Source: a virus
Taxonomy: Duplodnaviria; Caudoviricetes
Direction: 5' to 3' (one strand)
Virus record (IMG/VR): IMGVR_UViG_3300026549_000029
Location: 192,001 to 256,000 of that record
DNA length: 64,000 bases
Part shown: in pieces, positions 1 to 64,000 of the stretch
Layout: each line of letters starts with the position of its first letter
Position numbering within the stretch: the stretch's first letter is position 1
Made by a program: the position numbers and the translations under genes
Notes under the pieces: generated by a model
The model's input: the letters and a program-made list of their open reading frames with translations, nothing else
Told to the model about the DNA's origin: nothing
The model's database searches: none

Positions 1-1171
1 GGAAAGCTTTCATTGTTCTATTTTTGTAAATTGAGAATACTTGCATCAGAGTAAGTCCTACATTCTTGATACCTAATTTATAATAGAAATTACCAGCACA
101 AGCATTACATGGCTTTTCATGAGGGCAAAGAAATGCCATTCTCATTTTTACTTTTTTACCAATATACTTTTCAGCATTCTGAGAATTAAGTTCTATTAAT
201 TTACCATTAGGACCAATAATATTATTATAGATATATCTATTAAGATTCTTTTTAGTTATTACATCTTCAATACATCTAGTAGTACCACAATCAGTACCAG
301 GCTCATCAAGAATTAAATCTTGATAAGCAGATGTAGTAAGATTCTCTAGATAGCCACCATGCTCTGTTTTCTTACCTCTAGAATATGCTCCTTCTATTCC
401 AGAATTAGAATATAATCCATATTCTTCTCTCCTAACACCATCTGCATAATTAGAAGTAGCAATTCTAAATTCCTGTTTAGATTCTGGGTTAGGATCTCTA
501 GTAGCACCTTTCCAAACAAAGAGATTCTTAAAATGGTTATCAATATTTGATCTTGCACCTGATAAGAAAGAATCTAATGAAGGATCATCTTTAAGAGTCT
601 CTAATGCATAATTTAATAATTCATCCTCTATTTGCTTAGCAATAACAGTATCACCTTCATCTAATTCTTTTTTATATTTTTTAATTAATTCATCTTTCTT
701 TTTATCTACAACTTTAGTTATAGTTAAGATAGCTTCATTATAATTAGGGGATAATACTGTAACAAATTGCATGGCAAGCTGAGTTTTCATTAGAAATTTC
801 TTAAGAGCTTCTACATCTATTCTATCTTCCATTAAAGCATATGATAATTGCTGATTTATTTCATCTAATTGCTTACCATTAATAGTTTTATTAATATACC
901 CAAATAAATCAAATAAATCAGGTTCTATCATCCATTTATTAAAAATCCATATTCCTACTGTAGTAGTAAAAGCATTTTTATTTTTGTGCTTTTCGGGGCC
1001 ATAAAATCCAGGTGGTATATCTATAATATCATAGGGGTTGCATTTAGCAACCCCATCATATTCTCCAAAAAGATCATATATAAAAGAGGATTTTATATCT
1101 TCTTCTTTAAGGTTGATTAAAGTATTCTTTAATTCACCATCTGTAATTTTCTTTGATATCCTCTTAGCCAT
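1..1171 (-). CDS. Phage multisubunit RNA polymerase beta'-like subunit, C-terminal part (runs off window edge; missing from ORF track)
   Basis: My translation from ATG at 1171 (SD GGAGGTG upstream) begins MAKRISKKITDGEL. It contains bridge-helix-like GAYSRGKKTEHGGYL, then DCGT, the Zn cluster MRMAFLCPHEKPCNACAG, and trigger-loop-like NRTMKAF at the edge (cf. RpoC TMRTFH). Confidence 0.9.
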   Translation of the reverse strand, partial: MAKRISKKITDGELKNTLINLKEEDIKSSFIYDLFGEYDGVAKCNPYDIIDIPPGFYGPEKHKNKNAFTTTVGIWIFNKWMIEPDLFDLFGYINKTINGKQLDEINQQLSYALMEDRIDVEALKKFLMKTQLAMQFVTVLSPNYNEAILTITKVVDKKKDELIKKYKKELDEGDTVIAKQIEDELLNYALETLKDDPSLDSFLSGARSNIDNHFKNLFVWKGATRDPNPESKQEFRIATSNYADGVRREEYGLYSNSGIEGAYSRGKKTEHGGYLENLTTSAYQDLILDEPGTDCGTTRCIEDVITKKNLNRYIYNNIIGPNGKLIELNSQNAEKYIGKKVKMRMAFLCPHEKPCNACAGNFYYKLGIKNVGLTLMQVFSIYKNRTMKAF

Positions 1172-1195
1172 TTACATCCACCTCCTAATAGTAGA

Positions 1196-2017
1196 TTAGA
1201 AGTAGATATGATAAGTAATATCAATTCCCTTCGTGAGATCAATAAGAGCTTCATTAGGAATATTGAGCTGAGTAAGAGGAATAATATCCTGATACCACTT
1301 ATATCCAGCACCAGAAACATACCAAGCAGTAAGAATAGAGATAGAGTTAATTCTTGCATCATTAATAGAAGAGGTAGCTCTAAAATAATCTCTAAAATCA
1401 TCCTTAGTAATTCTAAGATTAAACTCTACAAAAGTTTCTGCATCAGAAGTATTCTGAGAATCATAAAGAGTAGCATCAATAGGAGTCTCATCTACATATC
1501 TCATATAAAGAGTTGGTTCTGATTCAAAAGCTTTGAAGTAATAAGCAATTCTATTTGCTTCAGCAATAGTTTTTCTTCCAAAATAAATTTCTCTCTCTGC
1601 ATCGGTCAAATCATTCTGAATAAGCTGATATCTAAACGGAACAAGATCTCCAGCAGGTTTAATTCTGTTAGTATACTGTACAGGATATACCTGAGAATTT
1701 TCAGCACCACAACCTTGAGTACCACAGCAGAAAAGACAAGCTTTAGGAATATTATCAGGATTGGAACCATGTTCAGAAGAATTCTCAAGATCAAGAGATT
1801 CATTATAAGTAGGAAGATGTACAAGTTCAGGAAGATCAAATACTTTCTGAGCAACAAATTGCGAACCAGCAATAACTACTTTATTATGAAGAGTAAGAAC
1901 AGGCTCGCCTGTATCAATATTTTTAAAAATAACTTCACCTTTAAGCCAAGTTTTCTTGAGGTTCACATCATCATTCGATTTAGCAAAATCGAATAATGTA
2001 ATATCTTTATTAGGCAT
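1196..2017 (-). CDS. Virion structural protein, probable baseplate component
   Basis: 273 aa with a KGEVIF...HNKVVIAG N-terminus typical of myophage baseplate/tail proteins. Has an SD and a late-type promoter, and lies next to the 1153-aa structural gene. Confidence 0.6.
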   Translation of the reverse strand: MPNKDITLFDFAKSNDDVNLKKTWLKGEVIFKNIDTGEPVLTLHNKVVIAGSQFVAQKVFDLPELVHLPTYNESLDLENSSEHGSNPDNIPKACLFCCGTQGCGAENSQVYPVQYTNRIKPAGDLVPFRYQLIQNDLTDAEREIYFGRKTIAEANRIAYYFKAFESEPTLYMRYVDETPIDATLYDSQNTSDAETFVEFNLRITKDDFRDYFRATSSINDARINSISILTAWYVSGAGYKWYQDIIPLTQLNIPNEALIDLTKGIDITYHIYF

Positions 2018-2050
2018 TATAATTAACCTCCCATAATATGTTAACGTAAT

Positions 2051-2062
2051 TAATTGAATGTT
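2051..2062 (-). promoter_or_regulatory. Putative late promoter AACA-N6-TA
   Basis: AACATTCAATTA on the minus strand upstream of the structural gene; matches the AR9 late consensus. Confidence 0.6.
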
Positions 2063-2076
2063 CAGCTAATAAGCTA

Positions 2077-5000
2077 TTATGTATCTATAAATACATGAGC
2101 AGGAAATTCCTGAGTAATAATAGTATAACAGTTATCATAAAGTCTATATGAAGGTTCATAGAGACTTATATTATTACTTATATTCATTATAGATTCTCTA
2201 AGATTTAAAGCATAATTAAGATTAAGAGTAGATATTTTATTTAATGTATCTTTTATATTAGTAATTCTACGATATTTAGTGATAGGTTCAAATACTATAG
2301 AATTACAATATGGACAAGTAGTTGTATTAGATTCTATTTCTTTCCCACAATTAGGGCAGAAATATTTAGTACAACAAATTTCTCCATCATCTAAAGAGAG
2401 ATTCACTAATATTAAACAAGTATCTGCTATCCATTCATTAATATATTCTACTAAATACTTAGTTTCAGTCATACTATCAATAGCTTCTTCTATATTAATA
2501 TTATCTGAATATGTAATATCTACAAGCATATGTAATATAGCATCAACAGCATAAATTTCTAATTGTCTTATATAATGATTATCTGGATTGAATACATCAT
2601 CTTTAAAATAATATGTACTTCTTACATCAGCATAATCTTTAATAGCTTTATTAAAATGGGCATATTTATCAAAAGTAATAGGAACTTTATTTTCTACCCC
2701 ACAATTAGGACATACTGTATCAGAAGCACTTAATTCTGCTCCACATTGAGGGCAATAATAAATAAATTTATGTTTTCCATTATTCTCTAAAGCATTTCTA
2801 TTATTTTCATAATATTCAGAATAATTCTTTCTAAGCCACCAATCCATACTAAACCATACTTTATCTATAAGCTTAGCTCTTTCTTCTTTAGAAAGATTGA
2901 TATTAGCATTAGAAATATAATCTTCAATCTTAATAATATCAGCTTTATCAAATAAGTATTTAATTAATATATGATCTATTAATTGTATATATTGATCGAA
3001 CTTATCATCTATTACATAAATAATGGAAGACTGATGCGTAAATATTTTAAATGATTTGAAGAAGTCTATTACTTCCTCTATATAAGATTTAACAAATTCT
3101 AATGATACAGAAGGTAAACCAGAGAATACATCATCCATATATACTTCTGTCTTATCTTCATCTATATAATCTTTAATATATCCAATAATTTGTTGAATAG
3201 CATTTATACAAGTTTCTTGTCTCTTAGCTTCATCATCAATAGCAGCAACTTGTACTAAGAATTTATAAACATTTCCATCATTATATCTCATAAATTCTGT
3301 ATAAGTACTAGCCATTCTAGCAGTTGCATTTAAAGAAACAAAATCTTCATCTTCTGGATCATAAATATAAAGATCAAATAAATGAGTTTCATCAAAATCA
3401 TCTCTCATTTCAAAATATAAAGTATTTTCATCACAAGTACTAGTAAGACATTTCATATCATATTCATAGACATCAGGGTTCTGATAATTCTCTGGTCTAG
3501 GAATATTAATGAATTTAGTAGTATATCCATTAGCTTTATATGTATCTACTACATCATTATCTCCTACTAAGAAATACTCCATATTTCTATTCATAATAAA
3601 TAAAGTTTTATATAAATATCTATAAGCATCATATACTTCTTTACTAGGAGGATTAGCCATAACTTCTAATACATGTTTATAGATATCTCTGTTATTTAAA
3701 AATATAGCTCTTAATTCTTCAAAACTATATATCTTTTCATCTGGAATAGTAAATCCAGGTCTTTCTACAGCATCATGCCCATATGACAATTCTTCTAAAG
3801 TTAATCCTCTATGATTTTCATGCAAATACTGTGCTATAGTAGCAAAATCTGCTTCCATATTAAATCCTAGTATTTCTGCTACTTTAGACCTACTATCTAA
3901 AATAGTATCTTCTACTCCATAATAGATATATCCAAGAGAATATAATGCTAAAATAGCATTTACTAATTCTACTTTCTTAGTAGTAGATATATTAGGTAAG
4001 CTAATTCTTAAAGCAGATTTATCTATTTTATTATACATAAGAATATTCATAAAATAGACAAGAGAGAAATTTCTTTGTGCTAAATCTATAACAGCTTCTA
4101 TAGTATAATATTTAGATCTTAATATTGTAAAATCTAAATCTTTAACTCCAGATTTTACAGTATCATAAGTTTTATCACCAACCCAATAAGCATCAGGTAC
4201 AGTAAGCTCATCATATTCTAAAATATTAGAATCTTTCTTAGCATAATTATCATAAATTTGATCTAAAAGAGGAACTTTAATAAACTTAATATCATAATTA
4301 GAATCATTATCTGTTACTATATCTTTAGTTCCATCTTCATTAGTAATTACTTTAGTATTACTATAATAATCTAAATCGTCTGGATTATTTACATTATGAT
4401 CTTTTAAAATATAATATTTAAAAGCATTTATATTTCTAAATCCAAATATTGATATAATATCTACAATACATTTATCTGTAGATTTAAATTTAATCAATTT
4501 ATTAAGATTCTTTACAAGAGAAATTTGATATCTAAGAGGAATATCATTAAAATATTTAACCCCATTAGATTCGAAAATATATTTACAGGTTCTTGTATCA
4601 AATACATCTCTTCTAATTAAATATTCTGGTAATTCTACTATCATATCAATAATAGTTTGAATAATAAGAAATACCATCATAAAATTATCATAATAATCAG
4701 ATCTATATTTATAAGCTTCAGAATATACTGTATAAAGTAAATATAATCTATTAGCTTCTAATAAATCTTTATATCTTGTTCTTACCTCATCTGAATCACA
4801 AGAAGGACAATAAAGCATAGCAAACTTCTCTGCTACCCTAGCATCATAATAATCTACTTGCCTATCGCCCATATGAAGTAAATAAATTACATCATCTTTT
4901 GTTAATTCATTAGAAATTAGCCAAGATTCATTATTTACAATATTTTCTAATGTACCATTAGAATCAAGAATAATCTGCTTAGATAATGATAATTCATGAA

Positions 5001-5538
5001 TTAATTTATAATCTGAAATTAGATTACCATAACTATCATATTCTTCTTTATAAGTTATAGAAACATGATCAATAGAAGTAGGAATCTCTTCATCTATATA
5101 ATTATTATCTATCCAAAGACCTTCCCAGACTCCTGTCTCATCATAATTAGGTTCTCCATGAAGCATTCTATAATAATTATTATATTCTATATAATTATTC
5201 AAGAATAGTTCTTCAGCCATATTATATAACTGAGTCCTAATATCTCCTTTAGGGATCTTATCATTATCTGCAGCATATTCAATAATTTGATCCTCTGTTA
5301 ATCCAGAGATTTGTCTTAATAAAGTTTCATCATAATGAAAGTAATTAAAATTAGAATGGCCTCTCTTAATACTTATTAAAACATCTCCAGCTCTAATAGA
5401 TTCTAATGTTTCTGCATTATTAGCTCTATCTATATCTTTTAATATAGTACCAGTAGCTAATTGTCTAGCATTATAGATAATTTCATCTAATAATGGATTT
5501 TCAGTAAAAACTTTACTAGCTAAAGTTACTTTTTCCAT
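2077..5538 (-). CDS. Large virion structural protein (probable baseplate) with two zinc-ribbon inserts
   Basis: 1153 aa. The EYNNYYRMLHG motif resembles jumbo-phage structural proteins. CPQCG-x9-CPNCG and CPNCG-x9-CPYC lie near the C-terminus. GACA-N6-TA at 5565-5576. Confidence 0.6.
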   Translation of the reverse strand: MEKVTLASKVFTENPLLDEIIYNARQLATGTILKDIDRANNAETLESIRAGDVLISIKRGHSNFNYFHYDETLLRQISGLTEDQIIEYAADNDKIPKGDIRTQLYNMAEELFLNNYIEYNNYYRMLHGEPNYDETGVWEGLWIDNNYIDEEIPTSIDHVSITYKEEYDSYGNLISDYKLIHELSLSKQIILDSNGTLENIVNNESWLISNELTKDDVIYLLHMGDRQVDYYDARVAEKFAMLYCPSCDSDEVRTRYKDLLEANRLYLLYTVYSEAYKYRSDYYDNFMMVFLIIQTIIDMIVELPEYLIRRDVFDTRTCKYIFESNGVKYFNDIPLRYQISLVKNLNKLIKFKSTDKCIVDIISIFGFRNINAFKYYILKDHNVNNPDDLDYYSNTKVITNEDGTKDIVTDNDSNYDIKFIKVPLLDQIYDNYAKKDSNILEYDELTVPDAYWVGDKTYDTVKSGVKDLDFTILRSKYYTIEAVIDLAQRNFSLVYFMNILMYNKIDKSALRISLPNISTTKKVELVNAILALYSLGYIYYGVEDTILDSRSKVAEILGFNMEADFATIAQYLHENHRGLTLEELSYGHDAVERPGFTIPDEKIYSFEELRAIFLNNRDIYKHVLEVMANPPSKEVYDAYRYLYKTLFIMNRNMEYFLVGDNDVVDTYKANGYTTKFINIPRPENYQNPDVYEYDMKCLTSTCDENTLYFEMRDDFDETHLFDLYIYDPEDEDFVSLNATARMASTYTEFMRYNDGNVYKFLVQVAAIDDEAKRQETCINAIQQIIGYIKDYIDEDKTEVYMDDVFSGLPSVSLEFVKSYIEEVIDFFKSFKIFTHQSSIIYVIDDKFDQYIQLIDHILIKYLFDKADIIKIEDYISNANINLSKEERAKLIDKVWFSMDWWLRKNYSEYYENNRNALENNGKHKFIYYCPQCGAELSASDTVCPNCGVENKVPITFDKYAHFNKAIKDYADVRSTYYFKDDVFNPDNHYIRQLEIYAVDAILHMLVDITYSDNINIEEAIDSMTETKYLVEYINEWIADTCLILVNLSLDDGEICCTKYFCPNCGKEIESNTTTCPYCNSIVFEPITKYRRITNIKDTLNKISTLNLNYALNLRESIMNISNNISLYEPSYRLYDNCYTIITQEFPAHVFIDT

Positions 5539-5581
5539 CTATTCCTCCAATACACAAGGACTATTACATAGATGTCAATTA

Positions 5582-6337
5582 TTATACTTCTTCATTTTTA
5601 TTAATATTATCTTCACAACTTAAAATATCATTATAGGAATAGGTTTCACCTTCTTCAGTAATTATTATTTTTGGATATTTTGTTTTTATTATAATTTTTT
5701 TAGAAGAATATAATTTTTTGGGTCTATGATGTGAATTAATATTTATATCGCTATGAGTATTTATATAATATTCTTTTCCAATTTCACAAAAGAAATCTCT
5801 AAAGATTTTAATATTAATACTTCTAATAGGTTTCTTAAATAAATTTTCATAATTAATACTAGTATTTACATAATTTTCAATTATTGCTCTTACAAGCTCT
5901 TCTGATTCTTCATATCCTTTAGCAATATCAGAAATGTCATAACTACAATCCATATATATTTTTATTACATCATAATCTTTCATGTCAGATATACGAGAAT
6001 GAAATTCTTTTAATCTTTTTTCTAATTCTTTTTTTCTTCTCTTCTGAATTATTGTATTAAGATGAGGTCTAATACTCTCTATACTACGTCCTGTTATATT
6101 AGATATATCAAATAAAGTTTTACCTTTTTTATATAATTCTTTAAAATATTTTGATTCTTCTTCATCAATAGGAATCTTAATATCACTTTCAAGAATAATA
6201 CATTTTCTTATTGTACTTTTTAAAAATCCTGTTGATATTGCAATTTCTTCTAATGATTTTTTTTCCTTATACATTTTAATTATAGTTTCAATTTCTTTTT
6301 CATTAGGTTCTCTAAAAGTTCTTTTTTCTCTTGGCAT
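5582..6337 (-). CDS. Multi-helix-turn-helix DNA-binding protein
   Basis: Three HTH-like repeats: SLEEIAISTGFLKSTIRK, TLFDISNITGRSIESIR, DISDIAKGYEESEELVR. Confidence 0.65.
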   Translation of the reverse strand: MPREKRTFREPNEKEIETIIKMYKEKKSLEEIAISTGFLKSTIRKCIILESDIKIPIDEEESKYFKELYKKGKTLFDISNITGRSIESIRPHLNTIIQKRRKKELEKRLKEFHSRISDMKDYDVIKIYMDCSYDISDIAKGYEESEELVRAIIENYVNTSINYENLFKKPIRSINIKIFRDFFCEIGKEYYINTHSDININSHHRPKKLYSSKKIIIKTKYPKIIITEEGETYSYNDILSCEDNINKNEEV

Positions 6338-6445
6338 TTTATTATTTTTCTCCTTTAATAAAATAAAAAATATAATTATTTAATTTTAAGTAGTAAAAGT
6401 AGAGAATATTTACTTTTTAATAATTATAATAGGAGATATATAAAA

Positions 6446-7324
6446 ATGAATGATTTAACATTAAATGAATCTACCAAAATAGCAGATAAAAAAGATATAG
6501 ATGTATATATGGCAAGAGAATTTATAAATCCTAATACACCTATAGCTACATTATATTTTTCAATAGCTCCATATCCATTACAGTTTTATCAAACTAGAGA
6601 AACATTAGCTGATGTAGATACATATAAAAGATTTATAGATAATTGTATTCATAGATTTAGAAAGTCTAGAGCATATAAAGGATATAAAGCATATCTGATG
6701 AGTATGGGTTTAGATAGATGCCAAATAAATGGAAATATACAAGATGGTATGGCTGATATAGAAATGCATCATAACTTCTTAACAATATATGATATTACTA
6801 TATTAATTTCTCAGCATATATTAAATACAGTGGGAAGATGTACTACCTTTGATATTATAAATTTATTAATTCAAGAACATAGAGAAAATAATATACCCAT
6901 AGTTATGCTATCTGAAACAGCACATCAGTTATATCATGCTAATCCAGATATGTATATACCAATTAATATGTGCTTTGGAAATTGGGTTTTATTATTAAAG
7001 AAATATAGTTATGGTATTACAATGGATATAGCATATAAAGTAGTAAGATATATAGAAAAATGCCAAAAAAATAATGAACTTACAGAATTACCATATTACC
7101 AACTTTCAAATACTATTAGATCTTGGGGAGATTATAATGAATATAACTTATACAACAGCAATTATACTAATTTTAGTAATTTCAACAATACTTCTAATGG
7201 CTATATTAATGGTAATTTCTATGAAGTTAACCAATTATCAAAAAATGATAATAAGCATCTCAGAAATAGTCAAGGAACGGGACAAATTTATACAGAAGAG
7301 CAATTATTCGGTTCAGGACTCTAG
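6446..7324 (+). CDS. Phage protein with His-rich, HNH-like motif (paralog of 25813..26646)
   Basis: DRCQING...IEMHH...QEH...LSETAHQLYH. SD AGGAG; TACT-N6-TA at 6411-6422. Confidence 0.6.
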   Translation: MNDLTLNESTKIADKKDIDVYMAREFINPNTPIATLYFSIAPYPLQFYQTRETLADVDTYKRFIDNCIHRFRKSRAYKGYKAYLMSMGLDRCQINGNIQDGMADIEMHHNFLTIYDITILISQHILNTVGRCTTFDIINLLIQEHRENNIPIVMLSETAHQLYHANPDMYIPINMCFGNWVLLLKKYSYGITMDIAYKVVRYIEKCQKNNELTELPYYQLSNTIRSWGDYNEYNLYNSNYTNFSNFNNTSNGYINGNFYEVNQLSKNDNKHLRNSQGTGQIYTEEQLFGSGL

Positions 7325-7637
7325 AGCCTTAATGGATTATCTGGTAAAGCAGTCATTAATGGAATGGCAGATATATAATATAGATCCTTCTAGTGAAAAT
7401 TATATGAATGAACAAAATATGGAAGCTGCTATTCAATATATAATGAAAAAAATAATGTTAGAAATGACAGATACTATTAAATTAAAATTATCTATAGGAT
7501 ATCCATTTGAGACAGAAGAAGAGATGTTAGAGAGTATTAAGAATAGAGCTAAATTAGAAGTGTTAAATTATAGTATTCAACAGAATTCTGACTCTGATAC
7601 TGCTAATGTAGGATTAAAAAATATTAATACTTTTTAA
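7137..7637 (+). CDS. Membrane-anchored hypothetical protein overlapping the upstream gene by 188 nt
   Basis: The ATG at 7137 follows SD GGGGAG (7125-7130), a better start than 7074. N-terminal TM helix AIILILVISTILLMAILMVI. Confidence 0.7.
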   Translation: MNITYTTAIILILVISTILLMAILMVISMKLTNYQKMIISISEIVKERDKFIQKSNYSVQDSRALMDYLVKQSLMEWQIYNIDPSSENYMNEQNMEAAIQYIMKKIMLEMTDTIKLKLSIGYPFETEEEMLESIKNRAKLEVLNYSIQQNSDSDTANVGLKNINTF

Positions 7638-7671
7638 AAAATAAAGAGAGGAGTCATCCTCTCTTTATTTT
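7638..7671. terminator. Bidirectional intrinsic terminator
   Basis: AAAATAAAGAGAGGA-gtca-TCCTCTCTTTATTTT between convergent genes. Confidence 0.85.
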
Positions 7672-7678
7672 GTTTTCA

Positions 7679-8086
7679 TTATTCTGGTAATAATAAATAA
7701 TTAGGAGGAGTTTCAGGAAATTGTCTAAACTTATGTCTGCATTCTTCTAATGTAGCAGAACAATTATCTCCACATTCTTCTTCAAACGCTTCAATAAGTT
7801 TCTCCCATCCACCATTATTAAGTATTCTCATAAGAGATTCTTTCATATCTTTAGTCAATTTATTTTTAGTCTCTATAACATATTTAGGTTCATACATAGA
7901 TATATAATATCCATATATCCCTTTTTCCTCTATATCAGGCTCATCTATAAATGGTATATAAAAACATTCTATATCATTTGGCATATGATGAATTACAGCA
8001 AGAGGTGCTATAACATCACCATCTCTATGAAACCATGATGAATTTGTATCACAGTGATAATATCTTTCATATTCAATATTAATCAT
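7679..8086 (-). CDS. Hypothetical protein, possibly DUF4160-like
   Basis: ISMYEPKYV...LTKDMKESL...GWEKLI...PPNYLLL resembles phage DUF4160-like proteins, but the PHxH motif is absent. Confidence 0.45.
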   Translation of the reverse strand: MINIEYERYYHCDTNSSWFHRDGDVIAPLAVIHHMPNDIECFYIPFIDEPDIEEKGIYGYYISMYEPKYVIETKNKLTKDMKESLMRILNNGGWEKLIEAFEEECGDNCSATLEECRHKFRQFPETPPNYLLLPE

Positions 8087-8087
8087 T

Positions 8088-8534
8088 TTATCTATTCTCT
8101 TTCAAATTATTTATGAATATATTAATATCTACTTTCTCTGCACATTTAAGTTTATATCTTTCTCCTGTATCATATATAAAAGCCCAAATTGCATCATATA
8201 CGATCATATTAGAATACTTTTTATTAGTTGAAGGTTTTAATAAAGTATTTATAATCCATTTTAATATAGATGAATTTATATTTAATAAAGGCTTTCCTTC
8301 ATGCGAAATATAATTTCCTGTAATAAGACTAATTCTAGCTACTTTAGTTGCTTTTCTAAAATCTGGTGAATTATAAATTTTAATATATGGATCTAATAAA
8401 AATGATGATTCTCTTCCTTCCCCAATATCAATAGATATAGAATATTTATCATTTGTATTTTTATAAATATAATCTTCTGTAATTACTATTCTTTTATTAT
8501 TTTCTTTAAAATATTTTCCATTAAATAAATCCAT
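8088..8534 (-). CDS. Hypothetical protein, DUF4160-like, with putative head-protein leader
   Basis: GEG...DPYIKIYN...VARISL...YISH. N-terminus MDLFNGKYFKEN is shared with the internal linker of 21061..22437. Confidence 0.5.
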   Translation of the reverse strand: MDLFNGKYFKENNKRIVITEDYIYKNTNDKYSISIDIGEGRESSFLLDPYIKIYNSPDFRKATKVARISLITGNYISHEGKPLLNINSSILKWIINTLLKPSTNKKYSNMIVYDAIWAFIYDTGERYKLKCAEKVDINIFINNLKENR

Positions 8535-8582
8535 AATAAATCTATTCCTTTCTTAATAATATTGATAAATATTATATTATTT

Positions 8583-8599
8583 ATCAATATTATAATATA
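8583..8599 (-). promoter_or_regulatory. Putative early promoter
   Basis: TATATTATAATATTGAT, a 15/17 match to the repeated 17-mer. Confidence 0.65.
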
Positions 8600-8623
8600 T
8601 AATTAAATTATAATTTATTAAAA

Positions 8624-8654
8624 AATAAAGATGCAGTCAAACTGCATCTTTATT
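8624..8654 (-). terminator. Intrinsic terminator
   Basis: 14-bp stem AATAAAGATGCAGT/ACTGCATCTTTATT overlapping the stop codon of 8637..9176. Confidence 0.75.
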
Positions 8655-9176
8655 CACATTAAATTTATCCATTAACCATTTTAAATCTTCTATTTCTTCT
8701 TTGAAAAACTCCTTTCCATCATAAGATGCTTCGACGTATTTCATAAAAATGTTGAAAACATATCTGAATGCATCGTGTAAAAACTTCCATTCGATTGGAT
8801 CTCTAGGATCCTCTTCGAAACTATTAGCAACAGTCATGATCTCATTTTTTACTTTTTCCTTCCATGCAGAATCATTGATGTCAAAACTCTTAAAAGGCCA
8901 AAAGAAGTCTGAATACTTTTTGCCTTTGTATACAGTTATGCAATTTCCGCTGAATGTATCTTCCAGCATTGCCAGAATTCTTACAATTTCAACAGGATCA
9001 TGATTAACAAAATGCAAGATATTTATATCGATTGGAATAAATTTCTCATCCGTATTTTCCATGATGATAAAACAATGATTGGTATCAAGATCAATAACCA
9101 TCTTGATATAGTCAAAGTTATAAGAATCTAACAGGTTCACAAACTGCATAATAGCTCCATTTTTCTTAATTTCCAT
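8637..9176 (-). CDS. Hypothetical protein
   Basis: 179-aa ORF with SD AAGGAG, flanked by terminators. Confidence 0.75.
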   Translation of the reverse strand: MEIKKNGAIMQFVNLLDSYNFDYIKMVIDLDTNHCFIIMENTDEKFIPIDINILHFVNHDPVEIVRILAMLEDTFSGNCITVYKGKKYSDFFWPFKSFDINDSAWKEKVKNEIMTVANSFEEDPRDPIEWKFLHDAFRYVFNIFMKYVEASYDGKEFFKEEIEDLKWLMDKFNVNKDAV

Positions 9177-9270
9177 TTTTATTCTCCTTTTATCCTATTT
9201 CAAAATAAAAATTATTTATTCTTTTATTACAATTTTATATCATCTAATTAAAAATTTTAATTTTTTAAAA

Positions 9271-9304
9271 AAATAAGAAGAGGAATATTATCCTCTTCTT
9301 ATTT
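9271..9304 (-). terminator. Intrinsic terminator
   Basis: AAATAAGAAGAGGA-atatta-TCCTCTTCTTATTT. Confidence 0.75.
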
Positions 9305-10100
9305 TTTGTCTATATATTTCTGATACTATACCTACTAAATTTCTTATTATAGATAAATTTCTATTTATATCTACAGCATATTTCATTTCTTCAGATATAT
9401 CAGGTAGTTGAACAAATCTTGAAAATGTAGGAATTATATACATAGAGAAAGCATCAAAATTTCTATAATATTCTTTTCCCAATTCTCTATTTATAAATTT
9501 ATCATACATTATAGAAATATAACTCATAGTATCTTCTATTTTTTCTCTTTGTAATCTTCTACATATTTCACAAATAATATCTAATATTCCATATTCATGT
9601 AATATTAAATTATTATCTCCTATACCTTTAATATCGATATTTATATTGAATTCACCATTTATAAAATTATCTGAATAATATACCTCTAATTCTTGTAATT
9701 GCAAAAATATATTATATTCATTTTTAATTACAAATTTAAAAGGTGGAAATTCTGTATAAGGCAATAATTTACCTACAATAAATACTGCATCGTTTTTAAT
9801 AGATACTATATCTATATCTTCTAAATTATTAGATATAAATAATTTTCTTTTTGCTTCTTTAATACCTGTTTGAATATTAGTATAAATAGATCTATCTCTG
9901 GATATCATTTTTCCGATAATAACTTCTCTTTCTTTTTTATCCATATTATAGAATCTATCATATTCATCTTTAGATAATATTTTTTGATATAATAAAGCAT
10001 TTATATTTGCTTTAGATAAATCATATTCTCGTATATAAGTATTAATAAAATATTTTATTGGAGTTTTATAATTTATATTTCTCCATAATTCAGAAGCCAT
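9288..10100 (-). CDS. Minimal family-B DNA polymerase palm-like protein
   Basis: Motif A-like IREYDLSKAN and motif C-like IVSIKNDAVF in only 270 aa; no exonuclease domain. Confidence 0.6.
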   Translation of the reverse strand: MASELWRNINYKTPIKYFINTYIREYDLSKANINALLYQKILSKDEYDRFYNMDKKEREVIIGKMISRDRSIYTNIQTGIKEAKRKLFISNNLEDIDIVSIKNDAVFIVGKLLPYTEFPPFKFVIKNEYNIFLQLQELEVYYSDNFINGEFNINIDIKGIGDNNLILHEYGILDIICEICRRLQREKIEDTMSYISIMYDKFINRELGKEYYRNFDAFSMYIIPTFSRFVQLPDISEEMKYAVDINRNLSIIRNLVGIVSEIYRQKIRRG

Positions 10101-10110
10101 TATTCTTTAC

Positions 10111-10551
10111 CTATTTATTATTGACAGTGGATAATGCTCTATAAATTGAACTATTAATTCTATTACTAAAATCTCTATCCTCTGTAATAAGATTTGAAAA
10201 TGCCCTAGCATATGCTTGAGCAAATTGACCAATTAAGATTTCTTTTATATCTTCATTAAGAATTTTTATATATTTTTCTTTAACATCTTTCATTTCTTCT
10301 GAAAAATCTATTTGATTTATTATTTTCTTAAGTTCTAATGAAGGTCCTAAAGAACTAGGTCCACTATATCTGAAACTAGTTTCTGTAAAATAATTCTTAA
10401 TTACATCATCTTTCATAAGATATTCCTTAAGAATATCTTTTACAATTATTTTTAAATCTTCATCAGATACACTATGAATAATTTTATTAAGTTCTGTCCC
10501 AAGATCAGAAGATTTAAATAATTCATCATCAATATTCAACACAAGCTGCAT
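10111..10551 (-). CDS. Hypothetical protein
   Basis: 146-aa ORF with SD in a tightly packed operon. Confidence 0.7.
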   Translation of the reverse strand: MQLVLNIDDELFKSSDLGTELNKIIHSVSDEDLKIIVKDILKEYLMKDDVIKNYFTETSFRYSGPSSLGPSLELKKIINQIDFSEEMKDVKEKYIKILNEDIKEILIGQFAQAYARAFSNLITEDRDFSNRINSSIYRALSTVNNK

Positions 10552-10565
10552 AATTATTTTCTCCT

Positions 10566-10814
10566 TTATATATCATCATTTTCATCAGGTAATTCAATTA
10601 CTTCTACTAGCCTATTACATTCTGGACAATGATAAGAATAATTAATAGATCTTTTCTTAAAAAAGAATCCATATCTTGAAATAGTAATATTTAAATCTTT
10701 ATCATTATCTTTTACTTTAAATTTGCATTCACAATTTGGATTTTCACAAGTAAAATAAATAAACTTATTTCTTTTATCAGATAATTTACCATGCTCTATA
10801 ATCTCAGCAGGCAT
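10566..10814 (-). CDS. Small zinc-ribbon protein
   Basis: CENPNC...CPEC; SD GGAGG. Confidence 0.7.
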   Translation of the reverse strand: MPAEIIEHGKLSDKRNKFIYFTCENPNCECKFKVKDNDKDLNITISRYGFFFKKRSINYSYHCPECNRLVEVIELPDENDDI

Positions 10815-10816
10815 GA

Positions 10817-11317
10817 CTATATTCCTCCAGCTACAATTTTATTTTCTTCACATATTTGAAGAAATCTTTTTCTATCTTCATCAAATGTAACAATACCTTG
10901 TACTGTCATAAAATCACAGCCATCATGTGAAATATAAAAATAATCTTCAGGATCATTTATAATAGAATATTTAATATCATATCTAGTTTGAATCAATTTC
11001 ATAAATGATTCATTAACCATAGATATTCCATTATCATATGAATATTCTGATATACAGATATAGACTTTTTGTCCATTATAAATGCAATCTAAAATTGACA
11101 TTAATGAAGAACAAGCAATCGGATCATTTAATACATAATCATAATACCAAAGATCAAATTGATATTCATATCCTGTTGGATCTTGTGTCATACTAGTAGC
11201 ATAATTAGGAATCATTAATAAACCAGGCAATCTTTCGATTGCCTGATTCTGAGAAGATAAATTAAATACTGTAAAAGTATTATCTGGTATTGCTCTATAA
11301 GGACCAAATATTAACAT
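10817..11317 (-). CDS. Hypothetical protein, paralog of 11534..12244 (possible DUF488-like fold)
   Basis: FDLWYYDYV...NGQKVYICI...QTRYDI aligns with FIQAYNEYL...GGNILLNI...YTRYGI. Confidence 0.6.
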   Translation of the reverse strand: MLIFGPYRAIPDNTFTVFNLSSQNQAIERLPGLLMIPNYATSMTQDPTGYEYQFDLWYYDYVLNDPIACSSLMSILDCIYNGQKVYICISEYSYDNGISMVNESFMKLIQTRYDIKYSIINDPEDYFYISHDGCDFMTVQGIVTFDEDRKRFLQICEENKIVAGGI

Positions 11318-11523
11318 TCTATCTCCTTATCTTCATCATCTGCTGGTACACCATTAAGAAAATCTTCAATAACAAAAGCTATTTGATTAGGTGTAAATGA
11401 CAATTGTCTATAGAATTTACCATTAATAAATACATCACCAATAGCATCAATACGTACAGTAAATTCTATTGGACCTACAATCTTTTCTCTGTTTAAAAAG
11501 TTATCTTTAGTTTCATTATCCAT
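11311..11523 (-). CDS. Hypothetical protein
   Basis: Start moved to MDNETK, which has SD AAGGAG. Confidence 0.6.
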   Translation of the reverse strand: MDNETKDNFLNREKIVGPIEFTVRIDAIGDVFINGKFYRQLSFTPNQIAFVIEDFLNGVPADDEDKEIEC

Positions 11524-11533
11524 AGTAGTCTCC

Positions 11534-12244
11534 TTAATATTGATCAAAATATATAACTGGTTTAGTGATAGGAATACCAGTTGTTATATAAGCTTCCTTC
11601 ATAATTGTATATAATTCCATCGGATCATTATCTGGTCCAGAAAAGACCATAAGATCATCAACAATTTGATTATATAAAATTGGAGGAAATGTTGGATACG
11701 GATTAGTATTACAATTAATAAAATCGAATACATCTACCATCTTCTTTTGATATAACAAAGTTATGATAATGTCATCATATTTATCATCATATGCAAAATA
11801 ACTTTGATCCATTATTCCCATACTAATTCCATATCTTGTATAAAAGAACATCATTAAAGTATGAACCCAAATAGGTTCATCTTCTAAATAAGAGGGAATA
11901 TTTAATAAAATATTCCCTCCAATATGCATAAAATACAGCATAGTAGCTATGAATTCTTGAACAGAATCATCATACTCAAGATATTCATTATAAGCTTGGA
12001 TAAATCCTTCTTGATCTCCATCAATTTCTTTATACATCGCTAATGGAGGTGGACATAATAAAGTAGCTTTCATGGCTTTATCTGGAAACATCTGTTCAAG
12101 TTCATCAGAAGTTTCATCCATATCCATGCATAAAATTCTATTAGGTCCAGGCCCAGCTTTTGGTGGAAAATATATAGCAAGATTATGCTTAGTTGTTTCT
12201 ATATGATTTGCATCCATTAAATAGATACTTCCTAAGATAGTCAT
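11534..12244 (-). CDS. Hypothetical protein (possible DUF488-like fold)
   Basis: LLCPP...FIQAYNEYL...GGNILL pattern. Confidence 0.6.
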   Translation of the reverse strand: MTILGSIYLMDANHIETTKHNLAIYFPPKAGPGPNRILCMDMDETSDELEQMFPDKAMKATLLCPPPLAMYKEIDGDQEGFIQAYNEYLEYDDSVQEFIATMLYFMHIGGNILLNIPSYLEDEPIWVHTLMMFFYTRYGISMGIMDQSYFAYDDKYDDIIITLLYQKKMVDVFDFINCNTNPYPTFPPILYNQIVDDLMVFSGPDNDPMELYTIMKEAYITTGIPITKPVIYFDQY

Positions 12245-12323
12245 AATGTTCTTCCCTCTTAAATATTCTATAGTGATTAATAATCATGTTTATCGAGATA
12301 TCTCCTTTTAATATTTATCACTA

Positions 12324-14510
12324 TTATAATACATCAATGACAGAAGGTTTGCTTACTGATTTCTTAAGAGCATCTATAATAGCTGCATCATCATCTTCTT
12401 CATAAGGAATATTTGAAGTATCTACAGAGGTAGATTTACTTTTTCCAGATTCTTCATTAGAATCAGAAGAAGATTCTTCTTCATCTTCATAATATTCTTC
12501 ATCGTCATAGAGATAAGAAATATTTCCTTCTTCATCTATATCAATACTATATAATTTTCCTTCATAGGTTCCATAAAGATCATACAAAGATCTATCAATA
12601 ATTGCAAGGTTTTCAATATATTCAGTATGATTTTGATTTTCGAAGTCATTTCCTCCAGTATAAATAGCATAAATTATAGAATCTTCATAAATAGATTCAT
12701 TAGGAAATTCTCCAACAAATCTTACTTCATAATATTCTTTATCATCATCTTCTTCAGAAGTAATTTCTTGATCTACTTCTTCAGTTTCTTTTTTAGTTTC
12801 TTCCTCTTCTACTTTATCTTCAATAAGATTAGTGGATTCAGTAGATACTTCAACTTCTGTAGTTACTATAGGAGAAACTGACTTAATTATTTCTACTGCT
12901 GCATTATAAGTATCAGTAATCTTTTTAGATTCCTCCTCAGTAAGAGAATTAATAATATCCTGTTTCTCTTCTTCAGGAGCAGTAGAAGTAATTACTTCTT
13001 CTTCAATAGGCTTTTTAGTAGTTTCTGATGCAGAATCTGTAGTAATAACTACTTCTTCCTTAATAGGTTCAACTATAGTAGTAGATTTAGCACTAAATTT
13101 CTTTACTTCAGATTCAGGAATAGAGATTTTCTTTACTTTAATTACACTAGGTTTAATGGTATCATCTTTTTTAGTATTAATATCATTTGCAGAACTAGTA
13201 TTAATATTAGTATTTCCTACAATCTTGTTTACTACTACATCAGGTTTATTTCTAACTACAGTAGATTTTTTATTATCTACATAGCTACCTACATTTCTAA
13301 CCTTTTTATTCTTAAACTGGTTAGAATCATTAGGTTTAATCTTTCTCTTTACTTTGATAAGCTTAGGATCAATAGCACTAGGCTTATCATCAGATTTTGG
13401 AGGGGTCTCATATCTAAGATCAATACCTACATATTTAACTACTTCTTTTTCAGTAGTATTATTAGTCTGCTGCTGATTAGTAGTATTTCCTTTAGCTTTA
13501 ATAATAATAGTACTTCCATCTACACTAAAAGGATTTTCTGTATGTTCAAGAGTAGTTACTTTCTTAACCTTAATAAGTTTAGCAGGACGTACTTTATATT
13601 TATCTTCAGTCTTAACATACTTAGGTTTATTACGTTCTTTTCTTGTAAGATAATCTACTTCACTACCAGTTTCGATAGTTTTGATAATCTTATCCCCTCT
13701 CTTAAGACTAAATTTCATTCTTGCTTCTCCTTTCCTTCTTGTTATACTAGCTCCACTTTCTGGAGTTTTTGCTAAATCTCCTGCTCTATAAATTCTACCA
13801 CATTTTGTGCATCGTATTTCATCAAATGTTTTAGTATAATCTATCTCTCCATTACAGATAGTTCCATCATCTAATATATTCTTACAGGTCAACTTAGAAC
13901 CATCAATCTCATACATATATGGAAAGTCTAATATAACTAATCCTTTTCCTTTCCATATACCATAATTCATGAAATACTTTGCTCCAATATCATCAAATAC
14001 ATGTTTACCATCAACTAATACTTCCATTAGCAATATATAATCATCCAATACACTTAAAAATTCTTCTTCACTAGTAATCTTTTCAACTCTCTGAAAAGAA
14101 GCAATAGTTCCACATGGGGAACATTGAAATACCTTTGTACAAAAAGGTTTTAATAATTTCTGATTATAATATTCTGAAGGATTATCTCTAATACCTACAG
14201 CATCTACTGCTACTTTAAACACCATATTTGGTGCCATTGGATGTATATAAACTAGTCGATTGGTTCCTCCAGCAAATTTAGTAAAATTTCTAAATTTCAT
14301 TATCTCATCTATTTTAGAGATCCTTAGTCTGGAATTTCCAGAATATCTTGCTGAAGTAATTATTCCATGTATATAATCAATATCTTCTTGTGTGACAAGC
14401 TGATATAAATCAACATCTGGAGTTAATTGTTCCCATTCAAATTCCATTGGAGTAGTAGTACCAGTGAATAATAATCTTTCAAGAATATTCACTCTTTCTG
14501 ATTCTTTCAT
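12324..14510 (-). CDS. Atypical Ser/Thr protein kinase with zinc finger and long disordered basic-then-acidic tail
   Basis: Gly loop FAGGTNRLVY, VFKVA lysine, helix-C Glu (NPSE), catalytic DIGAKYFMN, VILDF, followed by C-x9-C...CTKC. Confidence 0.75.
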   Translation of the reverse strand: MKESERVNILERLLFTGTTTPMEFEWEQLTPDVDLYQLVTQEDIDYIHGIITSARYSGNSRLRISKIDEIMKFRNFTKFAGGTNRLVYIHPMAPNMVFKVAVDAVGIRDNPSEYYNQKLLKPFCTKVFQCSPCGTIASFQRVEKITSEEEFLSVLDDYILLMEVLVDGKHVFDDIGAKYFMNYGIWKGKGLVILDFPYMYEIDGSKLTCKNILDDGTICNGEIDYTKTFDEIRCTKCGRIYRAGDLAKTPESGASITRRKGEARMKFSLKRGDKIIKTIETGSEVDYLTRKERNKPKYVKTEDKYKVRPAKLIKVKKVTTLEHTENPFSVDGSTIIIKAKGNTTNQQQTNNTTEKEVVKYVGIDLRYETPPKSDDKPSAIDPKLIKVKRKIKPNDSNQFKNKKVRNVGSYVDNKKSTVVRNKPDVVVNKIVGNTNINTSSANDINTKKDDTIKPSVIKVKKISIPESEVKKFSAKSTTIVEPIKEEVVITTDSASETTKKPIEEEVITSTAPEEEKQDIINSLTEEESKKITDTYNAAVEIIKSVSPIVTTEVEVSTESTNLIEDKVEEEETKKETEEVDQEITSEEDDDKEYYEVRFVGEFPNESIYEDSIIYAIYTGGNDFENQNHTEYIENLAIIDRSLYDLYGTYEGKLYSIDIDEEGNISYLYDDEEYYEDEEESSSDSNEESGKSKSTSVDTSNIPYEEDDDAAIIDALKKSVSKPSVIDVL

Positions 14511-16378
14511 GCTTGTTTATACTCCATTTGAATATGATTTGGATTTTGATTGAATCTCTTTTGTATAATTTCTCTCATCTCTTTTAATCTTTTTTCAAGA
14601 TCATTATCACTATAAGCAGAAACATTTAACTGTTTATTCTTTCCTGCTTCTATCATTATTCCATCAGGACCTATACTCCTATTACTTGGAGGAGTTTGTC
14701 TAAGTTCGCTAAAATTTATCATAAGAGATTCAGGATGATCTGGTGGTGTAAAAGGTATACCAGCTCTATTTTGTTCATAAGCAGATTTAAAAGCTTCTTC
14801 TAAAGTTAATACCTCCATATCTTTATTTTCTGGTATAACAGTTTCAGTATTAATAAAATTTACTTTACCAATTTTTCTATCTATAGCATTTTTATAACTC
14901 TTAGAATTATACTTTAATTTGCCATTTCGTTTCATTTGTCTCATCTCTTGTACCTTATTACTAGATACAATATTATGAGCATTAGTCAGATATGTAGATA
15001 AATCATAAGATTCACCAGGCTTTACTCCTAATGCTGCATCATGAGATTCTTTGATCTTCCACTTCATCATATTTCTGAAGACATTAAATTGATACATCTG
15101 ACGATCAAAGTTTTCAACTTGAATAGCAAGATTATTAGTTTCCATAATTCTTATATTTTCATAATATGTTTTCTTCTCCTCTTCTGTTGCACTATAGATA
15201 TTAAAAGGTTTAGGCTGATTAGCAGCAAAAGCTTCTCTAGCTTTATTATATTCTCTTAAAGGATCAAATCTTTCTTTTACTTCTTGTTCATCAAATTTTT
15301 CATTATTATAAGCATGAACAATTCTAGATATATTAGCAAAATGATTTATATAATTATTTCTAGCAGCTTCTGCAGCTTCTTGCATCTGCTGATTTGCAGC
15401 ATAATAATTATTAAATATAGGTCTACCATAATAATCTCTGCCTATTACTACAGCTCTATTATTATGATTAATTTTTTCTCTTTCCTCATCAGTAAGAACA
15501 ATCCCTTCAAGCATTTCACTTACATCTATAGGACTATTCTTATAAGGTTCATCACTATAGAGAACATCTCTGAGATAATCATCAAACTCATTCATAGCAT
15601 ATCCATGTACACCATATAATGAAGTATTATTCATATTGGCAATATAATTATTACCAAATCCTTGGTGTATAGGAAACTGCTGAAGAGGCTGTTGAGGAAT
15701 CATTGTAGGCTGAGGATAGAAAGGAGTCTGCCCATTAGGATAAGAATAAGTTCCAGTATTAGCATTATATTCAGCTTTAGGATCTCTATATCCAATTACA
15801 TTATTAGGCTGACCAGGATTAATTGTATTAGTATTTATACCAATATTATTTCTAGATTCAAAAGATGGACTTTTTACAGTTTCTACAGATATTTCTCCTG
15901 TAGCAGGATTATATCCACCACCTTTTTTGAGAATAGCACCAGAATTCATATCAAGTCTATCTATAGTACCATCTCCTTTTTCTAATTCAATATAACCAGT
16001 TTTCTGTCCAGGTACATAAGGAGAATATATCCCCTTGCTGTAAGGCTCTAAAGGATTATCTGGACCAGCTTTTAAGGGCTTATCATTTGTAATAAACTGA
16101 TAAGTTTCATTATCAAAATATCCACCATTTTGCTGCATCTCTAATTGCTGCTGTGGTGTAGGCATAGGCGGAGAATACATACTATTCATAGTATTAGGAA
16201 TAGTATTATACATCATAGGTTGCTGCATAACAGGCTGTTGATACTGTTGATACATATTATATCCAAAAGTTGTAATTTGTGGTGGATATCCATTAGGATA
16301 TCCACCATTAGTATTATTAGATTCATAGCCATTATTATATATAGGCTGTGTATTTTCATAATTAATAGGTGCTAACAT
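14507..16378 (-). CDS. Protein with N-terminal Q/N/P/Y/M-rich prion-like domain
   Basis: YNMYQQYQQPVMQQPMMYN..., PTPQQQLEMQQNGGY. Its stop overlaps the kinase start (ATGA). Confidence 0.75.
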   Translation of the reverse strand: MLAPINYENTQPIYNNGYESNNTNGGYPNGYPPQITTFGYNMYQQYQQPVMQQPMMYNTIPNTMNSMYSPPMPTPQQQLEMQQNGGYFDNETYQFITNDKPLKAGPDNPLEPYSKGIYSPYVPGQKTGYIELEKGDGTIDRLDMNSGAILKKGGGYNPATGEISVETVKSPSFESRNNIGINTNTINPGQPNNVIGYRDPKAEYNANTGTYSYPNGQTPFYPQPTMIPQQPLQQFPIHQGFGNNYIANMNNTSLYGVHGYAMNEFDDYLRDVLYSDEPYKNSPIDVSEMLEGIVLTDEEREKINHNNRAVVIGRDYYGRPIFNNYYAANQQMQEAAEAARNNYINHFANISRIVHAYNNEKFDEQEVKERFDPLREYNKAREAFAANQPKPFNIYSATEEEKKTYYENIRIMETNNLAIQVENFDRQMYQFNVFRNMMKWKIKESHDAALGVKPGESYDLSTYLTNAHNIVSSNKVQEMRQMKRNGKLKYNSKSYKNAIDRKIGKVNFINTETVIPENKDMEVLTLEEAFKSAYEQNRAGIPFTPPDHPESLMINFSELRQTPPSNRSIGPDGIMIEAGKNKQLNVSAYSDNDLEKRLKEMREIIQKRFNQNPNHIQMEYKQA

Positions 16379-16469
16379 ATTTTATTTTCTCCTTTAATAT
16401 TATAAATATAATTTTTCTCCTTTTTTAAAAGTTATAAGATTTATAATTTTTAATTCCAGATTCTATTTA

Positions 16470-16486
16470 ATCATATTTATAATATT
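16470..16486 (-). promoter_or_regulatory. Putative early promoter
   Basis: AATATTATAAATATGAT, a variant of the 17-mer. Confidence 0.5.
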
Positions 16487-16501
16487 TATCTGATTCTAAT
16501 T

Positions 16502-17380
16502 TTAGCTAAGCTTAGTTGGATAGTCAAAATTAGGAATAGAAACTCCTAATTTTTTAGACAGAAACTCAGCAGGATTATAAAGAATATCAAAGTTTTCAAT
16601 AATATTATTAGAGAAAGTGCTAGCCTCATATGTAAATCCAAGCATCATAGAGCTAAACTCATCTTCAAGGAAACTAAACATTTCTAATACAATACCGTTT
16701 CCATTTCTTGTAACTTCTTCACTTTCACATAAAGTAGTAAGTTCATTTCTAAGATTATTATAAATCTTAACTCCACAAGAATTTACATAAGAAACAGCAA
16801 AACTCATTACATTATCATACATATCTACTTTAGTTTTAGGATTAGTAGAAATATAAGCAACAATAGCTCTTGCTAATGATTCTCTATCAATAAAATGATA
16901 TCCAGCACTAAAAGAAAAATAACTGATAAAACGAGAATCTACAGTATTTTCTTTTGAATAGTCGCTACCATCCATAATCCTTTTGATAAAAGGTTTAAAT
17001 TTATTATTAAGCTCATTAATCTTGACAGAATACAGATTATCTAAAGTAAGCATAAAGTTATCAATACACATACACATAGTAGTAGATACAATCATGCTAA
17101 GTGTATTAAGATCAAATCTCAAAGTATCAGAATTAACATCCTGAAGAATAAGATCAGAAGTTTTAATTCCAATAGTTGCAAATACATTGTAAATATTATT
17201 AGGAATATTTACAACTCCATTAGGTGTATAAAGATTAAAATCATCATATCTAATAGCAATATTAGGAAGCTTAATTACATTGTTATTAATTACATCAGTA
17301 TTGGGTGCAGTTACTGCTTTAGATTTACAATCTTCACAGTTACAATTCTGAATGTGAATAGGTCTGATTTTGTTATCCAT
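16502..17380 (-). CDS. Hypothetical protein
   Basis: 292-aa ORF with SD AAGGAG and an N-terminal HxxxCxCxxC cluster. Confidence 0.75.
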   Translation of the reverse strand: MDNKIRPIHIQNCNCEDCKSKAVTAPNTDVINNNVIKLPNIAIRYDDFNLYTPNGVVNIPNNIYNVFATIGIKTSDLILQDVNSDTLRFDLNTLSMIVSTTMCMCIDNFMLTLDNLYSVKINELNNKFKPFIKRIMDGSDYSKENTVDSRFISYFSFSAGYHFIDRESLARAIVAYISTNPKTKVDMYDNVMSFAVSYVNSCGVKIYNNLRNELTTLCESEEVTRNGNGIVLEMFSFLEDEFSSMMLGFTYEASTFSNNIIENFDILYNPAEFLSKKLGVSIPNFDYPTKLS

Positions 17381-17404
17381 TTTTATTTTCTCCTTTTTTG
17401 TTAT

Positions 17405-17620
17405 TTATTTAAGATTTTTTAATATACAAATTATAATTATTGTACAAATTATAATACTAACTGCTATTGTATGTATTTTTAAAAAATCAGTAATAGTAGT
17501 TGGATATTTTTTATTTTTAAAAATATATATTTGTAGTATAATTCCATAAATAATTAAAGTATATATTATACTAATTATAAGCGATATAATCATACTAAGT
17601 ATAAGTAGTATAGGATTCAT
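17405..17620 (-). CDS. Small membrane protein
   Basis: Two hydrophobic segments; ATGA coupling to the upstream gene. Confidence 0.55.
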   Translation of the reverse strand: MNPILLILSMIISLIISIIYTLIIYGIILQIYIFKNKKYPTTITDFLKIHTIAVSIIICTIIIICILKNLK

Positions 17621-17889
17621 TTTTTATTTTCATTTCCTTTATAATTAGCATCAAGAATAGATTCATAAAGTCCTTCATATTCATCCATATCAAGATTATA
17701 ATGATTCTTAAAAATAATTTTAAAAGCAATATATTGTTTAGCCATAATTTTTCGTATATTAATATTTTCATCTAATACATTATACAAAGTTCTACTCATA
17801 TCAGCTTGAATAGCAATAAGAATACCAACAAGTATACCTATAGCAATTAATGCTGCTACAGCAAACTCAACAACTATTTTTACATCCAT
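17617..17889 (-). CDS. Membrane-anchored hypothetical protein
   Basis: N-terminal TM helix; SD AAGGA. Confidence 0.65.
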   Translation of the reverse strand: MDVKIVVEFAVAALIAIGILVGILIAIQADMSRTLYNVLDENINIRKIMAKQYIAFKIIFKNHYNLDMDEYEGLYESILDANYKGNENKK

Positions 17890-17934
17890 AATTATAAATT
17901 CCTTTCTTAAAAACTTATTATTTATAAAGTAGCT

Positions 17935-18384
17935 TCAAATTTCATAACTTAATAAATTTATTAATTTATGCACTTCATATTCTGAAAATGTAATAGTATT
18001 ATTATCTATATTATTTAATACAGATATTTGAATGAAATTATTAGGTAATTTAAATAAAGATATAATACTTGGAGTCATCATATCATTTGAATAAACATCT
18101 TTTATTGTTAATAGTAATATTTTATTATTTGTTTGTTTTTCATTTTGCAATAATTGTAATAAACCATATTTTAATTTATAACAAGTATCAGTAGAAAATT
18201 TTAAATTCAATACTTTAACTCCAGTTATATTATCATAAAATGATAAATTATGTAATAATGTTGTTATAAATCTTCTTTCAGGAATTGTATCATCATAATC
18301 ATAATCTGTTATTTTAGTAGGCATATCTATATTATAAATTAAATTATAATTTATTAGTTTTAATTTATAAATTTTATTACTCAC
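17935..18384 (-). CDS. Hypothetical protein
   Basis: 149 aa; GTG start overlapping the RNase H stop, SD AGGAG. Confidence 0.6.
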   Translation of the reverse strand: MSNKIYKLKLINYNLIYNIDMPTKITDYDYDDTIPERRFITTLLHNLSFYDNITGVKVLNLKFSTDTCYKLKYGLLQLLQNEKQTNNKILLLTIKDVYSNDMMTPSIISLFKLPNNFIQISVLNNIDNNTITFSEYEVHKLINLLSYEI

Positions 18385-19087
18385 AATTATCTCCTTTTAC
18401 AAGTTTATAATACTGGTCAGTATTAAAATTTGCATATCCTATAGATAATACTAGTTTCAAATTATCAGTAAAATATATTGGATTAGTTATATTTTTATAA
18501 AGCATATCTGTAGAATATTTATCTACAAAATTATTATAATTTGATATCATGTAAATAAGTGCATCATCTACATATTCATTTATATTATTAGATGATTTAA
18601 AAACTTTTCTAGCATATATTGCATCTTCATAAGATTTTTTAACATGTCCTTTTACATGATAGAGTTCAATGGGCGTATCATTAGATAAAATATAATATAC
18701 TATATCCATAATATAATCTTGATTTTTAATAAATCCATTATCTCCTAGAATATTTTTCCCTTCATTAGTTTGTCTAACCCATTTAAATATTCTATCTCTA
18801 ATTCCAAATATTGACACCTGTGAATCTGAGAATAATCTAATATGTTTAAAATTTCTGTAAAAATAAGATTTCATAATTCCTAATAGAATAGCATATAATT
18901 CTCCTTGTTGAGTCGTAGAATTATGTAAAATATAAAAATCTTGATAAACTAATTTTGTACCAATATAAATACATATAGCAGGAGCTGTAACTCCTATAGC
19001 GATATTTTTATCTTTTGACATATTTTTAAAACTAGAATCTGTAAAAATACAAACTGATTCGTTATTAAATAAATCTTGTACAGTCAT
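18377..19087 (-). CDS. rnhA: Ribonuclease HI
   Basis: IFTDSS, TTQQGELYAI, FSDSQ, HVKGH and NNFVD form the RNase HI catalytic motifs. Confidence 0.9.
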   Translation of the reverse strand: MTVQDLFNNESVCIFTDSSFKNMSKDKNIAIGVTAPAICIYIGTKLVYQDFYILHNSTTQQGELYAILLGIMKSYFYRNFKHIRLFSDSQVSIFGIRDRIFKWVRQTNEGKNILGDNGFIKNQDYIMDIVYYILSNDTPIELYHVKGHVKKSYEDAIYARKVFKSSNNINEYVDDALIYMISNYNNFVDKYSTDMLYKNITNPIYFTDNLKLVLSIGYANFNTDQYYKLVKGDNCE

Positions 19088-19101
19088 TTTATTAAATACC
19101 T

Positions 19102-19146
19102 TTCAATATTATAATATCTATTAGTAAAAGATTTTAGTTATCTGTT
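19102..19146 (-). promoter_or_regulatory. Tandem late-type (19135-19146) and early-type (19102-19118) promoters for RNase H
   Basis: AACAGATAACTA and GATATTATAATATTGAA on the minus strand. Confidence 0.5.
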
Positions 19147-19169
19147 AAAAATAATATAAAAAATAAAAT

Positions 19170-19198
19170 AAGAGAAGAGAGTTAGTCTCTCTTCTCTT
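19170..19198 (-). terminator. Intrinsic terminator
   Basis: AAGAGAAGAGAG-ttagt-CTCTCTTCTCTT. Confidence 0.7.
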
Positions 19199-19571
19199 GT
19201 ATAAGATTAATTTCTTTTAAATAATTTTCTACATCTTCTATAGTAATAGGTTTCTCCATAATTTTATCTACTGAATATATAGATTCTGGATTTTTTATCT
19301 TAAAATTATGAGGAACCATTAATACTATATAAGATTTATTAAGTTCTTTAGTTTCTTCAAATTCTCTAATTTTTTTAGAAATATCTATGCCAGAAAATCC
19401 AGGCATCATCATATCAATAAATACAATATCTACATCTTTAATGTTAAAATTAACAATTTCATTCATTGCATTGATACAGTTACAGTATTCTGTAACTTGA
19501 CCAAAATTAGAGAGTACTGATTTTATATTAGTAGGTTTAATTAAATTACAATGAATAAGAACTATTTTCAT
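19182..19571 (-). CDS. Single-domain response-regulator receiver (CheY/Spo0F-like), degenerate
   Basis: DIVFIDMMMPGFSGIDI and EKPIT are present; the N-terminal DD pocket is replaced by HC. Confidence 0.85.
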   Translation of the reverse strand: MKIVLIHCNLIKPTNIKSVLSNFGQVTEYCNCINAMNEIVNFNIKDVDIVFIDMMMPGFSGIDISKKIREFEETKELNKSYIVLMVPHNFKIKNPESIYSVDKIMEKPITIEDVENYLKEINLIQEKRD

Positions 19572-19595
19572 AAAATCAACTCTTTTCTTTTTTGA

Positions 19596-20132
19596 TTATA
19601 ACTTAAAATCAGCTCTATGTCTAGACATTTTAGCCTCTATTTCTTCATCTGTTAATACTGGAAGATTAAGAGCTCTTTGAATAATATTAGGAATGACATA
19701 GTGAGAGTCACCAGACTTCATATAAATATCAGACAGTTCTTGTAAGGATTCATAATCAGATTGACTCATCCATTGTTTAGCAATAAGTTCATTAGCAAGT
19801 TTATATACAGCATTTCTAGAAGTTGCTTTGTTAAATTTATTAAGGTTTTCATTAATAGTTTTAATTGATTTCTCTAGTTCATCTATTCTATTTTCTATCT
19901 TATCAATACGCTCATTTTGAGCAGTAATAAGGTCTTCTACCTGCTTGATGGCATTATTAATTTCTTTATCTCTATTTTCGACTGAATTTCTTTTAATTCT
20001 ATAAGTTTCCAAAATAGAGGTTGCTTTTGTAAAAATATTATAAACACCAAAAACAGAAGAAAGAATAAGCATAAGAAAAACAATGATTGACCCTAGAGAA
20101 TATTCTGTAAATAATTTAATCAAGTCACTCAT
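19596..20132 (-). CDS. Holin-like membrane protein
   Basis: One N-terminal TM helix, a coiled coil, then DYESLQELSDIYMKSG resembling Bacillota phage holin-like proteins. Late promoter at 20159-20170. Confidence 0.5.
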   Translation of the reverse strand: MSDLIKLFTEYSLGSIIVFLMLILSSVFGVYNIFTKATSILETYRIKRNSVENRDKEINNAIKQVEDLITAQNERIDKIENRIDELEKSIKTINENLNKFNKATSRNAVYKLANELIAKQWMSQSDYESLQELSDIYMKSGDSHYVIPNIIQRALNLPVLTDEEIEAKMSRHRADFKL

Positions 20133-20158
20133 TATTTATAATCCTTTCCTTTGCAAAT

Positions 20159-20170
20159 TATAAAAATGTT
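20159..20170 (-). promoter_or_regulatory. Putative late promoter AACA-N6-TA
   Basis: AACATTTTTATA. Confidence 0.6.
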
Positions 20171-20179
20171 GAAAAGAAA

Positions 20180-20202
20180 AGAGGAAGACAAAGTCTTCCT
20201 CT
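20180..20202 (-). terminator. Intrinsic terminator
   Basis: AGAGGAAGAC-aaa-GTCTTCCTCT with a minus-strand U tract. Confidence 0.8.
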
Positions 20203-20229
20203 ATAATTTTAACAAAAGAAGATTAAGGA

Positions 20230-21051
20230 TCACCTCCTGAGATATTTACCAGATTTAGCTTTAAGTTCTTCTACTTTAGCTTTCACTTCATCTGTCATTT
20301 TAATATCATTTACATTAATTTTAATATAGATAAAACATATAGGAAAATCAGAATCTGAACTTGGTTCATCTACAACCATTTCTAATTTAACCATATTTCC
20401 ATTAGGATTTTTATTAAGATCATTATTACAAGCTTCTATGTATTTATCAATTTCAACTGAATCATCATAAATGTTATCACAAATATCTTCATAAAGTTTA
20501 TATAATTCATTATATTTTTCTTTATTCGTAGATAAATCTTCATCATTATTCATATTATCAATTATAAAATTACCAATGTATTTTCCAGATTTATCGGTAT
20601 ATAAATATTTAGAAAGAGCTGTAGATTTTATATATTTTTCTGGATTTGTATATAAAATTGATTCTTTAAATTTTGTATCATTACCATTTTTATCATAATC
20701 AAAACTCCATTTATCAAACTCAAATGGATATTTTTCTAAAATATTATATTTTAATTTAATTTTTTTAATAAGAAAATCTTGACTTTTGATAAAAATACTA
20801 TTAATAGCTTGCTTTAATTGAGGATATTTTTTCATTAATTTATTAAAATTTTCCTCTACTTTTTTCGTTCTTTCTGCCTGAGCATTATCAGCAATTTTAC
20901 TAAGTATCATAATAGAAGCTATTAATAAAATAAATGGAGAAAGAATAATAAAAAGTCCTATAGTTAATAATGATTCATTTAAATTCTGTTTATTATTATC
21001 TATTTTTCTTTCATTATATTCTTTAATATAGTTTTCATTAAAAATTGCCAT
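20230..21051 (-). CDS. Putative internal head/ejection protein with TM helix
   Basis: MAIFNE...NLNES leader followed by a hydrophobic helix. Confidence 0.55.
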   Translation of the reverse strand: MAIFNENYIKEYNERKIDNNKQNLNESLLTIGLFIILSPFILLIASIMILSKIADNAQAERTKKVEENFNKLMKKYPQLKQAINSIFIKSQDFLIKKIKLKYNILEKYPFEFDKWSFDYDKNGNDTKFKESILYTNPEKYIKSTALSKYLYTDKSGKYIGNFIIDNMNNDEDLSTNKEKYNELYKLYEDICDNIYDDSVEIDKYIEACNNDLNKNPNGNMVKLEMVVDEPSSDSDFPICFIYIKINVNDIKMTDEVKAKVEELKAKSGKYLRR

Positions 21052-21060
21052 ATTAATACC

Positions 21061-22437
21061 TCAACTTATTTTCTTTACAGGAATTTTAGCATATGTTTCA
21101 ATATATACAGCACCATTTAATGATGCATTTAATAATGGATCAACATATACATCTTTTATATTTTTCATACAAATATAAGTATGAGTTTTATTATTACTAA
21201 GCGGATTTATATCAGCACTAATTTTTGGCATATCTTTTTTAATAGTAAAATATATTCTTGGTTTATAATATAAATATCCTTTTTCAGACTTTCCTCTAAA
21301 TTGTGGTTCTAGTGTACTTATATTATCTACTTTACTCATATGATATAATGCTACATTATCTGGTAATGTAACTTTTTTATTATTATATGAATATTCAATA
21401 TCTAATTTATATCCATCTTTATCATTACCAGTAATGGTATGCTTAGTAATAATAGTTCCATTAGGAGCTATATGACAAAATTTACATAACTTTTCAAATG
21501 CTTTCTTATAATCTTTATATTCTTCTGCATTATGAAGTACATTAAATATCTCTTTAATTTCTTTATATTCATCTTCATCTAAAGAACTAGAAAAACTATT
21601 CTTAGATTGACTTACAGATTCTCTAGGAATAAGTGTTTTAATAATCTCTTTAGTTTCTTTATTATCTAAAAAGAACTCTTTAAGAGCTTCATTTTCTCTA
21701 AAATATTTTCCATCATATAAATATTCTACTGCAGATTCATTTTTACTAAAGAGATTAAACATCTTCTTTTCAAAAGGCATAACTCTAATAGGTTTATCAG
21801 TTTCAAGATAAATAGCTCTAGATCCAAAATCATTATAAGTTGGATCTATATAAGCTTCACTAATATCATCTACAGTACAATATCTATATAATTTCTTATT
21901 TTCTAATCCTGCTTGATTAACTTTAATATCTTTCATAATAGTAAAGAAACATCTCTTAGCAGGATAGAGATATTTACCTTTAACTTTAGACCTAAAAGAA
22001 GGTATTAATTCTGTAATTCCAGCTACTGGAGATACATGAATTAATCTAACTCCTTTAGGAATCTTAATTTTTGCTAAACCTTTAGAATATTTTATAGCAA
22101 CTTTAAAAAGATCTTTATCTTTTTTATCATTAGAAAATACAATATTTTCTATAATAACATTACCAGAGATTCCCATGAATTTTCTAATAAATTCAAAAGA
22201 TCTTTTATATACAGAATAAGTAGTTTTTTCATCGCAAATTACATCATAATGTTTAGAAATTTGTTCTTTAGTAGCAGCATTAATATATCTTTGTATCCAT
22301 TTATGAGTAACAAAAGTACCAGCAATTTTTTGATATTGATCAAATAAATCTTTTAAATTACCAGCATAAGTTTTGACATCATCTATAATAGATTCATTAA
22401 AATATTTATTAGAATTATTTTCAATAGTTATAGACAT
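21061..22437 (-). CDS. Putative virion protein with two tandem ADP-ribosyltransferase-like domains
   Basis: Internal duplication LIHVS..ITELIP..YLYPAKRCFFT..AIYLET vs LYHMS..ISTLEP..YLYYKPRIYFT..AVYIET. Confidence 0.55.
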   Translation of the reverse strand: MSITIENNSNKYFNESIIDDVKTYAGNLKDLFDQYQKIAGTFVTHKWIQRYINAATKEQISKHYDVICDEKTTYSVYKRSFEFIRKFMGISGNVIIENIVFSNDKKDKDLFKVAIKYSKGLAKIKIPKGVRLIHVSPVAGITELIPSFRSKVKGKYLYPAKRCFFTIMKDIKVNQAGLENKKLYRYCTVDDISEAYIDPTYNDFGSRAIYLETDKPIRVMPFEKKMFNLFSKNESAVEYLYDGKYFRENEALKEFFLDNKETKEIIKTLIPRESVSQSKNSFSSSLDEDEYKEIKEIFNVLHNAEEYKDYKKAFEKLCKFCHIAPNGTIITKHTITGNDKDGYKLDIEYSYNNKKVTLPDNVALYHMSKVDNISTLEPQFRGKSEKGYLYYKPRIYFTIKKDMPKISADINPLSNNKTHTYICMKNIKDVYVDPLLNASLNGAVYIETYAKIPVKKIS

Positions 22438-22485
22438 ATTATAACCACCATTAATTTTATTGATTATTAAGTAGTGCTTAAAAAT

Positions 22486-22521
22486 AAAAACTCATCAGAG
22501 AATATTCTCTGATGAGTTTTT
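22486..22521 (-). terminator. Intrinsic terminator (36-bp perfect palindrome)
   Basis: AAAAACTCATCAGAGAATATTCTCTGATGAGTTTTT. Confidence 0.8.
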
Positions 22522-22524
22522 ATA

Positions 22525-23274
22525 TTATTTATTCTTTTCTTTCTCAAGAGCTTTTTTATGTGCTTTTTTAAGAGTTTCAATCGATTTATTTAATGCTTCT
22601 TTCCATTCAATTAAGGATTTTTTATAATCACTAAGAATAGCTACTGTTGTTCCAGCAGCAAGAATAGCAGATATAATTAATGTTATTTTTTGAGCAGTAA
22701 TTCCTAGTTTTTTATAATCAGTATCTATTCTATTCATGCCAACATCATAGGCATCGATAAAACTATTATCTAAACTTCGTTTTGCTGTAGCTTTATATCT
22801 ATCTGAAAGAGAATCAACAAAATTTTTTCCATATTTATATTTAACATTCATATTTTGTTTAAATAAAGAAACCGTACTTACTTTATCAATTTTAAGAAGA
22901 AGCCACCCTTCAATAGAAGTTGTTGTAATTAATGCAATAAAACTTCCAAAGAAATTTTTAGCTACATAACTAGGTTTAATTTTATAATTATTATTTTTAA
23001 GATCTTTAAGCTCTTCATCAATTCGATCTCGTAATTTTTCACATCTATCAATCTGATATTCTATACTTTTTGATGTATAATTTTTCTTTCCAATAAGTTT
23101 ACCACCAATTTTTTTAGCAAGTGCAATTAAACTTGTAGCAAGCTGATAAAATCCAGAAATATGTTCAATACCTGTACCAGCTTCTGTAAGATAAGAATCT
23201 ATCTCTTCTCCATTATAACAATTTTCATTTATTAATATAGCATTAATAGTATTATCATATGAATATATAGCCAT
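22525..23274 (-). CDS. Putative internal head/ejection protein
   Basis: MAIYS...LINE...YLTEA leader, hydrophobic helices, and TACT-N6-TA at 23320-23331. Confidence 0.55.
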   Translation of the reverse strand: MAIYSYDNTINAILINENCYNGEEIDSYLTEAGTGIEHISGFYQLATSLIALAKKIGGKLIGKKNYTSKSIEYQIDRCEKLRDRIDEELKDLKNNNYKIKPSYVAKNFFGSFIALITTTSIEGWLLLKIDKVSTVSLFKQNMNVKYKYGKNFVDSLSDRYKATAKRSLDNSFIDAYDVGMNRIDTDYKKLGITAQKITLIISAILAAGTTVAILSDYKKSLIEWKEALNKSIETLKKAHKKALEKEKNK

Positions 23275-23364
23275 ATTATGTATTCTCCTTTATATATAAG
23301 ATTATAAGAATTTTTATATTAATAAAAAGTACTCAAAAAAAAAACAATTTTAAGTTTAATAAAA

Positions 23365-23394
23365 AATAATAGAGGAATAAATTCCTCTATTATT
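23365..23394 (-). terminator. Intrinsic terminator
   Basis: AATAATAGAGGAAT-aa-ATTCCTCTATTATT. Confidence 0.75.
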
Positions 23395-24094
23395 CATCAA
23401 TCCAACTATCATCCCATTCAAATGTTGTTCCGCATAAATTTCCATATTCAACAACATTTTCTTCATTTCTTTTTTCCTCATTAGAAGAGAAATATATGGG
23501 ATTACATTCTAATCCTATGTGTCTTATTTCATGACAAAGTAATGACCATAAATTACAGTCAGTTGTATCAATATTTACATATACTTCTCCATTTTCATAA
23601 TTTGCAAATCCTTTAGCATTTTCAACATTATATTTTTTACATATTTTATTCCAATCTTTATTAGAATAAATATTTATCCCTTTTAAAGGAATAAGATCCA
23701 TAATGTTAGCATACTTATATAACTGATCGGCAATTAATTTTGGTGTTAATCTTGGGTATTTATCAATTATATCATCAGATAATTTAATAATACTTCTTAA
23801 CCATTTTCTAGTTATAGTACTTGGTACTTTTAAAGAACAATTTCTTGAGTTCCAAAAATCAATTTCATCTTTATCAGATAAAATTGTTGGCTTAACAGTA
23901 ACTGTATTATATTTTTCACTATTATCTGCAATATACCAGTATGAATCAGATACTTTTATAAATATATCAAAATAAAATTGCAAATCTGTAATTCTTTTAA
24001 AATTTAATTCATGAATTTCTTCTGTTATTTCTTCAGTAGATAAAGATTGAATAAATTGTAATAATTCTTTAAACTGTTTTGTCGTTAATGCCAT
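23390..24094 (-). CDS. Zincin-like metallopeptidase
   Basis: AKGFA...VYVN...LLCHEIRH (HExxH) with a downstream EE. Confidence 0.7.
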   Translation of the reverse strand: MALTTKQFKELLQFIQSLSTEEITEEIHELNFKRITDLQFYFDIFIKVSDSYWYIADNSEKYNTVTVKPTILSDKDEIDFWNSRNCSLKVPSTITRKWLRSIIKLSDDIIDKYPRLTPKLIADQLYKYANIMDLIPLKGINIYSNKDWNKICKKYNVENAKGFANYENGEVYVNIDTTDCNLWSLLCHEIRHIGLECNPIYFSSNEEKRNEENVVEYGNLCGTTFEWDDSWIDE

Positions 24095-24150
24095 ATTTAT
24101 TATTACCCCCTTTCATAATAATATTATTTATTTAAAAATATTAAAAAATA

Positions 24151-24185
24151 AATACTAGATAATAGCATAGCTATTATCTAGTATT
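24151..24185 (-). terminator. Intrinsic terminator
   Basis: 16-bp stem AATACTAGATAATAGC-ata-GCTATTATCTAGTATT. Confidence 0.75.
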
Positions 24186-24192
24186 ATATAAA

Positions 24193-25119
24193 TTATTTAA
24201 TCCCGTTCTTTTTCTTCCATTCTTCTATCTGCTTCTTTTCTTCATCAGACAGATTCTTTTTTCCATATACATTATTAATATAATTTCCTAAATTCTTTTT
24301 ATCAAGTTTCTGACCAGGTTTAATAACTTCTTTTGCTAATCTATTTACAGGATTCCCTTTTACTTCATAAAGCATTGATACATTTGCTTCACAAAGAGTT
24401 CTAAAAATATCAAAAGATGTATCTTCAGTAATGATAACATTCAAATTCTGTGCACAAATATCACAATCTGCTTCATTAACCTTAATAATACCATTAAGGG
24501 TAGCAATAACAGATTCACAATTAAGTTCAGCACACTTCTGAACATCTTCAACATCAGTGAAGAATTCATCACCCTGCTTAGCAACTACAACATTACCATA
24601 GTCTCTCTTTACAGCATCAACAGGATTAGCTTCCTGAGGATCAGCTTCAACCTGCATGTCTTCACCATTCGGTCCAACCTGCACATCAATGCTAATATCT
24701 TCATCGGCCTCTTTGATAAACATATAAGCACCACCATGCTTTTCAATATTTCTAGCATAGTTAGCAGTACTCTCACTGATAACAACAGTAGTATTATCAG
24801 CTCTCATTCCTGCTTCTTCATAGCAATGAATAATGCTATTAAGAGCTTCAATCATAGTAAATTCATTCAGATCAGCATACTTCTCCACATCTCTAGCATC
24901 GACATAGAACTCAAGCTTCTCTTCATTACCAGCATCATTCTGGTCATCACTCTTAACAACAGCAACAGGAATATTTTCAGGTGCAGACTTAGCAATATCA
25001 ACAGGATTAACAGACTGAGTAGGAGCAGCCTCTTCAGGATCAGCACTTACATCAATCTCATCCTTAGGTCCAACCTGAACATCCATTTCGATATCTTCTT
25101 CATTAAGATATTTAATCAT
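24193..25119 (-). CDS. Acidic two-repeat protein, probable prohead core/scaffold or inner head protein
   Basis: Two ~110-aa repeats starting DVQVGP; xxE sites at the repeat borders. Confidence 0.6.
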   Translation of the reverse strand: MIKYLNEEDIEMDVQVGPKDEIDVSADPEEAAPTQSVNPVDIAKSAPENIPVAVVKSDDQNDAGNEEKLEFYVDARDVEKYADLNEFTMIEALNSIIHCYEEAGMRADNTTVVISESTANYARNIEKHGGAYMFIKEADEDISIDVQVGPNGEDMQVEADPQEANPVDAVKRDYGNVVVAKQGDEFFTDVEDVQKCAELNCESVIATLNGIIKVNEADCDICAQNLNVIITEDTSFDIFRTLCEANVSMLYEVKGNPVNRLAKEVIKPGQKLDKKNLGNYINNVYGKKNLSDEEKKQIEEWKKKNGIK

Positions 25120-25133
25120 GTTTGTTTACCTCA

Positions 25134-25709
25134 TCAATTATTATAGATTTCAAATTCTACATTAGCAGCTTCAAGATTAGCCTTTTCTTCTTCTGAACAA
25201 TTATCAAATTCAGATCTTGACATGACAATCTTTAAGCCATTATTATAAAGTGATTCATCATCATTAGAATCAATGATGTTCTTCACAGCAGTATCATAAT
25301 CTCTAGTATCAGAAGCATTCATGTAGTTCTTAAGATCATCATGATGTACATAATTATTATCTTTATATCTTGCTACAATCACATTAGCAGGGTCTGCCTT
25401 AATTTGATTAATAGCATCCATAGGAGTATAATTAGGCTGTACATCAGGAGAACTTGAGCTTATATCATTATCAGGTTCATCTGAAATTTTCTGAGAACCG
25501 AAAGAGTTAAACAAATTAGATTGACTATTCTTCTCTTTATTATTTTCTTCATCATTATCGTGGAATACTTCTCTACCATCAAATTTTGGAACTTCTGTAG
25601 GAATTTTTCCAGGACCTTCTATTTCTTCTGGAGACATATAATGAACATCTACAGCATTAGAAGGTGTAGAATCTTCTTCAAGAATATATTTAATTTCTTT
25701 ATTAGTCAT
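25134..25709 (-). CDS. Acidic protein with a third copy of the same repeat domain
   Basis: Start moved to MTNKEI (SD AAGGAG). NQIKADPANVIVAR..NYVHHDDLKNY..AVKNIIDSN aligns with the repeats of the downstream gene. Confidence 0.65.
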   Translation of the reverse strand: MTNKEIKYILEEDSTPSNAVDVHYMSPEEIEGPGKIPTEVPKFDGREVFHDNDEENNKEKNSQSNLFNSFGSQKISDEPDNDISSSSPDVQPNYTPMDAINQIKADPANVIVARYKDNNYVHHDDLKNYMNASDTRDYDTAVKNIIDSNDDESLYNNGLKIVMSRSEFDNCSEEEKANLEAANVEFEIYNN

Positions 25710-25812
25710 CGTATTGACTCCTTTTCTCATGCTAAATTTAATATTATAATTTATAATATTTGATAACCGTGCACCCGTTATCAAATCTTAACAAGATTAA
25801 TATTCAATCTAG

Positions 25813-26646
25813 TTAAGATTTAGGCTCATCAATACGATTACCATCATTATCTACAAAAAAGATAACTTCTTTCATTTCAGGTTCTTTCTCTTGAACTTGT
25901 TCATCTAATATAGGTAAGGAATACATATTATTCTTAATTGTCTCTATCCTATTAACAAAAGCATCTTTAATTATATTTAACCTAGGTAATTCATAAGCAC
26001 CAGCAGGATCAATATAAATATTAGATTGAGCTAGAATTTTATTTTGTTCAGTAGTATCAAAATTCTTACCATATTCTTCTATCTCTTCTAATGTTTCTTT
26101 GTCTTCTGGTTCCATAAATTGAGAATAAGTAGATACAAATAAATCATATCTACCAAATACATCTTTAGGTGGTATAAATAAATAACCATTATGAACTAAT
26201 TCATGCTCAGTAGCCGTTAAAGGATATAAACCAACTATTCCTTTATAATGACACTCCATTACTTCTTTAGCAACCGATTCAAGAGATAAATCTTCATGAT
26301 AGAATCTTCTCTTTTCATAGATAATTTTGACAATATCTTCAATAGTTAAAGGAGTATGATGGACCTCAATTTTAACTTTAGACCCATCAGAATTAGAAAT
26401 ATTTTCAGATATTCCAGATCTATCAAATCCACCATATTCTTTCAAATATCGAATTAGTTCTCTATATTCAAAAGATGTTCTTACTTCAGATTTAACGTCC
26501 TTAATAAATCTAGTAACTTCTTTTGGATTATTTAAATCATAATTCTGAGTATCTTCAATTTCTGGTAATTCTCCAATATGAAATGTCTGTCCTTTACTAT
26601 CTTTGACATCATCAAGTTTAATAAGTGATACATTAGGATTCATCAT
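25813..26646 (-). CDS. Phage protein with His-rich, HNH-like motif (paralog of 6446..7324)
   Basis: DRSGISENI...IEVHH...ECH...LTATEHELVH. Confidence 0.6.
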   Translation of the reverse strand: MMNPNVSLIKLDDVKDSKGQTFHIGELPEIEDTQNYDLNNPKEVTRFIKDVKSEVRTSFEYRELIRYLKEYGGFDRSGISENISNSDGSKVKIEVHHTPLTIEDIVKIIYEKRRFYHEDLSLESVAKEVMECHYKGIVGLYPLTATEHELVHNGYLFIPPKDVFGRYDLFVSTYSQFMEPEDKETLEEIEEYGKNFDTTEQNKILAQSNIYIDPAGAYELPRLNIIKDAFVNRIETIKNNMYSLPILDEQVQEKEPEMKEVIFFVDNDGNRIDEPKS

Positions 26647-26668
26647 AATAATATATAAGTCCTCCTAT

Positions 26669-26745
26669 TATATTTTAGTTAACTTTTATTAATATTTATA
26701 AAAGGTAAAATAAAGATGTTTTTAATAATATATTATAATAATGAA
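26669..26745. promoter_or_regulatory. Divergent late (-) / early (+) promoter pair
   Basis: AACTAAAATATA (minus, 26669-26680) and TATATTATAATAATGAA (plus, 26729-26745). Confidence 0.75.
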
Positions 26746-26788
26746 ACTTGATTTATAAATTAATTATTTATTAATAGGAGGAGTAAAA

Positions 26789-27232
26789 ATGAATACAAAA
26801 AAAGTTAAAATTTCTGCAATTATTGAAATTGAAGAGAATGCTTTTAAAGATTTAATCAAATCCGATAATATTGAACTTGAAGCTAAGTTTAAAACAAAAA
26901 GAAATGATGCTGATTATAGTGTTTATTATGAACATCCTGAGATTCAATCTGCTAATAATTTGATTATTAAAGATACAGAACCTAAAAGAGCTTCTAATCC
27001 TGATGGATCTATTCAGATCGAAAAAGAAGAAGTTGAAACTTATACAGTAGGAGAAGTAATTGATATTTTATCCAAATTTCCTAGAAATTATGAATTTCTC
27101 TGCTGTGGAGAATCTGATTATGCTATATGGGTAGATCATGATTCTCAGATGGTTAGTGTAGATAGAGGAGAATTTATTGATCAAATGATGGAAAATATAA
27201 AGAATAATATATATTCTTTTAAAATTGATTAA
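26789..27232 (+). CDS. Hypothetical protein
   Basis: 147 aa; SD GGAGG; TVGEVIDILSKFP motif common in small phage proteins. Confidence 0.75.
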   Translation: MNTKKVKISAIIEIEENAFKDLIKSDNIELEAKFKTKRNDADYSVYYEHPEIQSANNLIIKDTEPKRASNPDGSIQIEKEEVETYTVGEVIDILSKFPRNYEFLCCGESDYAIWVDHDSQMVSVDRGEFIDQMMENIKNNIYSFKID

Positions 27233-27244
27233 GGAGATTTTTAT

Positions 27245-29956
27245 ATGCTGTTTCCAGAAATTATAAAATGTTTTGCTAATATATTAAAAAATCAACAAAG
27301 TGATAAAAATAATCATCTTATTCCAGTATTAAGAGATCTTGGTTATTATACAACTTTAGCTTTAATAAAATTATATTCAATGTATAATAATCCATATGTT
27401 GGGGATGATGAAGCTGATTATGATATGGTAAAATATACAATAGAGGAGTATGAAAAAAATCTATATATTTTTGAATATATATATAGATTAGACAATGATA
27501 CAAAGACTATATCTAAACCTGATTTTAAAAATATAGCAGTTGATATTATTGATAATGAATGGGAAGATTATACTAATGAAGATGTAAAACATTTTTCTGA
27601 TGTAGAGAGTGATAAAAAAGAATTATTTAATGATTTAAATTGTATGTTATATGCTTTTATAATCAGTACTAAATATTTTAATACAGAAAATCATACAGAT
27701 CTTCAGGTTATATTAGAAGAAACTAAAGATACTCTTGGTGAAATGAGATTTTTAATTGGATATAAAGGTAGTTTATATCATATATCTGATATTAAACTTA
27801 ATAAAAAGATTAAAACTCGTAGAAAGAGAATCTTTGCTATCATAACTGAATTAATTTCTGATATTATATTAGCACTAAAAGCTTTTGAATTAGCTATATT
27901 AGAAATTAGAAAGATAAATAAAGAATATGTTTTTTATTGTGATGATAATGACTTTTATAAAGTATTAAAATCATATACTGATAAATCATCTAGACAATAT
28001 AAATGGGTTATTGATACTAATAAAACTATTAATACAAGTAATTATAAAGAATTAGTAGAAGATTTAGTATCTGCTGAGCATTTAATAATAGAAGATTCAG
28101 CAATTATTGATAAAGATGGTATAGAAATACAAGATAATTGTATTGATGACTGCGTTGATGAAATTATAAAAAGATTTGAACAGATAGAATGTTTATATAA
28201 AGATAATTCTTTTAAATTATCTGTACCTTATAATATTAAAAATAATATAAAATCTATTGTAAGTTATCAATATGAAAAAGATAAGTATTATTTAATGAAT
28301 ATTGCAGCTGCTGAAATTTATGATGAAAAAACCAATAGTACAGTAAAATTTCCTATTGTAGTTTTAGTAGATGCAAATAATAATATTATAAATCAAGAAG
28401 ATATTCAAGATTACAATATTGCTAGTTGTTATGCTGAACTTATATCATGGTTAATGGAAGAATTAGAAAATGCTGGTATACCAGATGGAATTATTATAGC
28501 TGGATTTAATAGTTTTACAGAATCTTTGTTACAAAAATTTGAAAAAGAAAAGAAAGAAATAGCAGAGAAATTAAATATAAAAGGAAATGTAATTTTAATT
28601 GATAGAAATTCAGAAGGATCAATTGGAGATATATTAGAGCATATTTCATCTATGATTGATAATATAACTAATCCAGATAATTCTAATTTATCTTTTGATC
28701 CTTCTACATCAGATAGTAATAAGCATGTAATAAAGACTATAAAAGATAAGTCTAATAATGTAATTATATCTACTAAAACTCCTTTTGAAAATCCTATTCA
28801 ATATGGAGACTATATTAGAGATAAATTGTTACCTTACATAAAATCTATTAGAATTCAATTCTGCATGGATTCTAAAGAACTTAAAAATGTAGCGGAGTGC
28901 TTTAAAGAATTTTCTGTTATGGATGAATTGGAATATTATGATGAAAATAATATCTTTAGTGATATTGGATATGGTCAATTATTCCAGAATAATTCATTCA
29001 TAATGAATATTAATTATAAAGATATTTTATTAGATTCTCTTTATGTTTGGTATTCTGATTCTGATGATGAATACTTTATAGGTAGAATCTTTGATAAGAT
29101 CAATTATTCTGTTCCTAGAGTAAAAGAGTGGTTTAGACAAGGATGCAAGTATAATACTTCTGATGAATTAAATTTAAATCTTTGTTCTTTTGCTGGAATA
29201 GCTAATATTGATCTTACAGGATTAGTAAATTATGTTTTTGATGAAAAAGTAGATAAAAATTATTTCTTACATGCTACTACTATATTAGATAATTCAAATA
29301 AAAGATTTAAAAGTAGAAAATTATTTGAAATATCTTCTTATGTATGGCAAGTAATATGTAATATCTTTACAGAAGAATATATCAAAGATATTAATTATAG
29401 AGGAGAAGGTCAAGAAAGAAGAGAATTAAAATATCTCAAGTATAGTGATAATTATAATATATCACAGTTGCTTGATGATTTTGAAGAATTAATTAAAGAT
29501 GGTCATCTTGATTATTTTAAAATTTTAAGTCTTATTGAAATGGTAGAAATTAATTTTAATCAAGATGATAGAAAAATAAAAGATGTTGAAAAATTTGATT
29601 TTAGTCCTATTTCTGAACTTTTTTGTGCTAAATTTCCTAATGGTAATATACTTTGGTATAATAAAGCATTTGCATCTACAACTAAATCTGTAATGACTTA
29701 TTATAGGATAAAACCTGAAGCAAAATATCTTAATAAAAAATTTTATACAAATAATGAATATATTAATGAATTTAGTATAAAAGATTCTTCAACTAAAATG
29801 ATACCTGCTGAAGATAGCAAAGCTATAGGACAGATGTGTCAAGATGAACATCATCTCATGCTGATTAAGAATATTAAAGATTCTAATCAGTTTATGAAAG
29901 ACCTATTATCAGTTTTGAAATATTTTAAATATGAATTAGATAAATCCAGAGAATAA
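27245..29956 (+). CDS. Large hypothetical protein
   Basis: 903-aa ORF with SD AAGGAG; no motif recognised. Confidence 0.8.
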   Translation: MLFPEIIKCFANILKNQQSDKNNHLIPVLRDLGYYTTLALIKLYSMYNNPYVGDDEADYDMVKYTIEEYEKNLYIFEYIYRLDNDTKTISKPDFKNIAVDIIDNEWEDYTNEDVKHFSDVESDKKELFNDLNCMLYAFIISTKYFNTENHTDLQVILEETKDTLGEMRFLIGYKGSLYHISDIKLNKKIKTRRKRIFAIITELISDIILALKAFELAILEIRKINKEYVFYCDDNDFYKVLKSYTDKSSRQYKWVIDTNKTINTSNYKELVEDLVSAEHLIIEDSAIIDKDGIEIQDNCIDDCVDEIIKRFEQIECLYKDNSFKLSVPYNIKNNIKSIVSYQYEKDKYYLMNIAAAEIYDEKTNSTVKFPIVVLVDANNNIINQEDIQDYNIASCYAELISWLMEELENAGIPDGIIIAGFNSFTESLLQKFEKEKKEIAEKLNIKGNVILIDRNSEGSIGDILEHISSMIDNITNPDNSNLSFDPSTSDSNKHVIKTIKDKSNNVIISTKTPFENPIQYGDYIRDKLLPYIKSIRIQFCMDSKELKNVAECFKEFSVMDELEYYDENNIFSDIGYGQLFQNNSFIMNINYKDILLDSLYVWYSDSDDEYFIGRIFDKINYSVPRVKEWFRQGCKYNTSDELNLNLCSFAGIANIDLTGLVNYVFDEKVDKNYFLHATTILDNSNKRFKSRKLFEISSYVWQVICNIFTEEYIKDINYRGEGQERRELKYLKYSDNYNISQLLDDFEELIKDGHLDYFKILSLIEMVEINFNQDDRKIKDVEKFDFSPISELFCAKFPNGNILWYNKAFASTTKSVMTYYRIKPEAKYLNKKFYTNNEYINEFSIKDSSTKMIPAEDSKAIGQMCQDEHHLMLIKNIKDSNQFMKDLLSVLKYFKYELDKSRE

Positions 29957-29970
29957 TTCTCTGGATTTAT
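29940..29970 (+). terminator. Intrinsic terminator
   Basis: ATAAATCCAGAGAAT-a-ATTCTCTGGATTTAT followed by a T run. Confidence 0.8.
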
Positions 29971-30022
29971 TTTTTATTAATTTCTCTACATCTAAATATT
30001 ATTATATAAGGAGAGATAATAA

Positions 30023-30673
30023 ATGAATACTCTTTTTAGTGTTGTGTGTATGACACCCAATGGAAAATTTCTTATAGCAAAAGGAAATAATAAGTCTGTT
30101 CTTCCTGGACTTTGGACATGTGGTATATTTGAATCTAATCCCAATAAACTGATTGAAGATAGTATTAGAGATTATTATCTTGAAGAATTTAATGCTGATG
30201 TAAGTATTATTACTCAACCAGAAGGAGAGGTAAAAAGGGCATTACCACTTACTATTTTCTCTCTTAATTTTGGTACTATTGAAAAACCTGTAATTGCAAC
30301 CGGTATTTATTTTATGGCAATACTTAGAAATCCTTATCAGATTAAAGCTTTAGGAAGATATTATGATGAAATTATATTATGTGATCTTGTAGAATTAGCT
30401 ACTACAATTGCAAATAGAAATATTATTCCTGATTTATATTATAATTTAATTCAAGTACAAGAAAATTATAAAGATACATTTACTAAAGAAATACAACCTT
30501 TTAATAATCCTACAGATTCATTACTTATTGATGAATCGGAAGATAATAAAAAAGAAGAAAAAGAAAATATTGAAACAAAAGAAAATTCTTTAGATAAAGA
30601 AGAAACTGAAACTAAAGAAGTTGAAAATGGTTCCGTAGATGAAGAAACCTTAATAATTCAGAAATCTGAATAG
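30023..30673 (+). CDS. Nudix-fold protein with degenerate Nudix box
   Basis: GKFLIAKG...LPGLW..GIFE...IEDSIRDYYLEEF, followed by an acidic tail. Confidence 0.6.
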   Translation: MNTLFSVVCMTPNGKFLIAKGNNKSVLPGLWTCGIFESNPNKLIEDSIRDYYLEEFNADVSIITQPEGEVKRALPLTIFSLNFGTIEKPVIATGIYFMAILRNPYQIKALGRYYDEIILCDLVELATTIANRNIIPDLYYNLIQVQENYKDTFTKEIQPFNNPTDSLLIDESEDNKKEEKENIETKENSLDKEETETKEVENGSVDEETLIIQKSE

Positions 30674-30681
30674 GATAAATA

Positions 30682-30846
30682 ATGGATAGTAAAGATTGTA
30701 TTGTTATAATGGTATCATCAGGATTAAGTAGTATAATTATATCTATTATAGATCTTATAATATATAAAGAAAATTCAGTAAATCTTTTTATAGCTGGATT
30801 ATTTTTATTAGGAATTGGAATAATAGCTAATATTATATATGAATAA
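30682..30846 (+). CDS. 54-aa membrane protein (not in ORF track), paralog of the next gene
   Basis: MDSKDCIVIMVSSGLSSIIISIIDLIIYKENSVNLFIAGLFLLGIGIIANIIYE. Confidence 0.65.
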   Translation: MDSKDCIVIMVSSGLSSIIISIIDLIIYKENSVNLFIAGLFLLGIGIIANIIYE

Positions 30847-31111
30847 TAAGAAAATAGATAAGATATTTATTATTATAGAATTAATTGGTGGTACTATTAT
30901 TATTCTTTTTTCTATTTTAGATATTATAGCTTATAAAGAAAATGCTATAGGTTTTCTTGTAGCTGGACTTTGTACAATAGGAATCGGAATAATAGATAAT
31001 ATTAATAGAAAAAATAATATTTATGATTCAAGACTATCAAAATTATCTACATTATTTTCAGTATTAGTAATGAGTTTGATTTTAATAAATATATTAATTC
31101 TAATTAAATAG
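30839..31111 (+). CDS. Small three-TM membrane protein
   Basis: Three hydrophobic segments; shares the YKEN...AGL...GIGII motif with the upstream ORF. Confidence 0.7.
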   Translation: MNNKKIDKIFIIIELIGGTIIILFSILDIIAYKENAIGFLVAGLCTIGIGIIDNINRKNNIYDSRLSKLSTLFSVLVMSLILINILILIK

Positions 31112-31136
31112 AGAGAGTAGGAAATCCTACTCTCTC
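31111..31136. terminator. Bidirectional intrinsic terminator
   Basis: GAGAGAGTAGGA-aa-TCCTACTCTCTC between convergent genes. Confidence 0.8.
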
Positions 31137-31147
31137 CTATATTTTTT

Positions 31148-34100
31148 TTAAATTTTAGAATCATCATAAGGTATTCCAGCAATATCTTTAATAGATCTAT
31201 CAAGTTCTACCATAAGTTTAGATGTCGCAGCGAGTAAAGGTATACTAAATGTCATTCTACCACTTATCGAGCTTAAACTCATAAAAGTATCAACTGATTC
31301 ATTAGGTCTAAAATCGGTATATGGTTCATCTTCTTTAGAAATAATATATTTAATAATTCCTTTATTACTAGAATAATATGTAATCTTATCACCAACACCT
31401 AATTTATCAATATATTTAATATAGTATATAATTTTTACACCATCATATACATTTTTAGCTTTTCCTATATTATCCATCTTACCAATAACTGGTAATGTAG
31501 AAGTATCTAAATTATATTTATTATAAATTTTCTTAGTTCTTTTTATATTACGCTCATATCCTTCTACAAAGTTTCTAAGAGATTCAGATAATTCTTCTAA
31601 TTCTACAGTTCTATATACTTCTATTCCTGTTACTATTCCAGTATATTTTGTCTTTACAGGATTTCTACCAAGTTCAGAAATACCTTCGCCATTCATAGAT
31701 AGATTCTTAAGTAATGTAGTATAAACTTCATCATCAAAATCTGCTTGATAAGCAAATAAAGTATCTCCTTCCATTACTTTATCACCTAAAGTTTTATAGA
31801 CAATAATATTAGATCCTTTATCTACAACTTTTTCAATAGGCATAATAACTTCAGTAGACATCTTAGAAGCAAAAGTTTCAGTAACTGCAGCAGAATCTTC
31901 AAATCCTTCATCTGTGTTAATTATTGCTACTTTAGCTAAAGTACCAATAGCTCCAGCAAGATTACCAGATTCTCCTAAAGATTTAGAGAAGGATAATTTA
32001 TCGTAAGCTAATATAGATCCTGCTTTAAATTTATCTCCTAATTTTAAATCAGTAGATAATTTAACAGGAACAAAATATCCACCATCAGAATTCTTCTTAA
32101 TCTCTTCTTTAAGATTAATATATTCTGTAGTACCATCTTTATATTGGACAACCATATAGTTATCTCTAAATTCACCATGCTCAACTAATTCAATTACAGT
32201 GCCATCTTGAGCAGCTTTATAAGAGAATATATTAGATGTAAGATAAGGCAATGCTTCATCTGCACCTGTAGTAACTAACATAGGATCATTATTCAAGCAT
32301 CTAACCAAATGCTTAGATGTCTGAGCATATGTCATTAATGTTCTTTGGGGATCATCATGAGTAGATCCAAGAGGAGTCAATCCCTCTGTAATAGTTAATG
32401 TTTTTGCTACAGATAATTTGCTAGCATCACCATCTATAGTTTTAACTAATCCTCTCTCACTTTCAATATTAGCATCTATGGTGGCTTGTCTATTAATACC
32501 AACATTCCCAGAGAAAGGAGTATCCATACCAAGAACATTAAGCATTGATTCATCATAAGTACGAGTATTTACGGAATATGCTCTAGCTTGGTTCATTCCT
32601 ACTAATCCTTTATTAGTAACAGTATTAGTACATTCTACATCATTGATTACATTATTTGTAGAGTAATTAGTAGTACCAGGATCTACTGAAATAATAAGAT
32701 CAATAATAGCAGATTGTTTCATACTAATCTTAACAGATTTTCTATTACGTCTTAAAGAGTTAGCATATTCAAGATAAGAGTTAGTTAAAGCTTTATAAAA
32801 GTATCCAGCAATTAATTCTTTTCTTCTCCACCTTCTACCAGCCTGATCTGTATGTCTTACATACTTATTATCTGAAAGAAGATTATTAGCATGAAGTATT
32901 ACAGACACATAATCGGTAGGAAGTTTATAGAGAGCTAATATTTCTTTACTTATAGGATCAAGCATACAGTCATAAGAGTTTTCAATACCATCTGCTTTTA
33001 ATCCTCCACCATAATTTTCAAGGAATTCTAAATACATTCTTCTACTATTTACTTCTTTAATAGAATAAGACTCTGTATCGCATTCCTTAAAACCATTCAT
33101 AAGTAAAGAAGAAGAATAATTTACTTCATAAAGTAAATATCCATCTTTAAATTTGATATAATCATGTCTATCAGAATATCTATATCCTCTATCTAACTCT
33201 TGTACAAACTGATAAGCTACACCAGCTTTCTTAAGAGTAGAGATTAATCCCTCTAAATATCCACAAAGAATAATTACAGGAATTTTAGTATTTAAAATAC
33301 TAGCCTGAGAATATGTATACCTAGAACCAGCAGAGGGTAAACTAGAATAAATTTTTCTAAACTCTTCACACTCTCCGCAGAGTAATTCATTCATATATCC
33401 AATAACATTTGGATGAATACTCTTTATAGATCCAGAATAATAAATAATATATTCTGTGGCTTTCTTAGTTTTAGCATCATATTTCTTTTCTATTCCAATA
33501 GGAATTCCTTTAGAATTATCTATGACATATTCTGTTCTAAAAATATCCTGATTAAAATAGAATTTATATTTATTGGTCTCAATACTATCAATAACAGATG
33601 CTACATCAATATAGTCTATAGGTAATTCATACTTAGCACATACATTAGTATTATCACCAAGAGTTATATTAATTTGAGTAGAATTATTTCTTATTAATTT
33701 ATTTAAAGTTCTAATAAGCTTATTTGCAGCTGGCATAGACTGACCTTTTCTTCCACCAAATCTTCTTACAAATATCTTATTATAACCACCAACACCAATA
33801 ATCTGACATTCATCTAAATTAGTCTTAATAATAGGAATCAATACAGATTGAATAAAAACATTCTTTTCATTTCCTCTTAACTTAAGAAGATTAGATCCTT
33901 TAATAAACTTAGGTATATCTACTTTTAAAGTAAATTTTGTACCTTTAAAGTCGATACATTCTATAGTCCAGAGATCTACATAATCTTCTGAAGTAGAGTT
34001 ATCTTTTATGGAAATATTTTTAACAGCAATCGGGAAAGTCCAATGCTGCATTGAATCAAGCATCTTAATAATATCAGCATCTGGATCATAAGTTTTATCA

Positions 34101-36979
34101 AAGTTCATAAAAGTCATATTATTCCAGTCAGTATTAATAGATGCCACTTTAAGACTAGTAGATTGTAATTTAGTCTCAGCAGGATCATGTGCAAGCATCT
34201 CTTTGACTGATTTTCCTGCTACTTCTTTTTTATGAAATTCATCTTCAATTTGAATAATTTTAGATGCTCTAGCCTTATCTACTCTTACATTTTCTTCAGA
34301 GTCAGTCTGTAAAGATACAATAAGAGCTTTAAATTCTTCATCATTTAATTTATCAAGAGCATCATCAACTGATTTAGCATTATTTGCTACATTAGCAATC
34401 TTATCAAGAATAGCATCTTTCTTTTCATCTTCAGATGTAGTATTAACAGCTTTATCTTCAGAAGATGATTTAGTATCACTAGTTGCTTGAGTCTGTGTTA
34501 CAGTAACTTTTTCAACTTCTACAGGAACAGATGCTTTTCTTCCTCTAGTAGATTTAGTTCTATCTTTAACTTCAGTCTTACCTGTTATAGATATTTTAGT
34601 AAGATCAGTATCTTTTTCATCTTTCACTATTTCTTTTTTAATAGCTTGCTTAAGATTACTATCAGGATCTAAAGATGAACTAATATTATTAGGTTTATCA
34701 TCAAATAATTCAATAGACTTATTTAATCCTGCAAGTTTAGATACATTATCTATAGATACATTTTGTGATCTTTCAATTTTATCAACAATATCCATAGCAA
34801 TACCAGTTGGAGAATCTTCAAATTCACCTTCTGGATCAGGATCTGCAGGAGAATTATAACCAAGAGTAATAATTCTTTTAATAAGTATCATAAATTTAGT
34901 TATATTTTTAGGCTTACTAAAATCAGTAGAACTAAAGTTTACTTTAAAATAGTTTTTAGCTCCTAAAAATACGACATTATAATTAGCAAATAATCTCTTA
35001 AGAGACATCTGATCAAATTTCATATAATAATAAATTACAGAAATAGGATTGACATCTTCTTTATACATCCACATCTTAGTTGAACTATTATGTCTCCAAT
35101 CGAGAATAGGAATAAAAATAGTTTTCTTAGTATAAGCAGTTAATTCATTAGAAGAGATTAATCTATTCATTAATTCTGCATAGATCTTAAATTTTCTTAA
35201 TGAATTAGTCTTATCATCAATATTTACTTCATCAAAGTTTTTAAAGAAGGTTTCATTATAATAAGAAAGATCATAGAATAAATTTTTCTTATTATATCTA
35301 TAAATATCAGGATAGGTATATTTAATAAAAGGCATTGTGGCTTTTACATTCTTATAGATAGCCATAGCTTGTTTGACATTTCTAAGTCTATCTTTATATA
35401 ATGCTCGTCTAAGAAGCATATCATAATTAATATTATCTTCAAAGAGATACATTAAATTTCCTTCAAGAATATAATCTCCTTTAGACCAAGCTTTAAATTT
35501 CTCAAAAGTACCTTCTTCTATATTTTCAGGTTTAGACTCACCAGTAATATCGCCAGTCTGAAGTTGTTGAATAGTAGATAATCCAGTACCTCTTTCTTCT
35601 GTGCCAAGATTACCTCTAACAAGATCTCTTTTAATTTTATTTAATTTATATACAGATTGTCTTCTAATTCTTCTTTTAAGATTAGAAGCCATATTTTGAA
35701 TCTTTTTAATAGATTCAGGAATAGCTAATTCTTCTTCAGAAAGAGAAGCAAGTTTATTAGCCTCTTCTATATAATCATAGCAATCTTGTTCGATTCCAAA
35801 ATCAGATTCTCCAAGAGCTTTTCTAGCATTTTTTCTATATTTAGCAGAATATTCTTTAGCATATTTATAGAATAATCCTAAAGAATTTCCAATGAGAATT
35901 TTCTTAACTTCTGCCATTCCATATTCTTCTATAATATAGGCAAATACCTTTTCTGAATAGAATTTATCTTCATATTTAGGATTATCTAATTTTCCATCAG
36001 CAGCACCTGATAAGAGAATAGCAAGAGGCTCAGCAAATACATCTAATACTCTAGTTCCTACAACTACTTTAATTCTGTATATGGCATAAAGCTGGAATAT
36101 AAATTGAGTATAAATCTTATAATCAAAATCATATCCCTTCTTTTTAAAAGCGTTAGGAGTATAAAGAGTTAAAGTATCATAAGTAATTTCTTCTTCAGCA
36201 TTAGGATCACTAATTACTATAACTACAATCTTCTTAGGAGGATCTATATCCAATACTTCAAAAGGAGAAATACCATATTCTTTAGTAATATATTTAGATA
36301 CAGCATTTATATCTCTTCTATACCCAGAAAATACAATATTAGATGCAGAAGATAATTTCTTATTTAAAATATCAATACCTTTTGTTACTACAATTTCATT
36401 AAGATAATCATCATCTGAAGTTTCATAGATTTCTTCTTCAACTACAGATTCTTTTAAATTTTTAGCTAATCCAGATTTCTCCCAATAAGGAAGAAATCTA
36501 TTATTTTTTCCAACATGTACTTCATCAGCCATATTAAAAGCTTTAATCTTTTTAATAATATTTTTAGCTAATTCAGCTTCATATTCTTCTTCAACATGAT
36601 TAAAGAATCTAATAGCAGATAATACATGTGCTTTATCAGGCATAGGATATCTTCTTTGAGAAGGTAATCCAAAATCTGAATCAGGTAATGCTTTTCTATC
36701 TTTACTGGAAAGAGCTTCTTCAAATAAATACTCTCCAGGATCATCAGTTTCATATACAGATTCATTCTTAATATATCTAGTAATAGATCTTTCAAAATAA
36801 TAAGATTCAAAATATCTTCTATTAACAGCATAAGGAGCAGTCATGGCAAACATAGAAGATTTATAATTTGGGGTCAAAAGCATAATGGCAGATCCCTGTT
36901 TCTTATTTTTAGGATCTATAGGCAAAAAGAATGGTTTCTTATATAATACCAATTCTTTAAGATCATCTAATGATACCAT
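31148..36979 (-). CDS. Phage (probably virion) RNA polymerase beta-like subunit with ~900-aa N-terminal extension
   Basis: KVDIPKF..LRG..Q..IPIIKT, TPFSGNVGINR, RTLMTYAQTSKH, GFEDSA, VGDKITYYSSNKGII and SISGRM match RpoB conserved regions. Late-type promoter. Confidence 0.9.
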   Translation of the reverse strand: MVSLDDLKELVLYKKPFFLPIDPKNKKQGSAIMLLTPNYKSSMFAMTAPYAVNRRYFESYYFERSITRYIKNESVYETDDPGEYLFEEALSSKDRKALPDSDFGLPSQRRYPMPDKAHVLSAIRFFNHVEEEYEAELAKNIIKKIKAFNMADEVHVGKNNRFLPYWEKSGLAKNLKESVVEEEIYETSDDDYLNEIVVTKGIDILNKKLSSASNIVFSGYRRDINAVSKYITKEYGISPFEVLDIDPPKKIVVIVISDPNAEEEITYDTLTLYTPNAFKKKGYDFDYKIYTQFIFQLYAIYRIKVVVGTRVLDVFAEPLAILLSGAADGKLDNPKYEDKFYSEKVFAYIIEEYGMAEVKKILIGNSLGLFYKYAKEYSAKYRKNARKALGESDFGIEQDCYDYIEEANKLASLSEEELAIPESIKKIQNMASNLKRRIRRQSVYKLNKIKRDLVRGNLGTEERGTGLSTIQQLQTGDITGESKPENIEEGTFEKFKAWSKGDYILEGNLMYLFEDNINYDMLLRRALYKDRLRNVKQAMAIYKNVKATMPFIKYTYPDIYRYNKKNLFYDLSYYNETFFKNFDEVNIDDKTNSLRKFKIYAELMNRLISSNELTAYTKKTIFIPILDWRHNSSTKMWMYKEDVNPISVIYYYMKFDQMSLKRLFANYNVVFLGAKNYFKVNFSSTDFSKPKNITKFMILIKRIITLGYNSPADPDPEGEFEDSPTGIAMDIVDKIERSQNVSIDNVSKLAGLNKSIELFDDKPNNISSSLDPDSNLKQAIKKEIVKDEKDTDLTKISITGKTEVKDRTKSTRGRKASVPVEVEKVTVTQTQATSDTKSSSEDKAVNTTSEDEKKDAILDKIANVANNAKSVDDALDKLNDEEFKALIVSLQTDSEENVRVDKARASKIIQIEDEFHKKEVAGKSVKEMLAHDPAETKLQSTSLKVASINTDWNNMTFMNFDKTYDPDADIIKMLDSMQHWTFPIAVKNISIKDNSTSEDYVDLWTIECIDFKGTKFTLKVDIPKFIKGSNLLKLRGNEKNVFIQSVLIPIIKTNLDECQIIGVGGYNKIFVRRFGGRKGQSMPAANKLIRTLNKLIRNNSTQINITLGDNTNVCAKYELPIDYIDVASVIDSIETNKYKFYFNQDIFRTEYVIDNSKGIPIGIEKKYDAKTKKATEYIIYYSGSIKSIHPNVIGYMNELLCGECEEFRKIYSSLPSAGSRYTYSQASILNTKIPVIILCGYLEGLISTLKKAGVAYQFVQELDRGYRYSDRHDYIKFKDGYLLYEVNYSSSLLMNGFKECDTESYSIKEVNSRRMYLEFLENYGGGLKADGIENSYDCMLDPISKEILALYKLPTDYVSVILHANNLLSDNKYVRHTDQAGRRWRRKELIAGYFYKALTNSYLEYANSLRRNRKSVKISMKQSAIIDLIISVDPGTTNYSTNNVINDVECTNTVTNKGLVGMNQARAYSVNTRTYDESMLNVLGMDTPFSGNVGINRQATIDANIESERGLVKTIDGDASKLSVAKTLTITEGLTPLGSTHDDPQRTLMTYAQTSKHLVRCLNNDPMLVTTGADEALPYLTSNIFSYKAAQDGTVIELVEHGEFRDNYMVVQYKDGTTEYINLKEEIKKNSDGGYFVPVKLSTDLKLGDKFKAGSILAYDKLSFSKSLGESGNLAGAIGTLAKVAIINTDEGFEDSAAVTETFASKMSTEVIMPIEKVVDKGSNIIVYKTLGDKVMEGDTLFAYQADFDDEVYTTLLKNLSMNGEGISELGRNPVKTKYTGIVTGIEVYRTVELEELSESLRNFVEGYERNIKRTKKIYNKYNLDTSTLPVIGKMDNIGKAKNVYDGVKIIYYIKYIDKLGVGDKITYYSSNKGIIKYIISKEDEPYTDFRPNESVDTFMSLSSISGRMTFSIPLLAATSKLMVELDRSIKDIAGIPYDDSKI

Positions 36980-37006
36980 TAATTTTGCTTCCTCCTATAT
37001 ATAGAT

Positions 37007-37076
37007 TATAGAAAAGTTCACCCTACCACTATTAACTGATAAAAAATTATTTTTGAGCATATATTATAATAATGAA
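37007..37076. promoter_or_regulatory. Divergent late (-) / early (+) promoter pair
   Basis: AACTTTTCTATA (minus, 37007-37018) and TATATTATAATAATGAA (plus, 37060-37076). Confidence 0.75.
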
Positions 37077-37109
37077 GTATTAAATTAAATATAAAAGGAG
37101 AAAATAAAA

Positions 37110-37499
37110 ATGACAAATGAAATGGCTTTAAGAAATCTTAGTAATAATTTTGCTAAATTAGATCCTAAATTGCAGAAAGCTACAATCAATCATATATCAG
37201 CTATTGTAGCAGAGAATCTTAAATATAAAGAAGAAATTGAAAATATTGATAAGAAATATGATAAGACTATGTCTGCATTAAGTAATAGATGTTTTACTTT
37301 AACAGCTGGAGCTATGTGCCTTTTCTGTAGCATTGAATGTAAATATAGAAAAATTGCTTATAGAGATGAATCTATTGATCCTCTTAAATTAATGGATATT
37401 AAACCTTCTGAAGTAGATGAAGCTTTAAAGAATGGATCTCTTTTGAAAGATAATTATAAATCTTCTTCTACATATACTGTCAATACTGAAGAAAATTAA
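37110..37499 (+). CDS. Hypothetical protein with Cys cluster
   Basis: RCF...MCLFCSIEC; SD AAGGAG. Confidence 0.75.
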   Translation: MTNEMALRNLSNNFAKLDPKLQKATINHISAIVAENLKYKEEIENIDKKYDKTMSALSNRCFTLTAGAMCLFCSIECKYRKIAYRDESIDPLKLMDIKPSEVDEALKNGSLLKDNYKSSSTYTVNTEEN

Positions 37500-37550
37500 A
37501 TTTTAATGTTTCTCAAACTATTGATTAGTATGGTCTGAGGAGAATTAGTA

Positions 37551-37724
37551 ATGAATAAAGAAAATTTTTATAAAATTTTATGTCATACTACGCCAGAAGA
37601 ATTAAATGAGTTTATTTCTTTACGTGGAAAAAAGAAAATGGTGAATGCTATAACATTCATTGATGATAATGAGACTGATAAAGAAGGAGAAAATAATAAT
37701 GGAGAAAGTAAGAGAAGTAATTGA
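37551..37724 (+). CDS. 57-aa hypothetical protein (not in ORF track)
   Basis: MNKENFYKILCHTTPEELNEFISLRGKKK...; SD GAGGAG; AACT-N6-TA at 37516-37527. Confidence 0.65.
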   Translation: MNKENFYKILCHTTPEELNEFISLRGKKKMVNAITFIDDNETDKEGENNNGESKRSN

Positions 37725-38250
37725 TACTGTAACTAAAAATGTTAAACAGAAATCAGCATCTAAAAAAGATGAAATTACAGTTATGAAAGCTCTTATGAAT
37801 GATACCGAATATTCTACTAATATTTATGGTACATTAAATGGAGTAGATACTCATTATCCTTCTAAAGAATTAAGAAAAGTTGTAGCTAGTGCTGTATCTA
37901 ATATTACTAAGCTTCCTATTAAAGAAGCTACAGAATTAGCTGATAAGTATGAGTTTACTAAAAATGATGCTCAAGCTATGGTAAACCTTTCTAAAGAATT
38001 TGTGTATTCTTATCTGCAGACTGGAAGAAAACTTCCTCTTGGTGGAAGAATTGATTCTGATGTTCAGCTTGCTTGGAAGAGTATTGCATCTAGAGAAGCT
38101 AGAGTTCCTGCTAATAATTCTACTGTAATGATTCCTGAACATGGCGGAGTTAAAGCTATTAATAAAACTCCTGGTTGGATTATTGCTGATGAAAAAGGAA
38201 AGGTTATAGGAACTACTTATGACAAAGGACTTAGGGCTAATAAATATTAA
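37699..38250 (+). CDS. Basic hypothetical protein, possibly HU-like DNA-binding
   Basis: Start moved to MEKVRE (SD AAGGAG). Helical region followed by YLQTGRKLPLGG and a beta-arm-like stretch. Confidence 0.5.
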   Translation: MEKVREVIDTVTKNVKQKSASKKDEITVMKALMNDTEYSTNIYGTLNGVDTHYPSKELRKVVASAVSNITKLPIKEATELADKYEFTKNDAQAMVNLSKEFVYSYLQTGRKLPLGGRIDSDVQLAWKSIASREARVPANNSTVMIPEHGGVKAINKTPGWIIADEKGKVIGTTYDKGLRANKY

Positions 38251-38863
38251 TGATTATATTGAAAAAGGATATGTAAAAGTTTCATCAAATGAATTAATAC
38301 CTGGAACGGATTTTGATGATAGTTATTTTCCAGAAAATAAATGGAAGATAATAGAAAATAACTATAGATATGAAGATCCAGAAGCTCATTATTGGAATAT
38401 CTGTTCTTATGATATTCTTAAATATAATGAATCTACTAATGAATATGAACCTTATATGAATTTTGGTAGAAATTATCATACTCTAGGATATAATTTACTT
38501 GTATATGCAGTACAAAAAGGAGAAGAATTTATTCTTACTTCTTCTAACTATATGTATCTTACTATAATTAATCTTACTAGAAAAGAAATTAAATCTTATT
38601 TTTATGGAATAGAATTTAAGAACAATGATGATAAGATTATTAAAGAAGGATTCTGCCCTGTAAAGATTATATTCGATCAGATTTCTGATACAGAAAATAA
38701 ACTTATTGTAAATGGATGCTTCTGGGCTTGGCCTTATGAAAATTTAACTATAGAAAATGTAGATCTAAATGATCTCTCATGTTATAATTTTAATAATAAA
38801 AATATTAAAAGAGAATATGAAGAAATTGAAAAAGACGATGAGGATGATAAAGAAGAGGATTAA
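38219..38863 (+). CDS. Hypothetical protein
   Basis: 214 aa with GRNYH, GFCP and GCFWAWPYE motifs. Confidence 0.7.
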   Translation: MTKDLGLININDYIEKGYVKVSSNELIPGTDFDDSYFPENKWKIIENNYRYEDPEAHYWNICSYDILKYNESTNEYEPYMNFGRNYHTLGYNLLVYAVQKGEEFILTSSNYMYLTIINLTRKEIKSYFYGIEFKNNDDKIIKEGFCPVKIIFDQISDTENKLIVNGCFWAWPYENLTIENVDLNDLSCYNFNNKNIKREYEEIEKDDEDDKEED

Positions 38864-38866
38864 TAT

Positions 38867-39148
38867 ATGAGAGGTAATGAATTAAATAAAGAAATGATAA
38901 ATGATAAATCTTGGGATGAATTTAGAGACTCAGGATTACTTACATTTATTAATATGATTTTGCATGTATTTGGGTGGGCTATTATTTGTCATACTCATAA
39001 TGTAACTCATGAAGTAATTAGAGTATTTCCTGCTAGAATAAAATTTAGAGGAATTGATCAGGATTCCATGGATAGTATGTATGAAAATATTTCTGATTAT
39101 TTAAAGTTAAATGCTTATGAGTTAGCAGATGAGACTAAAAATAAATAA
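38867..39148 (+). CDS. Hypothetical phage protein
   Basis: SWDEFRDSGLL..IN.ILH.FGWAI...PAR.KFRG. Confidence 0.75.
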   Translation: MRGNELNKEMINDKSWDEFRDSGLLTFINMILHVFGWAIICHTHNVTHEVIRVFPARIKFRGIDQDSMDSMYENISDYLKLNAYELADETKNK

Positions 39149-39151
39149 TAT

Positions 39152-39182
39152 ATAAAGGAAGAGGAAATTCCTCTTCCTTTAT
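39152..39182 (+). terminator. Intrinsic terminator
   Basis: ATAAAGGAAGAGGAA-a-TTCCTCTTCCTTTAT plus a T run. Confidence 0.85.
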
Positions 39183-39249
39183 TTTTTTTTCTATAGTATA
39201 GTCAAATTCAACTACAACATAATAGATTATTTACTGAAAGGATAGTAAT

Positions 39250-42200
39250 ATGGCTAGATTTGATCCGAAGACCTATGCTAAGAATGTACTTAGGTCTGCT
39301 GGATATATTACAGTCGAATCGATTAAAGGTGTTAATCCTACCTTAACATCGTATATTACTGAAACAGCTTCATCTGCAAAGGAAATGTATGACTTTGCTA
39401 AAGATTTTAAAAGAAATATTAGAAATAAGTTAGATGAAACAGATGGAAGACTTACTAGGGAATTTGATAAACAGAAAAAGAATATTTTAGATGATATTCG
39501 TACAGGTAAGTTTTATAACCCTGAAAGAGAGAAAGCTGCTCTTAATGAGTATATGAAAAAAGAGGGTTTCTCTTTTGATGATTTAGACTTTGATATCGAT
39601 GAAGATTTTGGTGAAGACTCTTCAGAGTCTTCATCTGGAGAAACCAAAGCTATTAATTCTCTTTCTATGACACAGCAGAAACTTACTGCTGCTTCTACTG
39701 ATGAGATAGTAAGAGCTAGTAAAGCTAATACTAAGCTTAGTATTAAGACTACTAACAGAATGTTTGGTATGGTTAATAACTCTTTAGCAGTTATTAATAC
39801 TAGTATTCTTAATCTTCATCAGGATTTAGCTAAGCCTATTAATACTCATATTATCAACTCTGGGAATTTCTATCAGGCTGCTACTACAGAAATGGCTATG
39901 CAGACTAAATATTTAGAGAATATTAATAGAATTCTCACAGAGAGATATGAGACTAAGAAAAAAGGATTTAATAATACTGGATATAAAACTTCTGCTTGGG
40001 AAGATGTATTTGGTAATGGATTACCTAATTTGAAAAAATGGGGTAGTCATGCTAAAACTAAATTCATGAATTCTACTGCACTTGGAGCATTTTCAGATCT
40101 CTTATCCCCTGAAATGCTGGATATGATCTTTGAATCTGGAGCTATTAGTTCTCCTATTGCTCAATTAGCAGTATTTGGTCTTACTAATAGATTACAATCT
40201 TCTAAATTTGGTAAGAGTCTTAATAGAACAGAAGATATCCTTAGAGGTGGATTTACTCAATTAGCTGCTGCTATATCTACTAGAGCTAGAAATATATCTA
40301 AGAATAGAAAAACTGATATTTATGGTAAAGGTGGAGGTATATTAAGTGCTATTTTAGATGCGCTTGATATTACTCCTAAAGCCAATAAGAAAATTGATCA
40401 TTCCAAATATAATAGAGGTCCTGTCGATTGGGATGGAGAAAGTAAAAAAGCCTTAACTGAAGTTATTCCTACTCAGTTAGCTATGATTATTTCTCAATTA
40501 GGAGGAACTCCTAAAGTCTTTAATTATAAAACTGGTAAGTGGGAAACTGTTAATCAAGCAACTAAACAGTTCAAAGAAGAAAGAAGAAAAGCTATTGCTT
40601 CAGAGAATTATAGATTAAAAGATACTATTACCAGAGATTTCATCGATGAATATAATGCTAAACTTTCTACTGGTGAGTCTATGATGACATATAGATCTAA
40701 AGGAACATTAGATCTTTCTAGAGATTTTGATAGAGTAATGGAGTATTTTACTCTTAATAATATTGACTCCTTTGCTGATGCTGGTACAGTATTAAATGAT
40801 CTTGCACAAAAAGGTATTATTAGTAAAAGATCTGCTGAACAATTAAAGAAATCTTTTAATAAACATGCTGGATCTTTTAGTAGTGCTGTTTATAATAGTA
40901 GAGTTGGTAATAATAAATTTATGGCTAGTGCAGGTCAAGGAACTTTTGGTATGATCTCTAATGGTTCTGGTCTTGCTAAAGCTAGCTATAATATGAATAA
41001 AACTGGAGCTTATACCAATTCTATATTAGGTCTTAAAGATAATAAAGGACATGATATCTATTTCTATTTACAGAGTTTTTATAGTTCTTTTAAATACTTA
41101 GAGGATGCTTTAAGTACTCAGAATTTTAGTAGAGGCAGAGGAAGAACATTTAGAAGAAGAAATAATAGATATGATGTTCCAATAAGTGAAGAACTTAGAA
41201 GAATACAGGAACAAGAAGAAAGACAAGATCAAATTAGAAATAGAAGAGAGGGATCAAGTACTACTCGTATAACCGATGAGTATGATTCTAGAGAAGGTAC
41301 TTTCAAAAAATCTTCTTTTAATAAAACTGAACAAAGAGCTAAAGAGGATGAACGATCATCTATATTTACTAGAGGAATAGATAAATTTAATGATGCACTC
41401 TCTAAAATGTTCTTTGGTAATAATAATATTAACCAGATGATTGCTAATGGTGGTTTACTTGGTGCTATTAAAGATCTTCCTGGAAATATTGCTAAAGCTA
41501 TAGATGAGCTTAAAGATAAAGCAAAGAACTGGCTTGGAGAAAAGTGGAGAAATTTTAAAGAATCTGATTTTGGTAGAGAATATTTTGGTTCTATGAAAGA
41601 TCAAGTTAGAGGAATGGGTAGATCTGTATGGGGTCACGCTAGACAATCTGCTGGTCGAGTAGTAGAATTCTTCTCTGATAGAGGTTCTAAACCTAGTGGT
41701 GCTAGAGGTGGTTTTGTTACTAAATCTGGTATGGTGTCTGTATCAGAAGGAGAAATGATTATTCCTTCTGAGAAGAATCCTTTTTATAGAGGAAGAACTA
41801 ATAAGTCATCTCAAAGAGCTCAAGAAGCTATGAATTATCGCAGATGGGTTGCTCAGGGTGGAAATAAAGATGACTATTGGGGAAGTTATAGAGAAGGTGG
41901 AGAACCTTATAAAAATAAAAAAATAGTTGATAAAATTAAAGAATTAGTATTTGCTGATGCTTCTGAATCAGAAATTGAAGCAGCAGTTAAAGCTATTAAT
42001 ACTGGAGCTGCTAAAGGAAAAGCTAGTATTGATAAAATAAGAGCAACAGTTAATCAGATAAAAGAATCTGTTGAATATAAAGCAAAATTAAAAAAGCAGA
42101 AACAACAAGAATTATATGATAATGCAAAAAATAGTAAAATTGGTAAGAAAGTAATTAATGCAGGTAGACAAATTGATGAGTCTTTAGAAAATGCTTTTGG

Positions 42201-45200
42201 GCAGAAATATAAAGATAGTAAAGATGTTGCTAAATCTGCAATGGAAGTAATTAAGAAGTCTCTTCCTCAAACTATGTCCTCTGGTACTATTGGAGCTATT
42301 ATTGCTGGTGCTATGACTGGTTCTGGATTAGGACTTCTTGGTGGATTTGCTATTGGTGCTGGAGTTCATGTATTAAAGAACTCTGATGATATATCTAAAA
42401 AACTTTTTGGTGATGAAGAAGGTAAGGGAGGAATGCTTCCTCCTAAAGTTTCTAATTTTATTAAAAAGAGATTACCTAAACTTACCAAATCTGGAGCTAT
42501 AGGATCAGTATTAGGAGCTATGGGTATTGCTCCTGGAGGACTTCTTGGTGGTTTTGTACTTGGTGCTGGTATTGATATGCTTGCACATCAAGAAAAAGTA
42601 CAAGAATTCATATCTTCTGCATTATTTGGAAATGAAGGTGTAGATGGAAAACGCCGTGGTGGTATCATTGGTTCACTTAAAGTTAGAGTAGTTGATCCCT
42701 TAGCTGATTATGTAAAGACTGGAATAGGTAAAGTAAAAGATTTCTTTAAAAATACTATATTTACAAATGTAAAGAAACTTTTTGATCCTCTTACCGATTG
42801 GGTTAAAGGTAAGGGAACTAAAATGCTTGATGAAGTTACAGGTGGAATAAAATCTATAATTCATCGTATCGGAAGAAATATTGGAGAAATATTTAATAAA
42901 ACTATTGGTAGATTATTATCAGCTATTGGATTCACTGGAGATAAAGCCTTAACTTTTGGTGGAAAACTTGCAGCTCTTCCATTTAAAGGTATTGGTGGGC
43001 TTGGTGATGCTCTTAATAGACATAATATAAAGATGGGTTATTCTTCTGCTTCTGCTGCCGAAAGAGTAGCAGCAATGGGAGATAAAGCTACCGATTATGA
43101 TAAAACTTTAGCAGCATATGAAACATCTGGAAATATTAAAGGTGCTAAAGATTTTGTACAAAGAGTACATTTTTATGCTAATAGTGAAAAGAATGCTAGA
43201 AAAGCTCTTGCTTCTCAAAGAGAAGATTTAGCAGATACTATGGTAGCTACATTAGATAATGGTGGAGCTGCTGATCCTAAAATTGTTAATGCTCTTAGAT
43301 CAGCTATGCGAAGAGCTACTACAACTACTAAAGTTGGTATTGGTTTTAATAAAAAGAGTATTCAGCATACAGACTATAGTAGAGTAATAGCTGATATCAA
43401 AGCTGGTAAATATAAAGGTATAACTAATAAAAGAGCCGAAGAAGCTATTAAATTACTTACTGCAAAACAAGCAGAATTTAATGAAAGATATAATCAATTA
43501 GATAATTGGGGAGCTGCTCAAGAAGCAGAATTCTCTAAGGATGAATATAAAGGTTATGATCTTAGAGGATTATCTGGTAAGCTTAGCGATAAAAAATTAC
43601 TTAAATTAAGACGTCAGACAAATGCTGATTTAAGAAAAATTAGTGAAAATGATAGAGAGAAATGGATACAAGATGAAAATAAAACTCTTGCAGATAGAAT
43701 AGAGCAAGATAAAAATGAACATCCTCTTGATGATAAAAGAAATACTATTCTTGAAAATATTTTAACTCCTGTTAAAGCTATTGCTCAACATCTTGGAGTT
43801 AATTTACCTGAAAAAAATTCTTTTGATAAAGCTAAAGAAAATACAAAAATTCCTAGTGAAGAAAGTAAATCTTCTGAAAATTCTGGGCCCAAAGAAGGAG
43901 ATACAAGACAGAATCCTACCACTGGAGAAAATGAAGAATTTAGAGGTGGTAAATGGGTTCCTGATTTATCTAATAAAGAAACTAAGGATAAGAAGAATGA
44001 AGAAAAGGAAGAGAAAAATCTTAGAACAAGATTTTATAATTTCTTTCTTGGTGGAGGTCTTCTTACAAGTCTTAAAGGAATTTTTGGTATTAATAAAGAA
44101 GAAAAGAAAGAAACAATATTTGATAAATTAAAGAAATTACTTGGTGGAGCCGCTAGTGCTATTGGTGGATTTTTATCTCCTATTACTAGTGCTATAAGTG
44201 GTTTACTTGGTAATCTTGCTGGTGGTGGATTATCTGGAGCCCTTTCTGGTATCGGTGGAGCTATTACTAAAGGCCTTGGAGAATTTATTACTGGTGGTGG
44301 ATTAGCTACAGCTTTATCTGCTGTTGGTCTTGGATGGTTATTTAATAAAGCTCATGATAAGTTAGAAGGAACAGATAAAGACTCTAGAGTTCGTAAAGGT
44401 ATAGATCTTTCTACTCTTAAAAGTAGTAAAGATATGAATCCTTTAGAAAGAGCATATTATGGATCTAAAGATGTAGAAAATGTCATTAGAAATCGTAATA
44501 TGCTTGCTTATGATAAAGATGATTTTGTATCAGATTATGCTGTAGACAGAGGAATTAAAACTACTGGTTTTAATTTAGTTTCTGGAATGGCTTTTGGTGG
44601 GAAAATTGGATCTATAGGTGCTAAAGTAGTAGGAGGTACTGTAGGAAATATTCCTATTGTAGGAAAAGCTTTAGCTGCTCCTATGAAATATGCTTCTAAA
44701 TTAGGGTCTAATCTTCCAAAAGTTTCAGAATTTGTTAAGAAAGGTGCCACTAAACTTACTACTGGTGAAGGTGGTTCCGTATTTGGATCATTTTCGGAGA
44801 AATATCTTGGAAAAAGAGCTACTAATTTCTTAACAGATGTAGCTGATAATGGTCTTATTTCTACTATAGCTGATAGACTTAAAAGTATCTTTAACTGGGT
44901 ATTTAATAAACTTGGTATAAAACAAGCTGGAGCTGCTGCAGATGAAGCTGCAGAAACAGCAGGTCAAGCTATTGCACAAAATGGTGGTGCTAGTCTTGGC
45001 AAATTATTAAGTACTATTGGTACTGTTGTATATATAGGAAGAATTATTCTTGCTCTTGAAGATGGTTTTGAAAAACCTAGAGCAAAAGTTATTCTTGGCA
45101 TTACTATAGATCCCACAATTCCTCAAAGATTATTGGCAGCTGCATTAAATGCTATTAATTATGCTATTCCCGGAATTGGAGGACTTATACCTACTGAAGT

Positions 45201-48200
45201 TTTATTTAATGTATTATACTGGGTATTTAATAAATTTGGAGTTGATCTTGGTGGATTAGATAAAGCTAGAGCTGAAGCTAAGATTACTCTTGAGGAATAT
45301 AGAAAAGCTACTAATAATCCTGGAGCTACTCTTGAAGAATATGTTCATAATGAACTTGGTGAATATACAACACAAGAAAAAGTTAAAAAGGCTATTGGTG
45401 GTACTATTGGTAAAGTAAAAGATTTTGGAGTTGGAGTTGCAAAAGGAGCTAAAAATTTAGGTTCTAAAGCAGTTACTACTGTTAAATCTGCAGGATCTAA
45501 AGCTATAAAAGGTATTAAGAATTTTGGTACAGGAGTTGCTAATGGTGCTAAAAACTTAATAGCTGCTGCAGGAAATAAATTAGCTAAAGGAAAAGATTAC
45601 TTAAAAGAAGCTATAACTGCTGTCACTGGTCTTGCTGGTGATATGGAAAAAGTATTTATAAATAGATCTTCTAAGATGAGTGATGTTATTAATGTTAAAC
45701 CTAAAATCAAGGAAGATAATCCTCTTTATGGAATTACAAATGCTATATCTAATAATGCTAAAGTAGCTATAGTTCCTGGTTTATTTATAAAATATACAGG
45801 AATTAAGATTGGAAATTCTATAAAAGATTTAGCTAATAAAGTTAAAACTGCAATTGAACCCTATATTGAAATAGCTGGAACTATCGCTCAAGATATTGGG
45901 GATACCGTATCTCAAAATATTGATTCTTTTAAATCTGGAGATATTGTTGGTCTTTGGACAAATAAATCTACAGTAAGTGAAGATAATCCTTTTGGAGTTG
46001 TATCAACAGCTGCTAATGTTGCAACTTCAGCTGCTCTTACTATGCCTACAGTATATTCGTTTATAGGTCATAAGATTGTAGGCGGAATAAAATCTGTAGC
46101 AGAATTTGTAGTAAAAGAAGCTAATAATATTGGTGCTATTGGAAAAGCTACTAGAGAATATATGATAGCAGGAGATCTTAAAGGATTAATATCTTCTGAT
46201 AATTCTGATGCTGGTAGTGAAACTGGAGTAATATCTACAATAGCTAATTATGGATATAAATTTAGTTATTTAATTCCTACAGCTATAAATGCATTAGGAA
46301 ATAAAATTAGTGAAATATTTACAAAAGCTAAAAGCTCTATTCCCGATATTAAAAATGTGGTATCTAAACTTTGGGAATATTCTGATAATTCTAAAGATTT
46401 TAGTACTTATAAATCTACTGTAGAATCTTTCTTAGTTAAAGATAATTCAGATATTTATTCTGGTATTAATAATAGTATAGTATCTCTTACTGGTGGAATT
46501 ATGGAAATGGCTCTTAAAGTTGTAAGAGCTATACGTTTCATAGGCGATAAAGTTGGAGATGCTATAGAATGGGGTAAAGATAAAGTAGATTGGGTTGGTA
46601 ATAAAGTATCTAGTGGTTGGAATACCGCTACAACTATAGTAGATGATGCTGCTACAACAGTTAAAAACTTTGTTACTGGAACTGGATCTGGCATTCATGT
46701 TACCCAAAGAGGTTCTAATAGAAAATTTGGTTCTTCTAATGTAGATGAAAATGGCTGTGGTCCTGCTACTGCTGCTACTGTGCTTAGAGCATATGGTAGA
46801 GGTGGTAATCTTGATGATGCCGTATCTTGGGCAGAAGCTGGTGGATATGTAGCTGGATCTTCTGGTGTAGGTACAAGAGCATCTTATTTCTCTGATATAT
46901 TAGGAGCAAATGGAATTAGAACTTCTTATACTAATTCTAAAAATTCTATTAGAGGAGCTGTTGGGTCAGGTAATCCTACTATATTACTTGGACAGGATAG
47001 ATCTAATAAATCTAAAGTAAATTCTCCATTTGGACCAAATCCTCATTATGTTGTAGCTAGAGGATCTGATTCAAGAGGAAATATACTTATTGATGATCCA
47101 GAATTAGGAGCTCCTACTGTATATAATAAAAAGATTCTTAATAATGCTAAACTTGGAATACTTACTGGTGGTGGTAGTAATCCAGTTAAAGAATCTGATG
47201 GTGCTGTATGGAATTATCTTAAATCTGCTGGACTTACAGATGCTGGTACAGCTGGATTAATGGGTAATCTTTATGGTGAATCTGGAATTACTTTTAATAA
47301 ATTAGAAAAGCTTTGTGCCAATAGATTAAGAGAAACAGGTAAAGGTAATTATACCGATGAATCTTATACTGCTGCTATTGATAATGGTACTTTAGATAAA
47401 ACTCATTTCTTACATCCAAGATATCCAGATAAAAATAGTAGTGGTAAAGATTATCAATATGGCTATGGACTTGTTCAATGGACATCTCCTTCTAGAAAAG
47501 AAGGATTGTATGATCTTGTTAAATCTAAAGGCGTATCTATAGCAGATCCTAATACGCAATTAGAATATCTTGTATATGAGCTTAAAAATAAATATCCTGG
47601 AGTATATAAAACTCTTACTACAACTAATAATTTACAAGAAGCATCTGATCTTGTACTTAAAGATTTTGAAAGTCCTTCTGAATGGCAAAAACAGACTGGT
47701 ACAAGAAAGAGTTATGGAGAAACTTATTTAAATAAGTTTTCTGCTAATCCTCCAGCTAATACTAGTTTTGGAACAACAACTGCAGGTGTAAGTACTTCAT
47801 CTTCTAGTACAGCTTCTGGACCTGTTCTTGAATTCCCGAAATATAATCTTAGTGAGCAACAATTAAAAGGTGCTGCTAATATTATTCAGAATGAGCAAGG
47901 TGGAATTCAAGGTAGATATGCAGAAGCATCATTAATGGCAAACCAAGTTGATATGAAAGATGATAGTAGGGCTAATGCAGAAAACCTTATTAAACATCTT
48001 AAAGGCGGCTGGTTTGCTAAAGGAGCAACAAGATATGAAGAAGGATTTAATGGTAGTGCTAAAATTGAACCTTCTGCTCTTGCTGCTGCTACAGATGTAT
48101 TTAATAATGGTAAAAGAACTTTACCTAGATATGTAGATGAACATGATTGTTTTGCTGATTTAGCAATAATTAATGGAAAATCTACTGGACTCACTAAGGG

Positions 48201-51009
48201 AATGGGATTCCAAGCAAGAGCAAAAAATACACCAAGCTGGGCTAAAGATAGATCTATGTATACTCTTGGTATGCCTATCAAAAATGTATATGGTTCAGAT
48301 TGGAAATTCTCATTATTCCCGGATGATAAATCTGATCCATTTGGATATATTTCTGATGAAATGCGTCAGAAACATGGAGAAGCTCATTATGAAATTGATG
48401 CTTCTGGTAATGTAACAGCCCCATCTGGATATTCTTCTAATAGTAGTAGTAATGCACAAGGTTCTGCAGCAGCTGCTTCATCTGGAGCTCCTGGAGGTAC
48501 TAATCTTTCTAGTATTCTTAGTAGTGCATTCAGTAAAGTATTTCAAGCTGTTGGAAAAGGGCTTAGTGGAACTGCTGCAAGTATATTTAAACTTATTACA
48601 GGTGGATTTAGTCTTGGAGCTAATGCTGGAACTGAATCTAATGGCGATGCAAGCGTAACAACAGCTGATACATCATCAAATTCTGGTGGCGTAGCAACAT
48701 CTAGTGGCAATACTACACAAGAGAATGCTATTGTGCAAAAGATGAATTCTATTCTTGGTACATCTCATTATTCTATGAGTGGTGCAAGAGATCCATCTAA
48801 AGGAAGTTCAGACTGTTCATCTACTGTTCAATGGGTTCTTAAAAATTCGATTGGTGTTAATCCTGGTGGTTCTACACCAGAAATTTTAGATAGTTCTAAT
48901 GGTATAATTGTTGATAAATATACAAGTGGTGATCCATTACAGCAAACCTCATCAGGACCAAATCTTGATAGATTAAGACCTGGTGATTTACTTCTTTATT
49001 CAAGACCTACTTCTGGATTTTCTTCTGGAAGAAAATATAGAGTTGGTCACGTAGAGATGTATATGGGTCAAGGAAAAAGAGCTGGTCATGGCTCTGGAGT
49101 TGGACCTATTGTAACTGATGCTAATAGTGATGCAAAAAGATATATTCTTTCTAAGAGATATACTACAGAACAGCCATCAACATCTTCATCAACAACTACA
49201 GCAACTGGAACTGGTTCTGGATTACCATTATATAAATATATAGGTGGTAAATCAGCTGCTGGTGCATCAAGTGAATATGATTATGATGATAGAGATGATG
49301 GACATGCAAAACCTTATCCTACTGGTTATGGTACTCCTCATTCTATGATAGAAATTGCTAGATCTCAACTTGGTGTTTTAGAAGGTGGACTTGGTGAAAA
49401 AGATAAGAGTGGTAACTGGATTCCCCACTCTGGTAATATTACAGACTATGGTAAATTTATGGGAATGGATAAGCAACCTTGGTGTGCTTCATTTGTATCC
49501 TGGGTTATGGATAAAACATTTAATGGTGATAAAACTGCTAGAAATAAAGCTTTAAAAGGAAACATTTCTGCTGCTGTATCAGGTCTTTGGGATAATTTCA
49601 AAAGTGCTGGTGCAATGACAAATGAACCTCAACCTGGTGATGTTGTAATATTTAAAAATGGATCTTCTCATACTGGTATTGTAGAAACTGTTAATGGAAA
49701 ACAGATTTCTACAATTGAAGGTAATACTGGATCTAGCAATGAATTTAACCGTAATGGTGGTGTTGTTGCTAGACATCAGTGGACTTTAGGCGATGGAAGT
49801 TCCATGGATAAAAAACTCACTGGATTTGGTAGACCTGATTGGAGTGGAGCTACTGCTTCAGGTTCTGGATTACCATTATATAAATTTGTAGGTGGAGCTT
49901 CAGGATCTGCTGGAGATTTTCATCGTATGCAGCACTTAGAACCTGGTAAAGCTTTACCAACCCCACCAGGAAAGGGAACAGCTGCTAGTTATATTGATAT
50001 AGCTAGATCTCAACTTGGTGTCGAAGAAGGTGGTGTATGCAACGATCCAAATGATAGTTCATATGGAAAACCAAATTCAGGTAATATTACTGATTATGGT
50101 AAATTTACTGGTTATGATAAGGAACCATGGTGTGCATCATTTGTATCATGGTTAATGGATAAAAATTATAATGGTAATGCAAAAGCTAGAGATATAGCTC
50201 TTAGAGGTCCTGTGCAAGTAGGTGTTACAGCATTTAAAAATCAATTTAAAAAAGCAGGAGCATTTTATGAAAAAGATGCTTTACCAGGAGATTTTGTAAT
50301 ATTTACAAATAATAAAGCTTCTCATATCGGGTTAGTAGAAAAAGTTGATCCTGATGGAACTATTCATACCATAGAAGGAAATACTGGTAGTGGTAATGAA
50401 TATAATCGTAATGGTGGAATGGTTGCAAGACATCATTTTAAGATAGGAGATGGATCTACTCTAGCCAATAAACTTACTGGTTTTGGACGGCCTGACTATG
50501 AAGGCGGATATTATGAATTATATGGCAAAGCTGCTGAATCTTGGGAAGCTGATAATGAAGCTATAAGATCAATGATGAATAAAACTGCTGCTGGTTCCGG
50601 TCTTTGGACTCCTATAGGCGGAGCTACAAAATCATCTAAAAACAAAAATACTAAAAAATATAAAGTAGATCCTTTAATTGCAGCTGATATAGCTAGGCAA
50701 ACAAATAATAGTTCTGATTATTCTTTAACTTCATCTAGAGCTGTAAATCATTCTATAGATTATAGTGCTCCTAATGATGTTGCTACTTCTCTTAATAGTA
50801 TTCTTGAGTATTTAAAGATTATTGCAGAGAATAGTAAATATGAATCTGCACTGCCTACTATTGTTGATCTTGTTTCTAAATTAGCTGGAATTACTGCTAC
50901 AGTAAATTCTAATTCTACTAGTATCGAAAATCAGGATAAAGTAAGTAATATCAATTCTGATATATCTGCTATTATTCAGAAATTAGATGCTATTTCAAGT
51001 TCACTTTAA
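39250..51009 (+). CDS. Tape-measure protein / tail-associated multi-domain lysin (C39-like peptidase, tail lysozyme, unknown hydrolase, NlpC/P60, 2x CHAP)
   Basis: 3919 aa. Gly/Ala-rich helical repeats and TM-like segments. Domain motifs: Q..GCGPATAA..HYVV..DDP; AGLMGNLYGES..YGLVQWT; DCSS..GDLL..GHVEM; twice PWCASFVSW..H.G.VE..TIEGN. AACT-N6-TA at 39210-39221. Confidence 0.9.
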   Translation: MARFDPKTYAKNVLRSAGYITVESIKGVNPTLTSYITETASSAKEMYDFAKDFKRNIRNKLDETDGRLTREFDKQKKNILDDIRTGKFYNPEREKAALNEYMKKEGFSFDDLDFDIDEDFGEDSSESSSGETKAINSLSMTQQKLTAASTDEIVRASKANTKLSIKTTNRMFGMVNNSLAVINTSILNLHQDLAKPINTHIINSGNFYQAATTEMAMQTKYLENINRILTERYETKKKGFNNTGYKTSAWEDVFGNGLPNLKKWGSHAKTKFMNSTALGAFSDLLSPEMLDMIFESGAISSPIAQLAVFGLTNRLQSSKFGKSLNRTEDILRGGFTQLAAAISTRARNISKNRKTDIYGKGGGILSAILDALDITPKANKKIDHSKYNRGPVDWDGESKKALTEVIPTQLAMIISQLGGTPKVFNYKTGKWETVNQATKQFKEERRKAIASENYRLKDTITRDFIDEYNAKLSTGESMMTYRSKGTLDLSRDFDRVMEYFTLNNIDSFADAGTVLNDLAQKGIISKRSAEQLKKSFNKHAGSFSSAVYNSRVGNNKFMASAGQGTFGMISNGSGLAKASYNMNKTGAYTNSILGLKDNKGHDIYFYLQSFYSSFKYLEDALSTQNFSRGRGRTFRRRNNRYDVPISEELRRIQEQEERQDQIRNRREGSSTTRITDEYDSREGTFKKSSFNKTEQRAKEDERSSIFTRGIDKFNDALSKMFFGNNNINQMIANGGLLGAIKDLPGNIAKAIDELKDKAKNWLGEKWRNFKESDFGREYFGSMKDQVRGMGRSVWGHARQSAGRVVEFFSDRGSKPSGARGGFVTKSGMVSVSEGEMIIPSEKNPFYRGRTNKSSQRAQEAMNYRRWVAQGGNKDDYWGSYREGGEPYKNKKIVDKIKELVFADASESEIEAAVKAINTGAAKGKASIDKIRATVNQIKESVEYKAKLKKQKQQELYDNAKNSKIGKKVINAGRQIDESLENAFGQKYKDSKDVAKSAMEVIKKSLPQTMSSGTIGAIIAGAMTGSGLGLLGGFAIGAGVHVLKNSDDISKKLFGDEEGKGGMLPPKVSNFIKKRLPKLTKSGAIGSVLGAMGIAPGGLLGGFVLGAGIDMLAHQEKVQEFISSALFGNEGVDGKRRGGIIGSLKVRVVDPLADYVKTGIGKVKDFFKNTIFTNVKKLFDPLTDWVKGKGTKMLDEVTGGIKSIIHRIGRNIGEIFNKTIGRLLSAIGFTGDKALTFGGKLAALPFKGIGGLGDALNRHNIKMGYSSASAAERVAAMGDKATDYDKTLAAYETSGNIKGAKDFVQRVHFYANSEKNARKALASQREDLADTMVATLDNGGAADPKIVNALRSAMRRATTTTKVGIGFNKKSIQHTDYSRVIADIKAGKYKGITNKRAEEAIKLLTAKQAEFNERYNQLDNWGAAQEAEFSKDEYKGYDLRGLSGKLSDKKLLKLRRQTNADLRKISENDREKWIQDENKTLADRIEQDKNEHPLDDKRNTILENILTPVKAIAQHLGVNLPEKNSFDKAKENTKIPSEESKSSENSGPKEGDTRQNPTTGENEEFRGGKWVPDLSNKETKDKKNEEKEEKNLRTRFYNFFLGGGLLTSLKGIFGINKEEKKETIFDKLKKLLGGAASAIGGFLSPITSAISGLLGNLAGGGLSGALSGIGGAITKGLGEFITGGGLATALSAVGLGWLFNKAHDKLEGTDKDSRVRKGIDLSTLKSSKDMNPLERAYYGSKDVENVIRNRNMLAYDKDDFVSDYAVDRGIKTTGFNLVSGMAFGGKIGSIGAKVVGGTVGNIPIVGKALAAPMKYASKLGSNLPKVSEFVKKGATKLTTGEGGSVFGSFSEKYLGKRATNFLTDVADNGLISTIADRLKSIFNWVFNKLGIKQAGAAADEAAETAGQAIAQNGGASLGKLLSTIGTVVYIGRIILALEDGFEKPRAKVILGITIDPTIPQRLLAAALNAINYAIPGIGGLIPTEVLFNVLYWVFNKFGVDLGGLDKARAEAKITLEEYRKATNNPGATLEEYVHNELGEYTTQEKVKKAIGGTIGKVKDFGVGVAKGAKNLGSKAVTTVKSAGSKAIKGIKNFGTGVANGAKNLIAAAGNKLAKGKDYLKEAITAVTGLAGDMEKVFINRSSKMSDVINVKPKIKEDNPLYGITNAISNNAKVAIVPGLFIKYTGIKIGNSIKDLANKVKTAIEPYIEIAGTIAQDIGDTVSQNIDSFKSGDIVGLWTNKSTVSEDNPFGVVSTAANVATSAALTMPTVYSFIGHKIVGGIKSVAEFVVKEANNIGAIGKATREYMIAGDLKGLISSDNSDAGSETGVISTIANYGYKFSYLIPTAINALGNKISEIFTKAKSSIPDIKNVVSKLWEYSDNSKDFSTYKSTVESFLVKDNSDIYSGINNSIVSLTGGIMEMALKVVRAIRFIGDKVGDAIEWGKDKVDWVGNKVSSGWNTATTIVDDAATTVKNFVTGTGSGIHVTQRGSNRKFGSSNVDENGCGPATAATVLRAYGRGGNLDDAVSWAEAGGYVAGSSGVGTRASYFSDILGANGIRTSYTNSKNSIRGAVGSGNPTILLGQDRSNKSKVNSPFGPNPHYVVARGSDSRGNILIDDPELGAPTVYNKKILNNAKLGILTGGGSNPVKESDGAVWNYLKSAGLTDAGTAGLMGNLYGESGITFNKLEKLCANRLRETGKGNYTDESYTAAIDNGTLDKTHFLHPRYPDKNSSGKDYQYGYGLVQWTSPSRKEGLYDLVKSKGVSIADPNTQLEYLVYELKNKYPGVYKTLTTTNNLQEASDLVLKDFESPSEWQKQTGTRKSYGETYLNKFSANPPANTSFGTTTAGVSTSSSSTASGPVLEFPKYNLSEQQLKGAANIIQNEQGGIQGRYAEASLMANQVDMKDDSRANAENLIKHLKGGWFAKGATRYEEGFNGSAKIEPSALAAATDVFNNGKRTLPRYVDEHDCFADLAIINGKSTGLTKGMGFQARAKNTPSWAKDRSMYTLGMPIKNVYGSDWKFSLFPDDKSDPFGYISDEMRQKHGEAHYEIDASGNVTAPSGYSSNSSSNAQGSAAAASSGAPGGTNLSSILSSAFSKVFQAVGKGLSGTAASIFKLITGGFSLGANAGTESNGDASVTTADTSSNSGGVATSSGNTTQENAIVQKMNSILGTSHYSMSGARDPSKGSSDCSSTVQWVLKNSIGVNPGGSTPEILDSSNGIIVDKYTSGDPLQQTSSGPNLDRLRPGDLLLYSRPTSGFSSGRKYRVGHVEMYMGQGKRAGHGSGVGPIVTDANSDAKRYILSKRYTTEQPSTSSSTTTATGTGSGLPLYKYIGGKSAAGASSEYDYDDRDDGHAKPYPTGYGTPHSMIEIARSQLGVLEGGLGEKDKSGNWIPHSGNITDYGKFMGMDKQPWCASFVSWVMDKTFNGDKTARNKALKGNISAAVSGLWDNFKSAGAMTNEPQPGDVVIFKNGSSHTGIVETVNGKQISTIEGNTGSSNEFNRNGGVVARHQWTLGDGSSMDKKLTGFGRPDWSGATASGSGLPLYKFVGGASGSAGDFHRMQHLEPGKALPTPPGKGTAASYIDIARSQLGVEEGGVCNDPNDSSYGKPNSGNITDYGKFTGYDKEPWCASFVSWLMDKNYNGNAKARDIALRGPVQVGVTAFKNQFKKAGAFYEKDALPGDFVIFTNNKASHIGLVEKVDPDGTIHTIEGNTGSGNEYNRNGGMVARHHFKIGDGSTLANKLTGFGRPDYEGGYYELYGKAAESWEADNEAIRSMMNKTAAGSGLWTPIGGATKSSKNKNTKKYKVDPLIAADIARQTNNSSDYSLTSSRAVNHSIDYSAPNDVATSLNSILEYLKIIAENSKYESALPTIVDLVSKLAGITATVNSNSTSIENQDKVSNINSDISAIIQKLDAISSSL

Positions 51010-51015
51010 TATTAT

Positions 51016-51048
51016 TGGAGTTGGGTTTAATAGCCCAACTCCATATTA
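51016..51048 (+). terminator. Hairpin overlapping a late-type promoter
   Basis: TGGAGTTGGG-N8-CCCAACTCCA with only a weak U tract; AACTCCATATTA at 51037-51048. Confidence 0.55.
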
Positions 51049-51071
51049 ATTAGTAATGGAGGTATAATAAA

Positions 51072-52763
51072 ATGCCTGATAATCCTTCAACAGATAATCC
51101 TAATACTGATACTCCTAGTACTGATAATACCGGTACTAATACACAAGATACTCAGACTCCTTCTGCCTCTCCAGATGAAAGTAGTAGTGCTCCGTCTAAT
51201 CCTGGATATGAATATGTAGATACTTCAATAGAAGATAATATAGATGATAATGCAGAATTTGAAGAATTATATGGACATCAAGTTACATATGAATCTTATT
51301 CAGATCTTGTAGATGATCTCAGACATAATAGCAATATATATCAAGCTAATGGTAAAAAATCTAGTTCTAATTATGCTAAAAAAATAACAGATAATATTAC
51401 TGGCATATTTGGTATTCCTTATCAATTTTCTTCTGATGTTGATCCTATAATGGAAGAGAATCCAAATTCAGCAAATGATACTGATATGCATGTAGGAAGA
51501 AAATATAGTCAGAAAATTTTATCTGTTATGCCTATATTATTCTTAACTCCTGGGGAACCTATGTTTATGTATAAAGGTCATAATAAAGGAGGAATAGCAT
51601 TAGGATTAGCACAAGATCTATATGATGCTCTTAATAATGACCATCGTGATAGTGATAGAAATAGCAGCACTGATCAAGAGGGAAGATACTATACTTTTGC
51701 ACAGAATTTTCCAGAATATAAAAAGTATGCTAATACTGCATTAAGAGCTCTTGCTTTCTATATGGGTATACAAGATATATCTGTACCTATTCCTGGTACT
51801 AATGAAGATGAGCAATTATATAAATTAGATATTGAGCATTTTATGTCTACCGATTTTACTAAAATCTTTGGTAGTAACTGTGTTGTTCCTTTTTATTTAG
51901 ATGCAGAAACTTCTATTAGTGAAGATTTTAGTAATGATACCACAGAATCTATGATTGCTCAGACTGCTAATGGATTCTCTCAGACAGCAAGAGAAATTCA
52001 ATTCATATTAGGTACTAAAGATGGTGGTGGTCTTATGAAAGCTATGGGATCTGCAGTAACAGAATTAGGAACTAACTTAGCTGATGCTGCAGGTCAATTA
52101 TCAGATGCTTTAGTAGGAAAGAATTTATTATCCAGAATTACTGGAGAATTAACTACTATAGTTTCTGGTGGTAAAATTATATTCCCTGAGATTTGGTCTG
52201 GTTCTTCTTATTCTAAATCTTATAATATAAATCTTAAATTAAGATCTCCAGATCCTGATCCTGTAAGTATATTCTTAAATATATATATGCCTTTAGTATT
52301 ATTAGTCTCTATGGCTAGTCCTAGACAAGTAGGAAATGGAGCTAATTCTTATGAAGCTCCTTTCTTAGTAAGAGCTACATATAAATCTATATTTAACTGT
52401 GATCTTGGAATTATACAATCCTTATCAATAACAAAAGGTGGTCCTGATAGATGGAATGTTATGGGACAACCATATACTGCTGATGTAACTATAACTTTAA
52501 AAGATTTATATTCAGATATGTTTATATCTAAAATGATGGGATTGATTTGTAATACTGCAGAAATGGATTACTTAGCTACAATGGCTGGAGTTAATCTAAA
52601 TGACTATGAATTCACTAGATTAGCAAAGATGGCTGCTATGATATTAAGAGATGCTCCTAGAGATTATGTAGATGATTTTTGGGGAGGAGTAAAGAGAACA
52701 TTAGCTCAAAAAGCAGCTGGTTTATTAGGAAACTTTTCTGATGTAAGAAGTTTAGGATGGTAA
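51072..52763 (+). CDS. Baseplate hub / tail-tube initiator-like protein (T4 gp48/gp54-like)
   Basis: FPEIWSGSSYSKSY..LKLRSP..PFLV..GIIQSLSITKGG..DVTITLKDLY; follows the tape-measure gene. Confidence 0.7.
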   Translation: MPDNPSTDNPNTDTPSTDNTGTNTQDTQTPSASPDESSSAPSNPGYEYVDTSIEDNIDDNAEFEELYGHQVTYESYSDLVDDLRHNSNIYQANGKKSSSNYAKKITDNITGIFGIPYQFSSDVDPIMEENPNSANDTDMHVGRKYSQKILSVMPILFLTPGEPMFMYKGHNKGGIALGLAQDLYDALNNDHRDSDRNSSTDQEGRYYTFAQNFPEYKKYANTALRALAFYMGIQDISVPIPGTNEDEQLYKLDIEHFMSTDFTKIFGSNCVVPFYLDAETSISEDFSNDTTESMIAQTANGFSQTAREIQFILGTKDGGGLMKAMGSAVTELGTNLADAAGQLSDALVGKNLLSRITGELTTIVSGGKIIFPEIWSGSSYSKSYNINLKLRSPDPDPVSIFLNIYMPLVLLVSMASPRQVGNGANSYEAPFLVRATYKSIFNCDLGIIQSLSITKGGPDRWNVMGQPYTADVTITLKDLYSDMFISKMMGLICNTAEMDYLATMAGVNLNDYEFTRLAKMAAMILRDAPRDYVDDFWGGVKRTLAQKAAGLLGNFSDVRSLGW

Positions 52764-52799
52764 ATAATAGAGGTAGAAGATATCTTCTACCTCTATTAT
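52764..52799 (+). terminator. Intrinsic terminator (36-bp perfect palindrome)
   Basis: ATAATAGAGGTAGAAGATATCTTCTACCTCTATTAT plus a T run. Confidence 0.85.
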
Positions 52800-52842
52800 A
52801 TTTTTTTATTTTATAAATAACCTGTGTATAATTATAAATGAG

Positions 52843-53586
52843 GTGAATTTTTTGGCAAAACAAAAATCAAGAATATTAAAAATGGAAGAATATGAATCTA
52901 AATATTCTTCTATTCCAAGAGATTTTAATGAACGTATTTCTTTTTTAATCGATTCTATGAGACTTTCTCCTCAAAAAATGGATGATATTATAGAACGATA
53001 CAGAGTTATGGAATCTCAATTATTTTATTATAATTATAAAATAATTCTTTATGAAGATCCAGAAGGGGCTAAACGCCCACGTTTTAGAATGATTAATAGA
53101 CAAAATTATATGAATCTTGCTTTAGGTGGAGGGAGTTTTGTTCATGTATTTTCTCCTAATGCAGCAGAAGATCATAAATTTATGCATAAACTTATAGATT
53201 CTGAATTAATACAATTAAATAATTTTATTCAAACTCCATGTCAAGTTTGTATAAATGTATTTTTCAAAACTCCTACATATTTTAATAAAACTGATATTTT
53301 ATTAGCAGAAGTTGGTTTACATAGGCATATAAATAAACCAGATTGGGATAATATTGGTAAAAAATATACCGATATGTTTAATGCTAATATTTGGTTAGAT
53401 GATAATTTAGTAACAGATGGAGAAGTACATAAGTATTATTCTATATTGCCTAGAGTAGAAATTTATATTAAATATTTAAATTGTGTTACTTCTTATCAAC
53501 ATTATAATCAGATAATTAATAGAAAAGATTATAATCCAGATTATCCTATAAATTATTTAGATAATACTGGTTATTTACATTTTTAA
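52843..53586 (+). CDS. rusA: RusA-like Holliday junction resolvase
   Basis: AKRPRF...KPDWDNIGKKYTD...IWLDDNLV...K.Y...PRVEI. Confidence 0.85.
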   Translation: MNFLAKQKSRILKMEEYESKYSSIPRDFNERISFLIDSMRLSPQKMDDIIERYRVMESQLFYYNYKIILYEDPEGAKRPRFRMINRQNYMNLALGGGSFVHVFSPNAAEDHKFMHKLIDSELIQLNNFIQTPCQVCINVFFKTPTYFNKTDILLAEVGLHRHINKPDWDNIGKKYTDMFNANIWLDDNLVTDGEVHKYYSILPRVEIYIKYLNCVTSYQHYNQIINRKDYNPDYPINYLDNTGYLHF

Positions 53587-53607
53587 AAGGAGGATAAAAA
53601 ATATAAA

Positions 53608-54351
53608 ATGGTTGATTTTAATAGCTTTGAAAAAGAAAATATAAATAATCAAATTGATAATATATTAGATGATACACCAGCTACTAGTGAAGAAACTGGT
53701 AAATCTCTTACTTTAGATAATATAGAAATTAGTTCTACTAGTAGTAAAAACTCAGCAACAGATGATTATTATAATAAATATAAATTATCTGAATCTGCTA
53801 CTATTAATACTAATAATGAAACTACAGGATCTGATATTAGAATTCCAGAAAATTACGAAACTAGAGTAAATCCTAATGATCCTAGATATACTCAGATGTA
53901 TATAAATGGGTATTGGTATGACATTAATGTATTACCAAATTCTATTGTTCTTGATAATGGAACTGTTTCTACTGAAAAAACTGAACTTATAAAGCATGAT
54001 CCTGAAGAATTAAATAAAAAAGGTGATGCTGCTAAGTATGATAAAGGTAAACTTCAGATTACTCTTATGCCTACAGAAATTATAAGAGCAATTACTGAAG
54101 TTAGAATGTTTGGAGCTAAGAAATATAAACCCGCTAATTGGATTAATGTATCTAAAAGAAGATATAAAGATGCACTACTTAGACATATTTTAGAATATAT
54201 TGATAATGAAGATGCTGTTGATTCTGAATCTGGCTTACCTGCTCTTTGGCATGCTGCATGTAATATTGCTTTTTTAATTGATATGCATAGAAAAGATTGG
54301 GATAAGAGAAAAGAACAGATTGAAAAGAATTTTGCAGATATGGAAAAATAA
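53608..54351 (+). CDS. dATP/dGTP diphosphohydrolase (DUF5664-type) with N-terminal extension
   Basis: KYDKGK..LMP..VRMFGAKKY...NW...RYKDALLRH...DSESGL..LWHAACN. Confidence 0.85.
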   Translation: MVDFNSFEKENINNQIDNILDDTPATSEETGKSLTLDNIEISSTSSKNSATDDYYNKYKLSESATINTNNETTGSDIRIPENYETRVNPNDPRYTQMYINGYWYDINVLPNSIVLDNGTVSTEKTELIKHDPEELNKKGDAAKYDKGKLQITLMPTEIIRAITEVRMFGAKKYKPANWINVSKRRYKDALLRHILEYIDNEDAVDSESGLPALWHAACNIAFLIDMHRKDWDKRKEQIEKNFADMEK

Positions 54352-54418
54352 TAAATAATAATTTATAATAATACATTACAATATTAAAATATAATCTTAT
54401 TAATAGGGAGATATAAAA

Positions 54419-54901
54419 ATGATTAAGAAAAATGTTAATATTGAAACTAAAGTTACCGAAGGAACTCTTTGCAATGCTAAAGAAGATTTTATTAAATTTA
54501 TTACAAAGAAAGTTTCTAATAATTCTAAATATTTTAAAATTAAAAATTGTGAAGATTTTAAAATGAAGAATGAGTTTACAGCTACAGTTAAATGCGCTGA
54601 AGATGATACATATGATGAAGAAATTGGTAAAACCTATGTTAAATTTAAAGTTCTTGATAAATACTATAAAGCTTTTGATAGAAGAATTAAAAATGTAACT
54701 ATTGATTGTTTTAGACTTGCTTTTACTCTTCTTGATTGGATTTATACTCATGTATCTATTGGGGATGCAGAAGATATTATTGTAGAAGTAGCAAATAAAT
54801 TTGGTTATATTATCACTCCAGAAAGTGATATTGATTTTGAATTTGATGAAACAGAAGAAGAGACAGAATCTAATTCTGTAGAAAATACTACTAAAGAATA
54901 A
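54419..54901 (+). CDS. Hypothetical phage protein
   Basis: ATVKCAEDDTYDEEIGK motif; SD GGGAG; early-like motif TACATTACAATATTAAA at 54372-54388. Confidence 0.7.
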   Translation: MIKKNVNIETKVTEGTLCNAKEDFIKFITKKVSNNSKYFKIKNCEDFKMKNEFTATVKCAEDDTYDEEIGKTYVKFKVLDKYYKAFDRRIKNVTIDCFRLAFTLLDWIYTHVSIGDAEDIIVEVANKFGYIITPESDIDFEFDETEEETESNSVENTTKE

Positions 54902-54921
54902 AAATAAAGGATGGTAGAACC

Positions 54922-55266
54922 ATGACAGTTTTAGAATCAGATAATATTACTTCTACCATCTCTTATCTTAGACAAAATATTTATTCTTTACCTCAATTTA
55001 GAACGGAGCTTATTAATAATCTTAGTATATATCTTGATGCTAATAATGTAGGATTTATTAATAATCAATATGGTGGTCTTGATATTAATGTAAAATATAA
55101 TCCTTCTAATGATTCTGGATATAGAGATTCAGCTTTTTATTTAAATAAAGTAATTTTTGTAATACAAAAAACTATATCTGCTATATCTAAAGATAATATT
55201 AATATTACTTCCAGTATGGTTAATGTTACATCTATAGGAGTAGATAATATTATTATAAGAATTTAG
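54922..55266 (+). CDS. Hypothetical protein
   Basis: 114-aa ORF within the operon. Confidence 0.65.
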   Translation: MTVLESDNITSTISYLRQNIYSLPQFRTELINNLSIYLDANNVGFINNQYGGLDINVKYNPSNDSGYRDSAFYLNKVIFVIQKTISAISKDNINITSSMVNVTSIGVDNIIIRI

Positions 55267-55283
55267 GAGAGAAGGTTTAATAC

Positions 55284-55880
55284 ATGAGTCTTACTGTTAT
55301 AGGAGATTCCAAAAGAAAAGTATTTCACTATAAAGATTGTATTTGTGTTAATTCTATTCCTGAAAAAGATATAATTTTATTTAGTTCTAAAAATGATGCA
55401 AGACTCCATGGATATGAACATTGTTATAGATGTTCAAAATTAGTATCTTATTATAATAAAGATAAAGAAGAAATTGATAGATTTATTCTTCATAATTATA
55501 TGAAGATGTATATAGAAGATGATGCTATGTTTATAGATAATATAACATCAGCTTGGAAAATTACAACAGAACCAACAAGATATGGAGTAGAATTATATCA
55601 TGCTAATTCAGAAAAAATATCTAAATTAAAAGTAAAGAATAAACATATACAGTATCATTATCATAAGCAAAATTATAAAGGCAAAAAAGATATTTTATCG
55701 ATGCTTCAATATATTATTGAACATGATAAATGGAAATCTGATAATGCAGAATCATATAAGAAACTTCCAGTTAATACAAAAAAGAAAAAGAAAACTTTTA
55801 GAAAAGAAAGAAATAAATATAGAAAAAAGAAGATAAGAGATGTGAAAAATTTAATTGATAAAGTTGCTGTTACTAAATAA
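55284..55880 (+). CDS. Protein with Ada-type Zn-binding domain and basic C-terminus
   Basis: IGDSKRKVFHYKDC...FSSKNDARLHGYEHCYRC. Confidence 0.7.
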   Translation: MSLTVIGDSKRKVFHYKDCICVNSIPEKDIILFSSKNDARLHGYEHCYRCSKLVSYYNKDKEEIDRFILHNYMKMYIEDDAMFIDNITSAWKITTEPTRYGVELYHANSEKISKLKVKNKHIQYHYHKQNYKGKKDILSMLQYIIEHDKWKSDNAESYKKLPVNTKKKKKTFRKERNKYRKKKIRDVKNLIDKVAVTK

Positions 55881-55884
55881 ATAT

Positions 55885-55910
55885 AGGAGTAGGGATAAAA
55901 CCCTACTCCT
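55885..55910. terminator. Bidirectional intrinsic terminator
   Basis: AGGAGTAGGG-ataaaa-CCCTACTCCT between convergent genes. Confidence 0.8.
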
Positions 55911-55916
55911 TTTATT

Positions 55917-56846
55917 TTATTTAATTGATTTAAGAGCAGATTCAATATATTCAGAATCTACCTTTTCAATCTTAAGACTAGATACCATCTCAAGAAGAGT
56001 ATACATACATCTAGCAGATTCTACAATCTTATCCATATCAAGTCTACCATTATCAAGACTAAATTGTTCTTTGATAACTTGATCTTTCAATACAGCTTCA
56101 GAAATATTTCTAACCATTCTATCAAATACATTATGATAGCTTTCATGCTGAATATTATAAATCTTATCTTTAGCAATTCTCATTTCAGACTCTTCTACAG
56201 CTTCAGAATAATCATTATCATTTGAAGCCTTAGCATTCTGAACTCTCTCTGCTGTATCTTTAAGAATAGTTTTGATATCTTCTTTATCAGCCTGATTCTT
56301 ATTAATAAAATCTTCTTCAGCATTAGATACTCTAAGTCTAATCATATTAGTGACATCATCAATATCATTATTCTTATCAATATTATCCCAGAAATCTTCA
56401 ATAGCTTTAGGATCAATAGTTTGAGAAGTTACATCTTCAGCATTTGCATCCTTAGTAATATCATCAAAAGCTTCCTGTTCTGCTTCATAAATACTTACAA
56501 GAAGACCAGATTTAGAAAATCTCATATTCTTAAGAATAGTATCTACACCGGTAGATTCAATATAGCTACCAAGCAGGCTATCACAAAGAGCAGCTTCTCT
56601 ATCAGTAATATGGAAAATAGAACCTTTATAGATTCTTCCAAGAGCTTCAGTAAGAAGAGTCTTCTTTACATCAGCTTTATAAGTATAGAAGTTATCAATC
56701 TTAGCTTCATGCATAAGCTTAGCATTATCAATCTCTTCTCTAAGTTTATTCATATTTTCAATCTCTTGCTTTCTAGCATTTTCAGCAAGAGTTCTTTTAA
56801 ATTCTTTTCTTTCTTTAAGATAATTTCTATCTTCTCTGAGTCCCAT
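55917..56846 (-). CDS. Probable virion structural/head assembly protein
   Basis: 309 aa, helical, with xxE sites; late promoter AACTTACATATA at 56875-56886. Confidence 0.55.
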   Translation of the reverse strand: MGLREDRNYLKERKEFKRTLAENARKQEIENMNKLREEIDNAKLMHEAKIDNFYTYKADVKKTLLTEALGRIYKGSIFHITDREAALCDSLLGSYIESTGVDTILKNMRFSKSGLLVSIYEAEQEAFDDITKDANAEDVTSQTIDPKAIEDFWDNIDKNNDIDDVTNMIRLRVSNAEEDFINKNQADKEDIKTILKDTAERVQNAKASNDNDYSEAVEESEMRIAKDKIYNIQHESYHNVFDRMVRNISEAVLKDQVIKEQFSLDNGRLDMDKIVESARCMYTLLEMVSSLKIEKVDSEYIESALKSIK

Positions 56847-56886
56847 AATAATAATTCTCCTTTAGAATCATTTTTATATGTAAGTT

Positions 56887-59800
56887 TTACATACCAGATA
56901 CATAAATATTGATATCTGGACTAAGAGTTCCATCATCATCAAATACATTAGTTACATTGAGGAACTCAGGTGCAATATGGATATCTATTTCATTATCATC
57001 ATCTCTATAAATGTGTTGGATATCTGCTCCATAAGAGTTAAATCCAAGATATTCAAAATACACAATTTGCTCTTTATAAGTATTAGTAATCTGAGTTACT
57101 AAATTAGGAATATGGACTTCACCTAATTTATCAAGATCTTCCATATATTCCTTAATATCTTTAATAATATTATCTCTAGTGTAAGAATCTTTACTAGACT
57201 GAAGCTTGATTCTAAAGTTAAGAGTAAGATTTACTCTATCAATATATTCTTTCTCTTCATCAAGAATATTATTAGCATTAGTATCCCTAATAATATAATA
57301 AGTATGAGAAGGACCATAAGTATTAAATAATTTAAAATCAATTCCAAATGAATTTTCTAATTTATCTATTACAGAATCTATATAAGATTTTCTATAATTT
57401 AATCCATTTATAGCTTCTTGTACAAGAATTTCATTATTACAGTAATCGTATCCTAATACAGGTACACTATAAATATAGTACCCCTCTAATGTCATGGTAC
57501 TATTACCTTCTTCATCAGTATTAGTGGTTCCATATGGAACTATCTGGGAACCCATAATACCAGAATAGTTATGATACATAGTAACACCATTTACTACATC
57601 ATAGATATTGGTTACTGTCCAATTTCTGTCAATAAGAGGTACATAGTTCATTAAATTATATTTAGAATAATCTCCTAATCCACAGAGCATATAAATAACC
57701 ATCTTACTAGTAGGCTCCATGAATCCAGATTCTATATAAGTTTTTTCGGCTCTAATCTGATATTCTGTACCATTTACTGTTACTAATATACTTTCTTCTT
57801 CTACAAAAGCTTCATTCATAGAGATATAAACTTCTTCATGATTAGTATTTTCTCCTTCTACTATAAAGCTAAAAATCTTCTCATTAGTAGAATAGTAGTC
57901 TTCTATATCTCCAGTGATATCAAATCTAGCAATAAAATCAGAAAGTTTTTCTGTAAACTTACCATCTGACATTAAATTATACTCTCTAAAGTCACAAGTA
58001 AATTTACACTGAAATACTCTATCTTCTCTTACATTAATAGGAGTCATATTTTCTACTTTAATATTATTATCATTATCAAATACATCAGTAGCGTAGAAAT
58101 CCTGTTCAAATGTAAAAGTATAAGTCGTTTCATCCCAAGAAGTTAAATTCATTGTTCTATATCTATAAGGTATATCATTCTTATAGAATAAAACTATAGC
58201 TTTAACTAAAGGAGTAGTCTTATTACCTGATTCATCTGTAGGGAATAATCCTAAATCTTCCTGTACAGATTGCATAGCATTAAAACTAAGATGATATGTT
58301 TCTTTATTATCTCCTAAGAAGTCTCTAGTCCATCTGATATTATTAGCAATAAACTGAATATCAGATCCTTCATATACATAATCATAATGTAAATAAGGAT
58401 TTTCATCCATAGACATCATGTAAAATGCTGAATATAAATGATATCCATTTATACTAATAGCATATGGATTAGTATAAGTAAATCCTTCATTTCTAATATT
58501 TTTTTCTACAGGTTCTACAGCATATTCATACTCTTCATTTTCTATAGAATGAGAGAATGGTACATATTCCAATCCTTCAGAAAGAATAATATCAATTCTA
58601 GGTTGAGTATTACTATTAGGAGATCTATAAGTATATTTAAATTCAATTATATCACCTTCTCTTAATACAGTAGGCATATTAGTAGCATTAAGCGAAGGAA
58701 TATAAGATGTATATTTATATTCTACATCATTAGATGTTAATATAAGAGTCTGATATCTTACATAAGCTTCTGGATCTCTAACATAAAGTTTAGTTTCTTC
58801 TACATAACCATCAATTTTTATAATACGAGAGAAATCATCTCCAGAAATATCTAATTCTGAAATAGCAAATACATTCTCAATTATATTATCGGTCTGAGAT
58901 ACAGTTAAAGTAACTAAACCTTGTTCAGCCCAAATATCAATAGTCTTTTCTCCTTCAAAGGATTGAAGAATATTGATAGTATATTCATTACTTTCTTCTC
59001 TTATAATTTCAAAAGTTTCTGTATCATAATTATCTGCATAGAGAATTCTAGTATATACACCACAGATTGCAGCTATATCATCAAAATCTCCAGTAGTCTT
59101 ATTAGAATTTAAAGATGTATAAAGACTACCATTTCTAAAAGTAGTAACTTTATTAGGATTATTATTTAATCTATATTCAAGAGCAATAACAATTCTTGTA
59201 TTCTTCTCATATCCTCTAAATGCAATAGGAATAGAATCAAAATATGTTTTATTCTCTTCATATCCAGGAATATAGTAATATCCTTTAATAAAATCTAAAC
59301 AATCTAATTCTGAATCTTGTAATCTAATAACAGGATCATTTTGTTTGGTTACATACTCAAACTTATAAAGATATCTTTTTCCTACTGACATAAGCATAAA
59401 ATCTTCTACATCAATAGGATTAGCAGAATTTGGATATAAAGTATAATTATCTGGTATTACAATACAACCAGCAGAATTACCATCTACTAATACTTCTGCA
59501 GATACACTATCTACAGTAGCATCAATAATCTTAGCTTTAAAAGATCCATTAACTAATTGACCTCTAGCTACAGCTCCAGCTACTAAAGTTTCTTGAGTAG
59601 CCTGAAGAGGATTATGATTTATATATCCCATTCCATTTTCATCTAATTTAATACAAGCTCCAGATTTAAGAGTATATCTATCAGATAAAGATCCAGGAAT
59701 TCTAGTAGATACTAAATCTTCTAATCCTACTTTAAGATCTATAGTATTAGAAGGAATAATGTTATTATTACTATCTTTAGCTACCATATAACCATAATAA

Positions 59801-60975
59801 ACTCTTTCTATCTGATTATCAATCTTTTTCTGAATTACTATTCTACCATCTTCTGTATCTAATGTAGAGAAATAGTTATTTAGATCAGTAATAGTAGTTA
59901 AAGATCCTCTAGAGAGTAATTCTTTAGGAATTAAAGCCTGTAATTCTTCTTTAGATTTTCTATTTCTACCATTAGCAGAAGAAGTAACAGGATCTAATAT
60001 CATAGGAATATTTTTATATCCATAATTATCAGAGGATAAAGATACGGCAATCTGACCTCTATGGTCAAAATTACCATCTAAACCTTTAGTAGTCTTAATA
60101 AGTACATTAATATTTGCATTAAGACCAGGCATATAAGATTTTCTATCAAATCTTATTCTGATAAGATTAGTATCAATATATTGATACCAACAATAATACA
60201 TATAAGCATTATCTGGTACACTAGCACCTTCAAAGACAGGTTGTAAATACTTTACCTCATCTGATTCGTCAACTTCTACTTCAAAATATGCTAACTGATC
60301 TTCAAATTCAAAATTAAGAGTTTTATTATCAACAATATTAGAAGTAACAAGTTTCTTATGTTCTACAGTATGAGAAACTTGAGATAAAGTAGTAGTAATA
60401 TAAATATAATTTTGCCCTCCAATATTAACAATAGCGGGAGGAGAAATATAAGGATTACCAGTAGAGAGATCTACAGAAGAAGTAGGTACTTCTCTTCTAT
60501 CTGGAATATTATACCAAGCTGCATAAGTATTTACATCTTTATCTGGAATATAAATCTGTTTTAAAATAATATCATATTCTAAGTGAAATTCATAATCACC
60601 AATATATATTGGGCATTCCCTATCAATAGTAAATGTACTGGTAGATCTGTTAAGATAATAATCAACATCTGATTCTTTAAGAATCAGATATATAGTCATC
60701 TTAGCAGGAATAGCATTAATGTCCTCAATATTAGCCATTATAGCATGAGTAATTACATTTCTCTCAAGTCTTGCTCTGGAAGGAAATGATTCATTAGATA
60801 ACTCTCCAGTCATTTGGACTTGAGTTTGTAATCTATGAGACTCTAGAGCACCAATATAACCATACATTCCAATGGCCAGAGTCTCATCAGTCTCATTTTC
60901 TATAAAAGTCTTTTTAACGTCATCTACTAATTGTGATAAATTGTAGATATCTGAATTTACTGATTTCTTAGCCAT
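56887..60975 (-). CDS. Baseplate wedge subunit (T4 gp6-like)
   Basis: NESFPSRARLERNV..HA..AIPA, IRIRF..MPG..V..KTTKG..GN, NGRNRKS.EEL, LTTITDL are gp6/BplJ-type motifs. Start moved to MAKKSV (SD AGGAG). Confidence 0.8.
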   Translation of the reverse strand: MAKKSVNSDIYNLSQLVDDVKKTFIENETDETLAIGMYGYIGALESHRLQTQVQMTGELSNESFPSRARLERNVITHAIMANIEDINAIPAKMTIYLILKESDVDYYLNRSTSTFTIDRECPIYIGDYEFHLEYDIILKQIYIPDKDVNTYAAWYNIPDRREVPTSSVDLSTGNPYISPPAIVNIGGQNYIYITTTLSQVSHTVEHKKLVTSNIVDNKTLNFEFEDQLAYFEVEVDESDEVKYLQPVFEGASVPDNAYMYYCWYQYIDTNLIRIRFDRKSYMPGLNANINVLIKTTKGLDGNFDHRGQIAVSLSSDNYGYKNIPMILDPVTSSANGRNRKSKEELQALIPKELLSRGSLTTITDLNNYFSTLDTEDGRIVIQKKIDNQIERVYYGYMVAKDSNNNIIPSNTIDLKVGLEDLVSTRIPGSLSDRYTLKSGACIKLDENGMGYINHNPLQATQETLVAGAVARGQLVNGSFKAKIIDATVDSVSAEVLVDGNSAGCIVIPDNYTLYPNSANPIDVEDFMLMSVGKRYLYKFEYVTKQNDPVIRLQDSELDCLDFIKGYYYIPGYEENKTYFDSIPIAFRGYEKNTRIVIALEYRLNNNPNKVTTFRNGSLYTSLNSNKTTGDFDDIAAICGVYTRILYADNYDTETFEIIREESNEYTINILQSFEGEKTIDIWAEQGLVTLTVSQTDNIIENVFAISELDISGDDFSRIIKIDGYVEETKLYVRDPEAYVRYQTLILTSNDVEYKYTSYIPSLNATNMPTVLREGDIIEFKYTYRSPNSNTQPRIDIILSEGLEYVPFSHSIENEEYEYAVEPVEKNIRNEGFTYTNPYAISINGYHLYSAFYMMSMDENPYLHYDYVYEGSDIQFIANNIRWTRDFLGDNKETYHLSFNAMQSVQEDLGLFPTDESGNKTTPLVKAIVLFYKNDIPYRYRTMNLTSWDETTYTFTFEQDFYATDVFDNDNNIKVENMTPINVREDRVFQCKFTCDFREYNLMSDGKFTEKLSDFIARFDITGDIEDYYSTNEKIFSFIVEGENTNHEEVYISMNEAFVEEESILVTVNGTEYQIRAEKTYIESGFMEPTSKMVIYMLCGLGDYSKYNLMNYVPLIDRNWTVTNIYDVVNGVTMYHNYSGIMGSQIVPYGTTNTDEEGNSTMTLEGYYIYSVPVLGYDYCNNEILVQEAINGLNYRKSYIDSVIDKLENSFGIDFKLFNTYGPSHTYYIIRDTNANNILDEEKEYIDRVNLTLNFRIKLQSSKDSYTRDNIIKDIKEYMEDLDKLGEVHIPNLVTQITNTYKEQIVYFEYLGFNSYGADIQHIYRDDDNEIDIHIAPEFLNVTNVFDDDGTLSPDINIYVSGM

Positions 60976-62341
60976 TGACTTGTGTCTCCTTTGGTATACC
61001 ATACCATCTTAATTTATACTTTGGTCTATCTGCATTGACACTAAGCTGATTAGTAGAGAATTGTCTTCCATCTACTAAAGCAGCTACAGGTAATTCACCA
61101 TCAATCATACTTGTAGGATACATTCCATTTAAAATATTAGGAGTTCCTAAAGATGCTGTATCATAAGAATTATCGCCAACTTTTGTAGGAAGTTGCCCAA
61201 TTTTAGAGGCATATAATTCTTGAGAGAAAGCATTTTGTCTTACTACAGGTAGCCATACTTCTTTATTTATTCCATAAGCATCTATTACATTTCCCATAAG
61301 TTTATTAAACTGCTTTAATATAATGGGATTCATATCTTCCATAAAAGCAGATTTAAAACTAACAGAAAAAGTAAGTCCATCATTAAATAAAGGATCACTA
61401 AATGTTTCTCTAGGACAAGATGTGGGAAATACTCCCCAGAAATATGCATAATAAATAATAGTCTCCATATCTTCTGCTACAATAAATTTATATATACCCA
61501 TTGTATTATGGAGTCTTTTATATCTGTAATAATCTCTAGATGGAGGAGTTACTAAACCACTTTTTCTTGCTATATGATATTCAGTATAAGCTTTAAAAAA
61601 ATGATAAGTATCAAGATACTTATTATCTAAAAATTCAAGAGAAAAAGAAGGATTTTCATCTGCTTCTTCTGCATCTTTTAAATATTCATAACTTGTACCA
61701 AATATTGTAGATGGATTATCTAAAGTAGAAGCTTCTGATCCTGGCATTTCAAGATAACTATTTACAGAGAAGCTTAATAAATGACAAAATGGGTCTACAG
61801 TAGAAAAATTATCAGTACCAGGAGCACTTCTCTGTAGTTGTCTTATTACATTTGGATGAGATGTAATTAATTCTCTGAAATAAGAATTATTATCTAATTG
61901 AGGATTAAGAGTTAAATTATTATAAGTATCTAATGACTTAGAATAAAGAGAGCCTCCAGAAGATAAACCTAAATTATATACACTTTCAGACTTAGCAACT
62001 TTCATTCTAGTCTTTTTTCGTCTACCATTATCTGTCTGTATATTTACTACTTCATCTACAATACCAACTTCTTTTGCTGGCACTGCAATATGAAGATCAG
62101 GTTTAACAAAGAACAAATATTCTCTACAATCATTTAACTTTCCATAAGGATCAAGAGGTCTACCAAATCTAGAATATTTACTAAATCTAGCTTTCTCTAA
62201 TTCATTATTAGAATATAATCCTACAGATGACATAAACTGATCATTTAGATATTCTGTAGGTTTTAAAGTACTTGGGATTGTTCTAGAATCATTGGCTGTA
62301 CTTGGTTCTAGATTACTAAAATATTTGTTATTCTTAGCCAT
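60968..62341 (-). CDS. Tail tube-like / baseplate structural protein
   Basis: YLFFVKPDL...FSLEFLD...GVFPTSCP...FSVSFK fits the tube (gp19/gp54) fold pattern. Confidence 0.65.
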   Translation of the reverse strand: MAKNNKYFSNLEPSTANDSRTIPSTLKPTEYLNDQFMSSVGLYSNNELEKARFSKYSRFGRPLDPYGKLNDCREYLFFVKPDLHIAVPAKEVGIVDEVVNIQTDNGRRKKTRMKVAKSESVYNLGLSSGGSLYSKSLDTYNNLTLNPQLDNNSYFRELITSHPNVIRQLQRSAPGTDNFSTVDPFCHLLSFSVNSYLEMPGSEASTLDNPSTIFGTSYEYLKDAEEADENPSFSLEFLDNKYLDTYHFFKAYTEYHIARKSGLVTPPSRDYYRYKRLHNTMGIYKFIVAEDMETIIYYAYFWGVFPTSCPRETFSDPLFNDGLTFSVSFKSAFMEDMNPIILKQFNKLMGNVIDAYGINKEVWLPVVRQNAFSQELYASKIGQLPTKVGDNSYDTASLGTPNILNGMYPTSMIDGELPVAALVDGRQFSTNQLSVNADRPKYKLRWYGIPKETQVNG

Positions 62342-62372
62342 TTCTTATTTTAATACTCCCATTTTGAAATAT

Positions 62373-62440
62373 TATATTAAAGTTCAGGTTACTAATTATA
62401 ATGGGTAAAAGATAAAATAATAATATATTATAATAATGAA
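62373..62440. promoter_or_regulatory. Divergent late (-) / early (+) promoter pair
   Basis: AACTTTAATATA (minus, 62373-62384) and TATATTATAATAATGAA (plus, 62424-62440). Confidence 0.75.
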
Positions 62441-62493
62441 GAGATATTTATGATATACCTCTTGTTAATATATTAGGAGAAATAAAACGTAAC

Positions 62494-62742
62494 ATGGTAG
62501 GAAGATTTTTTAGTATAATTAGTAGGAATATAGACATGGACTATTTAATTAGAGCTGGAATAGTAGGTGCTATTCATTATTTTGGTGGAACTTTAGATAA
62601 TTATAATAAAAGAAGAGAAGTTGGATTTAAAATAATTGAATCTTTGGGTGGAGCTTTTGATGAAAGTAATAGAAAAGTTATGGCAAACTTTAAAGGTGAA
62701 GATTTTCAAGAAGATAGAAAAGTAATAGAATTTATAAAATAA
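62494..62742 (+). CDS. Hypothetical protein
   Basis: 82 aa; SD AGGAG; follows the early promoter. Confidence 0.65.
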   Translation: MVGRFFSIISRNIDMDYLIRAGIVGAIHYFGGTLDNYNKRREVGFKIIESLGGAFDESNRKVMANFKGEDFQEDRKVIEFIK

Positions 62743-62768
62743 ATAAAAAGAAAGTAGGACTATATATA

Positions 62769-62861
62769 ATGAATATAATAAATACTATTGGTCTTATATT
62801 ATTTAAAATCTTCATGGTTGTTATACTCTTATTTAATATAATAAGAGAACCTGAAGATTAA
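62769..62861 (+). CDS. 30-aa hydrophobic peptide (not in ORF track)
   Basis: MNIINTIGLILFKIFMVVILLFNIIREPED; AGGA upstream and a terminator at the stop. Confidence 0.4.
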   Translation: MNIINTIGLILFKIFMVVILLFNIIREPED

Positions 62862-62888
62862 AATAAAGAGTATATTACTCTTTATTTT
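62860..62888 (+). terminator. Intrinsic terminator
   Basis: AAAATAAAGAGTA-tat-TACTCTTTATTTT. Confidence 0.65.
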
Positions 62889-62955
62889 TTTAGAACATAA
62901 TATATTTTATTTTTTAACATTAGTATAATATTCATACCCTTTAGGAGGTAAACAG

Positions 62956-64000
62956 ATGTCAACACATCTGCACGAAGTTGTTGATCCTGAGACTATTAAA
63001 AATATAGGTCAATTGATCAGTGCTACAAAAGCAGGAATAGATGCTGCTAGTAATGGTAAAGCTACAACACGAGATTCATATTCTTATTCTTCTACAGCTA
63101 AAGCTGCATCTAAATTAATTGCTGTATATCCTGTATTAATTAGTAAAACTGTTAGTGCTAGTACAGCACAAATGGTTTCTAAATATATTGAGCAAAAGGG
63201 TTGTATTATTATTCAGCTTGCATTACAGATGATGAATATTTCTAATGCTGAAAATGGTGCTGAATACTTAAGAAGATTCCATCAAAATCTTAATATTGGC
63301 GGAGATGATGTTGCTGCTATGGCCAGTATTATTAATGCTATGCTTGGTGATATTGGAACGGCTAGATCTGTGCAGCATAATTCTGCTACTATTGCAGGAT
63401 CTATTATTAATGAAAAACTTAATGAATTTAATTTAGATAGTATGTTTGAAAATGATAATTCCATTAAAATTTCTAATCAACAGATGAAAGAATTAATGGA
63501 AATGTTTAGTGATGCTGAAAAGTATCAGATTTATGATACTGAATTAAATGAAAGAAGTATTAATGATTTTATAGTTAAAGAATCTGCTGGTGATTATAGA
63601 GTTACTTTTAAATCTTTTAATGAAGATTCTACTAAAAAATATGGTGGGTATACACCTGCAGAAATTGCTAATGATGATGAATTATATAAAAAATATGGAA
63701 GAACAAGAGAAATATATAATAATAATATAAAAGATAAAGATCGTAAAAAAGAACAAGAAAATGAAAGAGATACTAGAATTAAGAATACAGTAAAAAATGT
63801 TCAATTTCTTAAAGATCAAGATATTAAGAAAATGAATTCTGCTGTACCTTCTCTTATCATTGTAAGATTCTATAATTCTTCTACTGCTAGTGTAGCAACA
63901 GAATTTATTATTGGTGTTAAATCTAAAGCTCTTGCTGTTGATTCTAATGAAATTCTTAGACGTATCGCTAATGATAATAAAGATGGTAAAGCTTTTCTTA
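62956..64000 (+). CDS. Probable virion (head) structural protein, truncated by window end (missing from ORF track)
   Basis: SD AGGAGG. Translation MSTHLHEVVDP...SSTAKAASKLIAVYPVLIS...EYLRRFHQNL is open to the edge. Late promoter AACATTAGTATA at 62916-62927. Confidence 0.7.
   Translation, partial: MSTHLHEVVDPETIKNIGQLISATKAGIDAASNGKATTRDSYSYSSTAKAASKLIAVYPVLISKTVSASTAQMVSKYIEQKGCIIIQLALQMMNISNAENGAEYLRRFHQNLNIGGDDVAAMASIINAMLGDIGTARSVQHNSATIAGSIINEKLNEFNLDSMFENDNSIKISNQQMKELMEMFSDAEKYQIYDTELNERSINDFIVKESAGDYRVTFKSFNEDSTKKYGGYTPAEIANDDELYKKYGRTREIYNNNIKDKDRKKEQENERDTRIKNTVKNVQFLKDQDIKKMNSAVPSLIIVRFYNSSTASVATEFIIGVKSKALAVDSNEILRRIANDNKDGKAFL

Follow-up and report, generated by a model that had tools for sequence, protein, structure and literature searches.

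A predicted kinase with a charge-blocked tail and its coupled prion-like partner in uncultured gut and rumen jumbo phages

The locus, its promoter and its surroundings

The window, i.e. the whole stretch of 64,000 nucleotides that was analysed (positions 192,001 to 256,000 of IMG/VR record IMGVR_UViG_3300026549_000029), carries on its minus strand the open reading frames P0001 (623 aa) and P0002 (728 aa), listed with their features in Table 1. Both share an ATGA overlap, so that the coupling proposed in the initial annotation is borne out by the ORF coordinates. RNA-library contigs (metatranscriptomes, 2 studies) covered the boundary between P0001 and P0002 together with the gene that follows, with DNA carry-over being possible. 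The downstream genes were syntenic in relatives; their earlier labels 'DUF488-like' and 'PolB-like' were not confirmed, as neither was backed by a Pfam match and 9288..10100 matched only a PHROG of unknown function. The syntenic block flanking the operon starts with an RNase H gene, which likewise bears an early promoter. Virion genes located in the window include a tape-measure-like ORF of 3919 aa, the beta subunit of the virion RNAP and a structural gene product with a match to phrog_20751, and in one relative a prohead protease was found a few kb upstream.

Table 1. Coordinates of the two genes and their features within the window
Feature	Position	Strand	Basis
P0001, whole ORF	14507..16378	minus	ORF reading
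P0002, whole ORF	12324..14510	minus	ORF reading
Predicted early-type (virion-RNAP-type) promoter	16472..16490	minus	sequence read; analogy to AR9 consensus
P0001 residues 1-255, prion-like N/P/G/Y/Q/M-rich, charge-poor region	15614..16378	minus	composition, AF2 pLDDT, alignment A2
P0001 residues 256-623, helical C-half	14510..15613	minus	AF2, alignments A2/A3
P0002 residues 1-205, helical region (1-75), then minimal protein-kinase-like core	13896..14510	minus	AF2, Foldseek, VIA, BFVD, hhalign, conservation
P0002 residues 206-246, Cys4 zinc ribbon (C209, C219, C234, C237)	13773..13895	minus	conservation, weak Pfam matches
P0002 residues ~250-500, beta-hairpin, then Lys-rich basic block	13011..13763	minus	composition, alignments A1/A4
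P0002 residues 501-728, acidic block	12327..13010	minus	composition, conservation

The early-type promoter assumed in front of P0001 was recovered as ATATTAT (16485-16479), followed by 6 nt and a G at 16472, the predicted start site, which gives a predicted leader of 94 nt up to the P0001 ATG at 16378. Genome-wide, the motif (A/G)ATATTATAAT(A/T)(A/T)TGAA was enriched upstream of ~32 genes, and both this motif and the P0001 promoter match the AR9 early consensus, AAATATATATTAT-N6-G (PMC5312081). No late-type motif was seen in the operon leader. Judged by analogy of promoter type, the operon would be expressed early. The S+T content of the predicted early proteins was lower (10.5% vs 12.6%, p = 0.002), which says little, since a high S/T content is usual for late structural proteins in any case.

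The promoter also bears on a reading of P0001 and P0002 as virion cargo, i.e. internal head or ejected proteins whose charged tail would condense or mimic DNA in the capsid. Highly charged, disordered proteins are common as head cargo, and the richness of the window in virion genes as well as the prohead protease of the one relative would suit such a role, but the early-type promoter, a leader in which no late-type motif was seen and a flanking block that begins with an early-promoter RNase H argue against it; this explanation is considered very improbable.

The kinase-like protein and its charge-blocked tail

P0002 had no Pfam or PHROG match. Its first ~250 aa were predicted to fold into a minimal protein-kinase-like domain, with a Cys4 zinc ribbon behind it (AF2 model of the kinase part, mean pLDDT 77.5). 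The best Foldseek matches in the PDB were RIO2, PknB and PRPK (best E 2.3e-4), and nearly all of the top 50 were kinase-like, the exception being one row titled only pre-ribosome particle. The 50 best VIA-wide matches were kinase-like throughout (Z 6.0-7.1, 129-177 residues aligned), and the BFVD matches included T7-type phage kinases with E 5e-6 and above. The model shows the bilobal kinase fold of the PKL superfamily at modest scores (Foldseek E ~1e-4, TM ~0.35, Z at most 7.1) and with a truncated C-lobe.

The kinase signature consists of GTNR 82-85 (Gly-rich loop), K99, E113, D174, N182 and D195-F-P, with E113 assigned as the alphaC Glu by its position in the model (helix 111-120). K99, E113, D174 and D195 were invariant in 133/133 family members at 25-54% identity, N182 was kept in 130/133, and G82-T-N-R85, K99 and E113 were invariant in 132-133 of 133, as expected of the Gly-loop, beta3 Lys and alphaC Glu in the PKL superfamily; the Gly-rich loop and Lys line up with the corresponding ones in T7K and YrbL. 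D174 lies 8 residues before N182 (D-x7-N), compared with 5 in canonical kinases (D-x4-N), so that the catalytic loop is atypical; counted back from N182, position 5 holds Ala or Ile and position 4 varies (K, D or N). The distance from N182 to D195, the counterparts of the metal-binding Asn and the DFG Asp, is 13 residues, the same as in T7K. A spacing of 13 is also known from PKA (N171 to D184).

The four cysteines of the zinc ribbon were invariant in 133/133 members, and weak zinc-ribbon Pfam matches (Trm112p, ADK_lid, Zn_Ribbon_TF) occurred in many of them. The ribbon directly follows the DFP motif, at the usual place of the kinase activation segment, which it may replace in a C-lobe that would have been cut down. 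The Zn finger of the initial annotation was confirmed, and its kinase, invisible to Pfam and PHROGs, was supported by fold and invariant residues. P0002 probably has catalytic activity as an atypical Ser/Thr(/Tyr) protein kinase. Its family is large (1345 clusters at 50% identity), comes from metagenomes only and has no members among GenBank phages; it is probably a previously undescribed one, distantly akin to T7 gp0.7 (T7K) and YrbL.

As the zinc ribbon directly follows DFP, the C-lobe is without the usual helices that bind a protein substrate, which would also suit a kinase-fold enzyme acting on a non-protein substrate (nucleic acid, nucleotide, sugar or lipid) or performing another ATP transfer, e.g. 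AMPylation, with DNA or RNA held by zinc ribbon and basic tail. The atypical D-x7-N loop, fold matches of equal rank to aminoglycoside, macrolide and ethanolamine kinases, and the match to the minimal RNA kinase Ark1 (8yv5_B: Z 6.1, rmsd 3.6, 129 residues aligned) are in line with this. However, the minimal protein kinases NleH, OspG, HopBF1 and Bud32 match equally well, the best sequence links lead to YrbL and to T7K, for which protein kinase activity is proven, and the tightly coupled, Tyr/Thr-rich partner fits a protein substrate or regulator, so that a non-protein substrate is regarded as quite improbable.

The tail of P0002 begins with a hairpin (M265..RGD..) that is conserved in alignment A1. 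The subsequent basic block (net charge +3 to +8 per 50 aa over ~250-500) carries 3 copies of P-x-(L/V)IKVK(K/R) at a spacing of exactly 72 residues (alignment A4); it is present in many, not all, family members, and nucleic-acid targeting through it therefore cannot be universal. The acidic block has a net charge of -8 to -16 per 50 aa and contains a small conserved aromatic-rich module (~590-672, nt 12495-12743) as well as the C-terminal motif LKKS.(K)KPS[IV]xD[LV]L (711-728, nt 12327-12380), both of which were kept across divergent members, with the module being duplicated in one. Charge segregation in the tail was far beyond that of shuffles (SCD z = -15.7) and S+T amounted to 18%, in agreement with the K-rich, then E/D-rich tail full of S/T that had been described at the outset. 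Among 119 family tails, the median SCD z was -7, with z below -3 in 75%. K exceeded R (K/(K+R) 0.81) and E exceeded D (E/(E+D) 0.61), at a charged fraction of 0.36.

The prion-like partner, its pairing with the kinase and possible roles

P0001 had no match to curated families (Pfam, PHROG). Low complexity and disorder were gauged from plain amino-acid composition and from AF2 pLDDT <50, values of the latter kind extending across most of residues 1-270. The composition of residues 1-255 is N33 P30 G25 Y24 Q23 T20 M12 with 12% charged residues, and its 31 aromatics have an average spacing of 8. The best 100-aa window consists to 69% of G/P/Q/N/Y/M (proteome median 32%, 95th percentile 42%), which ranks P0001 second most extreme among the 245 proteins of the proteome and bears out the ~260 aa of Q/N/P/Y/M/G-rich low complexity noted initially within its 623 aa. 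Orthologues keep the composition of this N-half, not its sequence, apart from conserved islands in alignment A2: GGYPxGYPP (25-33), GG(Y/F)NPVTG (154-160) and, at ~120-140, a beta-hairpin-like YxPG..GYxExE..DG. P0001 accordingly shows the polar, low-charge, compositionally conserved sequence with spaced aromatics that defines prion-like domains of the sticker-spacer type.

The C-half forms long helices (325-358, 399-450 and 460-484; AF2 pLDDT 70-86 for 330-490) and contains the conserved motif KIKESHDxxLGxxPGE (442-455), in which H446 and P454 were invariant in the 17-row alignment A2 and P454 alone in the 25-row alignment A3. Fold searches with this half were uninformative (Foldseek E>1; VIA Z<=6.1, generic helical hairpins).

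The pair was found in the cattle-gut giant phage and in hundreds of uncultured relatives. In 29/30 related loci, down to 26% kinase identity, a low-complexity partner gene was located directly upstream of the kinase gene (overlapping or within 13 nt), and conserved pairing, whose absence the initial annotation had named as a refutation of the proposed condensate system, consequently holds. The partner was homologous by iterated HMM in 18/30 loci; its maximum G/P/Q/N/Y/M fraction per 100 aa was 0.47-0.84 in 29 loci vs a proteome 95th percentile of 0.42. Complex prediction for P0001 and the P0002 kinase domain yielded an ipSAE of 0.58 (3 runs, 0.53-0.62), compared to 0.00 for the best control, with a partner pLDDT of at least 72 and a contact agreement of at least 26%, a score that falls in the weak-support band. 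The model suggests that the helical C-half of P0001 probably binds the kinase domain, and a joint action of the two proteins is probable.

The preferred explanation, which is given an about even chance of being correct, is a T7K-like kinase module with two subunits that is expressed early in a large clade of uncultured jumbo phages from gut and rumen. P0001 would be made in step with P0002 through the ATGA overlap, and the disordered regions of both proteins would have been selected for composition, not sequence. The Tyr/Gln/Asn/Pro/Gly/Met 'sticker' region of P0001 and the Lys-block/Glu-block tail of P0002 would most likely serve to concentrate, direct or hold back the kinase; the basic block could, for instance, place it on nucleic acid, or the conserved C-terminal motif could place it on partners. 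Meanwhile, P0002 would phosphorylate proteins of host and phage during the first minutes after infection, in the manner of T7K.

The same regions allow for a condensate, in which P0001, probably together with a second prion-like early protein, would scaffold a membraneless replication, transcription or assembly factory; the P0002 tail would co-partition, and the kinase, by phosphorylating the disordered regions, would tune how the factory assembles or dissolves. The second protein (304 aa, genome positions 67631-68545) has a Q/P/M/N/G/Y tail of ~130 aa without charges and was retained in 5/5 complete relatives. The aromatic-rich, charge-poor composition of the partner in every orthologue despite sequence drift, the conserved charge segregation of the tail with a grammar as in giant-virus factory scaffolds (PMC12415211) and the phage precedent of SPO1 Gp27 (PMC13401047) are consistent with a condensate. 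Furthermore, the search for chimallin and PhuZ advised by the initial annotation detected neither: the complete genome gave nothing with PF25677 and phiKZ gp054 (chimallin, of which a very divergent form could escape) nor with PF00091 (tubulin), and PF25677 gave nothing in 5 complete relatives. The shell protein and PhuZ tubulin genes of a chimallin-type phage nucleus were thus both missing from the matches, the absence of a Phikzvirus-type chimallin being judged from a single Pfam model plus a single sequence. On the other hand, composition alone over-predicts phase separation, the conserved short islands and folded half of the partner fit specific binding equally well, and no motif shared between P0001 and P0002 rose above shuffle level in this phage. 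The condensate is considered rather unlikely as an explanation, and a T7K-like takeover kinase with targeting or regulating disordered parts accounts for the locus equally well or better, although both can coexist.

In its wider form, the proposal would be that, in a large clade of uncultured jumbo phages with AR9-type RNA polymerases and without detectable chimallin, early infection is organised by a phosphorylation-tuned condensate. Its components would be at least two conserved prion-like early proteins, namely P0001 and the 304-aa protein, and the diblock-polyampholyte tail of the dedicated zinc-ribbon kinase. This is judged unlikely; if true, bacterial viruses would possess an equivalent of eukaryotic viral factories.

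Comparison with known systems

T7K is an early kinase that is directed to nucleic-acid-binding proteins by a DNA-binding domain at the C terminus, and A0A7L7SMK1, which has been named as its homologue (PMC13645617), was among the BFVD structural matches of P0002. With hhalign, NFTKFAGGTNRLVYIHPMAPNMVFKV of P0002 aligned to a 26-residue T7K segment (E=5.9e-4), the overall alignment being confined to the N-lobe (T7K residues 11-105, probability 29%). Both are phage early genes, T7K by experiment and P0002 by promoter type. In each, a helical region at the N-terminus precedes a kinase N-lobe of the shared pattern G.G.....Y.HP..PN.V.KV, 13 residues separate Asn from Asp, the DFG is non-canonical (DPV in T7K, DFP/DYP in the P0002 family), and the C-terminal part is non-catalytic and could guide the enzyme, that of T7K binding DNA. 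Unlike T7K, P0002 has a zinc ribbon after the DFG-like motif, a D-x7-N catalytic loop, a low-complexity partner gene that is obligate and translationally coupled and, instead of a shut-off domain, a charge-blocked disordered tail (200-800 aa) with a conserved C-terminal motif; its host phages are jumbo phages with AR9-type RNA polymerases. Membership in the T7 gp0.7 family was rejected, given the absence of a PHROG or Pfam match and the restriction of the hhalign alignment to the N-lobe. Of the hallmarks of that family, DPV is replaced by D-F/Y-P, and in place of the C-terminal shut-off/DNA-binding domain P0002 has a tail in which hhalign found no similarity to the T7K C-terminus. On sequence grounds, P0002 would be a distant relative of T7K at best.

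For E. coli YrbL, hhalign gave E=0.07, and weak matches to Pfam YrbL-PhoP_reg (PF10707, kinase-like clan) were obtained in 28/41 members (E 0.03-0.1, below the curated cut-off). The likeness lies in the stretch from Gly-loop to Lys (GTGRHRKCYAHPED...IKIV in YrbL, GGTNRLVYIHPMAP...FKVA in P0002), whereas YrbL is without zinc ribbon, tail or partner. RIO2, Bud32/PRPK, NleH, OspG and HopBF1 resemble P0002 in fold class, small size and reduced C-lobe, and differ by lacking the zinc-ribbon insertion and the tail; sequence kinship to these minimal atypical kinases was not detectable by HMMER.

P0001 shares the Tyr-spaced, polar, low-charge composition of FUS/hnRNPA1-type low-complexity domains. SPO1 Gp27 forms phage condensates, with phase separation organising the phage programme (PMC13401047); it has no homology to P0001 or P0002, and its case is without a kinase. 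Giant-virus factory scaffolds contain charge-segregated disordered regions that favour K above R and E above D, and vaccinia H5 (B1/F10 kinases) is heavily phosphorylated, which modulates its DNA binding (PMC12415211). H5 and the giant-virus factory scaffolds OLS1/ILS1 are early proteins of viruses whose disordered regions are charge-segregated and rich in K and E (PMC12415211), and the strong segregation with K>R and E>D recurs in the P0002 tail as a resemblance of grammar only. They come from eukaryotic viruses and share no homology with P0002, in which, by contrast, the kinase itself bears the charge-patterned region and the partner is aromatic, polar and 'prion-like'.

Kinase-like domain of P0002

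P0002 (kinase-like core, Cys4 zinc ribbon and disordered tail) probably represents a new, active family of the kinase-like superfamily, as judged from residue conservation and a predicted structure. Neither P0002 nor its partner P0001 gave a significant match in Pfam or PHROGs. Searches of 50,697 GenBank phage records with tblastn (E ≤ 1), using P0001, P0002, the kinase domain and a distant family member as queries, returned no match, and the kinase-family HMM profile matched none of the PDB sequences. For the first 290 residues of P0002, 396 close relatives were found, and a profile of these relatives collected 1345 clusters (50% identity), of which 729 had E ≤ 1e-30. Metagenomes of cattle and of the Hadza human gut are among the sources, with contigs reaching ~280 kb; the family has no cultured member. 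No description of the family was found in the literature searched.

The AF2 model of the kinase domain (mean pLDDT 77.5) was matched by Foldseek to RIO2, PknB and PRPK at E ~2e-4, and the best 50 matches of an exhaustive VIA search were all kinase-like folds (Z 6.0–7.1). Matches to T7-type phage kinases were obtained in BFVD at E values of 5e-6 and above. Using hhalign, the N-terminal helices and Gly-loop-to-Lys segment were aligned to T7 gp0.7, the protein kinase of phage T7 (T7K), with E = 5.9e-4 and to E. coli YrbL with E = 0.07; weak matches to the YrbL Pfam family came from 28 of 41 kinase-family members. Among 133 members (25–54% identity), GTNR82–85, K99, E113, D174, D195 and Cys209/219/234/237 were invariant, and N182 was retained in 130. 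The fold, the signature residues and the four cysteines support the initial annotation of a kinase with a Zn finger. The N182–D195 spacing of 13 is that of T7K, and the equivalent Asn–Asp spacing in PKA is also 13; the invariant D174 lies 8 residues ahead of N182, not the 5 of canonical kinases. The DFG equivalent is D-F/Y-P, directly followed by the Cys4 zinc ribbon, at a position where kinases usually have their activation segment and substrate-binding helices. In T7K, by comparison, DPV is found at the DFG position (PMC13645617). We conclude that the family is distantly related to both T7K and YrbL but belongs to neither.

Partner protein, disordered tail and pairing

Residues 1–255 of P0001 consist mainly of N, P, G, Y, Q, T and M. 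Within this region 31 residues are aromatic and 12% are charged, and the best 100-aa stretch of the protein contains 69% G/P/Q/N/Y/M (proteome median 32%, 95th percentile 42%). Within this half, invariant islands were recognized (GGYPxGYPP, GG(Y/F)NPVTG and a hairpin-like segment). The C-terminal half is helical (pLDDT 70–86 for residues 330–490) and carries the motif KIKESHDxxLGxxPGE. No fold was assigned to P0001, because the mean pLDDT of its AF2 model was 49.8, Foldseek gave E > 1 only, and VIA matches (Z ≤ 6.1) were confined to generic helical hairpins. An ESM Atlas feature search with the C-terminal half gave no usable match, and the single match of the partner HMM to PDB sequences (E = 0.05) was taken as chance.

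At word level, only 16 relatives of P0001 were found. Conserved gene pairing, set beforehand as a test of the proposed system, held: a G/P/Q/N/Y/M-rich protein was encoded directly 5' of the kinase, overlapping or at most 13 nt away, in 29 of 30 related loci, the remaining locus being cut by a contig end. The maximum G/P/Q/N/Y/M fraction per 100 aa in these 29 partners was 0.47–0.84, and 18 of the 30 upstream partners were joined into one family by an iterated HMM. Translational coupling is conserved, and pairing of P0001 with P0002 was therefore likely beforehand. Complex prediction of P0001(255–623) with the kinase domain gave an ipSAE of 0.58 (three runs, 0.53–0.62; three controls 0.00), a band that gives weak support and is more often wrong than right unless pairing is likely beforehand; the partner had a pLDDT of 72 or more, and contacts agreed to 26% or more. 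Fused partner–kinase proteins of more than 1275 aa were not found, which is weak evidence.

In the tail of P0002, which contains 18% S+T, a net basic stretch (residues ~250–500) is followed by a strongly acidic one (500–728), and the charges are segregated to an extreme degree, with a sequence charge decoration z of −15.7 relative to shuffles. Across the family, tail length varies from ~170 to 790 aa; charge blockiness is kept (z < −3 in 75% of 119 tails), with K preferred over R and E over D, and the acidic block is universal, whereas the basic block is not. Further conserved elements are a beta-hairpin behind the zinc ribbon (M265..RGD), an aromatic-rich module of ~75 aa in the acidic block (about residues 590–672 of P0002), which is duplicated in one member, and a C-terminal motif (residues 711–728 of P0002) with the general form LKxS(x)KxS[LIV]xD[LIVM][LM]. 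In this phage, P-x-(L/V)IKVK(K/R) occurs three times in the basic block at a spacing of exactly 72 residues, and a fourth, acidic repeat unit may follow.

Locus organization and promoters

The virus record is complete (single contig, 287,868 bp, 27.7% GC). The anatomy of the pair had been described accurately, since the ORFs, their ATGA overlap of stop and start, the composition of P0001 and the charge and S+T content of the P0002 tail were all recovered; GGAG lies 11 nt 5' of the P0002 start. The labels "DUF488-like" and "PolB-like" for downstream genes found no such match in Pfam. No convincing intrinsic terminator was detected within the operon or just 3' of it, and the window contained no tRNA genes. 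GATAAATATTA, present on either side of the operon, was rejected as a signal because it has only 6 copies in the genome, in inconsistent contexts. Several giant ORFs are found in the window, mostly virion genes; one virion structural protein (phrog_20751) bears two C-terminal zinc-ribbon domains (residues 927–948 and 1060–1079). A syntenic block kept in distant relatives has the order RNase H, ~150–170 aa, ~290 aa, partner, kinase, ~235, ~165, ~148 and ~270 aa, the last being phrog_21037; RNase H is its only family assignment.

Features of the gene pair and related elements (window positions unless stated otherwise)
Feature	Position	Strand	Description
P0001	14507..16378	minus	ORF, 623 aa
P0002	12324..14510	minus	ORF, 728 aa
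P0002 repeats	13011-13620	minus	three imperfect 72-residue repeats, P-x-(L/V)IKVK(K/R) in the same phase in each, residues 296-511
Early-type promoter motif	16485..16472		ATATTAT-N6-G, 94 nt ahead of P0001 ATG; predicted start at 16472
Syntenic block	9288-19087	minus	nine genes
phrog_20751	2077-5538	minus	virion structural protein, 1153 aa
AT-rich element	9177-9266	minus	also at four other genomic places
Late-type motif, 5' of	22437, 23274, 24094	minus	examples
Late-type motif, 5' of	62956	plus	example
Contig breaks	15330-15500		all four metatranscriptome runs
Clustered substitutions	14863-14945, 15479-15605		variant metatranscriptome contigs
Second prion-like protein	genome 67631-68545	plus	304 aa, outside the window

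The most enriched non-RBS word 5' of genes in this genome was (A/G)ATATTATAAT(A/T)(A/T)TGAA, and this early-type motif precedes ~32 transcription units genome-wide, including RNase H just upstream of the operon. The P0001 promoter motif agrees with AAATATATATTAT-N6-G, the experimentally defined early (virion RNAP) consensus of phage AR9 (PMC5312081), and from the sequence we infer that the operon would be expressed early. Many other genes are preceded by a distinct late-type motif, roughly AAC(T)..N..TTAATAAT, which often lies directly 3' of a hairpin and T-run terminator and resembles the AR9 late motif AACA-N6-TA; AACT..N..TTAATAAT was not found in the operon leader. A further conserved element, long and AT-rich, AAAA(G/A)TTAA(T/A)ATTTTTAATTA(G/T)ATGATATAA..., is located 5' of five genes; it differs from both motifs and could represent an operator or a third class of promoter.

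In two bovine-gut studies, metatranscriptome contigs were identical over the operon region, and single contigs ran from the 3' half of P0001 through P0002 into the next gene, which indicates presence and bridging in RNA libraries only, without ends, strand or level and with DNA carry-over possible. Since contigs broke where the low-complexity part of P0001 is encoded, and variants carried clustered substitutions, strain variation in its disordered half is suggested. Early proteins showed a small S+T difference (p = 0.002); S/T/Y depletion was dropped as evidence, being confounded by S/T-rich structural proteins.

Functional readings and related systems

As the safest mechanistic reading, to which we give about an even chance, P0001 and P0002 would be the two subunits of an early, T7K-like kinase module, in which the disordered regions would target, concentrate or restrain the kinase. 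Action of P0002 on a non-protein substrate appears improbable, and still less can be said for P0001 and P0002 as virion cargo, which we hold very improbable.

The initial annotation had proposed a phosphorylation-regulated condensate, which we consider unlikely. It is compatible with every feature found and gains some support from the conserved grammar of the disordered regions, although composition is its sole basis. A second prion-like early protein also speaks for it: a folded N-terminal part with a CxCxxC knuckle precedes a ~130-aa Q/P/M/N/G/Y tail with zero charged residues, its promoter is the same early variant as that of P0001, and the protein, tail included, is kept in all five complete relatives. 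It had no Pfam match, and the best ungapped 10-mers common to P0001, P0002 and this protein were no better than those of shuffles. The lack of chimallin is a further point in favour; in the search proposed at the outset, neither chimallin (Pfam PF25677, phiKZ gp054) nor tubulin (PF00091) was found in the genome, and PF25677 was lacking in the five complete relatives. SPO1 Gp27 (PMC13401047) and the factory scaffolds of giant viruses (PMC12415211) are precedents. Because the prion-like partner is obligate and a second prion-like early protein is conserved, the phage would offer a concrete case in which to ask if condensates are used by phages without a protein-shell nucleus, and if these condensates are under the control of a viral kinase.

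If the kinase assignment is true, a new family of 1345 clusters (50% identity), with no match in Pfam, PHROGs or GenBank phages, would be added, with a new architecture of kinase core, zinc ribbon replacing the activation segment, charge-blocked tail and C-terminal motif. Phage protein kinases, for which a broad anti-defence role has recently been demonstrated (T7K, Nature 2026), would as a class be greatly enlarged and extended to gut and rumen jumbo phages.
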